From contig RQSC01000031.1 of the NCBI GenBank assembly GCA_013416795.1, forward strand, positions 147,173 to 211,172: a DNA stretch of 64,000 nt, read 5' to 3'. Positions 1 to 64,000 of this stretch are shown here, one piece after another. The notes under the pieces are model-generated. The model was not told where the DNA came from, searched no databases, and saw only the letters and a program-made list of their open reading frames with translations. Source of the stretch: Prasinococcaceae sp. CCMP 1430 (taxonomy: Eukaryota; Plantae; Prasinodermophyta). Every line of letters starts with the position of its first letter. The first letter of the stretch is position 1. The translations under genes were made by a program, and so were the position numbers.

Positions 1-116
1 GGGCGCCACAGCGGCGCGGAGCGGCGCGTGGGGCGTGGGTTGCGGGAGGGAGTGACCTGCCGCCGAAGAACCCCCCGCGGCCCGCTCCCGCGCGCCGCGC
101 GCCGGCGGTGGGACCG

Positions 117-1151
117 ATGGGGGCGTACTTCTCGCGGCTCTTTTCCGCGGCCGGCAGCAGCGGCCGCGGGAGCGGCAGCAGCAAGCGCTGGCACGCGTGC
201 CGCGCGCGGCGCGGCGAAGAGGACGCCGGGGAGGCGGTGCGTGGCCGAGCCGTGCTCGTCACCGGCTGCGACCCGGGCGGCATCGGCGCCACTCTCGTGG
301 GCGCGCTGGTGTCGGACTTCGACCTGGTGCTGGCGGCGTGCCTCACCGAGGAAGGGGTGGACGCGGCGACGGCAAGCGGCGCGGTGGGCTTCCGCATGGA
401 CATCACGAGCGACACAGACGTCGCCCTGGGCGCAGAACGTGTGCTTCGCGAGTGCGAACGCTTCGGCGCGCGCCTGTGCGCGCTGGTCAACAACGCTGGC
501 GTCATGGAGCTTGGCCTCCTCGACTGGCTGCCGCTCGACTCCCATCGCCGCGTGTTCGACGTGAACTACTTCGGCGCCGTGCGCGTGACGCAGGCGCTCC
601 TGCCCGCACTGAAGGCCTGCGGCGACGGCCGCGTCGTTTTCATCTCCTCCGTTGCGGCACACTTCGGATTTCCATGGTTTGGGGCGTACAGCGCCTCCAA
701 GGCTGCCCTCGAGCGCTACGCCGAGATGCTTCGTGTCGAACTCGCGCCGTGGGGGCTCCGTACTTGCTGCGTGCGCCCCGCCGGCGTGCGCACGAATATG
801 ACCGTCGGCCCTATTACGTCGAATGCGTTCAGAGACAGCTTCGCCCAATGCGCCTCGGACGAGCTCAAACGCGAGTACGGCGACGACTTTCCCCAGCGCA
901 GCTACGAGCACAATCCTGGTTTCGCAATGTTCGAACGCGATCTCATGGAGCCGCAAGCGCTGGTCGCGCCCGTGCGTGCGGCTCTGCTCGCGCCCGCTTC
1001 ACGTGCGCCCACCCTTCGTATTGTTGTACGCACGCTAGTGGACCGCTTCTTTACTGTGCTTATCGCGCATGGGCTCCTGCCTGGCCGCATGATTGAGGCG
1101 AGCTATGCAGACCTCATGTTCCACACGGAACTTCCCGCGTGTGCTGAGTGA
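117..1151 (+). CDS. Short-chain dehydrogenase/reductase (classical SDR, retinol/hydroxysteroid-dehydrogenase-like)
   Basis: TGCDPGGIG cofactor loop, NNAG, catalytic S...YSASK. First ATG at 117 (MGAYFS); the ORF-track start at 108 is GTG. Intronless. Confidence 0.9.
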   Translation: MGAYFSRLFSAAGSSGRGSGSSKRWHACRARRGEEDAGEAVRGRAVLVTGCDPGGIGATLVGALVSDFDLVLAACLTEEGVDAATASGAVGFRMDITSDTDVALGAERVLRECERFGARLCALVNNAGVMELGLLDWLPLDSHRRVFDVNYFGAVRVTQALLPALKACGDGRVVFISSVAAHFGFPWFGAYSASKAALERYAEMLRVELAPWGLRTCCVRPAGVRTNMTVGPITSNAFRDSFAQCASDELKREYGDDFPQRSYEHNPGFAMFERDLMEPQALVAPVRAALLAPASRAPTLRIVVRTLVDRFFTVLIAHGLLPGRMIEASYADLMFHTELPACAE

Positions 1152-1447
1152 ATCGATGGCGGGGCAGTCGTCTCAATCTGCAGGCGGCGGCGCAGAAGCA
1201 GTAAGAGAGGGCAGAGGGCGTGCTCACACGGCAGGAGGCTTCCTAGTAGCCGCCTGCTACCGCTCTAGGTCGCGTACAACGCGCGGCTCGATGCTTGCAC
1301 TCATAAAGAAAGGGTGGCACATCCTCGGGGCCGGCCGTCGCGGAACGCAAGTTCGCGCGATGTGCGCCGAGCCAGAGCTGCCAGCGGAGGCGGTACACAA
1401 TTCACAACGTTTACAAAAGTGACTGGCGCCCGCGCGCCGCGCGTCGA

Positions 1448-2913
1448 TCACGAGGCGTCGTACGGGTCGCTCACGGGCATCGCCGGCCGCAGAAATACGC
1501 CCACGCCGCGTGGCGCCCACACGCGCAGCTGGACGCGGCCGAAGCGGGATGCCCAGCCTTCGTCGACCGCCCCACCGGCCGTGAGCACCACCCACGCGCT
1601 CAGACCAGACACCGCCAGGTCGGCCGCGTGCGCCCGCCCGCCGGCGGGCACTTCGAGCTCCACCTCTCGCGCCACGTGCAGGCCGCCGCTCGCCTCGACG
1701 AGCGCAGCGCCCGGGCTGCCGGGAGCTGAGGGCGGCATCCACGCGGCCTCATCACCCTCGCCCTCCGCGGGCTCCGCCGCCACCGGGGTGCAAACCACGG
1801 AGAGGCTCAGCTGGCTCGGGCCGACGAAGCTCATCGCGAAGTCTGGCGGTGCCGACAGCACGTCGACGCGCGCGAGCGCGCCCCACGTCACGCTCAGCCC
1901 CTCGAGCGACGCGCCGAAGGTCGGGGCGTCCAGCGCGCCCGCGTACTCGTATGGCGGCGCCCGGGTGGTAGCGGCGGCGGCGGCCTGGAGGCGCGCCGCG
2001 CTGACGATGAGCGCGCGCATGCGCTTGCGCGGTGTCAACGCGGCCACGTCGTCGCCGTCGAGGAGTGTGTTGATGCGGTGCGAGAGCACCACGCCCGGCG
2101 TGTCGTAGAGCGCCGACTTTGGGGTGAATGCTTGCAGTTTGATGGCGCCGAGCGTTGTGCCCGGCATCGGCGAGGCCACGGGCAGCTTGCTGTCCTGCGC
2201 GAGAAAGTCGCCGCGGTCGCGCAGCGCGCCGAGCAGCGCGCGACAGAAGGTTGACTTGCCCACGTTGCTCGCGCCGACGATGTACACGTCGCGCCCGCTG
2301 CGCTCGCGCAGCGTGGCGCCCGCGACGCCGCTGACGCCGCTTTGGTCGCGATTGCGCGAGCGTGCGGCTACCGTGAAAGTCCCCGCCACTGTGAGCCGCT
2401 TGCGCTCGAGTTCGTCCTGCAGCCATTCGCGCACCGCCGCCTGCGAGGTCCCCTTGGGCAGCAGGTCGAACTTGGTGCCCACGGCTATCACCGGGTTGCG
2501 ACCGATGGCGTCGCGCACGCGCCCGAGCATGGTGCCCGACAGGTCGGTGAGGTCCAGCAGCAGCAGCACGAGCACGCGCTTGTCACGCAGCTGCTTGAGT
2601 TCCGCGACGAGCTCGTCCTGTGAGACGAGGCCGCGACCCCGCCGGTCGGCCAGGCCCTGGCCCTCGACAGCATTGACCATCGCGCCATGCGAGAGCTCGC
2701 AGCAGCGTGCGCACAGGAGCTGGTCGAGCTGGTGGTGTTTGCGGCGACGCTCGTACGTCTCGCGGTCGACGAAGCCCGGGGCGGACGGCTCGTCGAGCTG
2801 CACGCGCACGCCGCAGCCGTAGCATTGCGCCGAGCGGCGCTCGATGCCATCGCGCGTAGGGAGCGGCGCGCGGTCGCTCGAGCGCCGCGGCGCGCCTCCA
2901 AACCAGGCACACA
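1448..2913 (-). CDS. Circularly permuted GTPase, YqeH/NOA1(RIF1)/BPG2 family (5' exon(s) not resolved)
   Basis: CxxC...CxxC zinc finger (CYGCG...CARC), then G4 TKFD, G1 GASNVGKST, G2 PGTT, G3 DTPG in permuted order. Acceptor TGTGCAG ends at 2914; the N-terminus probably lies toward or in gap 3165-3871. Confidence 0.9.
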
Positions 2914-3164
2914 CTGCACAGATCCCTCTAATCCGAAATCAGCATATATATGGCGAGCCACGCGGAATCCATCCAAGAAGGAATCCATTTTACCCACACA
3001 CATGGAATCCTCATTTTGAACGATGGGATGCCTCCATGCGGGTTCCGCGCCGGCGATGGGGCGAGCAGGCGCGCACGAAAAAAAAAAAAAAACGGAGGTG
3101 GCCGCCGGGTCGCCAGCCGGGCAGCCGCCGGTGGCGGCAGCGCGCCCGCGCGCGCCACTCGTCG

Positions 3165-3871
3165 NNNNNNNNNNNNNNNNNNNNNNNNNNNNNNNNNNNN
3201 NNNNNNNNNNNNNNNNNNNNNNNNNNNNNNNNNNNNNNNNNNNNNNNNNNNNNNNNNNNNNNNNNNNNNNNNNNNNNNNNNNNNNNNNNNNNNNNNNNNN
3301 NNNNNNNNNNNNNNNNNNNNNNNNNNNNNNNNNNNNNNNNNNNNNNNNNNNNNNNNNNNNNNNNNNNNNNNNNNNNNNNNNNNNNNNNNNNNNNNNNNNN
3401 NNNNNNNNNNNNNNNNNNNNNNNNNNNNNNNNNNNNNNNNNNNNNNNNNNNNNNNNNNNNNNNNNNNNNNNNNNNNNNNNNNNNNNNNNNNNNNNNNNNN
3501 NNNNNNNNNNNNNNNNNNNNNNNNNNNNNNNNNNNNNNNNNNNNNNNNNNNNNNNNNNNNNNNNNNNNNNNNNNNNNNNNNNNNNNNNNNNNNNNNNNNN
3601 NNNNNNNNNNNNNNNNNNNNNNNNNNNNNNNNNNNNNNNNNNNNNNNNNNNNNNNNNNNNNNNNNNNNNNNNNNNNNNNNNNNNNNNNNNNNNNNNNNNN
3701 NNNNNNNNNNNNNNNNNNNNNNNNNNNNNNNNNNNNNNNNNNNNNNNNNNNNNNNNNNNNNNNNNNNNNNNNNNNNNNNNNNNNNNNNNNNNNNNNNNNN
3801 NNNNNNNNNNNNNNNNNNNNNNNNNNNNNNNNNNNNNNNNNNNNNNNNNNNNNNNNNNNNNNNNNNNNNNN
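3165..3871. other. Assembly gap (N-run); others at 6379-6632, 8217-8316, 13469-13997, 16272-16601, 34620-34801, 40575-41146
   Basis: N characters in the sequence, all flanked by extremely GC-rich gene 5' ends. Confidence 1.
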
Positions 3872-4044
3872 GCGCGCGCGCGGCGGCGCCGCCGCGCGAG
3901 CGCTCTCGCGCCACTCGGCGCCAGCGTCCCCTCGGCACCCCCGAGCCCCCCTCGAGCTCCCGAGGGCCGATCGCCGGCGCATCGCGACCGCCCGCCCCCT
4001 TCGCCCACACCGCTCGAGCCGCTTCCCTCTCCCCGGGAGCAGCT

Positions 4045-4618
4045 ATGGACAAGGTCGCGTGCTACCTCCTCGCAGCGGTCTCCCTCTTCCACGCGTACAC
4101 GCACCTCGCGGACCCGCTCGGCGCCGTCGAGCAGATGGTCGGCGCGTCGCCGCACAAGAGCGCGGCTGCGCTCGTGTCCCACTGCATCGCCATCATCGGG
4201 TGCTGCCACGCCTTCACAGGCACCGTGCTGCTCAGTGCGGCCAGCATGTCGGACGCCGCCCACCGCAAGTGCATCCTGGGTGCGCAGCGCAGCGCAGCCG
4301 CGTTGCGCTGCTGCGCAGCAGCGCAGCTGCGCTGTTCGCCCCCTCCCCAACGCGCAGGCGAATGCGTCGCAGCGCACGCGGAGCGCTGACGGCAGGATGC
4401 CGCCACCACCCGCGTTCCCTTTCTCTTTGCGCCAAACAGGCATCTTCGCCGTGCCTTTCACGCTACTCATCGGCCTCGTGCAGCTGTGGTACCCTGCAAC
4501 TGGCGTGGCGCCGACCGACTTCACGGCCATGCCCTTCCCGATCGTCTACGCCTACCTCGGCATTGCGGTGGCCGGCATCGCGCTCGCCGGCAAGAGCGCC
4601 AAGGGCAAGACCGCATGA
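4045..4618 (+). CDS. Small uncharacterised multi-pass membrane protein (about 137 aa)
   Basis: Exons 4045-4279 and 4440-4618 with a phase-1 GTGCGC...AAACAG intron that joins in frame (..KCILG IFAVPF..). About four hydrophobic segments; C-terminus KGKTA. Confidence 0.7.
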
Positions 4619-4875
4619 GCGCGCGCGCGAAAAGGCGCACCGGCGCCCGGCCCCGCGAGCGCGCGGCAACTACGCCTGAGGCCCACATCACGCCGAGCAT
4701 CGCTGGCCGCAAACACACGGCACTCATCGCCACTCTCGGGAAATGCACAAGTCCGTACCCACTGCCCACGAGAGCGCACGCAGTCGCGTCGCGCGTGTTC
4801 CGACGCGTCGCGGGTGCTCGCTTTGCCCTAATGCAACATTACACCGAGCACATGGTCAGACCTCGGCCAGAGTGA

Positions 4876-5226
4876 CAGCCGCGCGGGGCGCTCCGCCGAG
4901 CTGGACCGCCTCGACGCGCCACCCTGCCTTGCGCAGCGCGGCGGCGAAGGCTGGCTCGGCGGCCGCGGCGCGCGCGACGGCCTCGCCCACGGCCACGCGT
5001 CTGGAGGCGCGCGCCGGGCAGCGACGGCGACGGCGCTTGGGAGGTGTACGCCGAGGCCGACGGGCCGATGGAGCGCCACCGCGGCCCGGTGAGGGCGCTC
5101 GCGTTCGCGCCGCCCCGCGCCGACGCGGACGCCGACGCCGCGTGCGAGCTGCTGGCGTCGTGCGGCGAGGACGGCGCCGTCATCGTGAGCGAGCTCGGCG
5201 GGGGTGACGCCTCGCGTAATGAATGA
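4876..5226 (+). pseudogene. WD40-repeat C-terminal remnant without a recognisable start (pseudogene or mis-assembled fragment)
   Basis: RVWRR...WEVY...HRGPVRALAF...LLASCGEDGAVIVSEL* is one clear WD40 blade. The frame is open only from 4876 and contains no upstream ATG. Confidence 0.45.
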
Positions 5227-5400
5227 GCAATCGACCCGACCGGTCCAGCAGCAGCGCGAGCGCTCGCGCGGAGAGCGGCGTGCGCGGCGCTCGGGGCAGG
5301 GATTACAAGTTTGGTTGCGGGGGGCGCGGCAGGCAGGCGCGCCGCACCGCGCGGCAGCGGCCGCGCGCTGCGCCGCCCCCGTGCGGCGCCGGCGCTTCTC

Positions 5401-5933
5401 TCAGGGCTTGTGCGCCAGAGTGTAGGGGTCGAACCCCGCGGGCGGCGGATCCACGATGCGGGAGAAGGCCACGTAGTTGACCATGTCCGGCTTGTCCATG
5501 AACTTCTCCGCGAGGATTTCCGCGTCGGCCGGGCGCAGGTCCGGCGCGATGTGCGTCTGGAGCGCCTGCTTGAACTGCGACTTGGTGACGTGGTTGACCG
5601 ACATGGCCGAGTTCTGGTTCTTCGCTGCGTCGTCGAACTTGGGCTTGACGTCCAAGCACTTCTCCTTCACGAGGCGCTTGAGCTCGTCAATGACCACGGC
5701 GCACTTCTCCTCCTTCGCGGGGTCGAGCGCGATGTCGGGCATCGAGACGAAGCGCTTCGGGCTGAGGAAGCCCATGATGTCCGAGGGGGTCTGCGACACC
5801 TCCTCGAGGGGGCTCTTCTCGAGGTTGGGCTTGGTGAAGACGCTCTCGATGTCCTTCACGAAGTCCACGTAGCACACTCGCGGCTCGCCGTCTTTCGTGG
5901 TGGTCGCATACTCCTCCGTCAGGCTCTCGAGGT
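5401..5933 (-). CDS. EF-hand-like ciliary/axonemal-type protein, last exon (FAP115-like, tentative)
   Basis: Acceptor GGCACAG at 5934. Two degenerate EF-hand-type units (CYVDFVKDIESVFTKPNLEKSP; VTKSQFKQAL...VNYVAFSRIVD). Strong GC3 codon bias. Upstream exons are uncertain. Confidence 0.55.
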
Positions 5934-5944
5934 CTGTGCCGAGT

Positions 5945-6150
5945 TGGGTGGGTGGGTGGGTGTTGTGTGTGTGTGTGTGTGCGTGGGTGGGTGTGTGTGT
6001 GTGTGTGTGCGCGCGCGTGTTTCTGAAGGCGCTGTGGTGCCCAGCATGGGCGCTGCGATCTTATCCGCGCGCGCCGAGATTTCCGCGCGCTGCCAATGTG
6101 CGCATCTGTTTACGCACACACACACGCACACGCACACACACACGCACACG
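5945..6150. repeat. (GT)n / (CA)n degenerate microsatellite tracts
   Basis: GT/GGGT run at 5945-6020 and CA run at 6112-6150 are directly visible. Confidence 0.95.
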
Positions 6151-7061
6151 TCGGGGTCGCGCGCGCGGTGCGGGCCCGCGACACGCACAGGGACTCGCAC
6201 AAGCCTCGGTGCCAGACGCGCGCCCTCGCCCTGCTTCGCCCTCTGCCGCCCTATCGACAGCCCCGCCTTACGCCTCAGCTCCGCGCCCGCGATGGCCTTC
6301 TCGCTGCTCTCCTCGTCCGCCGCCTCCGTCGCGGCGGCGGCCAAGCCCTCCGCCGCGCCGCGCGCGCGCGCGGCCAGGNNNNNNNNNNNNNNNNNNNNNN
6401 NNNNNNNNNNNNNNNNNNNNNNNNNNNNNNNNNNNNNNNNNNNNNNNNNNNNNNNNNNNNNNNNNNNNNNNNNNNNNNNNNNNNNNNNNNNNNNNNNNNN
6501 NNNNNNNNNNNNNNNNNNNNNNNNNNNNNNNNNNNNNNNNNNNNNNNNNNNNNNNNNNNNNNNNNNNNNNNNNNNNNNNNNNNNNNNNNNNNNNNNNNNN
6601 NNNNNNNNNNNNNNNNNNNNNNNNNNNNNNNNGCGCCGCCGCGAGCGGCAGCGGACGCGGCGCAGCCCCACGCGCCCGCTGCGGTGGGGGCAACCTCCCT
6701 CCCCGCCATGGCGTCGACCGCGGGCGGGGAGCGCGCCGCCCTCCCTCCCCCCTCGCCCCTTCCCCCTCCTCCTCCGCCCCCGCTACCATCTCGAGCGGCC
6801 GCCGCCGCTCTGCCGGAAATATCCAATATGCGCGCAATGCGTGCGCGTTGGCGCGTTTTCTGCCGCGCGGCGGTGCGTCCCGATGGGGTCGCGGAAACCG
6901 CGGACCGCATTTCGTCCAAAGCGCGCGCGCGCGCCCGAAGCGGAACGCGAGAAGAAATGGACCCTACGTTCATTTTGCGAGGACGTACCGTAAACATGGC
7001 GCGCCGTGTGTACGCTGAGCCCTGCCTCGTGCACGGGCGCTACGCACGCGGCGATGCCACG

Positions 7062-7208
7062 CGCACACGCACGCACACACACACGCGCGCGCACACACAC
7101 AGCGACACACACACAGGTACACAGCGACACACACACAGGCACACACAGCGCCACACACGCACACACACACGCACACACGTACGCAGCGCCACACACACAC
7201 ACACACAC

Positions 7209-7258
<50 letters not shown>

Positions 7259-7815
7259 ACGCAGACAGGAGCGCGTGCACGCGCGCCGACGCAGCCGCTG
7301 CAACTGCAAATGTGCGAGTGTCTTGCGCACCCGCGCGCTCTATGCAATGTCTACGGTGTGGGATTGTCTTGCACGCACGCACGCGCGCGGGCGTGTGTGT
7401 GCGCACGTGTGTGTGTGTGTGAATGCGCGCGTGCGCGTGCGTGTACGCACGCGCGTGTCTGTCTGTGTGTGTGTGTGTGTGTGTGTGTGCATGCGTGTGC
7501 GTGCGCCTTGCTCAAAGAGCCCTGCCGGCGGCGACACCCGCGAGAAAACCCGCCGTGGCGCTCAGCGGCCCGCGCAGCCACAGCTCCGACGCCGCTGCCT
7601 CCGCGGCCAGCAGCGCCGCCTGTGCGAGAGTGCGGGCGTGTGCGTGTGCACGTGCGTGTGCGTGTGCGTGTGTGCGTATTTGTGTAAGCATGTGTGTGTG
7701 TGCGCGTGGTGTGTGTGTGCGCGCGTGTGTAAGCATGTGTGTGTGCGTGTGTGTGTGCGTGTGCGCACACATGTGTACGTGTGTGAGTGTGCGTGTGTGT
7801 GCGTGTGTGTGCACG
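7062..7815. repeat. Degenerate (CA)n block (7062-7260) and (TG)n blocks (7395-7502, 7635-7815)
   Basis: Long alternating purine-pyrimidine tracts are directly visible. Confidence 0.95.
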
Positions 7816-8216
7816 TGCGACATCGCGCATGCGCGCGCAAGCACACAGCACGTGCGCGCGGGCGCGCTGGCTGGCGCCTGCGCGCGCGCGCGATCCGAGC
7901 CCGCGCAAAGGCACGGGCGCGCGTTTGACGCCGCCCGCGAAATGCGGATGCGCGTAGGTCATTTTGAAAGGGAAATCTGCGGGGAACACGCGCGACAGAG
8001 CCGCCGGCGGCGGGAAAGCGCACGATGTGAGTGTGCCACAGAGCGCGCGACTGCCTGTGCACGGCGCGCCCCGCCTCCTCCCGCTCACTCTCACCGGGCG
8101 AGCGGCCGCGTTTGCCCTTGCCGACCCACGCCTCCCGCCCTCCGCGCGGCTGGGGTGGATGACGGCCGCGATGGCGGCCGCCGCGCTGGCGTCGCTCGGC
8201 GCGCGCTGCGCGCCGC
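7512..8216 (-). CDS. Hypothetical small protein, partial (hydrophobic C-terminal exon)
   Basis: Exon ends at 8095 (CCG|GTGAGA, phase 0). Terminal exon 7619-7512 follows acceptor CTCTCGCACAG and encodes AALLAAEAAASELWLRGPLSATAGFLAGVAAGRAL*. The 5' part runs into gap 8217-8316. Confidence 0.35.
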
Positions 8217-9503
8217 NNNNNNNNNNNNNNNNNNNNNNNNNNNNNNNNNNNNNNNNNNNNNNNNNNNNNNNNNNNNNNNNNNNNNNNNNNNNNNNNNNNN
8301 NNNNNNNNNNNNNNNNGGCCGCCCCCGCCGCGCCCAGCGGCGGGTACCGCGCGCGCAAGAGAGCGGCTCGAGGGCACCCCGGTGGGAGGTGCAGACCCGA
8401 AGCGCGGACGCCCCCGCCCGCGCGATCGCCGCGCTGCCCTTCCCCTCTCCCTCCTTGCCGCCGCCCGGCGCCCTCCGTGTGGCTCGCCAACGCTGGGTCG
8501 CTGCCGGCCGCCGCGGACGCGACGCACACACAGGCGCACACATTCAGCACACATTCAACCGCGGTTGAAATATGCATTTCCGTATTTTCCGACGTTTGAT
8601 CGAAATTTCGTGAGGGTAATCCGCGCTTTGTGACGTCGGTTGGCCTTTTCTGCCTTTCCGTGTCCGCGTGCGAGGAAAGGCGGTCGCGTTTTCGAGGTCG
8701 TCGCACATCCGGCGATTCGGCATCTTTTTTCCCCGCGCCTGCCGCCGCACAAAGCGCGCCCGGGGGAAGCGGGAAACGAGAGGGTTTCGCCGCGCCCGCG
8801 GGTCCGGCCGGGGGCCGCCCCGCCGGCGTTTCCCAATCGCGCGGCCCTTGACGGCGAGCGCGAATCGCGCCGAATTCCTTCGCAAGCACAGCCGCGCGGC
8901 GTCGAGCGTCGCCGCGGCGGCCATTGCTGCTGCGAGTGGTGTACAAGCCCACCCGAAACCCTCAACGCACACGCCGCCGTCGCGCGCGTGTGTGGCGCCC
9001 CGGGCACCGCGGCGCCGTGCGCGCTCCCGCACGGCACCCGGCCACCCTTGCACCCGCCCGCAGCCTCCATTCCCCTCCGACACCCCCTCCCCCGCTCCGC
9101 CTCTCCCCCTTCCCTTGCCCGGCACCCCACCGCCGCGCTCCCGCGCCGCCGCACCGCCACGCACCCCCGCCCGCGCCCTCACGGCGGCGCGCCACCTCAC
9201 TCCCGCGCGGGGCGCGCACATCCCGCGGTTTCCACATTCGTTTCGCGCCCCCGCGCCCGCCGCCCCCACAAAGCACGCCTCTCCATATTCGCATATTTCC
9301 CGGATTGGTGGGGCTGCGCGCGTTTTCTCCGTTTTCTCGGCGCGCTCCGGGGGCGGCTGGTCGGACTGCACACGCGAGCGCTGCAAAGTAGGGTCTCCTT
9401 CGTCGCATGGAATGACTCGTTTTGATATACGGAAGCGCGCGTACTCGAGGGACGTGGTTCAGGTTTTGATGCATACCGCATCTCGCGCCATCGGCGGCGG
9501 GGT

Positions 9504-11769
9504 TTGCGGGCGGCACAGGCGGCGGCGGCGGGCGGGGCGCGCCAGCTGTCGATCGCGGACATCTTCAGGCGCGCTGCGGCAAAGAAGGCGAGGGCGGACT
9601 CGACCGCGCCGGAAAGTGCCGGCGGGACCGCTGCGTCTGTGCCTGCGAGTGGCGCGGACGCAGCCGCTGGTGACGCCGCGGTCGCGCCAGCGGAGGCGCT
9701 GGCGGCGGCAGCCGGGGCCGGGGCCCGTTGCGACGGGGTCGCAGTAGACGCGACGGCTGCGGCCGCCGCGGAGGTCCGGGTTGCTGCGGGGGCCACCAAG
9801 CGTGTGGCTGCAGCTGCGCCGGCGCGAGGAAAGTGCGATGGAGCGCGCGCTGATGAGGGGGCTGCCGGCGCTGCCTACGCTGGCGTCCACGCGATGGAAG
9901 TGGGCGGTGCATGCGAGGCAGGCGCCGGCAGCGCGGGGGGCGTGGCCACGCGTCAGGATGACAGCGCGGACCGATCGGGCGACGGCCAACGCGGAGAGCA
10001 GCAGCCGTGGGGCGAGCGCCAGGAGGTTGAGAGGCGACCCGACGATGTTCCTGCTGAGCCAGCTGAGGGAGTCGTTGCCGACGAGGAGCGCCGGCAACAG
10101 AGTGCGATGGCACCTGTGAGCGCGTCCTGCGGGCTGACGCCGTACGAGCTGGAGCGGCAGGCGCGCATTGCTGCGAACAAGGCGCGCCTCGCCGCCTTGG
10201 TCACTCCCGCGCTGAAAGTGGTGCAGGCAACAGCAGCCAAGGTGGCTCCAAAACCCAAACCCCAAAAGCGGCCGTCGCGGAGAAGCACCGCGTCTGCCGC
10301 GGTCCCGGCAGTGCCGCTGCGTCGCAGCACGCGCTCTCGGGGCCCGCCTCCCACGGCGCCAACGAGTGGTACAGACGTTGCCACCGCAGCTGCTGCTGCG
10401 GCTGCTGCAGCCGCCGCCGTGGCCGCGCCCGCGTACGAGGCGCACAAATTTGATGACTCTGCTGTTGTGCAGTACGACCTGACTGCCGATGACGACAACG
10501 ACCGCTGGGGCGGTGCCAACGAGCACAGCGACGCGTCGCTGCTCTTACCAGAGAGTGGCGATGTTCCAATGCGCCTGCGTCTCCGCCGACGCGGGCGCTC
10601 GTTCGCCGACGCTGCGCTCAAGCGCGTCTACTCGTGCGATCGCCGCGGCGGCCTTTTGGTCGCCGCAGGCAAGGATGGCCGCGCTTCTGTTTTCGCGATC
10701 GACGGCAGCAGCACCGCAGGTGATATCGCACGCGGTGAGAGTTCGGCTGCGGCCGACGACGAAGGTGACGATGACGAGGGCTTCTGCGCCGAACCGATCC
10801 TCAGCTGGAAAGCCCATCCTGGCTGGATTGGCGACGTGCAGTGGATGAGTGGCGGCAGCGGTAGGCTGGTCACCGCGTCCAACGACAAAACCGTGCGCCT
10901 GTGGGATGCAAGGGCGCAGAGCGAGATCGACGGTGCGCCTAGGGAACTCGCGCGCACGGCGGCCCTGCACTCGGGCGGAATATTTTCTCTGCACGAGTTG
11001 GCGACAAAGCTGCTTACGACGTCAAAGGACGGAGGTGAGGCCGACCCCACGCGCGCTGTTGTGGGCGGTGCGATGTTGTCCCAACGCTCTGCTTTGATAG
11101 CCGCTGACACTCACGACCGCAACGCATGGCCACACGGTGCCCGACGCATACCCAGCCGTCGTGCTGAGCGACGTGCGCGAGGCTTCCATCGTCGAGACTT
11201 GGAGCGCAGACAGCGCACACAGCGTGGGCAAGAGCGTGCGATGGCGGCCCGGGCAGTCCACTGCCGCGATCTTCGCCTCATGTGGATCTGAGGGCGACGT
11301 GTGCGTGCGCGACACACGCGAAGCCGGCAAGAAGGGACCCGCGGTGGAGTTCGCCGATGCTCACACGCAGGGTGCCAACTTCGTGGCCTGGTCACCCGCG
11401 GAAGAACACCTCCTGGCGTCAGCGGGCGCGGGCACTGAGCTCCTGCTACACGACATTCGCAAAGCAGGGAACGGCGCCCAGGCCCTGCACACATACACAG
11501 GCCACGCACAGCCGCGCGGGCATAGGTGCAGGCAAATGTACTGCCCGGCGTTTGCTGCGGGAGGTGCTGTGTTGGTGTGCCCGGGCGAGAACAGCGAGCG
11601 CCTCTCAATGTATTCGGTGGCGACCGGCGCCACGCTTTCGAGGGGGTGCGTGGGCTATGATGCCACCGCGCTGGTCGGTGGCGGAGCAACGCGCAACGCC
11701 CCGCTCGTCGCGGCAGCGCCTGGTGGCGCGCTCGAGCTCTTCTTCGTCGAGAGGGCCGGCGAGGCATGA
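9504..11769 (+). CDS. WD40-repeat protein, WDR76/CMR1(DRS1)-like
   Basis: Motif LTPYELERQARIAANKARL resembles the CMR1/WDR76 N-terminal signature, followed by multiple WD40 blades. Intron 11035-11155 (GTGAGG...CCCAG, branch GCTGAC) joins SKDG|AVVLSD in frame. The true ATG exon is not resolved. Confidence 0.7.
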
Positions 11770-11827
11770 GCAGCCTTGGGGCAGATGTGCCAGATAGCCA
11801 ATATCTGGTGTCCCGGAGAGCAGCACC

Positions 11828-11832
11828 TGTAA
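11828..11832 (+). terminator. TGTAA polyadenylation-signal candidate (representative example)
   Basis: About 60 nt after the WD40 stop at 11769. Equivalent TGTAA sites lie downstream of stops at 1411(-), 5303(-), 21627(-), 58352(-) and 61048(+). UGUAA is the established chlorophyte signal. Confidence 0.6.
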
Positions 11833-12020
11833 TAATATGTGCCTAAAGGACCCGTGGCCACCGCAAGCAAACACTTGTTGGCAGGAACACGCATCAGGCG
11901 CGGGCGAAAGGTGTACCGGCTGCGTGCGCATCAGACGTGGCCTTTTACGTTTCCTTGCAACCCATGGCGGCATCTGCACACCGCCGCTGTCGCGCGCACA
12001 CCTTGCATGGCAGAGCACGC

Positions 12021-13468
12021 TCAGCGCGGTTGCCTCCACGAGAATATCTTCACACTGCCGTTGTCGACGCCCACGAAGATGTACGGGCCCGCCGCGGCGA
12101 TCGCCTTGACCTCTTTGCGCTCCGAGATGATGCCGCGGTCGGCGAACGTTGGCAGCTCCAGGATGCGGACGACGTTGTCCAGCGGATTGGCGCAGAGCAG
12201 CACGGCCTTGCCCTCGCCATCAGCGGTGCCGCACATCGTCACGTAAGTCTCGCCCTGGTTGCCGCCCTCGGGGAACTGGTACACCCCCGCAAAGGGCGCG
12301 TTTGTGTCCTCATTGCCCGCGGCGTCGGTGGGTCGTCCCCAGACGCAGATCACGCCGCCCATATCGCACGTGATGGCGTTCGTGTTCCAGCACAGCACCT
12401 TTGTCACCGGCTGCGCATGCCCGGCGAGCTGCTGGAGCTGCCCGCCGTTCGCGGCGTCCCACACGAAGACGGCGTTGTCGAGACCGCCGGAGAAGAGCCG
12501 CCCGCCCACATTGGCCAGAGTCTGCACCGCGGCCGCGTGGCCATTCATGACACCGATACCCACGAAGGTGGCCTGCGCGGCGTCGAATTTCCACGCGCGG
12601 ATGGTCGTGTCCGCGCTCGCGCTGAAAAGGTGCTCGCCCGCGACGCACATGTCGTTCACGCAGCCTGTGTGGCCGACCATGTCGCGCACCGAGCCATCTG
12701 CCATCGTAATGCACTTGATGGTCCCGCTGACGAGACCCGCGAAGACGTACCCGCTCTCGGCGCACAGTGAGTGCACCTCCCCCCCCATCTGCAGCTCGCC
12801 TGTTTTTTCGCCGCTCGCGATCGACCACACCTTGACGAAGCCGTCCTTGGCGCCGGTGAAGAGCTGCTCGCCACACACGACGACCGCCATCGCAGCCTGG
12901 GTGTGCCCTCCGTTGCGCGAGCCGATCTCCTGCGTGAATGTAACATCGGCTGCGCAAGAGAGCGAAGCGGCGGCGGGTTCGGAGAGGTGGGTGATGTGTG
13001 GCGCAGAATACCACCAAGATGCGTGCAACCAATGACGGTGCGGCGATCCGGCGCGGCGACAGGTGGCGGGCGCGGCTCCGATCGTTAGTTAGGGTCGCTG
13101 CACGGACGCTTGCGCGCGCGGCGCGCGCAGTCGTATGCGCATGATCGGCGCATCTGCCACGCCCTCGCGGCGTGCTGCGCCGCGACAGGCGTGCTGACGG
13201 CCGATTGGCGCCAGTCGGGCAGCGTCCGTGCACGCTCGCTCGCTCGCTCGCTCGCTCGCTCGCCGACGTACGTGCTTTGGTGCCCTGGCCTGTGCCCGCG
13301 CCGCGCCCACGGCCACGGCCGCGGCCGCGGCCTCTGCCGCTGCCAAAGCTCTGTCTTCCCCCGCTCCGCCCGCCGCCGAAGTTCCCTCCCGTCGACCCGT
13401 TGTTGAAACCCTGATTAAAGCCGCCGCTGCCGCCTCCGCCGCCGCCGCGGCCGCGCCGCCGCCGGCCG
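12021..13468 (-). CDS. ZFWD-like WD40 protein with RGG-rich N-terminal region (5' partial)
   Basis: C-terminus ILELPTFADRGII..KEVKAI..GPYIFVGVDNGSVKIFSW matches plant ZFWD proteins. WD exon 12949-12021; upstream exon ends 13272 (C|GTACGT) and encodes RGRGRG/GGNFGG. The N-terminus is in gap 13469-13997. Confidence 0.75.
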
Positions 13469-14045
13469 NNNNNNNNNNNNNNNNNNNNNNNNNNNNNNNN
13501 NNNNNNNNNNNNNNNNNNNNNNNNNNNNNNNNNNNNNNNNNNNNNNNNNNNNNNNNNNNNNNNNNNNNNNNNNNNNNNNNNNNNNNNNNNNNNNNNNNNN
13601 NNNNNNNNNNNNNNNNNNNNNNNNNNNNNNNNNNNNNNNNNNNNNNNNNNNNNNNNNNNNNNNNNNNNNNNNNNNNNNNNNNNNNNNNNNNNNNNNNNNN
13701 NNNNNNNNNNNNNNNNNNNNNNNNNNNNNNNNNNNNNNNNNNNNNNNNNNNNNNNNNNNNNNNNNNNNNNNNNNNNNNNNNNNNNNNNNNNNNNNNNNNN
13801 NNNNNNNNNNNNNNNNNNNNNNNNNNNNNNNNNNNNNNNNNNNNNNNNNNNNNNNNNNNNNNNNNNNNNNNNNNNNNNNNNNNNNNNNNNNNNNNNNNNN
13901 NNNNNNNNNNNNNNNNNNNNNNNNNNNNNNNNNNNNNNNNNNNNNNNNNNNNNNNNNNNNNNNNNNNNNNNNNNNNNNNNNNNNNNNNNNNNNNNNNCCC
14001 CCCGCGCGGGCCGCGCGGCGCGCGCCCGCCCCCCGCGCGGCTGCG

Positions 14046-15242
14046 TCATTGCCCGTCCTGCTCCTCGGCCTCGAACTCCTTGTACAGCTTCTCCATGCTT
14101 TGGCGCGGCAGGCTGGCCGAGTTGCCCAGGCGCCTGCCGCCGGCCCTGGCGCTGCTGGCGAGCGAGGCGCGCCCGCCCGCCTCGAGGTTCATGAACTGCT
14201 GCCTGAAGCGGTCCACCGCGCTGGGGTACATGAAGGACGAGCTGTTGCCCCCCCGCTCGTACTCCTCCAGCATGTTGGGGTGGTACTCGAGGATCTCGCG
14301 GTAGATGAGCTCCTTGATGTTCTCCATGGTGAGCTTCTTGGCCTCGAAGGCGAACTCGACCTTGCTGATGGGGTCGCGGCCCTCCTCGCGGCCGGGGTCG
14401 GTGAGCGAGGCGAAGAACGGGTCCGCGAGCGCCTCCGCGGCGCCGATGCGGTCGTTGGGGTCGAACGCGAGCAGCTTGGCCAGGATGGCGCGGATCTCGG
14501 GCGACGCGTTGGGGAACTTGTACCTGAAGTCGATGCCCGGCTTGTGTTTCATGTTGCGCAGGAAGTTGCGCGCCTTGTCGTTGCGCACGCGCGCGATGGC
14601 CGCCTCGGAGGGCGTGCCGAGGAGGTCGGTGATGAGCTCCAGCTGGTGGACCACGTTCTTGCCCGGGAAGAGCGGCTTGCCCAGCAGCACCTCGGCGAAG
14701 ATGCAGCCGATGCCCCAGATGTCCACCGCCGGCGTGTACTTGGTGAAGAACGAGCCGCAGAGCTCGGGCGCGCGGTACCAGCGCGTGGCGACGTAGTCCG
14801 TCCAGAAGACCGACGTGGGCGCCTCCGAAAAGCTCACGCGCGCCAGCCCGAAGTCGCAGATCTTGAGCTTGCAGTCCGAGTTGGCCAGGATGTTCTTGGG
14901 CTTGATGTCGCGGTGGAAGACCTGCGCCGAGTGGATGTACTTCATGGCGCGCAGCAGCTGGTAGAGGAAAAACTGGTGGTGCGCGGGCGTCAGGTCGTCG
15001 TTCGCCTTGATCACCTGGTGCAGGTCCGTCTCCATCAGCTCGAACACCACGTAGATGTCGCGGAACTCCTTCTTGTGCGGCGGCAGCATGATGTGCTTGA
15101 TCTCCACGATGTCCGGGTGCTTGAGCAGCCGCAGCAGCTTGATCTCGCGCAGGATGCGCGTGGCGTCGCTCACGTGCTCGAAGACGTCGTTGATGCGCTT
15201 GATGGCCACCTTCTGGCCCGTGTGGTTGTCGGTCGCGGACAC
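14046..15242 (-). CDS. Mitogen-activated protein kinase, plant group D (TDY); first exon missing
   Basis: VAIKRI, HRDIKPKN, DFGLAR, activation loop FWTDYVATRWYRAPEL. The exon begins after acceptor ACACAG at 15243. Confidence 0.95.
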   Translation of the reverse strand: MSATDNHTGQKVAIKRINDVFEHVSDATRILREIKLLRLLKHPDIVEIKHIMLPPHKKEFRDIYVVFELMETDLHQVIKANDDLTPAHHQFFLYQLLRAMKYIHSAQVFHRDIKPKNILANSDCKLKICDFGLARVSFSEAPTSVFWTDYVATRWYRAPELCGSFFTKYTPAVDIWGIGCIFAEVLLGKPLFPGKNVVHQLELITDLLGTPSEAAIARVRNDKARNFLRNMKHKPGIDFRYKFPNASPEIRAILAKLLAFDPNDRIGAAEALADPFFASLTDPGREEGRDPISKVEFAFEAKKLTMENIKELIYREILEYHPNMLEEYERGGNSSSFMYPSAVDRFRQQFMNLEAGGRASLASSARAGGRRLGNSASLPRQSMEKLYKEFEAEEQDGQ

Positions 15243-15442
15243 CTGTGTCGGTTCGGTTGGGAGGGGAAAGTTTGGTGGTGGTGGCAGGGGGGGGGGGCGG
15301 GGGGCTCTGGCTGGGGCGCCAAACATGTTGTACTCATGTCAACCGATTCAGCTTGTACAAGGGCGTTGCACTCGAAGGTGTGTGTACAACGGCGCCCCTC
15401 AGCGCCTGCCAATCTTACTCGGACCGCTGCACCGCGCGCGCG

Positions 15443-16145
15443 TCAGAGCCTGTCGATCACCGCCTTGACCTGCTCTTCGTTGTACAAGCGATAGGTGGGC
15501 GCAACCACCGCGATGTCGACGTTCGTGGATGTGACCTTTTCCTCCATCACTTGCTTGAGCGTCTTGAGCGCCAGCACCTCTGCCTCAGCCAGCGTGAGCG
15601 CCTCAGTGTACTCCTCCTGCAGCGCAGTCTGCGCACCCTCAGATCCTGACCCGATGGCCTTGGCCGTGAATTTGACGAACGTCCCGCTGGGGTCTGTGTG
15701 GTACAGCATGGGCCCTTGTTCCTCGTCCCAGCCAGCGATGAGCAGCGCCACGCCGAACGGGCGACTCATGGCGTCCTCGTCGCCCTCGCCGAACGCCAGA
15801 CACTTGTCCGAGAGACTCTGCGTGACAGAACGCACCGGGATCTCCTCGTTGAACGTGAAGCGGTGGTTCTGGCTCTCGACACGAGCGTGGTCGACCAGCG
15901 TCCGCGCGTCTGCTGTCAGCCCACTCATGGCACAGCCCAGGTGCGTATCGATCTCCATGATCTTCTCGATCGACGACGGCTCCAGCAGCGTGCTCGTCAC
16001 GCGCTTCTCCACAACCAGCACCACGCCCTCCTTCGTCGCGACGCCGATGGCGGTCGAGCCGAGCTTAATCGCCTCCATCGCATACTCCACCTGGAAGAGG
16101 CGCCCCTCCGGGGAGAAGGTGTTTACGCCGCGATCATACTCCGAC
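15443..16145 (-). CDS. PSMA5: 20S proteasome subunit alpha-5
   Basis: [34 protein letters not shown]...[18 protein letters not shown]. Acceptor at 16146; the tiny first exon is probably in gap 16272-16601. Confidence 0.95.
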
Positions 16146-16720
16146 CTGTGAATGGGTGGGCCGGTAGGCGGGCGGGCGCGCGCGCGCGTGGGGGCAGGAG
16201 CGCGGCGGCGCGCGCGTCAGATCCCTCGCGCTTCGGGGCGCGCGCTGGCGCAGCGCTGAGATCTGTCCGCGNNNNNNNNNNNNNNNNNNNNNNNNNNNNN
16301 NNNNNNNNNNNNNNNNNNNNNNNNNNNNNNNNNNNNNNNNNNNNNNNNNNNNNNNNNNNNNNNNNNNNNNNNNNNNNNNNNNNNNNNNNNNNNNNNNNNN
16401 NNNNNNNNNNNNNNNNNNNNNNNNNNNNNNNNNNNNNNNNNNNNNNNNNNNNNNNNNNNNNNNNNNNNNNNNNNNNNNNNNNNNNNNNNNNNNNNNNNNN
16501 NNNNNNNNNNNNNNNNNNNNNNNNNNNNNNNNNNNNNNNNNNNNNNNNNNNNNNNNNNNNNNNNNNNNNNNNNNNNNNNNNNNNNNNNNNNNNNNNNNNN
16601 NNCGCCGCGCGCGGCCGCCAGACGGCGCGTGGCCGGGCGGGGTGGCGCAGTGCCGCGGGGAGCGGGGAGGGCGGGGCACCACCAGAGTGCAACGGCAACG
16701 GCGCGGCGAGCAGCGCGGAG

Positions 16721-19700
16721 ATGGAGTGGGGCGTGCGCTCGGTGAGCGTGCCCGTATCGAACGCGGCGCTCGCAGCAGGCGAGGGCGGCGGCGCCGCGGG
16801 CTCGGGCGCGACCGGCGGCGGTGGCCACGCCGCCGCGCAGCCGCGCGTGTGCGCGGCGCATCCTGTGCAGCCGCTGTGCGCGGCAGCGCGCGGCGCGACC
16901 GTGGCCGAGTTTGACGCAGCGACCGGCTGCAGGCTCTCTGCGGCGCCGCTGCAGGCACCTGTTGTGAAGCTCGCGTACTCGCCGACGCACCATCACGCGC
17001 TCATCTGCGTGCTCGCAGACTACACGCTGCACAGATACACGCCTCTCACAGGCGCCGTGTCGCCGCTGTACCGGCCTGACAAGCCTTCGAAGGACCCTCT
17101 GACCGAGTGTCACCTCGCACTGCCGCGATGCGTCCCGTGGGTGTACTTCTGCGCAGCGGGGCGCAGCAGCGTGTACGTCGTGCCGGCAAACGCAACAGGG
17201 GCGCTCGCGACGCGCGTATCGAGGGCCAAGCCCGTGACAGCGATGGTGGCGCATCCTCGCGACCCGGTGCTCTTCGTCGCGTACTCGGATGGAACGCTCG
17301 CCGCTTTCGACATGGACCTGCCGCCGACGCCACCAAGCGCGGGCAAAGGGCGCAGCAAACCCAAGGTCGAATCCAGGCCGCGTTGGACGGCAGGTGAGGA
17401 AGGGGGGGGGAAACGCGGTCCCGCCGCGCGCGTCATCCATTCTTTGTGTTTCCATCCGCGCGCCGGCGGGCGGCTCTTGTACGCGGGGGACAGCATGGGC
17501 GCCGTGACAGCGCTCGCCGTGGTCGGTGGGACGCCACCGCGCCTGCTTGAGCGCACCAAGTGCTCGCGCGTCGCCGTGCGCGCGCTTTCTTACGCCATCC
17601 CTGGCGGCAGCGACGGTGTGCTGCTTGTTCTGTCTGCCGCGGGAAGCGTGACGGGGTGGGAGGCGGCTGCGCAGGCGGGCGGGCTCTGCCGCGCTCCGCT
17701 ACCGGCGGTCGACGGCGGCCACATACTCGCGCTCGATGCCGACGGCCCACCTCGGCAGCTGTCCGCTCTCATGGAGTCGAGTGGGGGTGCGACGACTGCC
17801 AGGGCGAACATATCTGCCATTGCGGCTACCGGAGGGTGCGGCACAGTCATCGCCCTGGTGTCTAATCTCAAGCCGTTGCAGAAGCAGCTGCCTACAACTG
17901 CTATCAGAACGCGCCGCGAGTTATTGATGATCAGACGAAGCGCAAAGGAGCTGTGCGCAGCTGGGGGGCTCGCTCGAGAGTCTGCGGAGGCACAGGCCGC
18001 TCGCACAGTGCTCGAGGGAGCGCTGCGCGCAGCAGGAGTCCGGGCGCCCACCGCAGCCACGCTTGGGCGTACCCCAACGATCGAGGACCTCGTGGACGCA
18101 GCCCTGTACGCAGGCAGCTGCAGAGAGGGGGCGAGTGGCGCCCGGACGGACCAAACAGCGTTTGTTGAGCCACGCGTGGCCATACTGAGCCTCGGAGTGT
18201 CTTCGAGCGGCATGCAGCCTTTCACCGCGGGCATTTTTACTCGGTCCACTACGCCAGTGTGGTATCTCATCGGAGGGTCAGCGGCGCAGCAGGCGCGCTC
18301 ACCGCTCGACCACAGCGTGCCTGCCTTTGCTTTTCCGAATGCGTACTACTTCCTCGAGGCAGGGAGGCGCCTGGGCAAGTACAGTCTCGTGGATCACCTC
18401 GTTGGAATCAAATTTACTCTGCCGCAGGACTCAAACGGTGCAAAGCGCGGCGCACCGGCGCCAAAGGCGGTGGCGATCGAAGAGAGCCCCGCAGGCGATG
18501 CTTGGCTAGTCAAATACAGACGACCAGCTGGTGGCGCAGGCGCGGGCGCGCAGGGCACTTCGATGGCTGTGACCGCACTCGTTCGGAACACGACACCACC
18601 GAACAGGATAGCACTGCGTGACTGCGTTGATGCTGCCTATCTGCAGGAGGGCCGCCTCGCGCTGCTCGTGGAGACAGCCGACGCCGGTGGCATGGAGTTG
18701 CATTGCTTTGCCCCGGAAGACTCGCGGGAGAACGCCACATTCCTGTCGGCTGTGCCGATGTCTGCTGTCATGCTTCGCGCGCCTGCAACGCACGTCTTTC
18801 GGGGGCACCGGGCGAGTTCGCTGCTGCTAGCCGGGGCAGGGGAGCTGCGGCTGGTTCTTGCACCGCCGACTGATGCGGTAGACGAACCCGGCGAAGGCGA
18901 GCAGGCTAGGCTCGCCCTCCTTCCAGCTGAGCGCGTCATTGACGTCACATGGCAGCACATGGCACTCAGTGCCCGCCAGCACGACGCCTCATCGACGCCG
19001 ACCGTCGGCGCCGTGCTCACGACACGCCGACTGCTCATCGTCGCCGCCGACGATCTGCAGGTGTTGGCGCACGCCACCACACCCGCTTGCGCTGACAGCC
19101 CCGTCGGGTCGCCGTTTCCGTTCCATTCGTGCCTTTGGGCCGGGCCATGCTTGCTGTACTCAGCGGCAGGCGGTGAGGTAGGGGCGCTGCTCTGGGACAG
19201 CTCGGTGCGCAAAGTGGCAAGCGTAGACGTAGGCGCGGGCGGAGCCGGAGCTGTGGCGCTGCTCGCGTGTCTGCAGGATCGCCTCATCATTGGCGGCATC
19301 AACCCGGTTTCGGGGCGCGCGGAGATCTCCAGACGCACGGTGGCGCTTATGGAGCCGCTCACCCTCGCGCTGGTGACGTACGCCCGCTCAGAGGACCCCA
19401 AGACGGGTGCTCGGCGCATGACTGATCCCGAGCTGCGCTCCTTGCTCGTTTCGCTTGTGGGGAGCCTCGACGGGTCGATAGCGCCGCGGCCCGCGCTGCG
19501 GTCGCTCTGCTCGATGGATTTGCCGGACCTTGCGGCGGCGATGGTGACAAGTGCCCACGGGGCAATGGCGGGGGATAGGTTCGAAGTGTACCTCGCATCC
19601 CATAGTTTCTACGAGGCGCGCTCGATGCTGCGCGACGAGTACGAGCACTCATCGACCTACCCGCTAGTGCCCTACGGATCACAACTTGCGGTTCGCTTCG

Positions 19701-21520
19701 CGCGGCTGGCGCGAGTCATGATTGCTGCCGGACAGGCAGGCGCCGCTGCCGAGATGCTCTCAATGGCGGGCGATGCACTTGGCACAGCAGCGCTTGCTGC
19801 TCTCAAGCGGGACACCGGCGCCGCCCAGTCAGCTGAGGAGCTCTGCAAGGACGCCCCCAGGCCTGTTGACGTGGACCTATCGGAAGATGCTGAGCTGGAC
19901 GAGGAAGAGCACAACGTGGAGGAGGACAATCGCGGGCGCGTACTGCTCTCACGCGCAGCGCCGTCGTCCGGCACGGCCGAGCTCGCGCGAGCGCTCGTCG
20001 CAGCGGCGAGAGACCAGCTTGGCTCGCACAATCAAGAAAACGCGGCCGGTGCGCCGGCCGAGGGCTTCGGTGCGTTTGGAGCGTCCGGAGCGGAGGACGC
20101 GTCATCCCCCGTCGCCATGTGCAGCGACTTTGCCCTCGTGCGTCCGGGTGACGACGAGTCCGACTTTGCCATCGAGCAGGGTCTCAGCGCGACGATCAAG
20201 TGTGTTTCCGAGGATGCGGAGAGTGGATATGAACTCGTGAGCAAGATGACAAACGGCCGCCTTGACCAGTACGTGGCCGACAAGGCCAACGTCGACGGCT
20301 CTGGTGCCGCTGGTACGGCCGCCGCTCAGACCGCACAGGCGATTGGGAGCACTGCCGCCGCCTCGATCGAAGGCTCGTCAGGTGGTGATCAGCTCCGCGA
20401 GGCGCAACGGAAGTCTGCACCCCATGCCGAGGGCCCTAGTGGTGACTCGGACGGCGAGGGCGACTCGACGGCACGGGGCGCCGCCAATGTCAGCGCGCTG
20501 AAACGCGCATTGTCCGGCGCCCCGAACGCAGGCGACGATGACGACGGTGATGGTAGCAGCGCTGCAAAGTTCACCATCCGCATTCGCGACGCAGACGACG
20601 TGGTGACGCCCACGGTCGACAGAGATGCGCTGAAGGCGCTCACCACGATGGATTTGACCGACACATCAGGTATCGCGAGAAAGAAAGGCTTTCGCTTCCG
20701 CAGCCGCGGAGATTACAGCAGCAGTGACGACAGCAGCGACGACGATGACGTCGACTCCAACTACGATTCCGACTCGGATGGCGGGGGCAGCCTCGGCGGC
20801 GGCGGCGGTGCCCAACACCAGGTTGACTCAGAGACGCCTATCGCGCGACTGCGTGCCACTAGCGCCGCATCAATGCCAGTTTCGGTGCCGCCGACCGCTG
20901 GCGCAGCGGCTCTCATTGAGCAAGCGGCCAACATGCGCAAGCAGGCCACCGCTTTGATGGAGGCCAACAACCTCGGCGAGGCTCGCCAGTGGCTCTCCAC
21001 CGCGCTGGGTGACCTCGCGCAGGAGGACCTCTCGGGTCACTCCCAAGCAAGGAAGGAGGCGAGCTTGTGCGTGCGCTACACTGTTGCATGCGGTCTGCTC
21101 GCAGCAATCGACCGCACGGCGTCGGCGCAGGAGAAGGCGCGCCTCTCTCGCCAGATGGCTAGCCTGCCGCTGCTGCCCCGCCACAGGCTGCTGGCCCTGC
21201 GCGCAAGCGCTCAGCGAGACGCCGCGCTCGGCAACTGGGGCCTTGCCAAGCGTGCCATCGGGCGCATGCCAGCCGGCGTGCCGGGAGTGGCCAAGATGCG
21301 GGCGGTCGCCGCGCGCCACAACGACGAAAACGCAGACCCTCGCGCGGAGGCGACCAACCCAAGCCTCTTCTGCTGCGCTACCTTCGAGCCGCTCGAGCGC
21401 GCGTTCACCGCGTGCACACGCTGCGGCGCGCGCTTCAATCCATGCGGGGGCAACGAAAGCGGAGATCCCTGTGCGCTATGCCTCGCCGGCGTGCTGCGCA
21501 GCGCTGGCGCACGGCGCTGA
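16721..21520 (+). CDS. TWD40-1/TTRAY1-like scaffold subunit of the TPLATE/TSET coat complex (1599 aa, intronless)
   Basis: The N-terminus (MEW..., QP..AAHPVQP, AEFDAATGCRL, LAYSPT, HPRDPVLFVAYSDG) follows my recollection of Arabidopsis TWD40-1. Beta-propellers and an alpha-solenoid precede an alpha-COP-like C-terminal Cys cluster (FCCATF..CTRCGARF..CALC). Confidence 0.85.
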   Translation: MEWGVRSVSVPVSNAALAAGEGGGAAGSGATGGGGHAAAQPRVCAAHPVQPLCAAARGATVAEFDAATGCRLSAAPLQAPVVKLAYSPTHHHALICVLADYTLHRYTPLTGAVSPLYRPDKPSKDPLTECHLALPRCVPWVYFCAAGRSSVYVVPANATGALATRVSRAKPVTAMVAHPRDPVLFVAYSDGTLAAFDMDLPPTPPSAGKGRSKPKVESRPRWTAGEEGGGKRGPAARVIHSLCFHPRAGGRLLYAGDSMGAVTALAVVGGTPPRLLERTKCSRVAVRALSYAIPGGSDGVLLVLSAAGSVTGWEAAAQAGGLCRAPLPAVDGGHILALDADGPPRQLSALMESSGGATTARANISAIAATGGCGTVIALVSNLKPLQKQLPTTAIRTRRELLMIRRSAKELCAAGGLARESAEAQAARTVLEGALRAAGVRAPTAATLGRTPTIEDLVDAALYAGSCREGASGARTDQTAFVEPRVAILSLGVSSSGMQPFTAGIFTRSTTPVWYLIGGSAAQQARSPLDHSVPAFAFPNAYYFLEAGRRLGKYSLVDHLVGIKFTLPQDSNGAKRGAPAPKAVAIEESPAGDAWLVKYRRPAGGAGAGAQGTSMAVTALVRNTTPPNRIALRDCVDAAYLQEGRLALLVETADAGGMELHCFAPEDSRENATFLSAVPMSAVMLRAPATHVFRGHRASSLLLAGAGELRLVLAPPTDAVDEPGEGEQARLALLPAERVIDVTWQHMALSARQHDASSTPTVGAVLTTRRLLIVAADDLQVLAHATTPACADSPVGSPFPFHSCLWAGPCLLYSAAGGEVGALLWDSSVRKVASVDVGAGGAGAVALLACLQDRLIIGGINPVSGRAEISRRTVALMEPLTLALVTYARSEDPKTGARRMTDPELRSLLVSLVGSLDGSIAPRPALRSLCSMDLPDLAAAMVTSAHGAMAGDRFEVYLASHSFYEARSMLRDEYEHSSTYPLVPYGSQLAVRFARLARVMIAAGQAGAAAEMLSMAGDALGTAALAALKRDTGAAQSAEELCKDAPRPVDVDLSEDAELDEEEHNVEEDNRGRVLLSRAAPSSGTAELARALVAAARDQLGSHNQENAAGAPAEGFGAFGASGAEDASSPVAMCSDFALVRPGDDESDFAIEQGLSATIKCVSEDAESGYELVSKMTNGRLDQYVADKANVDGSGAAGTAAAQTAQAIGSTAAASIEGSSGGDQLREAQRKSAPHAEGPSGDSDGEGDSTARGAANVSALKRALSGAPNAGDDDDGDGSSAAKFTIRIRDADDVVTPTVDRDALKALTTMDLTDTSGIARKKGFRFRSRGDYSSSDDSSDDDDVDSNYDSDSDGGGSLGGGGGAQHQVDSETPIARLRATSAASMPVSVPPTAGAAALIEQAANMRKQATALMEANNLGEARQWLSTALGDLAQEDLSGHSQARKEASLCVRYTVACGLLAAIDRTASAQEKARLSRQMASLPLLPRHRLLALRASAQRDAALGNWGLAKRAIGRMPAGVPGVAKMRAVAARHNDENADPRAEATNPSLFCCATFEPLERAFTACTRCGARFNPCGGNESGDPCALCLAGVLRSAGARR

Positions 21521-21687
21521 GGCGCCGGCGGCGGCGGCCAAGGCCCTTCGTGCGCGCCCGATTGTACACCACGCGCCTCAGGCAGCGAGCCCGACCTCGC
21601 GCCGTTGTACAGGAATCTATGACACATTACATGCCAAGGCATGGCGCACGCTCGACGTGCGCGCAGCATCGCGCTCGGTGGCACCCA

Positions 21688-22132
21688 TCACTCAAAGCGC
21701 ACGTGGGTGCGCCCGCTGCAGGGATCGATGGTGACGCGCTGCATGGAAGAGCAGAGGTCCGCCTCGGCATTGACGTTGGCGTCAGCCTCCTCAATGTCCT
21801 CGCGCGTGTCGTGCGCCTCATCGGCGGCGGCGTCATCAAACGCGGGCACCTCAAAGTCGACGGCGCACTTGACCGCGGGCTTGCTCGTATACTTGAGCGG
21901 CGATGCTGTGGCGTTGATGGGCTTGAGCACGTTGGCATCGGGCGAGAACAGGATGCTGCTGATGGAGTCGTCCAGCCTCTTCAGGCTCGCGCCGCGCCGC
22001 GCGTGGCGGCCCGGCGTGAGCGCGGCAGCGGCGCGCGCGTGCTCCGACCACGGCCGCGGCGACGTCGTCGTCGTCGCCCCCCGTCGCGTTCCCCGCCGCG
22101 CGCTCCGCGCGCCTCCGCGCCCTCTCCGCCAT
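21688..22132 (-). CDS. Hypothetical about 150-aa protein rich in SP/TP sites
   Basis: The coding-like 3' part reads LKRLDDSISSILFSPD..SPLKY... The ATG at 22132 joins this frame only if one G is removed from the G-run near 22080 (probable homopolymer error). Confidence 0.45.
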
Positions 22133-22526
22133 CTCCCGCCGCGCAAGGAGGGTGGGGGGATGAAGGGGAGGAAGGAGGCCACCCGCCACTGGTGCCGTGT
22201 GGCGCCCCCCCGCGCGCGCGCCGCGCGCGCGGCCGTTTGCGCGCCGCTAACAACGCCCCACCCAACCGACGCTTTCCGGCCTCCTCTCCGGGCCTAAATG
22301 GAGATTGCGCCGTTCGGTACTGTATCTCGGTCGGTCGGTCGTCTGACTGACTCTGACTGATGCCGGTTGGCCGCGCGCACCCCCTCTCCCGAATCCCTTC
22401 CGCGCGCGCCGCGCCCGCTCCCGCGCGCGCTCCCGCGCGCCCCCACTGGCCTCGCGACCCAGAAAGCCGAGGGACGCCGCGCGCGCGCGCCGCCGCGACG
22501 AACGAAAACAACCAGGGGACAAAATC

Positions 22527-22738
22527 CAGAATGGTCACCCTTCCCCAAATGGTCACCCGTCGGTCGGGGAACCATTTTTTGGTATTGCTCGAGCGGGGGA
22601 GAAAACCATTCTGGGAAGGTGGAGGGTGACCATTCTGATGACTCCTGTGAGGGTTCCCATTCTGGGAAAATGAATCCAGATCAGTCATCCTTTTTGCACC
22701 AAAATCCCAGAAATGGTGTCCCGAAAGTCCCAGAATGG
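22527..22738. repeat. Cluster of about 8 (C)CCAGAATGG-like motifs in both orientations, including a perfect 14-bp inverted repeat
   Basis: CAGAATGGTCACCC 22527-22540 pairs with GGGTGACCATTCTG 22624-22637. Further copies occur at about 22547, 22571, 22605, 22656, 22706 and 22729. Confidence 0.8.
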
Positions 22739-23113
22739 CCCCCCGCTCGATGAATCCCCAACCAACCAAGCAAAAAATGTTTACTGTACTACCCGACGGG
22801 TGGACCTTCTGGGGATCAAATACCGGGGGGGAAAAAGGTGGCCTCGTCGCACGCGCGCGCGCACGCGCTCAGCGACGTGGGTGAGTGGCGGGCGGTGCTG
22901 GCTGGCCCGGGGCTCCGCTGGCAGGGGCGCCACCCAACCCGAACCACCCCCGGACGCGCGCCTCCGCGCGTAGGCGCCGCTCGGACTCGGGCGCCGCGGT
23001 GCCCAATGCGATTTGTCGTATGCTGTGGACCCTGATGGGGGCATTGGTGGGAAGAAAACCGAAATGCGGGCGGCGAGCGCGCGCGCGCGCGCGCTGCCGG
23101 CAACCGCCGACAG

Positions 23114-24185
23114 CGCCCGCCCGCGCGGCGGCGCGCGGCGGCGCACGCGGGCTCGTGGTATGACGCGCGCGCGGGCGTGCTGGGTCACGAGCTGGGCGCC
23201 TGGCTTGGGGCCGCCAAGGACGCCGCAAGCGACTCAGACCCCCCCGCAGGCGCGCCCGTGCGTGCCATCATTGCCCCGCACGCGGGCTACCGCTTCAGCG
23301 GGGAGACCGCCGCGCACGCGTACGCGGCGCTCTCCGCCGCGCGCTCGCGCGTGCGGCGCGTGTTCGTGCTAGGCCCGTCGCACCACTGGTTCACGCGCCG
23401 ATGCGCTCTCTCGCAGATGACGTCGTATGAGACGCCGCTCGGCGACCTCGCCATCGACGCGGACACGTACGCCGCCCTGCGCGAGACGGGCAAGTTCGAT
23501 ACCATGAGCAAGCAAGTCGATGAGGACGAGCACTCGATCGAAATGCACCTGCCGTACATCGTGAAGTGTGTCGAGCCGGGCACGAGGTACGTGCGCGCGC
23601 GGTCTGCTAAGCGTGCCTATCGGCGTGCGTGCGTGTTCGGTCCCTTCTGCTGCGCGTGGTGCGCCGCGATAGCATGTTCTTGGCGCGCCTGACACGCGCC
23701 GGCCCGCGCACGCGCTCGTGATTGCCCACTCGCGTGCTCTCAGTGTGGTCCCTATTCTTGTGGGCGCGCTCACGCCGTCGTCGGAGGCCGAGTACGGGGC
23801 GCTGCTCGCTCCGTACCTGGCAGACGATGCGAACTTCTTCGTCGTGAGCTCAGACTTCTGCCATTGGGGGCGCCGTTTCAACTACACATTCCACGATCCC
23901 TGCCACGGAGCCATCCACAGGTCCATAGAGGCACTCGACAGGCAGGGCATGGACGAGATTGAGAGCGGCGACCCCAGGGGATTCACACGATATCTGACAA
24001 GGTTCGAGAACACCATTTGCGGGCGGCATCCGATTGGCGTGATGATGAACATGGTCGAGGTGGGGCGAAAGCGCGGCGGCGCGGCGCTGTCGACACGATT
24101 CGTGAAGTACGCGCAGAGCTCGCAGTGCATGTCCACGGCCGATAGCTCCGTCAGCTATGCGTCGGCGGTCGTGTACGAGACCTGA
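23114..24185 (+). CDS. MEMO1: MEMO1 family protein
   Basis: HAGSWY, AIIAPHAGY, VFVLGPSHH, DEDEHSIEMHLP, VSSDFCHWG, NTICGRHPI, SSVSYAS. Intron 23587-23743 is in phase. The start codon is not resolved (GC-run). Confidence 0.93.
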
Positions 24186-24332
24186 ACTCCTTCTCACGAA
24201 GATGCGGTCGCGTCTGCCAGCAACCGCATGGCGCGCACGCGCCGGGGCGCGAGCGTGCACTGCACAAGGAGCACATGACGCACACGCGTTTGTATGAATA
24301 GTATACACATTATGAACAGTACAAAGCCGCTG

Positions 24333-26790
24333 CTAGGCGCACTCTGCGCGCAAGAACTCGGCGCCCATCATGGCCTGCTGTCGCGCAACCTTAACCTTCT
24401 CGTGCAGCTTGTTCTTCGTTGGCGCGATGATACCATCGAAGAAGGGGTGTTTCAGTGCCTCCTCGGCAGCGATGCGCTCTCCCGGCGCGGGTTCGAGCAG
24501 CTTCGACAAGAGGTCGTAGGCTTCGCGCAGCAAGGCGTCGTCCGTGCCCTTGGCTGCGCCCTCCCAGGCGGGAAGCAGCCTCCACGTGCCCGGCGCGCTG
24601 GTCTTCGCACCAGGCAGCGCCTGGCCGCTCACCTGGTGGCCGGGCGGCTTTTTGCGCTCGCGCTGCTCAGCTTCAGCGATCGCCAACTCCTCCTCCCACT
24701 TGGGCTCGGTGCAAAAGAGTGCCTGCCCGATCGCGCGCAGGCGCTCTGGGTACGCCATGCGATCGGTCAACTTCAGCCAGACGCTATCCTTGGAAACAGT
24801 TCCATTGGCCGCTTTGCTTTTCGCCTTGTCCAGAAAGGGATTCTTGAGCGTCTTGGCGTGGTGCGGATTGGGGTGCTTGAACGTAAGAGTCCTCTGTAGC
24901 GACTTGGCAGCTCTCGTGAGTCTATCCTCGCCCACGAGAGGCAGCATCTGGACGTGGCGTATGCACGGTTGCAAGGCATGAGTGTGCGAGATTATCGGTC
25001 AGCACGGGGATGCATATGCACGCGTCCCTCGTCGTGGCACGTGCGAGACGCGGCATGCGAGCGAGCGCGAATCGACGCGGCGCCATCACACAGACGTGTT
25101 GCACGCCTCGCACCTCGAACAGCGAGTCCAGGTCGTCACTGCAGCCGAAGAGCAAATAGTCACGGCCGCTCAGGAGGCACATGAGCATGATCCCGGCGGC
25201 CCACATGTCAACTGCCGTAGTTTGCTTTTTCACGCGCATGAGGACCTCCGGGGCACGAAATCCGCGCGTGCCTGCGCGTCCCCCGCTCACCGTGCGAGGC
25301 GCGACGCCCGAGCCACCCTGGGCGTACGCTGTCCCTCTGATCTGAGGCTTCGGCTGTGCCGCTGCTCGCCTGGCGTCTTTATTGTGCTCGGGCAGATGCC
25401 TGGTGGCGCGCTTATTGTGGTGCAGGGGCTTGGACGCATTCGGTGCTTGGGGCAGCTGGAGCTTTCCGCTCACCGCTTTCCCAACGCCCGCCTGCTCGAC
25501 CTGCCTCTTGCCGCGCGACGCTTGAGCGCGCGTCACAGGGCTCACAGGGTCCAGGCGGCCCTCGCCTGCCACCAATTCCTTCCCCTTGCTCGCACCGCCA
25601 GCCTGACCATGGTGCTGCTGCGAGGGCTGCTTGCGCTTGTCCTTACGCAGCTTGCGCACCAGCGCCTCCGCTTCCGTCTGTGCGAGGCCAAAGTCAATGA
25701 GGTACCCCTCCCTTAACTTCATGTTGTACAAGAAGTTTGAGGGTTTGATATCCCTGTGTATGACAGACAAGGAGTGCATCCCGCGCAGCGCGGTCAGGAG
25801 TGCCAGCATGTAGTGCTGCACATCGGACAGCTTGGCGTGACGGACCAGGTGGCGGAAGGAGTCATGGGCAAAGTGCGGGAACACTAGGGAGCAGCAAGGT
25901 GCGTCGACCCACTCAGCGCAAGCTTCGTCGGCAGGATCGGGCCTTTTCCCCCTGTCGCGCTGGTCCTTGATGCGCTCGAGGGCTTGCCCTGCCTCCAACC
26001 GCCGCCGTTTGGAGACCAGCTCCTCCTGCCCGCCCCAAACGCCCTCCTCTGCCCAGAGCGGGATAATGCATGGCTTGCCCTCGAGTTGTCGCAGATGTCT
26101 CACTTCGTTGTACACGTCAGCAGCCGTGCTGTCTTCGTAAATACGCTTGATGGCGAGCTCGACGTACAGCGCTCCCTCGCCATGCGTCACGAGGCGCTCC
26201 AACAGAGGGTGCCACGCGTCGCCCGCCCCGTCGTCCACGGCTGCGCCGCCCATGGCTTGAATGAATCTGCAGGCCTCCGAGTAGCTCGTCGCACCGAACA
26301 TGCGCACCGCTTTGAAGCACTCGCCGAAGCCACCGTTGCCGACTGTGGACACCACAAATGCCCCGCGCGCGGCGACGTCGAAGAAGGAGGGCTCAGCGAC
26401 GTATGGCGACTGGCTGATCTCCCTCGTGAGGCGCTTGATTTTGCCTTGGACGCTGCGCAGGTCGCACGGCTTCCGCTTCTGCGTGCCGCCAGCAGCGTCC
26501 AGCTGCCGCGGCAGGTCGTGTGTGCGTGCAACAGCGGGCATCGGCGGCGCAACTGGCAGGATGGGGGCATGGCTCCCCGGCGTCACCGCCGCCTGAGCCG
26601 TGCCGGCGCCCGAGCGCGTGGTCCGGCCTGGGTAGGGGGTCGCCGCCCGAGGGATCGCGCTTGGCGCCACCCCTGCCTCTCCTGCGTCCGCCAGCGCGCC
26701 CTCCTGCGGCGCCGGCACCCTCGCCTCGGCTTGCCTGCGCCTCTCCTGCAAGCGCGTGTTTGCGCAGGGCGTCCCGATGGCGGCCTGCAT
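24333..26790 (-). CDS. CDC7: Cell division control protein 7 (DDK catalytic kinase)
   Basis: IHRDIKPSNFLY...YLIDFGLAQ, a long kinase insert, AGTRGFRAPEVL..QTTAVDMWAAG. Exons 26790-25114 and 24947-24333 (GAG|GTGCGA...CCAG|ATG). Confidence 0.92.
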
Positions 26791-27108
26791 GTGGCCCGCG
26801 CCGACGGGCGTCGCGCGCGCACGGTCGGGGCGCGCATCCGCGCCCGCAGCGGCCGCCCCGCCCCGCTGCACCGCGCGCCGCCGCGCCGCGCGAGTGGCGC
26901 CACACGCACGCGGTGGGAGGCGCGGGGCAGCTGCTCGCGGGGCCGCCTGGCTGTCGGAGTGCCCCGCGGCGGGCGCTGCGGCGATCGTGTACGAGCGTTA
27001 CAGCGGGGCAGGTGGCGGTGGTGTGTGCGTGTGCGTGCAGGGGTGGGACGAGGAGGGAGGAGGGGGCGGAGTGGGCTCGAGGCTGCGTGTGTGAAGTCCC
27101 AGCTGGCA

Positions 27109-28296
27109 ATGGAGCCGGGGGGGATGGACGGTGGCGCCGCGGGCGGTAGTGGCGGCGCCGTCGCGGGCATGGGCATCAACGGCGGCGTCACTGCGTCCCA
27201 GGCGGGCATGCCTGGCGCGCGCAACTACCCGTCGGGCACCATGCACGGAAACGATCCGCTGGGAGGACTGCACATCCCTGGGTACGACCCAACGTACATG
27301 GAGCGCGCGATGCAGGAGTACTTCGACCGCCCCGAGAACAAAGAGGTCATGGAGGCGCACCAGAACAAGGAGTACCGCCGAGCGCAGAGGCTGAACAGAA
27401 AGATGAGAGCCCTCGAGTTTAAGGACAAGGTGCTGTCGGCACCATACGAGGCGCAGAAGAATGTCGCGCCGTTCCTTCAGAGCCGCACGCTGCGCAAGAT
27501 CGTGCAGAGCATGACGAGCGACTTGCAGAACGACTTCGCGAAATGGGCGACGAACCCGCTCATCCTGCGCGCGCTGCATGCGGCCAAGGAGCAGCTTGAC
27601 AAGGGCCAGATCACCGAGGACGAGCTCGAGCACAAACTCATCTCATACTTCAACTCGCCCGCCGCCGGCGAGGCCCATGAAGAGTTCAAGCGCAAGACCC
27701 GGCAGTTCGTGCGACTGGATACGAAGGAGCTCTGCTCGGCGCTCAATGAGCAGGTGCAGGAGCGCAAGAAGGGCAACCAGCTCTTCCGCGCCAAGAAGTT
27801 CGAGGAGGCACGCTACCATTACAAGCGCGCATACTCCATCACCACCTTCGTGCAGGGCATGTCCAAGCCTGACCAGGAGGAGCTCAACAAGTGCAAGGTG
27901 CGGGCGCGGACGAGGGCGCCACGCGCTCCGACTTAGGAAGCGCAGAGGCTTGCAGCTCTGCTGACGTGCCACTCACTCTGCGCGTCGATCGCTTAGGTTC
28001 TCTGCCAGCTCAATCTGGCGGCGGTAGCTATCGCTAAGAAGGAGTACGGCGAGGCGATCGAACTCATGACTGGCGCGCACAAGACGCAGCCCGACAACGT
28101 CAAGGTGCTGCTGCGCCGTGCAAAGGCGTACATTGGCAGGCACGAGTACGCCAACGCGAAGGCCGACCTCGAGAAGGTCAAGGACCTTGAGCCCTTCAAC
28201 TGGGAAGCTGAGGAGGAAATGATGCGGCTGCGTAAGGTCGTCGCCCTCGACAAGAAGGCGGACAAGGCCCTGTGCCACGCCATGTTCCTCGGATAG
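27109..28296 (+). CDS. TPR co-chaperone (FKBP51/ROF-type 3-TPR C-terminus) with STI1-like helical N-terminal region
   Basis: KKGNQLFRAKKFEEARYHYKRA / LNLAAVAI..KEY / NVKVLLRRAKAY..YANAKADL. Intron 27898-27996 (AAG|GTGCGG...TTAG|GTT). Confidence 0.85.
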
Positions 28297-28483
28297 AAAC
28301 CGGCCATTCGCGAGGAGGAGGCGCAGCGCGCCTACCGTAAACCAGAATCATTCACGTTCCACATCTTTAAGTATTTGTACATGTCACACAAGCCACAACA
28401 CACGGGAAAAACGAGCTCAGCCGCGAGACTCCGACGCGCACCGCGCGCTTCATGGGCGGCGGGGCCAACACAGGGCCTCCTCG

Positions 28484-29953
28484 CTACTCGTAGAATGCAG
28501 CGTAGCGCTCCTCAGTCCGCGCCACCCAGTCGTCCTCGCGATCCTTGCGCACGTGCTCGTTTGCAGGCAGGCTCTCCGAGAGGACCCAGCTGTCGTCCAG
28601 CGTACGGCAGCCATCGCTCGAGCGCAGTGTGGGCGTCGAGCAGCCGAAGTAGTCGCACCGTGTCTGGCACGAGGACTCCGGCGGCGCGGCGCGGGAACTC
28701 GACGACCACAGATCGCTCATGGTGTACGTGTCCAGCAGCGGCTCGGGGTCGATGTATTTGCCTACATCGTAATCCGTGTCGGGCATCGAGCCGCGCAGCG
28801 GCGCATAGGTCGGGCGATTGTTCCACTGCCTGTTGATGGTGTACGTGGGGAATGTGGCGTACTCGCCCTCGAAGAGATGCCCGCGCTGCACGCTCTCTTC
28901 GGGCTCGCCGTTCATGCGCTGGTACTCTCCGTAAGTATTCGGGTACACGCCCTTGGCCTGCCGCATGTCGTCGCTGCACGCTTGCGATCGCAGCGGGCAG
29001 CACTGCCAGCAATACTCGGCGCCTTCCTCATCGTTGCATGCCCCGGGTTCGCACGGCTTGCACGACGCCTCGCCCGGCTGGCCCGAGTATGGATTGAACG
29101 TCCCTAGCGGACACGGCGTGCAATGTGCCGCCCCGTCGTCCGAGTACGTCCCGGCAGCGCATGGAAGGCAGGCATCGGCCCCGAGCGACGCGCGCTCGAG
29201 CGGCTGGTGAGTGCCTGCGGGACAGAGCGTACATCGCGCGGCTGCCGCGAGCGGGTCATACACGTGCGGCGGCACACCGGAGGGCATGATCGCCGGAGCG
29301 AGCGCGCCGCCCGTCGCCGCGCGGAATTCCTCCGGTCGCGAGTAGGAGTATGTGCCGGGCGGGCACGGCGAGCACTCTCGGCCGAGCCCAGAATGCGGGT
29401 TGAACGTACCCGGCACGCACTGTTCGCATCGCGCCTTTCCGCTGAGCGTCTGGTGCCACCCGGGCGGGCACTCGACGCAGTGCCTCTGCCCGGGAAGCGG
29501 CTGCACCGTGCCTGGCGCGCACATCTCGCAGACGCACTCCTCCCACTCGATGAGCTCGCCCGGGCGGCCCAGCACGCCACTCCCGGGTGGCGCGCCGGTC
29601 GTCTCGGCGGAACGTTGCTCGCACGCCATGGGCGGGCATTGTGCGCCCGGGCAGCACCCGCGGTCCTCCCCGCGCGCGAGCGCCCGCGCGGCGTTTGTCG
29701 AAAGTCGGCCTGGGCTGTCGCACCCAAGTCCGCCTCCCCGCGCCCGGCGGCGGCCCCGCCGCGTGCGCGCGCTGTGGCATCTCCCCGCATCCGCATCCTG
29801 ACTCAAAGCGAGCCAGCCGAACGATGAGTACAGGATTGCCGACGTGGCTACTACGGAGGGGGCCCTGGAGCGAGGCCACGCGCGACTGGTCGCGCGGCCG
29901 CGAAGGACTCGTAACCATGTCTCTACATTGCCAGAAAGGCCCCCGCGGCACAC
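28484..29953 (-). CDS. Secreted/surface cysteine-rich repeat protein (ephrin-receptor-like / GCC2-GCC3 CxxCxxG repeats)
   Basis: Eight CxxCxxG repeats (CEMCAPG, CVECPPG, CEQCVPG, CSPCPPG, CTLCPAG, CLPCAAG, CTPCPLG, CKPCEPG). A hydrophobic segment lies upstream; the start codon is unclear. Confidence 0.75.
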   Translation of the reverse strand: MCRGGLSGNVETWLRVLRGRATSRAWPRSRAPSVVATSAILYSSFGWLALSQDADAGRCHSARTRRGRRRARGGGLGCDSPGRLSTNAARALARGEDRGCCPGAQCPPMACEQRSAETTGAPPGSGVLGRPGELIEWEECVCEMCAPGTVQPLPGQRHCVECPPGWHQTLSGKARCEQCVPGTFNPHSGLGRECSPCPPGTYSYSRPEEFRAATGGALAPAIMPSGVPPHVYDPLAAAARCTLCPAGTHQPLERASLGADACLPCAAGTYSDDGAAHCTPCPLGTFNPYSGQPGEASCKPCEPGACNDEEGAEYCWQCCPLRSQACSDDMRQAKGVYPNTYGEYQRMNGEPEESVQRGHLFEGEYATFPTYTINRQWNNRPTYAPLRGSMPDTDYDVGKYIDPEPLLDTYTMSDLWSSSSRAAPPESSCQTRCDYFGCSTPTLRSSDGCRTLDDSWVLSESLPANEHVRKDREDDWVARTEERYAAFYE

Positions 29954-30260
29954 CCCGGCCAGCGCCGCGCCCCGCTGTGGCTGGCGCTGGCCGTGCTTGC
30001 TGCGGGGCGGTCAGAGGGTGTGGATGGGCGGGACGCGTCCTAGTTCTGGTTCCGCGAACGCCCAGCGTGAGCCGGGCGGTCCCGTGGGGGCCTGTGAAAC
30101 ACGGCGCCGTTCCACGCCAGGAGACACCTCTCGGAAGAGTGGGGCTGCCTGGCGCTCGCCGACGCGCGTGGTGAAAGGCACGGCGCTGTTCCACGCGAGG
30201 AGGGCGTCCGAAAGACGGGGCCTGGTGGCGATCGCCGGCGCGCGTGTGTGCGCTGGGCTG

Positions 30261-30740
30261 TCAGTGATGCGAGCGCGGGATGGCCGTCGTCGGGTCGGTG
30301 AGCTCTGACGTGGGCGGCCAGATGGCGTCGAGGTAATGGATGGGGCCGTACGCTGAGGGAAGATCGAGGAGCGGCACGAAGCGAGAGGGAGCGTCGGCGA
30401 TGTTCACACTGGAGGCGATGTACTCGAACCAGTAGTCGTGGACGCCCCATGCGAGGCACACTTGCAGGAGCATTGTGAGGTCGGAGAGCCCGCGCGAGGC
30501 TGCAGAGCCGGAGATAGCGGAACTTTTAGCGACGGCGCTGTCGATGTATGAAAGGATGTCGCTGTCGCTGATGAGGCTTGCATACGTGCGTAGTGCGACG
30601 ATGAGGGCGATACCGCAGCAGTCACTTTACGGAATCCTGTAGCCTGCACTTGCACAAGTGCTGCCCACCGGCGGAACTGTACGAACCACCGCCTTGTGAA
30701 CCCTGAGCACTAACCCCAATTTAAACCCCTAACTCGCATC
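30261..30740 (-). mobile_element. Decayed DIRS/Ngaro-type (tyrosine-recombinase retrotransposon) RNase H fragment
   Basis: One frame reads DAS*GFKLGLVL...IP*SDCCGIALIVALRTY...ILSYIDSAVA...GS...WFEYIASSVNIADAPSR. In-frame stops at 30731-30729 (TAG) and 30629-30627 (TAA); no frameshift. Confidence 0.75.
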
Positions 30741-31194
30741 GCGCGCCGTCGGGAGCCGGGGCGAGCGGAGCCGGACCCGGCCGGGCGGGTGTTTAGGGTG
30801 AAGCGCGATCGACCGCAACTCCAACTCCGTCCGGATGGCATGTTATTTATTCTACATGTGCGACATTTTTATAAACCCTTCTTCAGCGTACGCGAGGGCC
30901 GCGACTGGCCGCGCGCCTTCGAATTTGCGGGGCGGGAATGCGCATTGTCGTTTTTTATTGCGCATGGACGAGTGCGTTCCGGGCTTCGCTGCGCCTTGCG
31001 GTTGTGGATTTCGGATGGAGCGCGCCAGGGGCCGGGCTGCGCCCCGCGCCACACATCGAGCGCCGCGGTGCAGCCGCCGCGAGCGGCCGCCTTTCCCCCC
31101 CTCCCTCCCTCCACCCGCTTCCCCCCTTCGGGCAGCCCCGCCGCCGCCGCCGCTGCCCCGCGCCCTGCGCCCACCCCCCCCCGGCGCGGGAGCG

Positions 31195-32604
31195 ATGTCG
31201 GCGGGGGCCAAGAAGGACCCCGCGTGGAAGGGCTTCGCGCGCGGCGCGATGGCCGCAATGGTCAGCGGCGCCGTCACGCACCCTATCGACCTCGGTGCGT
31301 CGCGCCCGCGCGGGAGCAGCCCCTGGGAGGGAGCGGGCCGGGTGGCAGCGATGGCTTGTGGGGGGTGGGTTGGTGGGTGGGCGGATGGTAGCGTCGTGCT
31401 AGGCGTGACCTCTGCGTGTGTCGCGCGCTGCTCGCCGCGCCGAACTGACGCGGACGCGCTACGTCCACGCCCCACGCCTCGCGCCACAACAGTCAAAGTC
31501 CGCATGCAGCTGCACGGAGAAGGCCTGAAGGCGTCGGGCAAGCCTACACCTGGCATGCTTGCGACCGCAGGTGGCGTCCTGCGCGCCGAAGGCCCCGCAG
31601 GGCTGTACAAGGGCCTGACTGCCAGCCTCTTGCGGCAAGGGACGTTCATCGGAGCCAAGGTACGAGCTGCGCTGGCGCGCTGCACCCCTCGCGCCGGCGC
31701 GCATGGCTAGTGGGTGCAGTGGTGACAGCGATTGCACGCGCCATCCACGCTGACTAGGCGCGGCGCATGCCGTCACGCGCATGTCATGGCACCACAGTTT
31801 GGCCTGTATGAGCAGTGGAAGGCGCAGTTCGCAGACGACGCGGGCTTCATGCCATTCCACTACAAGATTGCGGGCGGTTTCTTCAGCGGTGCGACCGGGG
31901 CCGTCATTGGGTGAGTGCTGACGGCGCGGGGCTTTGGCCCCAGGCGGTCGGACGAAGCTGGAGGCGCCGAGCGCGTCATCGCAGCGACGTCTCATCGCGG
32001 CGCTCCGCTCACGTCGCCGGCACTTCGCGCGCTCGATGCGCGCCTGCCTGCGCTGACCGACTTTGCGCCACGCACCCACGCGCACAGCAACCCCGCCGAC
32101 CTGGCCATGGTGCGGATGCAGGCGGACGGCCGATTGCCAGCGGAGCTGCGCCGCAACTACAGGAACGCTGGCGACGCGCTCTACCGTGTGGCCCGTGAGG
32201 AGGGGGTGCTCGCCCTGTGGCGCGGCTCCGTGCCTACCGCATCGCGCGCGTGTATCATCACCGCGGCACAATTCAGCGTGTACGAGGAGTGCAAGGAGCA
32301 GCTCATCGAGCGCACGCCGCTAGGAGACACTCCGTTCACGCATGGTCTTGCGAGCTTTGCATGCGCCATCGTTGCAGGTATCATCTCAAACCCGTTTGAC
32401 GTCGCCAAGACCCGCTTGATGAACATGAAGATCGAGGCAGATGGCTCGCGCCCCTACAAGAACACATTCCATGCCATCATCAAGACGGCCTCGGAGGAGG
32501 GCGTACTTGCGCTGATGAAGGGCCTTGGGCCTACGGTCGCGCGACAAGTGCCGCTAAACCTGGTCCGCTTTATGACGGTGGAGCAGCTTCGGAAGATCTT
32601 TTGA
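31195..32604 (+). CDS. Mitochondrial carrier, dicarboxylate carrier (DIC)/UCP-like
   Basis: Three carrier signatures (HPIDLVKVRMQ, NPADLAMVRMQADGRLP, NPFDVAKTRLM). Exons 31195-31294, 31493-31659, 31798-31910 and 32088-32604 are all in phase. Confidence 0.92.
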
Positions 32605-32947
32605 GTCGACGTGTTCGAGCAGTTGTCTTTGGATGCCCCAACGAAACACAGCACCTGGGGAGGGGGCTCGCCTGGCGTGGCCCGACCTCTTCGAGCATTC
32701 TTGCAAGTGCGCAAGCCCCACTCAAACACACGCGTGCACGCGCTATCTCGCACGCCCCCCAGCCCACCCTAACCCACCCACCGCACCTCCCCTCGTTACC
32801 TGCCAGCTAGACACACTTGCTAGCCAGCAATTCAATTCTTTGCGCTGTGCGCAGCAGCGCGGTGCAGGCATGTACCGACTGTTGGTACAGCTTGTCAACG
32901 ACTGGGTGGCCAAGTAATTGCTCTCACCAAGTCTCACAACTCCGGAT

Positions 32948-34619
32948 TCACGTGATCGCTCGGCGCTTGCGCTTGGCGCCTGCTCCCCCTCCTGTGTTGA
33001 GCACATCCATCCACGTCTCCAGTACGGAGCGCTCTGCCGCTGCGAGCCTGAACGCTTGCGCCGCATGTACATTGCCACAATCGAGAGCGGCAATAGCGCG
33101 GCGCCGATCGCCCGCAGCGCCTCCCGAGCGGCCGTACGCGCTCTCGCGCTCGGCTACCGAAGCCGCCAGTGCTCGTCGCTCTCCACGCGACAGCTCATCG
33201 CATCTTTCGTCACTGTCACCGCACAGCGCCTTGACGACGCCGACCGTTTCCGCAGGCAGGCCGGCCTCATCAAGCCTGCCCAGCTCAATGTACTCGGGCA
33301 GCGCTGACACGTCACCCAGGGCGCGCAGACGCGCGCGCACCAGCCTAGGCCCAAATTCCTCTGCGCACGCCTCGATTAAGTCGCTCGTCTCGATATTGAC
33401 AATGTCAAAGGGATTCGCGTCGGGCACGAAGCCGTAGTCGTGCAGGAGCGTGCCACTGGCGATCTCGCCATAGCAATTGAACACCTCGAGACCTCGTCGC
33501 AGTGACCTGTGCGTAACCACCTGCAGCGCGTCACCCACGTCCACGAAAGTGACGTCCATGCCCGCGGCACCCGACGCTCGTGTCGAGCGGCCGGCGCGCG
33601 CCGATAGCGAGGGCACCAGCGACCCCACCGCCGCTGAGTGGTTGCGCCGCTCTTCGGCTTCGGCGGTTGCACGGTCCTCCCCGTCGAGCTCATCTTCCAC
33701 ACTCTCTTCATCTTCCTCGCTGTCTTCCTCGCCTCCTTCGCACGCGGGCCTGGATACCACTGCTTCCTGAAGGTCCACATTGAGCCTCGCCGTCTTATGG
33801 TTGAGAATGTCGCCGAATGGCACCATGGCGTGCCCATGGAAATCATCGACGTGGAACTGCCGGCTGGTTACCAGGGCGAGCGCTTCTGCGTAGTGCTCCT
33901 GCCGTAGCAGCGAGGGGTCCAGCGCGGGTTCCTCAGCCAGCAGTCGCGTCACCAACGGTACAATGTGCTCGTGGTACTCCTGCGCACACTCCTCTCTGTC
34001 GGCGTCGGGGGCACCGGCGAGCTCGGTGCCCGCGAGCAGCGCCACGTCCTGCTCGCACCAACCGGAGGGCAGCTCTGCCGCCATCCCGCGCGGCAGGCTG
34101 TCGATGTAGCCCGCCCAAGCGCTGCGCCCGCGCTTGGCTGCCTCGAGCATAAGTGCAGCGGCGAGCGCGGCATTGCCATCGAGCTCGGCTTCATTTATCG
34201 CTTCAGCATGCGGCGACCCCGCCGCCGACAGGACGGCGCTGCAATCGCATGCGAGCGTGCGGGAGAGAGCGAGAGCGAGAGGGTGGACGAGCACGGCGGA
34301 GACGAACGCGACTGGGGTCAGCGCACAGCAGCACACCGGTGGTGCACAGCTTGCATCGATAGATGCGCGGACACACGCACCGCTTGGAGATGCGCGCAAT
34401 GACCTGCCCCTCGAGCAGGTCCGCAGCCGCCAGCACGCCCGCGCCGCCAGCGACAAGCGCTGCGCGCGGCGAGCCCGCGTCCACGAGCTCGACCGCGCGG
34501 CGGTCCCAGCGCACGCCCGCCCCCACGAGCCAGCGCTCGAGGCGCATCATCCCCCCTTCTGTCCAGTCGCCGTCGTCGGCATTGCAGCCGCCGCTGCGGC
34601 GCGCCATCGCGCCCGCCTG
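32948..34619 (-). CDS. SET-domain protein lysine methyltransferase (SETD6/Rubisco-LSMT class), 5' partial
   Basis: SAWAGYIDSLP, AMVPFGDILNHK, EVFNCYGE, LLHDYGF. Intron 34380-34239 joins ISKR|AVLS. Confidence 0.85.
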
Positions 34620-34801
34620 NNNNNNNNNNNNNNNNNNNNNNNNNNNNNNNNNNNNNNNNNNNNNNNNNNNNNNNNNNNNNNNNNNNNNNNNNNNNNNNNN
34701 NNNNNNNNNNNNNNNNNNNNNNNNNNNNNNNNNNNNNNNNNNNNNNNNNNNNNNNNNNNNNNNNNNNNNNNNNNNNNNNNNNNNNNNNNNNNNNNNNNNN
34801 N

Positions 34802-36899
34802 NCCCGCTCGCGGCGCTCGTGGCGCTCGCCGCGCTCGTGGTGCTGGGCTTGCTCAGCGGCGCGGGGCGCGGCGCGCACGCACGGCCGCTCGGCGGCGGTG
34901 CGCTGCCGCCGATGGAATATGGCATAGAGGTCGATGCAGAGAGCTTCGCTGCGGAGCTAAGTGCGACGGGGGCGCGCAACGTGCTCGTCGAGTTCTACCT
35001 CGCGTGGTGCCCCCACTGCAAGCACTTCCGGCCTGAGTACGACAAGGCCGCCGCCGAGCTCAAGCGCAGATGGATCGCCAACGGTGGAGAGAAGATACCC
35101 GCACGTGCGTCGACGCGCTTGCGCGTTGTACGCCCTGTCACCGTAGCTCGCGCCCCGTCTGCGCCGCCTCGGTCCGCCCTACGCGTACATCCGTGTCTCG
35201 ACCCCACTTTCCTCCACTCCCTTGGCGCCCCTCACTGACGGTAGGCGACCACGTACGTGCACCCCGCGCTCGCTGCGCAAACGTGCGCTTGTAGTCGCAA
35301 TCGACTGCGCCGTTGGCGAGAATATGCGCAGCGTCTGCAGTCACTTCGGCATCCGTGGATACCCGACGATGTACTACGGCGCGGCGGAGGCGTTCGCCCG
35401 ATACGCTGAACGCGACGCCGATGGCGCTCCCCACGACGGTCTGCGCCGTGTTGTTCCCAAAGGAGGGCCGACGGCGGAGAGCGTGATGGCGTGGCTAGAC
35501 GAGAACGCCGCGCAGGATATGCCTGGTGGGAAATCCGGCGCCGCGCTGGGCGTTCTAACTGGCGAACGTGGGGGCAGGAGTGGCGAGAGCGGTGGCGACG
35601 CCGAGCGAGCGGCAGGCGCCGGAGGTGGGGGCGAGGGCGCTGGGAGCGGCGCGGTGGCGACAGATGCCGACGTCCGAGGAGGACGCGCGGGCCCAAAAGC
35701 TGATGGCGAAGAGGTGCCGTCTGTGGCTGGAGTCACGTTGCGCAGCGCGATGGATGCCGCACTGCTGCGCGCGACACAGCTCGTGATCTCAAACGGCTTC
35801 GGAAGCCTGGCGGATGCATCAGAGGGCCACGATCCCGCGGCGCGCCTCTCTTTGGTGTCGTTCGTTGCGCTGCTAGCGGACGCCCATCCCCTCGCCGAGT
35901 GCCGCAAGTCTGCCGCCGCGCTACAGCACGAGCTCCCAAGGCTCTGGCCCGAGGGAGGCAGTGCGGACGCCGAAGCGCTCGCCCATTTCGACATTTGCGG
36001 TGCGGATGCCGCGATCGAGGCCGCTCGCGCCGACGCGCTCGAGGCCGCGGGCGGCGCGAGGCGGTCGTGGGGAGTGTGCGAGGGCTCCACGCCCTCGAGC
36101 AGGGGGTACACGGTGAGTGCGTGCCATCTATGGCACCGATGCAGAACACTGAGCTTACTGCCCCTGCTCCTCCAGAGCTGTAGCACGAGGCGTACATGCC
36201 GATCCCGATCGGGCAGGCCTGGCTACTCCTGCGCTGACCGCAGCTCGCGACTCTACCCCCGCGCCTCGCTCGCGCTGCCGTGCCGCGCGGACTCCCCCTT
36301 TCCCGCAGTGTGGCTTGTGGCTGCTGTTCCACTCGCTTGCGTCGCGCGTCGCTTTTGATTCGGGGGGCGCGCACTGGGCGAGTGCAATTGGCGGGTACGT
36401 GCAGCACTTCTTCGAATGCGAGGCGTGCGCATCGCACTTCACCGCAATGACCAAGCGGCGCCACCTTGATCGCGTACGCACGCGCCGCGACGCCGTGCTG
36501 TGGATGTGGCGAGCGCATAATGAGGTCAATGCGCGCCTGCGCGAAGAGGAACACAACGACGGCACGGGCGATCCAGCCTTTCCCAAGGTGCAGTGGCCAA
36601 CTGAGCGTGAGTGCGCCGACTGCCGTAGTAGCTTCGGCGTTGACGGATGGAGCACAGAGCGAGTGTTCGCTTTCCTCCAGCAGCGGTACGGGCGCTGGGA
36701 GGCTGCAGAGGCCGCAGTGAGTGTTGATGCCGACAGTGTGCCCGCGCCTCTCCGCGCAACAGGCCTGGCCATGTGCGCAGCCGGCGCGGCCGGCGCCGCG
36801 CTGTGGTGGGCGGTGCGCGCACGACGCACATCTCGCGGCGGTCAGCGACGGGCGACAGGCGCGCTCATGGCAGCGAGCAGCAGATCGAGGCTGTTCTGA
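34802..36899 (+). CDS. QSOX: Quiescin sulfhydryl oxidase (thioredoxin + Erv/ALR domain), 5' partial
   Basis: Signal-like N-terminus, WCPHC, CGLWLLFH, FFECEACASHF, LWMWRAHNEVN, QWP...C..C, C-terminal TM. Introns 35105-35294 and 36113-36308 are in phase. Confidence 0.92.
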
Positions 36900-37230
36900 T
36901 CCGCGCGCTGGCCGGCGCGCGGCGAACTCGCCATGATGTCACAATCTTCGGACACAGCAGTCTTTATTGTGGCGCGCGTGCTCGCGCGCTCACGTTGCAT
37001 GGCGTGGGCCTATTATCTGCGCCGAGTATGTTTGTCTGTATGTGTGTGTGTGTGTGTGTGTGTATGCGGTCTCGAGTCTCAAGAAGTGAGTCCGCCAGCG
37101 GCGCTATTGTCCATTCGCAGGGTGGCCCTCGTTCGCTTCGTAGCGTGTACGTACGTGCACTGCACGGCGGCGGATATCAAGCTGCGAGCTGCGCGCCAGC
37201 CGAGGTGGATCCGGGCTGGCGCAGCGCGTG

Positions 37231-40200
37231 CTATCTGCGCATGGGATCGCCTCCGCTCGTGCCGTTCAATCCCATCTTCCCGCCGCCCTTGCTTGCTGCG
37301 CTGTTCACGTGCTGAGCGCCATTCGCCATCGCGCCATTCGCCATCGCGCCATTCGCCATCGCGCCATTCGCCATCGCGCCATTCGCCATCGCGCCATTCG
37401 CCATCGCGCCATTGGCCATGCCGTTCGGCTTGGCCACGGCAGCGCGAGCGCCCTCGCCTCCATGCCAGCTGCCGCCCATGCCGCCGTCGGCGCCCAAGAC
37501 GCCCGGCGCCGGAGAAGCGGACCGCCCCGAGGCGACCTTCTTCATGCAGGCACCCTTGCTGGCCCCGCCGTTGCCCGTTGCCGCACTCCCAAGCCCACCG
37601 CCGCCGCCGAAATTGGTCAGAGCAGCCGAGAGGGCAGCATTCAGGTTGTCGCGAGTTTGGCGCTTCCGAGTGCCTTCGTCCGAAGCCCTGGCTTCGCTGC
37701 CCAGCTCGGTTTGGCTGGACAGTCTCGAGAGCACGGGGGTGGTGTTGCCGCTGCCATTGCCCATCGCAGTGTTCACGGGCGGTGGGCGCTGCACCGAACC
37801 GTTCATCGCAGCAGCGCCATTGACGCCACCATTCGCGTGCCCGTTGGGAGGCGCCCCCATCGGCAAGTGCCCGTTGGAATGGGCAGCGGGGGCGGGCTGG
37901 CTCACCGTGCGAGCAACGGCCTGCGCTAGCGGCACCGTGCTGCCGAGCTTGGAATCAATCTCGCGACGAGGGCTCAGGCCAGGATCAGCAGCACCATTCT
38001 GCATCGCGTTTGGCTGCCCCGAAGTGCGTCGACCCTCCACGCGCACGGACTCGAGCCGGGAGGTCAGGTTCGCCATCGCTTGGGCATGAGCGCTCGTCAG
38101 CTCTCCCCTGCGGCGCTCGACACCCCCCACCCGCTCCCTACGACGTGCCTCGAGATCCATGAGCAGCTTCTCCCTCTCACGGGCGAACTCAGCCTCGATG
38201 GCCGACATCTCCGCAGCGAGCTCATCCATGCTCGCCTTGGTGTGCATCTCCAGGCTGGCCTGCTCCTCTAGAAGATGCTCCCTCGCATCAGCCTTCCTGC
38301 CAGAGGGCTCCGTGTGCGCGCGGGCCAATGGCGACGACGCAGGCACAGGCGTCGCTGTGGCCTTGGCCGGGGGTTCGGAGCTCTGGCGCGGGGCGTCCCA
38401 ATGGGACGCTGCCGCGGCGCTGGCATACGTAGCGGAATGCGGCTGCTGCAGCGCGTCCGTCGCCTGCGGCGCCGGCGAGCCGTTGGCGCTCGAAACGATG
38501 GAGGGCAAGACATTGTCCGACCGCGCCTTCGGCAGCGGGGATGTGGGCGCCGTCGCCGGCGCGGCCGCCGGCGCCGCGGTCTGTGAGGCTGCCGGCGCGG
38601 CCACGGGCGTCGCGATCGGCGAGGCCGCCGGCACTGCTGTCGGCACCGCAAGGCGCAGCCACCGGCGCGGCCGCGGCCGCGGGCGCCGGCGTGCCACTTT
38701 CGCCGGTGGCCTCCTCTTGTGCCACTTGCAGCGCATCCACCTCTTTCTGAATCTCCGTGGCAATGACAGCGATGTCGTCCGAGTTCAAAGAGAGCTCCGT
38801 CACCATCTCGCTTGCCACCTCTCCAGGCTTGTCCACATTGAGGTCGTAGTTGAAATTCACCTTGCGGCAGTGGCCATCGTGCGCGATTTTCAGCGTAAGT
38901 TTGTAGACGCCTTTCTCCATGACGCCGCGCACCCTGAAATCGCTCTTGTTGAGCGAGCTCCCACTGCGAGCAACTTGGGGTGGCTCCTCCGACGCATCGT
39001 TGTCGCTGCCGCTGCCCTCGGAGCGCGGGACGCCGCCCTTTGCGCCCGCGCCCTCAGGCTTGGTCGGAACAGATTCGTCCGCAGCCCCTTTGGCCGCGTG
39101 CACGGACGACACGGACGACACTTTGCTGACGCCATTGGAGCGAGCGCCTCCAGCAGCCGGCGCCGCGGCCGTGGAAGGCGCAGCCGCAGCCGATGGCGCG
39201 GGGGCGCTCGCGTCCGAGTCGACCTCCATGGACTCCTGGCGCGGCATTGCGGGCGGCGACGCTGAACGCGATCGTTGTTCCGCCGGCTTTGGAGGGCTGT
39301 GCCCCTCGCTGTCGGACCCGTCCGACCGCACGCCGTTCGACTCGGCCGATCGCGCGCTCTCCGTGGCCTGCTGGGCGCCCGACGCATCGCTAGGCGCGGG
39401 CCGCTCCTCCTGCGTCGGTGCCGGGCTCGGCGCCGAGGTCGGCGCCGGGCCCGGAGCGGCCTCCGGCTGGAGCGCAGGGACCTCGCTCGAGCGCGAGCTT
39501 ATCGACGTCACCGAGCCCTGCCTTGCCATGTCCTTCGAGGAGGAGGCCTGCCGTGCCATGTCCTTCGAGGAGGCCTGCCGCCCCATGTCCGCAACCTTGG
39601 CAGTGCTCGCGCTGTGCTTCAGGCCGCCCTCGGCCTTTTCCTGCTTGAAGAAGGGCGCGCTCAGAAGCTCCTGCGCGCTGGGGCGCTTGTGCGCCGGCAG
39701 CAGGCACATGCGGATGAGCTCACGCGTCTCCTCGTTCTTGATCTTCTTCAGCGCCCCGGGCATCTCCCGCTTGGAGACCTTGCGGTAGATCTGCGCCGGG
39801 TTCTCGCACTCGCTGTACGGGCACTCGTTGGTGATCAACTCCAGGAGGCACATGCCGAACGAGTAGATGTCCGCCTTCTCGTTGTACTCCTCCTCGTACA
39901 GCTCCGGCGCCATGAACTCCGGCGTGCCAAGCACAGAGTGCGCGGCTTGGGCGCGCAGCACGGTCGCCAGGCCCAGGTCGCCAATCTTCACCTCGCCCTG
40001 GTGGCCGTTGATGAAGATGTTGTCGCACTTCAGGTCGCGGTGGATGATCGGCGGCTCCTGCGAGTGGAGGTACAGCAGGCCCTTGAGGATCTGGCGGCCC
40101 CATCCGCGCACGGCCTTGACGTCGATGCGCTTGTGCTTCTTGCGGTACACGCGCAGCGACCCGCTCGTGAAGAACTCGGTCACAAAGTTGACGTCGCTGG

Positions 40201-40574
40201 TCTCCTCGTCGATCCAGGAGTCGAAGAACTTGATCACGTTCTTGTGGTGGAGCTCCTTGAGCAGGTCCACCTCGACGCGCAGGCGCTCCATCTCCTCTTC
40301 GCGGTGCAGCAGCGACTTGACGATGATCTTGTTCCACGCGACCTCCAGGCCCTCCTCCCTGTCGAAGCCGAGGTACACCTCCTTGTACGAGCCCTTGCCG
40401 ATGACCGTGGTGGTGCGGCCGTACCGCCGCGACGGATCGAGCTCGACGTACTCATCGTCGTCGTCGACCTCGTCGTCGTCCTCCTCCTGCTGCTCCGTGT
40501 CACTCCCCGCCTCCTGCTGCTCGGCTGCCGGCCCCGACGCGTCGGCGCCGCCGGCCGCGGCGGCCTGCGCCCCG
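37231..40574 (-). CDS. WNK: WNK (With-No-Lysine) protein kinase, 5' partial, with an apparent +1 frameshift near 38650
   Basis: [42 protein letters not shown]. An autoinhibitory-type domain ([11 protein letters not shown]...VASEMVTEL) precedes a coiled coil and a low-complexity tail. Confidence 0.93.
37316..37420. repeat. 15-bp tandem repeat x7 (GCGCCATTCGCCATC) encoding (MANGA)n in the WNK tail
   Basis: Six perfect units at 37316-37405 plus one variant unit at 37406-37420. Confidence 0.97.
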
Positions 40575-43288
40575 NNNNNNNNNNNNNNNNNNNNNNNNNN
40601 NNNNNNNNNNNNNNNNNNNNNNNNNNNNNNNNNNNNNNNNNNNNNNNNNNNNNNNNNNNNNNNNNNNNNNNNNNNNNNNNNNNNNNNNNNNNNNNNNNNN
40701 NNNNNNNNNNNNNNNNNNNNNNNNNNNNNNNNNNNNNNNNNNNNNNNNNNNNNNNNNNNNNNNNNNNNNNNNNNNNNNNNNNNNNNNNNNNNNNNNNNNN
40801 NNNNNNNNNNNNNNNNNNNNNNNNNNNNNNNNNNNNNNNNNNNNNNNNNNNNNNNNNNNNNNNNNNNNNNNNNNNNNNNNNNNNNNNNNNNNNNNNNNNN
40901 NNNNNNNNNNNNNNNNNNNNNNNNNNNNNNNNNNNNNNNNNNNNNNNNNNNNNNNNNNNNNNNNNNNNNNNNNNNNNNNNNNNNNNNNNNNNNNNNNNNN
41001 NNNNNNNNNNNNNNNNNNNNNNNNNNNNNNNNNNNNNNNNNNNNNNNNNNNNNNNNNNNNNNNNNNNNNNNNNNNNNNNNNNNNNNNNNNNNNNNNNNNN
41101 NNNNNNNNNNNNNNNNNNNNNNNNNNNNNNNNNNNNNNNNNNNNNNGCGCGCGCCGCGACGCACCGCGCCGCGCACCGCCGCGCACCGCCGGAAAAAAAA
41201 AATCAAAATCCGCGCGCGCGCGCGGCGCCCGCGGCGGCTGTGCCTGTGATGGGTCGGAAAATCGGAATGGCCGCCGGCTGCGAGGACGACGAGGAAAAGA
41301 GACGCCCGTCTTTTTTCCTCGGCCGGCCCGGAAGCATCCTCCCGTCCGTTCGCGGACGCGACGCCGATTTTGATTTTGATTTGACAGATTTTGATCGATG
41401 GGCAGTTTGATGGCGCTGCGTGTCGTGTCCGTTTGTTTGTCTGTTTGTTTGTTCGTTGTGGTGCGTGCTGATTTGGGGTTGGTTGGATGCGGCGCCGGCC
41501 GGCCGCTTCCATCTCCAAACCAAAAAAAAAAAAGCAATGCCGGGCTGCACCGGAATCGAATGATGGGAAATCCCAGTCTTTTTCTGCTCCCACCTGCCCG
41601 CATGCTGCGGCTGGGTGGCTGGACGTCCGTCCGCTGCTTCGCTGGATGTTTTCCCCATCCCTCGCGCGCGCGCCCTCGCGCCGTCGTCGCGCGCGCGTCG
41701 CGCGCGTTCCCCCATCCGCGCCGGGGCTCGCGCGGGCGCGTCCGCGGGCCGCGCGCCGCTCCAAAACCAAAAAAAAAAAGCAAACAGACCCTCTCCCAAC
41801 CGCAGCAAACCCGAATGACGCCCACGCTCGCAGCGCGCCCAGCCAGCGCGCAAGAAAATGGGTGATGCATTTACTATAAGGTCAAATGTACCCACGGGAT
41901 AGTAGTATATTCATAAACGCCGCTCCGGCTCGGGCCGCAACCCCTAACGCCCGACCGCCCCGTTCGAGCGTTTCGCCGGCCTCAAACCTGGCCTTTCCGC
42001 GCCCGCGAACGGCGGGCCTGCGGCTCCCTCCGTTTCCGGATCGTTTCCCCCCTCCGCGGCGCCCCGCCCGCGGCCCCCGCAAGCGCCTCTCGCAGGCCGA
42101 CTTTAACCCTAATGCTCATCCGGCAGGGGGCCTCCCTCGCCCCCCGCCATCCAAACGTCGGGACCCTCGGATCTCCCGTGGGTTCCCTTTCCGTGGTTTT
42201 CACAGCCACGACTAAGCCCGCGCGGGCGGACGTTTTTCGCGGATGGGCGGGACGCGCGTTCTGATCCGGCGGGGGCCCTTCCCTGCCGCGGGCTTTTCAT
42301 CGCCAGTCCTTGGCGCTGACCGAGCGGAACACCCGGTTTTGGAGGTTTTTTCGGCGGACGCGTCGTTCGGACCCGCGCGCGCGCTCGCGGATCCGTCTGT
42401 GGGTCCGCGGCGGCGGCGTCCAGGGCACCCCGCTCGCGCCCCGCCCACGCTTTTTCGGATGAGCGTGTGGGGTCGCGCCGCACACCGCGCGCGCACGCGC
42501 GGCGGTGAGCCCCTCGCAGGGCGACGCGCGGCGCGGACGAGCCCGCCGCCGAGTCCACCGCCGAGTCTGCCACCGAGCCCGCCACCGACTTTTTTCTTTC
42601 AAATTTCTTTTTTTTTCCGCGCGCGCGCTGCGCGCGCCGTCCCGCGGCGCTCGCTGAGCACCCCTCCCCCCCATGTCCCGAGGCGCTCCCAGCCGCGCAC
42701 GCGGCGCACGTGGGAGCCCTCGGGACGCAACCGCGTATCGATTCGCGGCTCGCCGGGGCAAACTCGGAACGAGCGAAACTCCTCACGAACGCGCTCGCTC
42801 GCCTGGCTCGGCGGTCGGTATGAAGTAGGAAGGTCGGCTTCCGCACCGCGGGGCGGGGCCGTACAGACGCCGATCGATCGATCGATCGAGACACCTGTCT
42901 GGTTGGCTGGTGGCGTGCCCTTTCGCTCGTCAATGAACTTTTCAATCATGGAAAGCGCCGCGTGTGTGGAGAGCAGCATCGGTGTATCGACGACCGATTG
43001 GAAACCGCCGATGCGACGAGACGGAAATCGTCCAGCTGTCGGCTCGGTGCGCGGCCGGCGGCGGCGGCGGGGTGGAGGATGGGGTGGGGCGCGGAGCGGA
43101 GACGATGAGCTGGCGGAGCGGGGCGCGTGCGGGCGAGCGCCGCGCGCGTGTGGCGGGTGCGGGCGCCTCAGCCAGGCCGCGGCGCGCGGCCGCCCGCAGT
43201 CTGCCGCTCCGCACACACCGATGAGCGATGCGGCCCGGCAGTTGAGAACTTTGAGTCGATTATTATGTGTTGATCCGGGCGCCATCAA

Positions 43289-44825
43289 TCAGTACGGGCT
43301 GGGGTCGGTGGGCATCTCGTCGTCCTCGAGGAGCCTCTTGTTTCGCACGTCGATGCCAGCGTACATGAGCGCGTCGCACGCCCACTTCGGCGCGTCGCCC
43401 TTGGGGTACATGACGTCCATGTAATTGAGCACGTAGTCTCCGAAGGAGCCGTCCAGGATGGCCTCGTGCATCTCGCGCGTCAGGCGCTGCGTGTACGCGA
43501 TGTTGTGGATGGTGAGCAGCTGCGAGGCGATGGTCTCCTTGGTGGCGGTGGAGTGCAGGAAGGCGCGCGTGTAGTTCTTGCAGCACAGGCAGTCGCAGTC
43601 CTCGTCCACGGGCCTCTGGTCATTCTCGAACTCGGCCCGCTTGAGGTTGAGCAGGCCGCCCGGCACGAGCGCCGAGCCAAAGCGCGCCGTTCGCGTGGGG
43701 TACACGCAGTCGTACATGTCCGCGCCCAGCGCGGCGCACACCACCATGTCCAGCGGGTAGCCCACCCCCATCACGTACCGCGGCTTGTGCTCCGGCAGGC
43801 GCGACAGGCAGTGCTCCACCACCGTCCAGAACGACTGCTTGTCCTCGCCACCGGCGAGGCCGCCCACGGCGTATCCCGGCAGGTTCTCGTCGCGCGCGAT
43901 CAGCCCGTCCATGCTAATGTCGCGCAGCCGGCGGTTCAGCCCCCCCTGCACGATGCCGAAGAGCGCCTGCTCCTTCGGCCGCGCGTGCGCGGCGATGCAC
44001 CTGTCGATCCACCGCGTGGTGCGGTGTGTCGCCTCCTCGAAGCGTTCCTCCCCGGTGTGCACGCTGCTCACCACGTCGTCCAGCGCCATGATGATGTCCG
44101 CGCCGATGGCGTTCTGAATTCGGATGCTCTCCTCGGGCGTGAGCAGCTTGCGCTCGCCGTCCACGGGGCTCTGAAACGTCACGCCCTCCTCGGTCACGTC
44201 GGCGAGGTGCAGCAGGCTCACCATCTGGAAGCCGCCGCTGTCGGTGAGCATGCCGCGCTTCCAGTTCATGAAGTTGTGTAGGCCGCCGAACCTGCAAAGC
44301 GCGCGCAGGCCGGGCGTCATCGCGCAAGCGAGCGAGCGCGAGGGCAGCGTAGGGACAGCGCATCGTCAGCGCAACGTGCGGCCAAGGGCCCCCCAAGCGG
44401 AGGCGGCGGCGCCGCGCGCTCCTCTCCTCCGCATCAGCCAGGCCGGGTGGCCGCGCGCGCGAACGCACTCCGCCAGGAGCTCCGGCCCGGGCCTATTGCC
44501 CAGGTGGTACGTGTTGCCGAGGATGACCTGACAGTTGAGGTCCTCGAGCTGCTTGGAGCTGAGTGCCTTGACGGTCCCCTGCGTGCCCACGGGCATGAAC
44601 ATCGGCGTGCGGCACACATAGTGCGGAAGCACGAGCTCGGTCGCGCGCGCGCGCCGCCAGCGGCCGAGCACGCGCAGCACGGCGGCAGCGGCGGGCGCCG
44701 CGGAGCGCCCCAGGCGCGCCCCCCGCTGCGCCTCTGCCGCCCGCCCCGCCGATGTGCACGCAGGGCGCAGCCGCCGCTCCCCCCCCCCCAAGCCAGGCCA
44801 GGAGCAAGCGTGAGCGCGACTTCAT
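43289..44825 (-). CDS. QTRT1: Queuine tRNA-ribosyltransferase catalytic subunit (eukaryotic TGT)
   Basis: TPMFMPVGTQGTVK, ILGNTYHL, LTDSGGFQMVSL, FGIVQGG, GGLAGGE, RYVMGVG, DMYDCVYPTR, CDCLCC...HN. Intron 44468-44292. The ATG at 44825 needs a 1-nt correction in the C10 run near 44781-44790. Confidence 0.95.
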
Positions 44826-45379
44826 GGTTCGGGTTGAAGGAAATGGGTCATCTTCATAAACCCTGAATTTCGCGTGATCAAAACGCACGCGTGCTCGTGC
44901 CGAACGATTGTCCGCTTTTCCAAATGATTCCGATTGCACGCGTCCTCATATCACAAATCGCAGTATATCCCTCGAAATTCAGTCCATCCGTGATTCTTTG
45001 TGTGGATGATGCGGATGCACGATCCAATTGCGCCGAGCGGCGGCCGTCGCGTGCGATTTGATGGCTCGCGAGCGGCGAATTGACCGATGGCCCCGATGGC
45101 GATGGACCACACACACAGCGCGCGCGTGGCGCCGCTGTGCGCGCAGCCACCACCCTCCCCCCGCCCCCCCTTGCCTCCCCCCGCAAACCCGGTGGAGTGC
45201 GCCTTACCCCCCGCATCCCGCGGCGCGGCGCGGCGCGCGCGGCGCAGGGGGGGGGAGAGTGGGGCTCTCTCCCTGCGGCGCGCGCGCGCGCAGCAGGCGG
45301 CTCACGCGCGCACGCACACGCGCAAACACGCACACTCCCGCGGGTCGTGGCATCCAGGCAGGCTGGCCGCCTCTACGGC

Positions 45380-47200
45380 ATGGTCGCGGGGTCGGAGGCG
45401 GCGTCTGAGATGGACGGCGAGCGCGAGGTGCTGGAGGAGGTTGTGAAGGTGCGGGCATGCGGCGCGTGGTTCGCGGTGGGGGGGCGAGGCGCGCGCAGAG
45501 GGGGCCTGTGCTGATGCTCGAGGCGCGCGGACTGCATGCGTTGCGGCCCGCTCCTGCAGGAGCTCAACCAGAAACTGCGCTCGTTGCACTTGCGCGACGA
45601 CGCGCTCGAGGAGCGCTTGGCGACTCTGGAGGCGGAGCTGAAGGCCGAGCGCGCGACGAGTACGAGGCTGCGCAGCGCGCTGGAGGCTGCTGGCGGGGGA
45701 GACGCTGCCGCCACAAGCGGCAGCGGTGGCGCCGAGCTCAGGGCGCCCGCACTGCTCGGTGCAGAGTGCCACCGGGGAGCACGATTCAGTGCTGCGGTCA
45801 TCGGCGTGCCTGCGGACTCGCCTGCAATCGAGCTCGGCCTCCTCGCCGCGCGAATCACCCCGGAGAACTTCGTCGGCCTGCGCGCCGTCCCCGAGCTGCC
45901 GCCTCAGCCTGCATCCCAGAGCAACTCGAACGCTGGCGCTGGGGCCAGCGCGCACGCGCGCGACTTCGCCTCCAGCAGCTTGGGCAAGGCGCTTCACCGC
46001 AGGTTGCCGTCGGGCGAGCTCGACCTCTTCGGCGGTGGGAGGGGCGGCGCGCAGTTCGTCGCGAGCGCCAGTGGCGGAATTGATCTCTCGCAGGGTGTCC
46101 CGCCCGGTGCAGCCGCGTTCGAAATCATGTGGAAGGACATGCTGGACGGCAGCACCTCGGCGGCGACGCCAACGCTGCAGCGCGCGACTATCGTTGCTAA
46201 CGCCGTGCTCGGTGCCGCCGTGCGGGCGAGAGTCAATGCGTGGTCAGAGGAGGCACTCGACAGGCTCACCGGATCGATTGGGGGGGGTGACGCTTTGGGA
46301 GCGGGTTTGGGAGCGGGTGGGAGCTCCAGCGCCGCGGCGGCTGCCGCCGTCTCGTCGCAGCAGCCGGGGTCGGCTGCTGGTGCCGACGCCGACGAGTGGG
46401 TCGACGTCGCCGACTCGAGCGGCGGACGGCAGTCGCAGCCACTGGCGCGTGCGGATGCCGTGGCTGCTGATGGCAGATCACCGGTCGACCCGCCTGACGA
46501 GGTCTGCGGGGTGCACGCCGACAAAAATGGCACGGCGCACGAGCGCGCGGGATCGCTCGAGCAGCCGCCGCCCCGTCAGATAGAGCGCGCGAACAGCCTG
46601 CTTGGCTCCACGGCAAGGCCGCTCGTGGCTGACCCGGGCCTCCCTGCCCCGAAGGGCGTCGAGTCGTCAGTGATTCTGTCGAAGTCCCACGCGGCCGCCC
46701 TGCGCGCGGCATTGCCGCCCGTGCTGCGGCTGTGCGAGGGGTGGACGCTGCTGTACTCGACCAAGCAACATGGCATCAGCCTGCAGACGCTGCTGCGTCG
46801 CAACACCGACAGCGGGGTGGGGTGCGGAAATAACACCGGCAAGGGCGCGGCGCTCACGGTGGTGCGCGATGCTGGCGGGGCGGCGTTCGGCTGCTTCACC
46901 TCGGAGCGGTGGCGCACAAACCAGCAGAGGTACTACGGCGACGGGCAGTCTTTCGTCTTCACGTTGCTGCCGCACCCCGTGGCCCACTTCTGGACGCGGC
47001 GAAACAACTACTTCCAACTGGCGGACGCGGAGTCGGTAGCGTGTGGGGGGGGCGGTGGCTGGGCGCTCTGGCTCGACGGCGAGCTCAGCCATGGCAACAG
47101 CGGCTATTGCGACACGTTCGGCAACGGGTGCCTGGCCTCAGCCGAGAGCTTCGAGATCGCGCACGTTGAGGTCTACGGCTTCGACGACTCGCTTTGCTAA
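45380..47200 (+). CDS. TLDc-domain (OXR1/NCOA7-like) protein with N-terminal coiled coil
   Basis: WTLLYSTKQHGISLQTL, VVRDAGGAAFG, YYGDGQSFVF, GGGGGWALWLDGEL..G.S..CDTFGN..L. Exons 45380-45448 and 45560-47200. Confidence 0.9.
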
Positions 47201-47355
47201 TATCTGAAGTTGTATGCGCGGCGTGCACCGGCCCGCGTGCGCCCTCGCACGTGCGCGCAAGAGCGTCCGCGCTCCAGAGGTGGGATTCGTGGAGGGAGAG
47301 TGGGGCATGCGTCCCTGAGGCGACAGCCACGGGGCATGCGAACCCAAGCTCTTGC

Positions 47356-48214
47356 TTACAACCGTCCGCGCTTGACGAGCAGCTCGTAGTGGTTAGACCC
47401 GTTGTACAGGAGCTTGACCGTCGCTTTCTTGGCCGCGTACGAGGTCCCGTACTCCTGGATAGGCCTGAAGCCTTCCCCGAGCTTGTTGCTCTTCATGTAC
47501 ACCGTGATGGGCTGCTTGAGCATGCGCGAAATGACGAGCAGCTCAGCCTCGCCTCCCCAGAACGTGTTCTGCACAACGCGCTGGCAGTAGTTCGGCAGCG
47601 TGTCCTGCGTTGGCAACGTGCAGTGAGAAGGGTGGCCGGCGAGACAAGCAGAGGCGAACCCAATGGCCAGTGACGGCGGGATCGGTCAGTGGCGATGGCG
47701 AGCGAGCGGAGCGCGTGTGGTGGCAGGGAGAGGCGTGCGGCACCAGACCCAGGCGCACCAGCGAGTCTCACTGTGGAGAGCGGCTCACCTCTGACTTGAT
47801 GGCCATGAGCGCCTCCGGGTATTTCTCGCGGCGCTCGGCGCTCGCGCAGATCGTCTCGGCCACAGCCATGCGCAGCAGGTCGGCCTGCTTCTCCTCGTCG
47901 CTGCTGAAGAGCTTCTTGCCCTTGACTAGCGCGAGGCCCTGCACGATAGCCCGAAACATGCAGCGCCCATCGCCCTTGATGGAGACGATTCGCAGCGTCT
48001 CGCGCTTCGCTTTTGCCGGCACCGCCTCCGTCGCCTCCTCCGCCCTTGCGATCGCCGCGAGCGCCGCGCCGCGCGGCGCCGAGCGCCGCACGGCGCCCGA
48101 GGCTGTCGCCCGGCGGCGCGACGGCCGCCCGCGGCGTCGCCGCCATTGCTGCTGCCTCGCCCATCTCGCGCTCCGCGCCGAGCCCCCCTCCGCTTGGTCC
48201 CGGACGTCCGCGCC
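47356..48214 (-). CDS. OTU-domain deubiquitinase (plant OTU3-like)
   Basis: IKGDGRCMFRA (catalytic D/C), WGGEAELL, LLYNGSNHYELL (catalytic H). Intron 47788-47605. The start codon is not resolved. Confidence 0.9.
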
Positions 48215-48990
48215 CTATCGACCCCGCACCGCCAAGCGACCTGAGACGCCGAGGCGACTTGCGACCGCGGTGTGACGCGCCCCCACTGTCGCCTGACCCT
48301 CCCTTCACCCCCCCACCCCACCCCACCCCCCTCGTGGGAGTGTGTGTGTTGGGCTACGAGGCCCAGCGCGCGCGCTCGCGGGGTTTTGTTCCAGATCGCG
48401 CGGTGGCCAGGCAGGAGAGCGCGCCGCCGACCGCAGCCGATCCCCAGATGTTCGAAAGAGCATCCGAAAACCGGGCTTGGTGCATTGGATGAATCCGCGG
48501 CTGACCCGGGGAAGACCGCGCCCCACCAGATCTACCACCATGATGGTACCGAGCTCACCCCCCATCCGCGCGTGCGGAACGAACCTAAAGTCGCGCGCCC
48601 GCCCACCACGCGCGCAGCGAAGCCCACTGACGATGACGTCATATTTCCCGACGGGCGATCACGCTGGTGCTGAAGAATAGACCTGCTCCGTGCTCACGAT
48701 CGACGCGTGGAATCCCGGAATCCGAACGCCACGATGCGCACCGACAAAAAAGGGCACATCACATGACACGTGTGAGATGTGCGTGTGCGCGTAAATACAA
48801 ACCGGGGGGGGGGGAGAGCAGTCGGGGCGGAACATGTAAGGGCAGGCGGTTACGCGCGCGCGCGCGCGCGCTCTCGCTTCACATCGCGGCGGGAGTGCGC
48901 GCTGGGTGGGCGCTGGGCGTGCGCGAGGCACAGCTGCGGCAAGCGTTCGCCCCAGTTTCGCGCGGCGGGCGCACCGTGGGTGGCGGCGGC

Positions 48991-51474
48991 ATGGGCACGT
49001 CGGGCGCGTCGAGCGGCTCGGGAGGCTCGCGCCGCAGCCGCAAGCCCCGCAAGTCAGCCGCGGCCGACAGCAAGGGCGTCGCGAAGCCCGTGCGCGTGCA
49101 CATTCCGAAGAGCGCGCATGGCTTTCGCTTCCACGCGGAGGAGCTGGCGGTCCTTGAGGCCTCCTTCCAGTCCAACGAGGGCGCGACGCCGCTGCGCGCG
49201 CACTGCTTGGCCATGGTTGCGGGCTTCAACAATGCCGAGCCCAGGCACTCGTCCAAGGTATTCATCGACTGGAAGCAGATAAAGAATTGGTTCGAGAACC
49301 GCAGGCAGAAGGCCAAACGCGAGAGGCGCAAGCGCGAGGAGCAGGCTCGCGCGGCGGGCGGCGGGGATGCGTCGGGCGTCCCGAGCGGTGACCAGGAGGC
49401 CGAGGGCTGGATGATGAACGCGCTCATGGAGCTTGTGCCGACCCCCCCGTCGACGTTCACGTCCTTCGGAACGGCCACCACCAACGGCCCGGGCTCAGTC
49501 GCGAGCGGCGCCGTCGCAGGCGCACTTGCAGGTGGCGGAGGAAGCGTCACAGGAGCGCCGCCGCCCATGCTGAGCGCCACGCGAATGGCGCGCTCCATGC
49601 GCCGTGAGGCCCTGCGCGACTACGACACCGCCTGGGAGCGATTGGAGCGCGCCGCGGGCGAACTGCAACACCAGGAGAGCCTCGGAGTCTCAGCTGGGTC
49701 GGGCGAGAGCTCCGGGGGGGCTGGCCTGTTTCGGCTGGGATCGTTGCACTCAAATAGTAGCAACGGGGCCAGGCAGACGGGCTCGCCTTCGCTGGCGCAC
49801 GACGCTGATTTGCCCCTGCCTCCGTCGACGCTGGCCATGGCGCCGCCCAAGCTTGGCAACCTCGATCTGCCGAGCTTCGGCATGACCGCAGGTCTCAGCA
49901 CGCTTGGGTCGGGAGCCTTCACGCTCGGCGGGGGAAGCGGGGGAAGTGGCATTTCGGGGGGACTGGATGCGAGCGCCGCGGAAGCGGCTGTGGCGGCGGC
50001 GGCTGCCGCCGCGGTCGCTGCGGCGGCGGTCGATGCAGACGCCGTGGGCGCTGAGCTTGGTGGCGTGCTGCCTCCCAAGCTTGCTACGCTTAACATACCC
50101 TCCCTCACAGCTGACGAGACGGTCACGGCCGCTGTCAACAACGCTGTGGCTGCTCTGAACCGGGACGGTGGCGGCGGCAGCGACAACCCCTCCCATGCGC
50201 TCGCGTCGCCTCCCACTTTGCTGGGGATGGGGCGCAGGAGTTTGTCGCTGCCCAAGCAAGGCAACGAGGCGGACGTGTCGGGCAACGGGCGGACGCAGTT
50301 GCCCAGCGGTGTTCTTCTCATGGGCGACGCGCGACGGCAAGGGACCGGAGACGCCGGGACGAGAATTCTGATGCCGCCCGAGCCGGCTGTCAAGACCATG
50401 GGCAAGGGCATGCACGTGTCGTTTGCAGGGATGCTCCCTCCATCGGATGGTGTGGGCCTGTCGAAAAAGCTGGCGAGCGAGGTCGAGGCTTGGCGGAAAG
50501 AGCGCGCACCCCTGCTCGACGCCATGTCCGCTCTGTCGCAACGCCCCGAGCACAATCCGGCCACAACAGAGGAGCTTACGTCGCTTCTCGAGCTCTCGCG
50601 CGCGCAGATGGTGCGGCTATACGGTCTCAAAGAGCGCATCGCACGGGAGGAGGCCGCGGGCGTGGCCTCAGGCGGTGGCGATCGCGACGGGCGTGGCCTC
50701 ACCAAGGGTGAACGCATCAAGGAAGCAGATATATGGCAGGCGGGCTCGTCGGGCTTGCTGTTCATCGGCGACCTCATGGCCGACGAGCTCTTCCTTGAGA
50801 TACAGAGCGTCGTCGGACCTGAGCTGGGGGAGGCGCACCGCGAGCGAATAGCCAAGTTGCAGCGTATAGCGGTCGCCGGCGAGCGAGCTCTCAACGATGG
50901 GCTGAAGGCGCTCCACATGGCTGTGATCAATATCTTCGATCGGCCAGATGGGGACCTGCACTCGACCGCGGCGGACCTCGCCCAACGCCAGGCAACCACC
51001 GAGGCAGCGAGCGTCGCGCAGACGGTGGTAGACCTGGATGACGCTGAGTTCAAGGAGCTTCAGGCGCAGGTGTCGGAGCGCGGTGGGCTGGAGCTGCTCG
51101 TTCGCGCGGCCAACACGCTGCGCCTGCGTGTGGTCGACCAGCTGATGGCACTACTGACGCCGCTGCAGGCAATCAAGGTGGAGCTGGCGTGCGCCGACGT
51201 GGGCAACGTGCAGAGGGTCATCTCTGCCATCGTGCAGGCGAGGCTCCACCCTTCGACGCTCTCTCCGAAAGACACACAGATGCTCTCGGCGTGCCTGCGC
51301 CTGGACTCCACGCGCCCTACCAATGAGCGCACGCTCAAGACTTCGACCATCGTGAAGTTTGGCTGGGGCAAGACTGGTTCCGGGCTTAGCCGTCTGGCAC
51401 TGGCGGCACAGGCGGCGGTTGAGGCATTGCATGCGAACAATCCAGACAATCCGAACAGATATTTGAATAGCTAG
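48991..51474 (+). CDS. Homeodomain (SHH/SAWADEE-HD type) + DOG1/TGA-C-like domain protein, 827 aa, intronless
   Basis: The homeodomain spans about 49108-49330 (FRF..EEL..LEA.F...KVFIDWKQIKNWFENRR). The C-terminal helical region at about 50470-51243 carries the TGA/DOG1 pattern (LLFIGDL; ERALNDGLKAL; LELLVRAANTLRLRVVDQLMALLTPLQA). Confidence 0.85.
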   Translation: MGTSGASSGSGGSRRSRKPRKSAAADSKGVAKPVRVHIPKSAHGFRFHAEELAVLEASFQSNEGATPLRAHCLAMVAGFNNAEPRHSSKVFIDWKQIKNWFENRRQKAKRERRKREEQARAAGGGDASGVPSGDQEAEGWMMNALMELVPTPPSTFTSFGTATTNGPGSVASGAVAGALAGGGGSVTGAPPPMLSATRMARSMRREALRDYDTAWERLERAAGELQHQESLGVSAGSGESSGGAGLFRLGSLHSNSSNGARQTGSPSLAHDADLPLPPSTLAMAPPKLGNLDLPSFGMTAGLSTLGSGAFTLGGGSGGSGISGGLDASAAEAAVAAAAAAAVAAAAVDADAVGAELGGVLPPKLATLNIPSLTADETVTAAVNNAVAALNRDGGGGSDNPSHALASPPTLLGMGRRSLSLPKQGNEADVSGNGRTQLPSGVLLMGDARRQGTGDAGTRILMPPEPAVKTMGKGMHVSFAGMLPPSDGVGLSKKLASEVEAWRKERAPLLDAMSALSQRPEHNPATTEELTSLLELSRAQMVRLYGLKERIAREEAAGVASGGGDRDGRGLTKGERIKEADIWQAGSSGLLFIGDLMADELFLEIQSVVGPELGEAHRERIAKLQRIAVAGERALNDGLKALHMAVINIFDRPDGDLHSTAADLAQRQATTEAASVAQTVVDLDDAEFKELQAQVSERGGLELLVRAANTLRLRVVDQLMALLTPLQAIKVELACADVGNVQRVISAIVQARLHPSTLSPKDTQMLSACLRLDSTRPTNERTLKTSTIVKFGWGKTGSGLSRLALAAQAAVEALHANNPDNPNRYLNS

Positions 51475-51566
51475 CGCTCACACGGCATTTAGACTCTATA
51501 ATCTCACTTCGCTTATCGCCTGTAGTGTTGAGTGCCGCAACACTGCGCGCTGAGGCCTTGGGGCTG

Positions 51567-52463
51567 TCATGTGCGCTCGTATACGTACACGTGCTCCTCG
51601 CGCTTCATTTCGTCGGGCGTGAGCTCGAGCTCATCGCCGGGAAAGTGCTCGGTGCGCGCGTAACGATCGACGTGCGACAGACGCAAGCCCACCTCGCCAA
51701 CACGCGAAATGTCGCGGCTGACAGTGCGCTCAAATGTGGCAAAAAAGGCGTCGTCGTGCGCGAGGATGTCCGTGGAACCGGCCGGCGCAAAGCTGCTTCC
51801 CTCTGGGTCGGGCGACCGCAGCACAATGCACATCACGCCGTCGCTGTTGCGCAAAGCCAGTTCGGCGAGCGACCAGGCGCCCGTGTCCCGTGAGGCTGTC
51901 AGCTTCTTCATCGCCATCAAAATCTACAACGACGCTCTCCTAAATTCCGATAGGAAGTAGTCCTGTGTGAGGTCATCAATTTCTATTTGCCACGCTAGAG
52001 CGATCCTTTGCACGTCGCCCGCGCGCTGAGTTAGTTCGACTCACCTCAGCAAATGGCTTGCGATGCTGACGAGGCGGTCCGTGCCTGGGCTCAGGCTGGC
52101 GCCGCTTCGCGACTCGGCACTCGAAGCTTCGCTGCCCTGCTCGGTGCCGCGGCAGCTCCCGTCCATAAATGGAACGAGGGCCTCGGGACACGCCACCAGC
52201 GCAAAGTCGTACTTCCTTCCTCCGACTTGACGTCCGAGATACTCGCGGTCGTAGTCGCGCGCTGGGCGCACGTCCGCGTGGAAGACGCTGCCGAAGTACG
52301 GGTGCTCCTCGCCGGTGACGGCGGACCCCGTGGTAGGGATCACTACAGCACTCTGGGAGCCGTCGGTGAGCCCCGCTTCCACGAGTGCCTTTGCTACTGC
52401 GTGCACGAGCTCGACGTCACACACTGCCAGGACGCGCGGTGCCGCCTCGGCGACTCGCTTCAT
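51567..52463 (-). CDS. Hypothetical protein with degenerate class-I methyltransferase-like (Rossmann) pattern
   Basis: Exons 52463-52045 and 51843-51567 join in phase (CTGAG|GTGAGT...CAACAG|C) to give KYDFALVAC...LVSIASHLLSDGVMCIVLR. No GxGxG motif. Confidence 0.5.
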
Positions 52464-53188
52464 TTTTATGAAGGGCAGTAAGGAGTGCACCCCCAAAGTG
52501 GCGGAGTTGGCCGCTGGATGGAGTCGGCGCGCGGTCTCATTGCTGCGCGCCGCTATCCGGCGTGGTGCCCCAAGCCTTTTCCGCGCCACGTTGAAATACG
52601 CGCTGCCCTGCTCTCGCGGGCGCCAGGCGGAGGCGGTGACGACCGGCAGCACCTGTGCCACCCTCATGTGTGCGGAGTGATGAGTCGCTGTGACTGGGGC
52701 TACTGGCGGCCACCGTCGCCAACGCGACAGTTCGCAGGCGGCTGCTGACGCCGTGCCGCGCGCCGCGCGCGCGCGATGTGCCGCCACCGCTCGGGTCCAG
52801 ACAGCTAGCAATGGCCCGCAGCGCATCGGCGATGACTGGAAAAAAAAGAAAAAAAAAGATGATTCTCTTTCGCTTTTATTTTTCCATGGATGCGAACGAT
52901 TCCGATGCCGCATCACACTGCGCGCGGCCCGCAGCGCGCAGCAGGGCAGGCAGTCGACGGCGAGGTGGGGGTGGGGGTGGGGGGGCAGACCTCCGCTGCG
53001 CAAGTAAATCTCCACGCGCAGCACGGCCGGCTGCGCGCGAGCTAGGGCCTGTTGGCCCTCCCGCCTGCTGGTGCTTGTGCAAGGCACCAGCGGCAGTGAC
53101 GGCTGGTCGGCATCGCGTTGCAGCGGCGTCACCGTACCCAACACCCCCTCCCATTCACGAGCGCGCATTTTCGTGGTTCGACTCGACG

Positions 53189-54361
53189 ATGGAGCGCCAA
53201 GGGGCAGTCTTCAAGGTACTGGCGCGCGCCGGGCCGCTTCGCTGCGCTCGACAAGCGCGCTGGCCCTCAGACGGGCATCTCGTCTTGCTGGACGCTGCGG
53301 TAGATGTGCGCGCGATTTACAGGCATCGCGTTCACAGCTATCGGTGTTCTAACCGGTGCCCATCGCATACATCGCGCGCGGCGCGCAGCTCCTCCTCATT
53401 GGTGACTCGGGCGTCGGTAAAAGCTGCTTGCTGCTTCGCTTCAGTGACGGCACCTACACCGAACAGCACCTCAGCACCATTGGGATGGATTTCAAGATCA
53501 AGCCAGTGCAGTTCGGAGGTACGTACAACACGCGCGTGAGAGAGCGTGCATTAGCGACTGCCGGCCGGGACGCGCCTGCGCAAACGCACATCAAGGTCGT
53601 AGCCGCACTGTGCCAGCGCACGTCACGTCGCGTCCGGTTGCATCGCCCCCTCAACATCGCGCCGCCTGTGCTGACAAAGCCTGGCCGTTTGCGCGCAATC
53701 GCTCTTTCACAGACACAAACGTGCGGCTGCAGATATGGGATACAGCGGGGCAAGAACGCTTTCGTACCATCACAAGTAGTTACTACCGCGGCGCGCACGG
53801 CATCATCGTCGTGTACTCGGTTGCCGATCGAACTTCTTTCGACAACGTCTCCAAGTGGCTGAACGACATCGAAAAGTTCGCCTCACCGGGAGTTACCAAA
53901 TTGCTCGTCGGCAACAAGTGTGACCTTGTCAGCACTAGGGTGGTATCGCAGGCGGAGGGGCGCGCGTTGGCGGACTCGCTCGGGATGCCGTTCATCGAGA
54001 CCAGCGCGAAGGACTTGTGCGTGCGCTCGCCACGGCTTTCCAACGCCCCCTTCTATCGAGCACTCTCTAGTCTGCCGTCCGCTACGAGTGCGCGCGTAGT
54101 ATCGTCGCAATCCCATTCATTCCCCGTCTCGTGCTTGCCACGTGCGCTGACCTGACGCATGCACACACACTGCTGCGCGGGTGCAGCGTCAACGTGGAGA
54201 GTGCGTTTCTCACGATGGCAAAGGATGTCGTGGATCGCGTGCAGAAGAGCACGCAGCAGTACGGCGGGTACCAGCCAGGCGGCACGGTGGATTTCGGCTA
54301 CGGCGAGAACAGCTACGCGACCTTCAAGAAGCGCAAGAAGAAGTACGCGTGCTGCAGCTAG
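53189..54361 (+). CDS. Rab GTPase, divergent Rab1/RabD-like
   Basis: [45 protein letters not shown]-terminal CCS. Exons 53189-53215, 53389-53518, 53713-54016 and 54187-54361. Confidence 0.92.
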
Positions 54362-54504
54362 ATAGGGAAGCAGTCGCCCTACGTCTCCACCGACCGAAGG
54401 AGTGCATCAGCGGCCACGCCACCGCACCCATAACACAGAGTCATTTACCCGTTGCATCGCTGCAGTCACATCGATGCCTCTCCGTGCCCGCGGATCGGCC
54501 GTCC

Positions 54505-54524
54505 GAACCCTAACCCTAACCCTG
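54505..54524 (+). promoter_or_regulatory. Interstitial telomere-like motif (AACCCT)x3, candidate telo-box
   Basis: GAACCCTAACCCTAACCCTG lies about 190 bp upstream of the ATG at 54715. Confidence 0.55.
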
Positions 54525-54714
54525 TGTCAAGATTTCGCCCGGGCTTGCAATCCTGAACCCGAATCCGTAGTCCGCCTGCGGCCCCGGCGGCAGCCGCCGC
54601 CGCGGGGTGCCACAAGCGCCCCCCCCCGCCCCCTCCACCCCCCCCCCTCCCTCCCGCCACCCGGCACGCTCGCCTCGGTTGCATGGGCGGGTTGTGGCGG
54701 GAGGGGCCGGTGCG

Positions 54715-57700
54715 ATGCCAGGCGGCGGCTTTGGCAAGGGCATAGGCGGGAGCTACAAGGGTGGCGGCTTTGGCAAGGGCGTTGGCGGGAGCTACAAGGG
54801 CGGCGGCTTTGGGAAGGGCGTCGGCGGCAGATATGTGAAGGGCAGCGCCAGCGGGTATGGCAAGAGCGCTGGCGGGAGCGGAGGTGGTGGCGGCGCGAAG
54901 GCGTTTGCCGGCAGTGGTCCGAGCGCGGGCATGCTCACGGGGTACATCAAGCAGGCGTCGACGCTCGAGGCGCTCTTCGAGACCTTCTCGAAGCATGCGG
55001 CGCGCTTCAACCACGTCCACTTTGCGGCATGCTGGAGCGCTCTCGGCCGCCTGGCAAGGGGCGCGGGTAGGTCGCAGGCGTGGACGGAGGAGCATCGCGA
55101 GGCGCTGCGCGTGCTGGTGAGGCGCACGTCGAGCGCCGTGGACGCACCCGTGGCCGGCTGCGAGTTCCGCGCACGCGAGCTGGCCACCACAGCGCATGGC
55201 GCGGCCAAGAGCGGCGCCAGCGCAGGCGAGCTGATGGCGGCGCTCGCCCGCGGAGCAGAGCGCCGCGTTGGGGACTGCAACGCACAGGAGATGGCCAACC
55301 TCGCCTACGCGTTCGCCAAGGCACAACACGAGGCGCCTGAGCTTCTCGATGCCATTGCAGAGCACGCGAGACCGCGCCTGGGCGAGTTCAAGGCCCAGGA
55401 GCTATCCAATCTGGCATGGGCTTACGCGACGGCCAAGCGTGCCGCGCCAGCACTCCTCGACGCGATCGCCGAGCAAGCGCGGCCGCGCCTGCGCGAGTTC
55501 AATGAGCAGGCGCTCTCGAATACGCTCTGGGCGTACGCCAGTGCCAAGCACGAGGCGCCCGCGCTCTTCGATGCCATCGCAGAGCAGACAATTGCGCGCC
55601 CAAGCGAGCTCACTCCGCAGGCGCTGTCGACGATTGCATGGGCGTGCGCGAGTGCCAAGCATTGCCCTGCGCAGCTCCTCGATGCCATCGCCAAGGAGGC
55701 CAGGCCGCGGCTGCGCGAGTTCAGTGCTCAACAGCTTTCCAACTCGGTGTGGGCCTTTGCAAAGGCAGACCACGCGGACCCCGAGCTATATGCCGCACTC
55801 GCGGCGGCGGTCGCGCGGCGCCTGGGCGATTTCAACCCGCAGGACCTCGCCAGCACCGCCATGGCATTCGCCAAGGCGTGTCACGTGGACGCACAGCTCT
55901 TCGCTTCGCTAGCGCGCGCCGCCGAGACACGCGCGGACGAGTCGAACCTGCAGGACCTCGTCAGTACGGCTTGGGCATTCGCCAAAGTCGGCCAATTCGA
56001 TACCGGGCTGTACGCCGCGCTGTCGCGCTCGCTCATCGGCCGCCGGCTCGACGAGCTGGACGCGCCACACATAGCCAACGTCGCCTGGGCCTTCTCGAAA
56101 GCGGCGCAGACCCCAGACGTGGCCCTGTTTGCTGCACTGGCGCGCACGGCCACCCATCGCGTTGGCGATTTCGGCGCTCAAGACCTCGCGACCATCGCCT
56201 GGTCTTTCGCGAATGCCGACCAGCTGGAAACGCGACTGTTCGCAGCGCTCGCCAGGTCGGCCGAGCGGCTGCTTGATAAATTCTCCGCGGAGGACCGTGA
56301 CAACGCTGAATGGGCTTTCGTCCGGGCCGGACAGCAGCGCATCGTCAAGCTGCTGCGACAGCAGAAAGCACGTGGCGCATGCGGCCCAACTTCGCTCGCC
56401 AGAGCCCCTGACGTGGACGTGGGGAAGTGCGGCCGCATCGTTGTGGCGGGCGGCGGCATCGGCGGCGCGGCGGCTGCCGTGGCGCTGCAGAATAAAGGCT
56501 TCGACGTGGTTGTGCTCGAAGGCGACGCCAGCTTCGACGCACGCAAGCAGGGCTACGGCCTGACCATTCAGCAGCAGGAGGCGACGCAGGCGTTGGGAAT
56601 AAGCCTGGCGCAGGACGACGCGCCGTCAACCTCACACTACACCTTCGACGCGGCTGGCAACATCCTCGGCTTTTTTGGTGAGGCCTTTGGTAGCGCCAGC
56701 AAGGATCGGCGCGAGTGCGAGAATTCTGGGCGCTTCGTGCACATCCCAAGGCAGGTGCTGCGCTGCAGGCTGTTGGAGCGGGTTCGCCCGGGGACCATCC
56801 GGTGGGGCAGCAAACTCAAGAGCTTCAAGTGCTGGAGCGAAGATGATGGCGGGGGCGAAAACAACGAAAACGGAGTGACCGTCACCCTGGCAGACGGCAC
56901 CACCCTCGATGCCGCCTTGCTGGTGGGGAGCGATGGTATTTTTTCCACCGTGCGAAAGCAGCTCGACCTCAAAGGGGACCGTCTTAACTACGTCGGCCTC
57001 ATCGTTGTTCTAGGTATCGTACCCACTGAGTGTGGCAGCGCCGGTGACGACAGCGAGGGGCGCCAGGACGGCCACGCCCCGGCCATGGTTTCCCCCCTGA
57101 CGCATAGGCGCATCTTCGAGACAGTCGACGGCGCCGCACGCATCTACGCCATGCCGTTCACGACTACATCGACCATGTGGCAGCTGTCCTTTCCCTTCCC
57201 CGAGAAGCAGGCACGCGCACTGGCAAAGGATACGGCGGCCCTCAAGGACGAGATCCTGCGGCGGTGCGGCTCGTGGCACGCCCCTATCCCTGACCTGCTG
57301 CGCTCAACGCCGTTGGATGGCATGGCTGGCTACCCTGTGTACGACCGCCAACTGCTAGAGCCGCATGTTCTCAGGGAACCGGAGGGGCCGGCCACTCAGC
57401 TGAGACCGCAGCGCCGTGCCACGCTCATTGGTGACGCCGCGCATCCGATGACGCCCTTCAAGGCGCAGGGTGCGAACCAGGCCCTCAGTGACGCCGTGCT
57501 GCTCGCTGACAGCCTAGTGGAGAGCATTCAGCGTCACGGCCCCAGCGCAGGCATGGACGCCGCCCTCCCTCTCTTCGAGAAGGAGATGCTCCGTCGATCG
57601 TCGCGGATGGTGGTCGGGTCGCGCGAGAAGGCCAAGGAGCTACACAGCCCCTTGGCACTCCAGCCCGCGCGAAAGGTCCAGCGGGACACGTTGGGCGGCC

Positions 57701-58245
57701 TCGACATGCAGAAGTCCATCGGCATCCTGCTGGCCAAGGGCATCGGTGCCCACAGCGCGGCTGATCCCTTGGGCTTGGACGCCGTTGTGGAGGCGGCGAT
57801 TTCAAGCCTGAGGCGCAAGAGGTCAGTGCCCGCCACGGCGGTGGCCGATGTGGAGAAGGCAGGGTCGGTGAGAGCAGCGACCAAGAAGCGCAGGGCGAAC
57901 AACTTGGCAGACCAGGGTGAGGAGGGCGGCGGGGAGCCGGCTGATGACGGCAAGGCCAACGATGACGGCGGCTTCAAGTGGCGCCGGACTATGCGCAAGC
58001 ACCTCGATGCGGCCGGGGACAACGGAGTGCGGCGCAAAGATCTGCGCAAGGCGACGCTGCGCGACTTCCAGCGGCACCTCTCAAAGTCAAAAAAGGACGG
58101 CGTGTCCGCAGACGTCGCCCGCAAGCGTTGGATGTTCGCCGAGCCTGCCGAGCTCGACGCGCTCTTCCGCAGCCACCTCGCCCAGGCCGAGGCGGCCGGG
58201 CGCCTCAGCACGCGGGGTAAGATGGTGTACCGCGCGCGCACGTGA
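54715..58245 (+). CDS. Multidomain protein: GK/aromatic repeats + HPR/OPR-like helical repeats + FAD-dependent monooxygenase + basic LYAR-like C-terminal domain (1176 aa, intronless)
   Basis: (GGGFGKGVGGSYK) about x3; about 11 37-aa repeats F.xQ.L.N..WA.A; IVVAGGGIGG, LVGSDG, LIGDAAHPMTPFKAQGANQA; C-terminal FKWRRTMRKHL..GVRRKDLRK. Confidence 0.88.
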   Translation: MPGGGFGKGIGGSYKGGGFGKGVGGSYKGGGFGKGVGGRYVKGSASGYGKSAGGSGGGGGAKAFAGSGPSAGMLTGYIKQASTLEALFETFSKHAARFNHVHFAACWSALGRLARGAGRSQAWTEEHREALRVLVRRTSSAVDAPVAGCEFRARELATTAHGAAKSGASAGELMAALARGAERRVGDCNAQEMANLAYAFAKAQHEAPELLDAIAEHARPRLGEFKAQELSNLAWAYATAKRAAPALLDAIAEQARPRLREFNEQALSNTLWAYASAKHEAPALFDAIAEQTIARPSELTPQALSTIAWACASAKHCPAQLLDAIAKEARPRLREFSAQQLSNSVWAFAKADHADPELYAALAAAVARRLGDFNPQDLASTAMAFAKACHVDAQLFASLARAAETRADESNLQDLVSTAWAFAKVGQFDTGLYAALSRSLIGRRLDELDAPHIANVAWAFSKAAQTPDVALFAALARTATHRVGDFGAQDLATIAWSFANADQLETRLFAALARSAERLLDKFSAEDRDNAEWAFVRAGQQRIVKLLRQQKARGACGPTSLARAPDVDVGKCGRIVVAGGGIGGAAAAVALQNKGFDVVVLEGDASFDARKQGYGLTIQQQEATQALGISLAQDDAPSTSHYTFDAAGNILGFFGEAFGSASKDRRECENSGRFVHIPRQVLRCRLLERVRPGTIRWGSKLKSFKCWSEDDGGGENNENGVTVTLADGTTLDAALLVGSDGIFSTVRKQLDLKGDRLNYVGLIVVLGIVPTECGSAGDDSEGRQDGHAPAMVSPLTHRRIFETVDGAARIYAMPFTTTSTMWQLSFPFPEKQARALAKDTAALKDEILRRCGSWHAPIPDLLRSTPLDGMAGYPVYDRQLLEPHVLREPEGPATQLRPQRRATLIGDAAHPMTPFKAQGANQALSDAVLLADSLVESIQRHGPSAGMDAALPLFEKEMLRRSSRMVVGSREKAKELHSPLALQPARKVQRDTLGGLDMQKSIGILLAKGIGAHSAADPLGLDAVVEAAISSLRRKRSVPATAVADVEKAGSVRAATKKRRANNLADQGEEGGGEPADDGKANDDGGFKWRRTMRKHLDAAGDNGVRRKDLRKATLRDFQRHLSKSKKDGVSADVARKRWMFAEPAELDALFRSHLAQAEAAGRLSTRGKMVYRART

Positions 58246-58402
58246 GCGGTGTGTGACATAGAAGTCAGTCTGTACCCTGTGCTGTACACAGCGCACACGC
58301 GCAGCGGACGCGAGCGCAGCACGACGGCTGAGAGGCACCGCCTTCCGTAACTTACACATGTACATTGACGCCAACTGGTGGCCAAGCCGCGCTCGCACCT
58401 AC

Positions 58403-59943
58403 TCACCAATCTTCATCCCAGCTGGCGAAGCCAGTCTTTGGCTTGTCTGACTTGGGTTTGGAGGACTCGCGTTTAGGACTGCGCTCGCGCTCGCGGTGGT
58501 CGCCGCCACGCTCGCCGTCGCGGCGGCCACGGTCGGGCGTATAGTGGTCGCGCGGCGCAGGCGCGTATCTGTCGCGGCCACCGTCACGGCGCCCATCGTA
58601 AGCATCGTAGCGATCCGCTCCGCCGTGCCTGTCCCTGTCACCGTACCCGCCGTAGCGATCTCGGTCGTAGCGATCTCGGTCGTAGCGATCCCGGTCGTAT
58701 CGATCTCGGTCGTACGACCCGTATCTATCTCGGTCGTATCTGTCGCGGTCGTACCTGTCGCGGTCATAGCGTTCGCTACTATCGCGTGCGTGCCCGCCGT
58801 GCACGCGGTCGCTGCCACCGCCCCGGCCGGAGCTACCATCCGTGCGATTGGGCGCACGTTGACCCATGCCGACAGAGAGCGTCTCCTTGACCGTCGGGGG
58901 GCGGGCGCTGGAGCCCGTTGCGCCGCGGCCCGTGGCGCCTCCCACACCACCATTGCCTCGCGCCGCCGTAGGCAGGCCCTTGTCTCCGAGCGCTTGCTTG
59001 ATGTCCCTACCCACCAGCGTAGGAACGCGTGGCAGCAGCGTGTCGAAGTAGTACTGCGCCAGGAGGAGATCGAGCACGAACGCGCCAATGGTAGTCTTGC
59101 TGCCGTCTGCACCCGGGGCGAACTCCTCCGTGTCCTCGAGGTACGGCTCGAACCAGCTCCACCATTGCTTTGGATCGCAAACGTACCGCAGCAGCAGGAA
59201 GCCCACGGCACGAATGTACGGCGAGTCCTCATGCGCGAGCAGTCTACTGATCTGCCCGTTGTTCAGGCGCATCTCAGCAAAACGAGCCACGAGGCAAAAC
59301 GCGGATGAAGGGCCGCGTGCGTTGCCGCCCATCCATGGCTCAACGTGGGACACTGCGAACGTGCGCATACAGGTTGTGCATGAGCGGATACGGGTAGTGC
59401 ACGCGCGCGAGTGGGGATGCGTGTGCGGCAGCGCAGAAATAACGGCAAACGCGGCATCGTTAGCACACTATGGAGCACACGCAGCCATGATCGCTCGCGG
59501 TGGCCCAGTGGAGGCGCTTCAACGTACTGCCTTGCCCGGCGGAAGTGGTCCCGCGGCCTGCCTGCCTGTGGGGTCCGCAGCACGAGCGGGCACCACCCTG
59601 GTAGGGCGAACGCGCGCTCGCAGAGGCGGCCACGCACACCGGCAACTGATTGCAGGGTGGTGCTGTGCTAACGTCCGCACCAACTGCATCGAGCGAGGGC
59701 ACGCGCTGCGCGAGAGATCTGCGAGACACGACCGCACCTGGCATCCCCCGCGCAAATTTCTCGCAGCGGCGGCGCTCGCCCCCTGCGCGCGGGGCAGCTT
59801 CACTCACCCTCATTGTAGACCTCGTCCACAAGCTCGTCAAAGGTTTCCACGTTGCGCAGCTGGCGCATGTAGTCGCTCGCCTGCACGTTCTGCGAGAGAA
59901 CGCCCTCCATGTTGAGCGTGCTCACGTTGCCATAGACCTCCAT
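58403..59943 (-). CDS. PRPF38B: Pre-mRNA splicing factor 38B (with RD/RS-rich tail)
   Basis: MEVYGN..LNME..LSQNV..SDY..L..F.ELVDEVYNE|VSHVEPW..GPSSAFCL..DSPYIRAVGFLLLRY. Exons 59943-59808 and 59352-58403; (DRYDR)n tail. Confidence 0.92.
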
Positions 59944-60607
59944 CGTTGCCGCCTCGTTCTCACGGCCACCGCTGGCGAATGTGAGGGCGGAGAGAGCGGG
60001 TGGGAGTGGGCACGAACGGGAAGCGTGAACAGAGGGAAAGAGGAAGGGGGTACGGGCAGCTCAGCGGTGCCCGCAGAGCGCCTCTGCCGCGCTTGCGGGC
60101 GGCGGCGCCGGCACCGCGCGCGCGCTGTGCGTGGTGACTGACGAGCGGCGCGCCGCCGCCGCGTTGCAGTCGGCGGCTACGGCGGCCCTCACACCCTCGT
60201 TTTTTTCTTTTCTTTTCCCCGAATGCACCCCCCTCACCTTCCGGAATGTGCAAAGCGCAATGACGTTGGAGCTTTTTTTCATCTTTTCTTGCGAGTGGAA
60301 GGGAAGGCGTGTACTACATGCGCGCCACACCTCGCGCGCAGCGCGCGCACGCAGGCGGAGCCCTCCCCCCCGCTTTCTGAGGCCCTGTGCGCGCGGGGGG
60401 GGGGCGTCTCTCTCGCCGTTGCCCTGACGGTGGGGCCGCTCGCGTAAACGCCTGCTGCTGCGCCGTCCCGCGGCCGCAGCCGCCGCGACAGCGGCGCCGC
60501 CGGCTTCGGCGCCGGCTGTGCCACGCGCTCGGCGGCTGGTCGAGCCCTAACCTTGTGAGCAAGGGGGTGGGGGAGGCGGCGGGGGCTGCTGGGCAGCGGC
60601 GGGCAGC

Positions 60608-60946
60608 ATGGCGGCGAAGCATCATCCAGATCTCGTCATGTGCCGTCAGCAGCCGGGCGTCGCCATCGGCAGGCTATGCGAAAAGTGCGACGGCCACTGC
60701 GTAATCTGTGACTCGTTCGTGCGGCCGCACACGCTCGTGCGCACGTGCGACCAGTGCAACTACGGCTCCTACTCGGGGCGCTGCGTGATCTGCGGCGGCG
60801 AGGGCGTGGCGGACGCCTACTACTGCAAGGAATGCGTGCAGCTTGAGAAGGACCGCGACGGCTGCCCGAAGATTATCAACCTGGGCAGCTCAAAGACTGA
60901 CCTCTTCTTCCAACGCAAGGGTCAATTCAATTTTCAGAAGGGGTAG
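60608..60946 (+). CDS. PHF5A: PHD finger-like protein 5A (SF3b14b/Rds3)
   Basis: [32 protein letters not shown]...CNYGSY.GRCVICG...[29 protein letters not shown]. Confidence 0.98.
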
Positions 60947-61204
60947 ATGACTCCCTCCCGCGCGTGCGTCCGTGCGCCGATGGGGGAGCCGCCGCGAGTC
61001 CGCATCGATGGGTGGCACTGCCGCAAGGTGGTCAGCCCGATCGAACTTGTAACATATCACTGAGCCAATGCGCAGCGCCGCGGCGACGCCCGCCCCTTGA
61101 GTCTGCTGCACGCGCGCGCGTAGGCAGTACGCACAGTGTTCGTCCTGTGCGCACGTGCGGTCATGCAGAATATGATTACATACCGACGTGGCCGACCAGA
61201 CGGC

Positions 61205-62797
61205 TTACATGTGATCCAAGGGCTGGTCTGGCCAGTCGGGCAGGGCGTTGGCCGCCTCCATCACAATCTCCACGAGCTTGCGAGTGAGCTCAGGCACCTT
61301 GGCCGGTGCCGGCGGATACGTCTTTGGTGGGTACCGCCCCGAGAATCGCCGCTTGTCGAAGCGCCACTTGCCAACCTTGCCCGGCGTAAAGACGCCCTGC
61401 TCGTCGTAGTCACACCCGTATGTGTAGTGCAGGATGTAGAAGTCGCTGATGTGCTTGTCCCACGGCGGCTGCGCCATGAAACTGGGGTAGAGCTTGTGGC
61501 GTATTCCCGAGTTCCACGCCGCGAACGAGTAGCCGTACATCTCGAGCACCCAGCCCCACGCCTTGTCGGCCTCCGGATCGTGCTTGATGGCTACGCTAAT
61601 GTTGTGCCACTTGGGCGCGACGATCTCGAGGTCGCCCTTGGCGATCATCGCTGGCGAATTGCCGATCGGGTCTATCTGCTTCATCTCCTTGGCGGTGATA
61701 GGCTTATCGAGAAACCTGTTGGTGATGTCCGGTTCCTTCTGCGGCGTGATGTAGAAGAACGGAAATGCTGCGGGCGTGTGCTCACCGGCCATCAGGTTGG
61801 GAATGGGCCGCAGCCAGAGGTGATCGGGTTCTGACATCATCAAGTACTTCTCGGGGTACTTGTGCCCGAAGTTCTTCAGCCACTGGTGGATGGCGTTTGG
61901 GCGGCTCAGCACGACGAAACCCTTGGTCATGTGCGGCGGCAGTGGGTCGACAACGTCGGTCGGAATCTCGTCCATCAGGCTGTCCTCGCGTCCACCGTGC
62001 AGGATGCGTGTGAAGCCGCCCATGTCCTCTGAGCCGGGCATCGCCTTGACCTTCTTCCATTGGTAGTAATGGACGCGCATCTGCCACTGGTTGTACACCT
62101 TGTCATCTGCCGTCGTGATGGTCCGATACACCTTGTCGTGCACGAAAGGCACGATTGCAGCCGCCTCTTCGGGGAATTGCGTAAGCCCGCTCGTCCAGTC
62201 GGAGTTGTCGCCCTTGGACATGACGCCCGCTGCGTCCGCGCGCGCGTTGTGCTTGAGCCAGCATTCGCCAAACTTCGAGCGACCGTGGTTGCAGCCCTCC
62301 GCCCGGCCGCAGAATACCCACGTGTTGCATCGCTCGACCTTGTCTGTCGGCTTGTGCGCGGCCGCTTGCCGCGAGCAGGAATTGCAGCACTCTTCTGCAC
62401 TGGCCACCATGTTTGTGCTGCCCCACGTCACCAGCTCACCGTTGTACTCGATCCGCTCGCCGCTGCAGGTGGTGGCGCCCGACTGTGCCAGCTTCGAGGA
62501 CGAGGAAGGAGAAGGAACAAGCTTGCTGACCACAGCGCTGGCGGCCGCGACTTGGCCGCGCGGCTTTCCTCGCTGCGTGCTCGCCGCGCCCTCGCTGATT
62601 CCCTGTGGATCGATCCCCACAGCGTGCTCGAGCGCGACCATACTCGTAAACGCCGCGTCCTCAGCCTGCTGCACGCGCGACATCACCGACGAGGACCTCG
62701 ACACCACCACCAAGAGCACAAGCACGACCATCGCTATTGCGCTGCACACAGCCGCGCCGTGCAGGCCGCGCCGCCTGCGCCTCCCATCGTCGGCCAT
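61205..62797 (-). CDS. Hydroxyproline O-arabinosyltransferase (HPAT)-like type II membrane protein with PAN/Apple domain
   Basis: N-terminal TM, then ECCNSC..CNTWVFC..ECWLK (PAN/Apple-like), then YNQWQMRV.Y, MGGFTRILH, MSEPDH, FPFFYI, IGNSP, WGWVLEMYGY. Confidence 0.9.
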   Translation of the reverse strand: MADDGRRRRRGLHGAAVCSAIAMVVLVLLVVVSRSSSVMSRVQQAEDAAFTSMVALEHAVGIDPQGISEGAASTQRGKPRGQVAAASAVVSKLVPSPSSSSKLAQSGATTCSGERIEYNGELVTWGSTNMVASAEECCNSCSRQAAAHKPTDKVERCNTWVFCGRAEGCNHGRSKFGECWLKHNARADAAGVMSKGDNSDWTSGLTQFPEEAAAIVPFVHDKVYRTITTADDKVYNQWQMRVHYYQWKKVKAMPGSEDMGGFTRILHGGREDSLMDEIPTDVVDPLPPHMTKGFVVLSRPNAIHQWLKNFGHKYPEKYLMMSEPDHLWLRPIPNLMAGEHTPAAFPFFYITPQKEPDITNRFLDKPITAKEMKQIDPIGNSPAMIAKGDLEIVAPKWHNISVAIKHDPEADKAWGWVLEMYGYSFAAWNSGIRHKLYPSFMAQPPWDKHISDFYILHYTYGCDYDEQGVFTPGKVGKWRFDKRRFSGRYPPKTYPPAPAKVPELTRKLVEIVMEAANALPDWPDQPLDHM

Positions 62798-63075
62798 GGC
62801 GCCCACGCCCGGCGCGCTGCAGACGGCGTGGCGCCACCCCGGCCGATCCGCCCACTCTCCGCCGCCACCGCCGCGTCGTTGCCACCGATGGCCACGCAGC
62901 GCACGCTCGCGCCCACCGTGCGCGTGAGGTCCGACAGCGCCACCGCGTGCCCCCCTCCACCCCCGCCCGTCGCGATGNTCGGCGCGCCACGCGCCTGACG
63001 CGGCGGCGGGCGCGAAAGGGCACGCGCAGTGGGTGGCGACGGCGGCCAGCGACGGCGGCGGCGGCGGCGGCAACG

Positions 63076-63792
63076 ATGGCCGAGCCGGAGCAGCCGCCGG
63101 AGCGCGAGCCGACCAGGGAGGAGTACGGCGAGTTCCTGGTGGAGTCGGCGCGGTACGGCGACGCCGAGGACGTGGCGCAGGCGCTCGGCGCGGGGCACGA
63201 TGGGCTCGTCAACCATGCCGACGCGGAAGGGCGCACGGCGCTGCACATGGCTGCTGCGAACGGCCACATGGCCATCGCGGTGACGCTGCTCGCTGCAGGC
63301 GCCGACGCGTGTGCTGTCAACGAGGGCGGAAACACGCCGCTGCACTGGGCGGCGCTGAATGGCCACGTCGCCATCGCGGAGGCGCTCCTCGAGGCTGGCG
63401 GCTCGCCCTTCGCCCTCAATAAGGTTCGTTGCGCTCGCGCTCGCAGCGTTCACGCGGGCCGCGCGCCCACCGCGCGCCGCTGACATGGCGTGCGCGTCGC
63501 GCCGCTGCTGGCAACGTCACAGATGGACGCCACGCCTATGGACGAGGCGCTCGTGCGGCAGCACAAGCCCATGGAGGAGCTCATTCGCAAGTGGCTGCCG
63601 AAGAAGCTCGAAGAGAAGGGCGCGGCTCAGGGGGATGCCGACGCCGAGGCGGCGGCGGTGGACGTGGCTGTGACGGCCGCGACTGCGGACGAGGAGCACA
63701 TCGTGAGGCCAGGGGCAGCGGTGCCGGCGGACGAGAGCGCGATGGCCGATGCAGCTGATGGCGTAGAGCAGATGAACATAGCGACTAAGTGA
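63076..63792 (+). CDS. Ankyrin-repeat protein (YAR1-like)
   Basis: ESARYGD, GRTALHMAAANGH, GNTPLHWAALNGH, then an acidic tail. Intron 63424-63522. Confidence 0.85.
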
Positions 63793-63805
63793 CGTATTAA
63801 AAATC

Positions 63806-64000
63806 TCAGAGCTCACCAGCGAGCGGTTGGGCGAGGGGGATGTCCTTGTGCGCGAGATGTAGCATCATCTTCACGACGGCGCACTCCGGTGTCATCTGCG
63901 GCCCCCCCTCACAGCCGAGCAGCATCGCGGCAGTGCCGCTCTGGTAGAGCTCCGGATGCAGGCGCCCCGCCGCGCACTGCGAGGTCAGGTAGACTTTCAG
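63806..64000 (-). CDS. L-asparaginase (type I/ASPG-like), C-terminal part; runs off the window
   Basis: Hand translation gives LKVYLTSQCAAGRLHPELYQSG...GPQMTPECAVVKMMLHL..DIPLAQPLAGEL*, matching the SQC..G / MT.E.A..K pattern. Confidence 0.8.
   Translation of the reverse strand: MKVYLTSQCAAGRLHPELYQSGTAAMLLGCEGGPQMTPECAVVKMMLHLAHKDIPLAQPLAGEL

Follow-up and report, generated by a model that had tools for sequence, protein, structure and literature searches.

TGA factors and DOG1 play central regulatory roles in plant immunity, redox signaling, and seed dormancy. To our knowledge, the DOG1/TGA domain has been described only in land plants and the algae most closely related to them, and never joined to a homeodomain; likewise, we know of no DNA-binding domain in DOG1 proteins. 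In the Arabidopsis factor TGA3 the helices of this domain enclose palmitic acid, and the domain dimerizes and contacts NPR1 (PMC9360754). TGA factors have been reported in streptophytes only and are stated to be missing from chlorophytes (PMC6508501). Among plant homeodomain proteins, the SAWADEE class, which includes SHH1 and SHH2, is diagnosed by a 10-residue insertion between homeodomain helices 2 and 3 and has been described from land plants only; neither Chlamydomonas nor Ostreococcus yielded a member (Mukherjee et al., 2009; PMC2775110). The SAWADEE domain itself was taken as a region of 130–140 aa with Cys/His that lies C-terminal to the homeodomain.

The window analyzed here, a stretch of 64,000 nucleotides from Prasinococcaceae sp. 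CCMP 1430 (contig RQSC01000031.1), contains a gene that brings parts of these systems together (Table 1). Its product has an atypical homeodomain near the N-terminus and a helical domain homologous to that of DOG1/TGA proteins at the C-terminus; both are encoded in one reading frame, and a second species shows the same arrangement.

Table 1. Features of the gene; nucleotide positions refer to the window.
Feature	Residues	Position	Strand	Basis or remark
Whole coding sequence	827 codons plus stop	48991..51474	+	Frame open without intron
N-terminal arm	aa 1-39	48991..49107	+	Ser/Gly/Arg/Lys-rich composition; basic run RRSRKPRK
Atypical homeodomain	aa 40-112	49108..49326	+	Pfam PF00046; alignment to Engrailed-2 3zob
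13-residue insertion, helix 2/3	within NNAEPRHSSKVFIDWK	49231..49275, approximate	+	One 13-column gap vs Engrailed-2
Ala/Gly/Ser/Pro-rich linker	aa 113-487 (375 residues)	49327..50451	+	Two-species alignment
GGA to TGA in L001, linker	codon 184	49540..49540	+	In-frame stop in L001
Repeated linker motif, copy 1, PPKLGNLDLPSFG	aa 285-297	49843..49881	+	Regex match; P0006 counterpart PPRLGALNLPSFG
Repeated linker motif, copy 2, PPKLATLNIPSLT	aa 361-373	50071..50109	+	Regex match; P0006 counterpart PPRLAQLDIPSLT
DOG1/TGA-C-type helical domain	aa 488-786	50452..51348	+	Profile A3, AlphaFold model, fold searches, dN/dS
Family-specific C-terminal motif and helix, VKFGWGKTGSGLSRLALAAQAAVEAL	aa 787-815	51349..51435	+	Past end of TGA domain

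Gene structure and conservation of the reading frame

According to the ORF listing, the frame extends from 48667 to 51474 on the plus strand, with an ATG in good context (GGCGGCATGG) inside it at 48991. It contains neither N runs nor internal stops and, from this ATG onward, is open over 827 codons, and the strings quoted in the original prediction (FRFHAEELAVLEA, CLAMVAGFNNAEPRHSSKVFIDWKQIKNWFENRR, LLFIGD, GERALNDGLKAL, and LELLVRAANTLRLRVVDQLMALLTPLQA) are all found in the translation. GC3 amounts to 0.70–0.90 across the full length of the frame, a measure that cannot by itself pick the strand, because a long antisense ORF has its third positions in common with the sense frame. This antisense ORF (477 aa) was rejected as a gene on account of these common wobble positions and its lack of a family match, and the sense strand was chosen because the homology lies on the sense ORF. 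The basic run in the N-terminal arm is possibly a nuclear localization signal or a DNA-contacting arm, to judge by its sequence; only the last ~6 residues of this arm are alignable to the ortholog described below. A TLDc protein is encoded in the neighborhood of the gene.

An ortholog of 762 aa (P0006) is encoded on the Tara Oceans contig L005, with homeodomain, linker, and C-terminal domain colinear and in one frame. Its called start is a GTG with a stop 10 codons upstream, so that the called 5′ end is uncertain. At a dS of ~1 between the two genes, dN/dS is 0.12 for the homeodomain (~90% identity), 0.48 for the alignable codons of the linker, and 0.23 for the C-terminal domain; by this codon comparison, homeodomain and C-terminal domain are under purifying selection within one frame in two species. 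A third species (L002, GC 47%) is represented by the C-terminal part alone. When the C-terminal 348 aa were searched exhaustively with phmmer in a set of 1.84 billion representatives, three real clusters were obtained, all of them metagenome fragments; a further match from phmmer of the C-terminus, P0004 (3619 aa, E 2e-4), was taken as low-complexity or chance. Word-based homolog searches retrieved only the near-identical P0001, both with the full-length protein, whose low-complexity words swamped the search, and with aa 485–820 only, and with the homeodomain in a 470-aa context they gave nine candidates, none of which (0/9) scored. A scan of JGI metagenomes returned one locus, from the GC-47% species already in the set. 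Because no annotated relative of the homeodomain or the C-terminal domain was found in the word-based and phmmer searches, and no literature describing a homeodomain combined with DOG1 in algae was found either, we class the architecture as a new combination of known parts, which agrees with its earlier designation as a candidate new HD-DOG1 architecture.

The linker, which is probably disordered and found no match in a Pfam family search, contains conserved islands with the patterns WMMxALxEL...FTSFGT (aa 140–164) and RxMRRxAxRDxDxAW..ERAAG (aa 198–226), and a third, VSFAxMLPP, ahead of the C-terminal domain. The conserved helix at aa 198–226 was also considered as a degenerate bZIP and rejected, as both the N-x7-R signature and a Pfam match are absent.

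An independent metagenome contig, L001, spans window positions 49187–52857 with 98.7% identity, and its copy of the gene differs from that in the window by 9 synonymous and 4 non-synonymous changes. At codon 184 it has an in-frame TGA, which, if real, would part the two domains, and a gene caller split the locus into products of 117 and 635 aa. This split is what would be expected if the locus encoded two proteins, a homeodomain-only protein that ends within the linker and a second, DOG1-like one that starts at an internal Met, e.g., M193. Such a division could apply to all strains, through splicing or alternative starts, or be a strain polymorphism, and the second product would function like the DOG1 “microprotein” that occurs on its own in land plants. 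We regard two proteins as quite improbable, since the frames of the window gene and the Tara ortholog both stay open through the linker despite ~18 in-frame indel blocks in it or at its edges (20 over the whole alignment), and conserved peptide islands flank the site of the stop on both sides. Furthermore, codon 184 belongs to a Gly/Ala run of 14 residues that P0006 lacks, a second SNP adjoins it, and L001 stems from a metagenome assembly; the TGA may therefore be erroneous or represent a rare null allele. Its decoding as selenocysteine was rejected, given that supporting evidence was lacking and the Gly run is not conserved.

An atypical homeodomain with a long helix 2/3 insertion

When excised as an 87-aa piece, the homeodomain matches Pfam PF00046 with 28.1 bits (E 1.8e-6) and thus passes the gathering threshold of 22.9 bits, which upholds the homeodomain call of the original prediction. 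The full-length proteins score lower (18.1 bits for the window protein, 21.5 bits for P0006), as their match is interrupted by the insertion. Aligned to Engrailed-2 (3zob), the domain spans helices 1–3 completely, with a single 13-residue gap between helices 2 and 3, the exact placement of which (49231..49275) is arbitrary. In this alignment homeodomain position 1 falls on aa 40 (nt 49108) and position 60 on aa 112 (nt 49326), close to the interval of about 49108–49330 proposed beforehand. WFENRR is aligned to WFQNKR of Engrailed-2, which makes position 50 a Glu; both this residue and the 13-residue insertion before the recognition helix had been noted from the sequence and are seen in the alignment. 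The translation retains F8, L16, F20, W48, F49, N51, and R53 of the homeodomain, whereas Gly at position 5 and Glu at position 50 are atypical for a DNA-contacting homeodomain.

The insertion is located at the site that is diagnostic of the SAWADEE class, with 13 residues here versus 10 in the class (the site being compared by description), and the inserted stretch is identical in the window protein and P0006, i.e., invariant between two algal species. Both features would fit a true SAWADEE/SHH member, in which case the ancestral SHH-type homeodomain would have borne a DOG1 domain that was later swapped for SAWADEE. We nevertheless consider this membership unlikely. SAWADEE is absent among the Pfam matches to E 10 of both the window protein and P0006, which also bears out the earlier statement that the C-terminus is not SAWADEE, and the class was not found in the green algae Chlamydomonas and Ostreococcus (PMC2775110). 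Moreover, WOX and HD-ZIP III homeodomains also have loop insertions at the helix 2/3 site, so that such insertions can arise repeatedly. The label “SHH-type” is not established for this homeodomain, and any bearing of the gene on the origin of the SHH family is speculation.

The C-terminal domain and its relationship to the TGA fold

A profile built from the three-species alignment (A3) was searched against 177,635 PDB sequences and matched TGA7 (8gyz, E 3.5e-5) and TGA3 (7tae, E 9.4e-5; 7tac, E 4.9e-4), followed by the next match at E 0.92. The matches are colinear, with N-terminal, middle, and C-terminal segments in order, and pair LFIGDLMADE with WIGGFRPSE, GERALNDG with AEDALSQG, and AANTLR..QL..LLTP.QA with ADHLRQQTLQQM..ILTTRQ of TGA, at a sequence identity of ~19%. 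For segment 327–851 of the L002 relative, PF14144 (DOG1) is the best Pfam family (E 5.3e-5; profile positions 2–73 of 77), albeit with 23.8 bits and hence below the gathering threshold of 27 bits. In searches against the PDB, the last exon of L002 alone ranked TGA3/TGA7 first, and its N-terminal half alone gave only weak serum-albumin matches. The window protein and P0006 have no match to PF14144, and a single-sequence phmmer search of the PDB with the C-terminus gave no match. Of the proposed DOG1 assignment, the relationship to TGA7/TGA3 is thus borne out by the A3 profile, while a Pfam DOG1 match is missing in the window protein.

The structure of the domain was predicted with AlphaFold from five algal rows, without a template and without plant sequence (model m361166e04b96; mean pLDDT 55.9); the core helices are well predicted, the loops and the tail poorly, and two low-confidence loops are inserted (~aa 558–590 and ~641–698). 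A single-sequence model (pLDDT 48.7) was discarded. In line with the original prediction, the model from the five algal rows superposes on the TGA3/TGA7 fold, which consists of five long and three short helices. The best six Foldseek matches are all TGA7/TGA3 (probability 1.00, TM 0.63–0.71 on the target), and VIA-align gave Z 15.4 against 7tac_C (TGA3; rmsd 3.6 Å, 197/209 residues) and Z 15.1–15.3 against 8gyz (TGA7). An unbiased wide fold search agrees with the Foldseek-seeded one on TGA3/TGA7, with TGA matches at Z 15.1 and 14.7 and a third match at Z 9.0. Overall, the superposition reaches Z 14.7–15.4 over 194–198 residues, or 92–94% of the TGA domain, and lies 6–7 Z units above the next unrelated chain (Z 8–9), which is merely a two-helix hairpin.

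According to the fold tool, helical models often reach Z ~14 against unrelated chains. Together with the low mean pLDDT, the sub-threshold Pfam DOG1 match, and the ~19% identity, this would be compatible with an unrelated helical bundle that resembles TGA/DOG1 by convergence or model bias. Such a bundle is, in our view, most improbable, because sequence and fold agree independently: TGA3/TGA7 are the only profile matches below E 0.9, the fold match covers nearly the entire TGA domain and is well separated from the next chain, and the motifs are colinear with TGA. That the resemblance to DOG1/TGA exceeds chance is well supported by the sequence profile and the predicted fold.

Beyond the bundle, the tail motif FGWG[KR][TS]GSGLSR is kept in 3/3 species. 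A family search of aa 787–815 gave no match, and AlphaFold confidence is low in this region. FGWGKTGSG was rejected as a Walker A loop, since its spacing is wrong and the Lys is replaced by Arg in L002.

Proposed function and comparison with known systems

We favor, with a probability of about 0.7, the interpretation that the locus constitutes a single gene encoding a nuclear transcription factor composed of a homeodomain, a disordered linker, and a DOG1/TGA-homologous bundle with a dimerizing, ligand, or partner mechanism; the nuclear role, the DNA binding, the dimerization, and the binding of a ligand or partner are what we infer for this protein. The atypical homeodomain would bind DNA, and the long disordered linker would bear short conserved docking motifs. 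If the C-terminal bundle behaves as in TGA factors, it would dimerize, enclose a lipid, and dock cofactors. It could then pair two homeodomains and/or link them to a small hydrophobic ligand or a partner protein, a mechanism that appears most likely because of the analogy with TGA factors. DNA binding or activation would thereby answer a signal, following the logic of TGA factors with a homeodomain replacing the bZIP.

A DOG1-type fold on a homeodomain protein of a marine green alga would mean that the domain predates the TGA family and is a portable module serving different DNA-binding domains. Given this algal homeodomain protein with its DOG1/TGA-fold tail, this module probably has an older origin and has been recombined more freely than previously assumed. 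A bearing of the gene on the origin of the DOG1/TGA family is a reasonable assumption, as chlorophytes reportedly lack TGA factors (PMC6508501). If the host were not a chlorophyte, or the gene had been transferred, the evolutionary point would be weaker, but the new architecture would stand. A far-reaching scenario, to which we give little credence, is that the DOG1/TGA domain arose before chlorophytes and streptophytes diverged and first occurred on a homeodomain that had the long helix 2/3 insertion and was the algal forerunner of the SHH homeodomain, with TGA, stand-alone DOG1, and SHH derived by domain exchange and the ancestor surviving only in a few marine picoalgae. If true, TGA (bZIP plus DOG1), stand-alone DOG1, and SHH (homeodomain plus SAWADEE) would all trace to an ancestral homeodomain-DOG1 regulator. 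The alga would also offer a simple, single-copy, unicellular system for the base function of the domain, be it dimerization, lipid or heme sensing, or partner docking.

Among green algae, Ostreococcus lucimarinus and O. tauri have an “uncharacterized” non-TALE homeobox gene that falls into none of the 14 plant classes (Mukherjee et al., 2009, Table 2; PMC2775110). It is likewise an unclassified green-algal homeodomain gene and, compared by description only, could be a distant relative. SHH1 and SHH2 have in common with the window protein an atypical homeodomain with a long helix 2/3 insertion (10 residues there, 13 here), the comparison being by insertion site, and differ by their SAWADEE domain, which the window protein lacks. 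DOG1 and DOG1-like proteins (PF14144) belong to the same domain family as the C-terminus, as reflected by the sub-threshold best Pfam match of L002; a DNA-binding domain is absent from them, whereas the window protein has a homeodomain.

Also among the closest described systems are the TGA factors (group D bZIP; e.g., Arabidopsis TGA3 7tac, 7tad, and 7tae; TGA7 8gyz), which share the helical domain of ~210 core residues; no other sequences match the C-terminal profile significantly, and none fits the predicted fold better. In contrast to TGA3, the window protein has not kept the NPR1-contact motif around EPLTD and reads GPELGEA there. It further differs from TGA factors by its ~375-residue linker, the two long loops of the bundle, and the conserved FGWGKTGSGLSR tail after it. 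The overall layout is nevertheless the same, with a DNA-binding domain followed by a flexible region and a C-terminal DOG1-type domain, the DNA-binding domain being a bZIP in TGA factors and a homeodomain in the window protein, which has no bZIP among its Pfam matches to E 10.

Reading frame, strand and neighbouring genes

The homeodomain and the C-terminal domain are encoded in a single plus-strand ORF (window 48667–51474 in the ORF listing), within which 48991 is the first well-placed ATG (context GGCGGCATGG) and yields 827 codons. The window is GC-rich (about 0.63–0.70), and GC3 in this frame is 0.70–0.90 over 48991–51390 and lower past the stop. GC3 is unable to pick the strand, because an antisense ORF (49620–51053, 477 aa) has its wobble positions in common with the sense frame; the sense strand was chosen by homology, since the antisense product has no family match. 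Low-GC blocks of the window (approximately 3166–4500, 12–14 kb, and 40–42 kb) are N runs representing assembly gaps, and the many overlapping multi-frame ORFs listed there were rejected as artefacts. The homeodomain-DOG1 gene is free of any N run.

The intron-split gene of an OTU cysteine protease demonstrates that the genome does use introns, and the 2.5-kb homeodomain-DOG1 gene needs none. Another neighbour, hydroxyproline O-arabinosyltransferase, belongs to a family characteristic of green-lineage organisms. The FAST-kinase-like/FAD-monooxygenase ORF contains a tandem repeat with a 111-nt unit (3.6 copies, 69% matches; 55327–55727), and a near-perfect 15-nt tandem repeat of 6.9 copies (GCGCCATTCGCCATC) is found at 37316–37419.

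Features of the homeodomain-DOG1 gene and of its surroundings in the window
Feature	Window position	Strand	Remarks
TLDc protein	45536-47197	+	
OTU cysteine-protease gene	47356-48091	-	split by ~150-nt intron; directly upstream of, and divergent from, the homeodomain gene
Homeodomain	49108-49326	+	aa 40-112; from Engrailed-2 alignment
Linker motif PP[KR]L..L.[LI]PS.., two copies	49843-49881, 50071-50109		13 residues; both retained in P0006
Predicted DOG1/TGA-type domain		+	aa 488-786; two inserted loops
Tail FGWG[KR][TS]GSGLSR plus helix	51349-51435	+	conserved in 3/3 species
ORF without family assignment	52041-53168	-	
FAST-kinase-like/FAD-monooxygenase ORF	54607-58242	+	
Hydroxyproline O-arabinosyltransferase	61205-63073	-	E 4e-117

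Relatives and the question of one product or two

The homeodomain-DOG1 family is very rare. Word-based homolog searches returned solely P0001, a 635-aa protein called on a metagenome contig of a near-identical strain (L001; 98.7% identity to window 49187–52857). The 348 C-terminal residues were run exhaustively with phmmer against 1.84 billion representatives, which gave three real clusters, all of them unnamed metagenome fragments. Cluster look-up then recovered P0006, a 762-aa ortholog from a Tara Oceans contig of 4.7 kb (L005); the relatives stem from Tara Oceans and other metagenomes. P0006 and the window protein are colinear along the alignment. Their homeodomains are nearly identical, the whole insertion included, the C-terminal domains share about 75% identity, and the linkers have diverged strongly, sharing several conserved islands but differing by about 18 in-frame indel blocks. 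At a dS of about 1, the homeodomain has a dN/dS of 0.12, against 0.23 in the C-terminal domain and 0.48 in those parts of the linker that can be aligned. The called start of P0006 is a GTG, with an in-frame stop 10 codons upstream, no ATG in between, and only 39 nt of contig beyond that stop; either the contig probably does not reach as far as the real first exon, or its edge is faulty. A third, more distant and intron-bearing species (GC 47%) is represented by its C-terminal part only (31–44% identity), on the contigs L002, L003, and L006. Introns were assigned to L002 853–929 and 1205–1288 on the basis of GT..AG borders and of similarity to the window protein. These contigs, which derive from three separate ENA assemblies, have the identical first base in an apparent intron (..ttgctgtgcag|TGACC); something upstream interrupts every assembly of this relative.

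The original prediction of a one-gene fusion is supported by a reading frame that runs uninterrupted, in two species at this dS, from the homeodomain through to the stop codon, by conserved peptide islands all along the linker, and by the presence of the arrangement in three independent assemblies (window, L001, and L005). In the L001 strain, however, the homeodomain may be separated from the DOG1-like domain by a linker stop, resulting in two products: a GGA codon is replaced by an in-frame TGA at window 49540 (L001 position 354; codon 184), which is why the gene caller gave products of 117 and 635 aa. The open frame and the linker islands speak against two products as the general condition, and codon 184 is situated within a Gly/Ala run that is wholly absent from P0006. 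L001 has a second SNP 8 nt upstream of the TGA site, and the remaining differences within the ORF are nine synonymous and three missense changes. The TGA may be an assembly error, a null allele, or a split allele; if real, it would be a natural allele parting the homeodomain from the DOG1-like domain. The gene probably encodes one protein.

The C-terminal domain

Four concurring lines of evidence from sequence profiles and a structural model identify the C-terminal domain as DOG1/TGA-type, as originally predicted. The window protein has no match to Pfam DOG1 (PF14144), and the L002 piece has this family as its best Pfam match (E 5.3e-5, 23.8 bits, below the 27-bit threshold; profile positions 2–73 of 77). 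Compared with 177,635 distinct PDB sequences, the three-species profile (A3) matched TGA7 (8gyz, E 3.5e-5) and TGA3 (7tae, 9.4e-5; 7tac, 4.9e-4), and apart from these nothing fell under E 0.9. An earlier alignment (A2) retrieved the identical three entries, and the last exon of L002 by itself had TGA3/TGA7 at the top (E 0.1). The aligned segments are colinear: the domain start falls on the F..EY..W..E motif region, LFIGDLMADE on WIGGFRPSE and GERALNDG on AEDALSQG in mid-domain, and AANTLR..QL..LLTP.QA in the last long helix on ADHLRQQTLQQM..ILTTRQ.

The proposed comparison with TGA3 at the level of the fold points to the same family. An AlphaFold2 model, computed from a five-row algal alignment without templates and without plant sequences, has a mean pLDDT of 55.9 and a pTM of 0.51 (core helices 70–88, loops poor). 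In a Foldseek search of the PDB, ranks 1–6 were all TGA7/TGA3 (prob 1.00, target-normalised TM 0.63–0.71), followed at rank 7 by prob 0.18 and TM <0.2. VIA-align gave Z 15.4 for 7tac_C (rmsd 3.6 Å, 197/209 residues), 15.3 for 8gyz, and 8.0 for the next chain, and a Foldseek-independent search of 48,161 representatives gave 15.1 for TGA7, 14.7 for TGA3, and 9.0 for the third match, a two-helix hairpin, on a scale on which helical models may reach about 14 by chance. Such chance values would allow the bundle to resemble the TGA domain through convergence, but this is unlikely, because the match spans 92–94% of the target domain, stands 6–7 Z units over the background, and concerns the very family picked by the sequence profile.

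The conserved FGWG[KR][TS]GSGLSR tail sits outside the region matching the TGA structures and has no family match; its interpretation as a Walker A loop was rejected.

The homeodomain and comparison with known regulators

All residue strings cited in the original prediction are present in the translation. The excised homeodomain aligns to Engrailed-2 (PDB 3zob) across all three helices, with WFENRR on WFQNKR and one 13-residue gap between helices 2 and 3, and scores 28.1 bits with Pfam Homeodomain (E 1.8e-6, threshold 22.9), in line with the predicted homeodomain carrying a 13-residue insertion. Full-length scores are lower (18.1 bits for the window protein, 21.5 for P0006) because the insertion splits the match. 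F8, L16, F20, W48, F49, N51, and R53 are retained, and position 5 is Gly. From the Glu at position 50, an atypical sequence preference on DNA or weak contact with the bases would be expected.

In TGA3, the helices of the homologous domain are bundled around palmitic acid, and the domain both dimerises and makes contact with NPR1; DOG1 binds heme (PMC9360754). By analogy, the most economical reading would be a homeodomain transcription factor dimerised by its C-terminal bundle, and/or one that the bundle couples to a small hydrophobic ligand or partner. The repeated linker motif, a candidate for a short linear motif used in docking, might provide docking sites together with WMM.AL.EL and VSFA.MLPP, also in the linker.

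A literature search for a combined homeodomain and DOG1 domain found no paper, and neither the word-based searches nor phmmer against the 1.84 billion representatives found annotated proteins like either half of the gene, which agrees with the initial view that no such protein has been described. The component domains are already known, and their combination appears to be new. TGA factors are stated to have originated in charophycean algae and to be missing from chlorophytes (PMC6508501); if the host is indeed not a streptophyte, the DOG1-type domain would be new in its phyletic position as well.

Mukherjee et al. (2009; PMC2775110) define the SAWADEE class by two features, the SAWADEE domain and an insertion of 10 residues separating helix 2 from helix 3, which is longer than any other in their set. 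No members were found in Chlamydomonas and Ostreococcus, each Ostreococcus species having one "uncharacterized" non-TALE gene (PMC2775110). Since WOX and HD-ZIP III homeodomains also have insertions here, albeit shorter ones (PMC2775110), the site is prone to them. The SHH-type resemblance put forward in the original prediction is putative. The algal insertion occupies the identical site as in the SAWADEE class but comprises 13 instead of 10 residues, and, unlike members of that class, the window protein lacks the SAWADEE domain, which a Pfam search found neither in it nor in P0006. From the TGAs, in turn, the algal family differs by its FGWG[KR][TS]GSGLSR tail and the accompanying helix.

Follow-up and report, generated by a model that had tools for sequence, protein, structure and literature searches.

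We analyzed a 64,000-nucleotide stretch of DNA from Prasinococcaceae sp. CCMP 1430 (hereafter the window, with positions counted from its first letter), in which an open frame of 1212 codons on the forward strand (54607..58245) encodes, from its first ATG at 54715, a 1176 amino acid protein. This single intronless frame holds all four parts that had been described from the sequence alone, and the gene for this four-module protein is real and intact. The features of the locus are:

54506..54523 (+), (AACCCT)3 telomere-type short repeat (TRF, 3.0 perfect copies), 192 bp 5' of the ATG
54617..54662 (+), C-rich tract in the presumed promoter or 5' leader (read directly and in TRF rows)
54715..58245 (+), coding sequence, complete and intronless, 1176 codons plus stop (ORF list)
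54715..54912 (+), disordered Gly/Lys-rich N-terminus, residues 1-66 (TRF, composition, pI 10.3, pLDDT about 32)
54925..55143 (+), N-terminal helical cap, residues 71-143 (predicted helices H71-143, pLDDT >90)
55165..56394 (+), eleven 37-38-aa HPR/OPR (FASTK-type) helical-hairpin repeats, residues 151-560 (register, FAST_1, PDB matches, model)
56335..56403 (+), long helix after the last repeat, leading into the enzyme, residues 541-563 (model, H541-563)
56422..57822 (+), group-A FAD-dependent monooxygenase, residues 570-1036 (FAD_binding_3, PDB match to NicC, Foldseek)
56449-56466 (+), GxGxxG motif, GGGIGG at residues 579-584 (sequence and alignment)
56932-56937 (+), DG motif, GSDG at residues 738-741 (sequence and alignment)
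57430-57447 (+), GDAAHP motif, residues 906-911 (sequence and alignment)
57811-57822 (+), RRKR basic cluster just before the linker (direct sequence reading)
57823..57978 (+), disordered linker, residues 1037-1088 (pLDDT <50 for residues 1037-1082)
57883-57894 (+), KKRR basic cluster within the linker (direct sequence reading)
57979..58233 (+), LYAR-type winged-helix domain, residues 1089-1173, pI 11.4 (PDB profile, model, VIA-align)

Upstream of the gene, the telomere-type element AACCCTAACCCT at 54506-54523 is the sole occurrence within the window, with 0 expected from shuffles; its presence is all that speaks for the suggested telo-box-like role. The C-rich tract falls within the 353 bp that separate the ATG from the stop codon of a Rab-like gene upstream (about 54361).

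The protein starts with repeats of a 39-bp unit encoding GGGFGKG[IV]GGSYK 13-aa units, which the sequence-only reading had noticed from 54721 and which TRF recovered as 2.7 copies at 54721-54827 (91% matches). Residues 1-95 include 35 Gly, 10 Lys and 0 Asp, and residues 1-66 are basic, with no acidic side chain among them. The same reading had seen no obvious transit peptide; indeed, the start is Gly-rich (53% glycine), predicted to be disordered and devoid of an amphipathic helix. Alignment places RGG/KGG-rich starts at the equivalent position in relatives, and no signal peptide was found in these, including members from secondary-plastid lineages. A second N-terminal type within the family has acidic residues followed by a KKKK cluster. 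The helical cap carries the family motif 'LTxxIKxAxTxExLF ... NHxHxxAxW', and this region is kept across family alignments.

The repeat array had been put at about 11 tandem 37-aa units of the HPR/OPR class, and both the count and the class held on scoring. Eleven unbroken 37-38-aa repeats start at residues 151, 188, 225, 262, 299, 336, 373, 410, 448, 486 and 523, and at the DNA level TRF detects a 111-bp period (3.6 copies, 55327-55727). Pfam FAST_1 matches five stretches of the array (E 8.7e-18; 64 bits vs a cut-off of 27.4), and matches in the PDB include RESC6 (E 6e-22), the OPR protein mL115 (E 9e-13), RESC8, mL123 and mS140. Each repeat forms two helices in the AlphaFold model (pairs within H153-537 at pLDDT >90), and the array fold resembles RESC6 (8fni_6) with a Foldseek TM of 0.81. 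Repeats 1 and 6-11 share 49-59% identity with the orthologous repeat vs 17-39% with other repeats of the same protein, which shows that the repeat register is conserved. With a pI of 6.8 (5.2-7.1 in 12 members), the array lies between neutral and slightly acidic; its own value is compatible with sequence-specific RNA binding but no argument for it.

HPR-RAP proteins carry the arrays closest to this one (36-50% identity), and in P0418 a related HPR array is joined to a pseudouridine synthase (PseudoU_synth_2, E 7e-21). Based on the kinship of this repeat class, we infer that the array may be a sequence-specific RNA binder. Neither FAST_2 nor RAP matched the protein at E values up to 10, and both are absent from the precomputed Pfam lists of the HPR-FMO (flavin monooxygenase) clusters. 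The proposal that RAP is replaced by an enzyme thus stands: the long helix after the last repeat, with an 'IVKxLRQRR' motif kept across the family, leads into a group-A FAD monooxygenase.

This domain matches FAD_binding_3 (E 8.5e-20; 71.7 bits vs a cut-off of 22), and its closest PDB sequence match is NicC (E 8e-19). The three motifs named beforehand (GxGxxG, DG and GDAAH) are all intact, and GGGIGG, GSDG and GDAAHP show no or almost no variation among 39 family members, in which about 150 alignment columns are invariant. The model has a PHBH-like two-domain fold, with Foldseek E-values of 1e-15 to TetX, AbsH3, HpxO, 3HB6H and NicC (TM 0.73-0.80, normalized by target), followed by a helical C-terminal extension that is family-specific. 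Scoring against named hydroxylases (NicC, HpxO, 3HB6H, UbiH/Coq6 and salicylate hydroxylase) with NCBIfam curated equivalog cut-offs left every value far below the cut-off, the best being PRK07538 (94/400 bits), 3HB6H (90/459), HpxO (77/500) and COQ6 (56/489). The enzyme forms a clade of its own, at only 20-24% identity to characterized small-molecule hydroxylases.

Beyond this clade, two types of methyltransferase occur fused to related FMOs: RlmN/Cfr-like radical-SAM RNA methyltransferases (E 2e-64; two independent contigs), with an RlmN match below the NCBIfam equivalog cut-off (218 vs 290 bits), and a Bmt2-like one; these fusions lie in a distant, zinc-finger half of the FMO tree, away from the HPR clade. 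One family member additionally carries a DEAD-box helicase. The wider FMO family carries a DnaJ-type 2x CxxCxGxG zinc finger, which in DnaJ serves protein binding. The neighborhoods of bacterial zinc-finger FMOs in Moritella, Flavobacterium and Akkermansiaceae had no shared context, no clue to function and nothing pointing to RNA.

The C-terminal tail follows a linker region whose RRKR and KKRR clusters resemble putative nuclear-localization signals. The tail had been likened to the LYAR winged helix, and LYAR is its top match by sequence, profile and structure: it ranks first in the PDB whether the query is the single sequence (E 0.0036) or a profile (E 1e-4), and VIA-align gives human LYAR 308-379 as the best match (Z 10.8, rmsd 1.8 Å, 72/72 residues, 22% identity). 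The core of the winged-helix model has pLDDT >90. Plain Foldseek on the tail returned non-significant E-values, with winged helices as all of its matches; VIA re-alignment put LYAR first. Pfam WHD_LYAR (PF25879) matches faintly in the orthologue P0025. The N-terminal C2HC zinc fingers of LYAR (zf-LYAR) have no match in the protein, and the tail profile, run against 1.8 billion representative proteins, reached no LYAR proteins at E 1e-3; the relation is therefore one at the domain level only. The 41 matches of that search were family tails and BRCT and Myb proteins, and the module is otherwise C-terminal in BRCT, Myb+BRCT and Myb+DEK_C proteins. Within the family, the LYAR-type winged helix alternates with a KKE-rich tail (KKEKK runs) and a Tudor/Agenet-like tail, the latter named by resemblance only because its Agenet, Tudor and SH3 matches are weak (best E 6e-4 to 7e-3).

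The join between repeats and enzyme recurs in independent assemblies and in the transcriptomes of relatives. The same 1176-aa product is encoded on a TARA scaffold (12 nucleotide differences; 8 synonymous and 4 non-synonymous codon changes) and on a Logan contig (9 differences; 5 synonymous and 4 non-synonymous), with the frame intact in both environmental assemblies and the 4 amino acid changes all outside the enzyme and tail. The full-length AlphaFold model has a pLDDT of 80.7 and a pTM of 0.69, with disorder limited to residues 1-66 and 1037-1082. The HPR+FMO fusion is present in >70 protein clusters, with FMOs 50-74% identical, from green algae, cryptophytes, haptophytes, ochrophytes and dinoflagellates, some of them from transcriptomes; named sources are Cymbomonas, Pycnococcus, Teleaulax, Gymnodinium, Symbiodinium, Amoebophrya, Triparma, Emiliania and Chrysochromulina. 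Complete transcripts with the same domain order were found for Gymnodinium smaydae and Teleaulax amphioxeia. The fusion FMOs form one clade (SH-aLRT 100) with a long stem and short inner branches in a quick IQ-TREE run with SH-aLRT support only. The HPR-FMO family is old, strongly constrained, and present in many marine algae and alveolates. Some metagenome gene calls split the family at introns (e.g., L008). Our literature search, including survey papers on HPR and alpha-solenoid proteins, found no description of an HPR/OPR-monooxygenase fusion.

The sequence-only reading had proposed a nuclear or nucleolar RNA-binding hydroxylase or redox-regulated RNA factor. Its anatomy stood in every part, and the outcomes for the join, the repeat class and the grouping of the enzyme gave none of the results that it had named as refuting; its RNA link and cellular placement are ones that we infer. 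Our best reading, to which we assign a probability of about 0.4, is an RNA- or RNP-tethered oxygenase. In this mechanism, the protein would be nuclear or nucleolar, or would work on ribosomal particles. The repeat array, with help from the winged helix and the Gly-rich basic N-terminus, would grip one particular RNA or ribonucleoprotein particle, and NAD(P)H would reduce the flavin domain, which would then use O2 to oxidize a nearby group, most likely by hydroxylation, and this group could be a base of the bound RNA or a residue of an attached protein. The logic would be that of PPR-DYW editing factors and HPR-RAP proteins, in which the array aims and the fused enzyme acts.

A link to RNA is suggested by the HPR-RAP kin of the array, the pseudouridine synthase fusion, the RlmN-like and Bmt2-like FMO fusions and the DEAD-box member. 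As to placement, the RGG/KGG starts and the swappable tails appear nuclear or nucleolar and not organellar. The company that the winged-helix module keeps with BRCT, Myb and DEK_C likewise points to a nuclear or ribosomal setting, as does the LYAR C-terminus, which occupies the ribosomal A site (10.1101/2020.05.18.102467). Weighing against the tethered oxygenase, the RlmN and Bmt2 fusions are distant from the HPR clade, the RlmN match is sub-cut-off and the bacterial neighborhoods are uninformative. Nor do we know of any group-A flavin monooxygenase that acts on RNA.

A narrower form of the tethered oxygenase, which we consider unlikely, is a nuclear or nucleolar FMO, aimed by the HPR array and the LYAR-type winged helix, that would put a site-specific oxidative mark (e.g., a hydroxylated base) on rRNA, pre-rRNA or ribosome-bound RNA.

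A somewhat improbable alternative, yet the strongest of those considered, is that the array serves as a protein or particle scaffold and RNA is left chemically unmodified, while the flavin domain has a protein side chain or small metabolite as its substrate, or is a redox or NAD(P)H sensor that regulates an RNA-protein complex. Two observations favor it and at the same time count against the tethered oxygenase: the enzyme's close relatives of known structure are all small-molecule hydroxylases (TetX, HpxO, NicC and 3HB6H act on small aromatic molecules), and the array, unlike many RNA-binding solenoids, is not basic. The DnaJ-type zinc finger in the wider FMO family also fits this alternative, and MICAL, which oxidizes actin methionines, would by analogy be a precedent for a group-A FMO aimed at a macromolecule by fused domains. 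However, the nearest kin of the array are HPR-RAP proteins; its structurally known kin RESC6, mL115 and mS140 are found on RNA within editing complexes and mitoribosomes; and RNA-enzyme fusions recur in both parent families. The very high conservation of the whole FMO surface weakly suggests a large fixed partner. As a possible precedent for HPR proteins that do not bind RNA, we considered a lobster 'HPR protein' (PMC13160164) and rejected it: its 37-aa coil-helix-coil unit is of unrelated sequence and not FASTK-type.

Less probable still would be an organellar (mitochondrial or plastid) RNA-maturation factor, with the oxygenase in the place of RAP and the basic, Gly-rich N-terminus as an unusual presequence. 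Nearly all HPR/OPR/FASTK proteins characterized so far are organellar (PMC6212722; PMC13126933), which favors this explanation and argues against the nuclear placement of the tethered oxygenase, and a basic start free of acidic residues would suit a presequence. Nevertheless, that start is mostly glycine, predicted to be disordered and lacks an amphipathic helix; members from secondary-plastid lineages have no signal peptide; and the other N-terminal type begins acidic before its KKKK cluster. In addition, the LYAR-type winged helix, the Tudor/Agenet-like tail, the KKEKK runs and the NLS-like clusters are what nuclear or nucleolar proteins typically carry, and the winged-helix module co-occurs with BRCT, Myb and DEK_C. 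An argument that Amoebophrya has no organelle genome and hence that the target is nuclear was dropped, as the claim that it lacks mtDNA is disputed (PMC8136515, PMC12005148).

Nothing was found in favor of an artefact, be it an assembly chimera or a pair of neighboring genes taken for one, and its chance is negligible given one uninterrupted 1176-codon frame in the window, the same ORF in two independent environmental assemblies, the complete G. smaydae and T. amphioxeia transcripts with the same domain order, the monophyly of the fusion FMOs, and a model that is confident and continuous across the junction.

Helical-repeat RNA binders that bear an enzyme (PPR-DYW, PRORP and HPR-RAP) are natural models for programmable RNA tools, and to our knowledge all of them deaminate or cut; in this protein an array of that kind is joined to an oxygenase. 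The retention of the fusion at 50-74% identity across algal groups points to an important, unrecognized function in major ocean phytoplankton. If RNA is the target of the tethered oxygenase, the protein would represent a new class of RNA-modifying enzyme, and its modification would probably be new as well. An RNA mark would make it the first group-A flavin monooxygenase acting on RNA and the first non-organellar system of repeat array plus base-modifying enzyme, widespread in marine phytoplankton. If the target is a protein or metabolite, this would still be an unusual use of an HPR array outside organelles. The wider zinc-finger-FMO family, with its RlmN-like fusions and bacterial members, would become interpretable too.

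Compared with known systems, the protein shares with human FASTK/FASTKD1-5, apicomplexan HPR proteins and algal HPR-RAP proteins (P0317-P0336) the same 37-38-aa helical-hairpin repeat, with its FAST_1 match, and an array followed by a C-terminal catalytic-type domain. Unlike them, it lacks FAST_2 and the RAP nuclease-like (PD-(D/E)XK-like) domain, with a flavin monooxygenase in that position, and it has no organelle-type presequence but extra RGG/KGG and winged-helix modules. Sequence similarity (E 6e-22 to 4e-4) makes its array a homologue of trypanosome RESC6/RESC8, Chlamydomonas mL115, Polytomella mL123 and Toxoplasma mS140, all seen on RNA in solved complexes. Unlike the fusion, these carry no enzyme domain and serve in mitochondria as structural or RNA-holding subunits.

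The enzyme has the fold and the GxGxxG, DG and GD motifs of TetX, HpxO (urate), NicC (6-hydroxynicotinate), 3-hydroxybenzoate 6-hydroxylase and AbsH3, and by analogy with the TetX/HpxO/NicC class it may be a single-component NAD(P)H/FAD/O2 enzyme. It differs from that class in its own clade, its family-specific helical extension and its fused macromolecule-binding modules. With LYAR (cell growth-regulating nucleolar protein) it shares the C-terminal winged helix, with the motif F-x-W ... LRKxVL, but its N-terminus is Gly-rich and disordered, without C2HC zinc fingers.

Finally, two likenesses are analogies only. MICAL is also a group-A FMO aimed at a macromolecule by fused binding domains; it differs in its CH and LIM targeting domains, its actin substrate and its FMO subfamily. 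In mechanism, PPR-DYW and PPR-PRORP likewise combine an RNA-reading helical-repeat array with an enzyme acting on a nucleotide near the bound site, but they are non-homologous and organellar, use a 35-aa PPR repeat, and carry out deamination or cleavage.

The gene for the HPR-FMO protein (Gly-rich start, HPR/OPR repeat array, group-A FAD monooxygenase [FMO], linker and LYAR-type winged-helix tail) lies within a single unbroken frame of the window. All sequence features listed by the sequence-only reading, which had proposed a nuclear or nucleolar RNA-binding hydroxylase or redox-regulated RNA factor, were found in the window, and that observation is fully confirmed.

Features of the HPR-FMO gene and its flanks
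53356-54361 (+): Rab-type small GTPase gene, several exons, upstream
54506-54523: (AACCCT)3, with no second copy within the window
54607-58245 (+): unbroken frame in the ORF listing
54715-58245 (+): HPR-FMO ORF, 1176 codons from the first ATG
54721-54827: 39-bp repeat, 2.7 copies, 91% matches
55327-55727: 111-bp (37-aa) repeat
58403-59368 (-): PRP38 splicing-factor gene, convergent

The gaps between the stop of the Rab-like gene and the HPR-FMO ATG (353 bp) and between the HPR-FMO stop and the PRP38 gene (157 bp) leave scant space for an overlooked exon. No tie was found between the (AACCCT)3 element upstream of the ATG and regulation. The Rab-type gene was recognized from Rab motifs, including ETSAK, legible in ORF pieces, and from a C-terminal Cys-Cys motif. 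The PRP38 call comes from a Pfam PRP38 match on the matching metagenome contig; its product has a tail with a long Arg-Asp/Tyr repeat ('DRYDRDRY...'), and a PHF5-like gene comes next on TARA contig L001. Across the window, G+C is merely 45-50% in three 2-kb stretches (2001-4000, 12001-14000 and 40001-42000), against a background of 63-70%.

The HPR-FMO fusion is real, and its architecture is that of a conserved natural family. The same 1176-aa ORF appears again on a TARA Oceans scaffold and in a sequencing run that was assembled separately, where it differs from the window by 12 and 9 nt, respectively, with no indels; the four amino-acid changes in these environmental copies spare both enzyme and tail. 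A search for relatives, with the enzyme region as query and long proteins required, identified about 80 clusters with the same domain order (enzyme identity 50-74%), including proteins of Cymbomonas, Pycnococcus, three Symbiodinium species, Triparma, Chrysochromulina, Emiliania, Prymnesium and Amoebophrya, and from transcriptomes of Gymnodinium smaydae, Yihiella and the cryptophyte Teleaulax, some with complete ORFs. In a quick maximum-likelihood tree of the FMO domain, the fusion FMOs form one clade (SH-aLRT = 100) with a long stem and short internal branches, whose sister group consists of stand-alone eukaryotic paralogues. The environmental copies, clusters, transcriptomes and single FMO clade bear out the fusion as first read, and the chance that it is an artefact is negligible. 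No description of an HPR/OPR array fused to a flavin monooxygenase was found in the literature searched.

The three domain assignments of the sequence-only reading (HPR/OPR-class repeats, group-A FAD monooxygenase, LYAR-like tail) also stood up to database and structural comparison. The array comprises eleven repeats of 37-38 aa, starting at residues 151, 188, 225, 262, 299, 336, 373, 410, 448, 486 and 523. Pfam detects FAST_1 in five stretches (E = 8.7e-18), with no match to FAST_2 or RAP in the protein, and the array matches solved structures of trypanosome RESC6 (E = 6e-22) and the Chlamydomonas OPR protein mL115 (E = 9e-13), as well as RESC8, mL123 and Toxoplasma mS140, which together identify the repeats as HPR/OPR-class; one recent survey (PMC13126933) places HPR within OPR. 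Repeats 1 and 6-11 share 49-59% identity with the same-numbered repeat of orthologues versus 17-39% with other repeats of the same protein, indicating that the repeat register is old. Among repeats 2-5 (55165-55830), mutual identity is 49-65%, and they have in common a variant consensus, 'WAYA[TS]AK...LLDAIAEQ', also present in Pycnococcus, which suggests concerted evolution (homogenisation) of this part of the array in the Prasinococcaceae sp. lineage. The pI of the array (5.2-7.1) is neutral to slightly acidic, which calls for caution in reading it as RNA-binding.

The enzyme matches FAD_binding_3 in Pfam (residues about 570-950, E = 8.5e-20). Among solved structures, NicC (E = 8e-19), AbsH3 and tropone monooxygenase come closest in sequence, and TetX, AbsH3, HpxO, 3HB6H and NicC in fold (TM 0.73-0.80, 20-24% identity); no NCBIfam equivalog came close to its cut-off. 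An alignment of 39 members has about 150 invariant columns, and the domain mostly has a pI of 8.2-9.6. All the solved relatives act on small aromatic molecules, which urges caution over an RNA substrate and favors the view that the protein oxidises small molecules or proteins on a scaffold, or acts as a redox sensor, a reading that we regard as somewhat unlikely.

Links to RNA are present in both parent families. On the repeat side, HPR-RAP proteins (36-50% identity) come closest to the array outside the family, and other related arrays are fused to RRM or SAP domains. Within the family, one HPR-FMO member from a metagenome (P0039, 1845 aa) has a DEAD-box helicase added at its N-terminus (DEAD, E = 6.5e-33; Helicase_C, E = 2.6e-15). 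On the enzyme side, the next tier of FMO relatives (about 40% identity, about 500 aa) is widespread in bacteria and diatoms and has a pair of DnaJ-type CxxCxGxG zinc knuckles immediately N-terminal to the FMO (P0166 of Moritella viscosa, on contigs L003-L005; P0187; P0203; about 60 others). These proteins are annotated solely as 'FAD-dependent oxidoreductase' or 'salicylate hydroxylase', and the gene neighbourhoods of the bacterial ones are neither conserved nor informative. Two clusters of this tier (P0084 and P0096) include a fused RlmN/Cfr-like radical-SAM RNA methyltransferase (E = 2e-64; 218 bits, under the 290-bit equivalog cut-off). P0084 is a single 947-aa ORF that combines the methyltransferase, two CxxCxGxG knuckles and an FMO about 40% identical to that of the window, and it occurs on each of two independent contigs from marine metagenomes (L009:1494-4337 and L010:1099-3942); we know of no prior description of this architecture. 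Another metagenome protein of this tier, P0089 (666 aa), joins the same FMO family to a domain resembling Bmt2, a 25S rRNA m1A methyltransferase family; its branch in the tree is very long. Since the RlmN-like and Bmt2-like fusions fall in the half of the tree distant from the HPR clade, they are only moderate support for linking the wider FMO family to RNA.

The tail gave LYAR as best PDB match both as a single sequence (E = 0.0036) and as a 21-sequence profile (E = 1e-4), with a motif in common, F-x-W ... LRKxVL. Its AlphaFold model (core pLDDT above 90) superposes best on residues 308-379 of human LYAR (Z = 10.8, rmsd 1.8 Å, 72/72 modelled residues), exceeding cullin WHB and linker-histone winged helices by 1.5 Z; WHD_LYAR of Pfam matches faintly in an orthologue (P0025). 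In the full-length model (pLDDT 80.7, pTM 0.69), each repeat forms a helix pair, a long helix (541-563) runs into the enzyme, the winged helix spans 1089-1173, and disorder is confined to residues 1-66 and 1037-1082. Of 1.8 billion proteins searched with a winged-helix profile, just 41 matched. Those scanned among the longer matches (P0237-P0263, 286-407 aa) contain BRCT, Myb plus BRCT or Myb plus DEK_C, with the winged helix at their end; among nuclear proteins of these protists it appears to behave as a mobile module.

Most N-termini in the family are RGG- or KGG-rich and then read 'PSPALLTANIKNA', while a second type begins with acidic residues followed by 'KKKKxGKKER'; no signal peptide was detected in those examined. 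The C-terminal tails are interchangeable across the family: LYAR-type winged helix, Tudor/Agenet-like (one or two barrels, weak matches), a 'DWWKT..FDGYTGEEW' motif, or KKEKK runs. In the HPR-FMO protein, the winged helix (pI 11.4) and the Gly-rich start are both basic, and the linker has RRKR and KKRR clusters. In inactive human 80S ribosomes, the C-terminus of LYAR occupies the A site (10.1101/2020.05.18.102467). Taken with the RGG/KGG starts, tail types, basic linker clusters and winged-helix partners, this suggests a probable location in the nucleus or nucleolus or on ribosomal particles, and we consider an organellar factor improbable.

Our tentative reading (probability about 0.4) is that the HPR-FMO protein is a flavin oxygenase tethered to RNA or an RNP and working outside organelles; should RNA prove to be what it acts on, it would represent a new RNA-modifying enzyme class. 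It is a variation on the 'helical-repeat array plus enzyme' theme. P0418 (722 aa, from a Logan assembly), in which an HPR/FAST_1 array of the same repeat family is joined to an RluA-type pseudouridine synthase (PseudoU_synth_2, E = 7e-21), is a further case of a repeat array plus an RNA-modifying enzyme.
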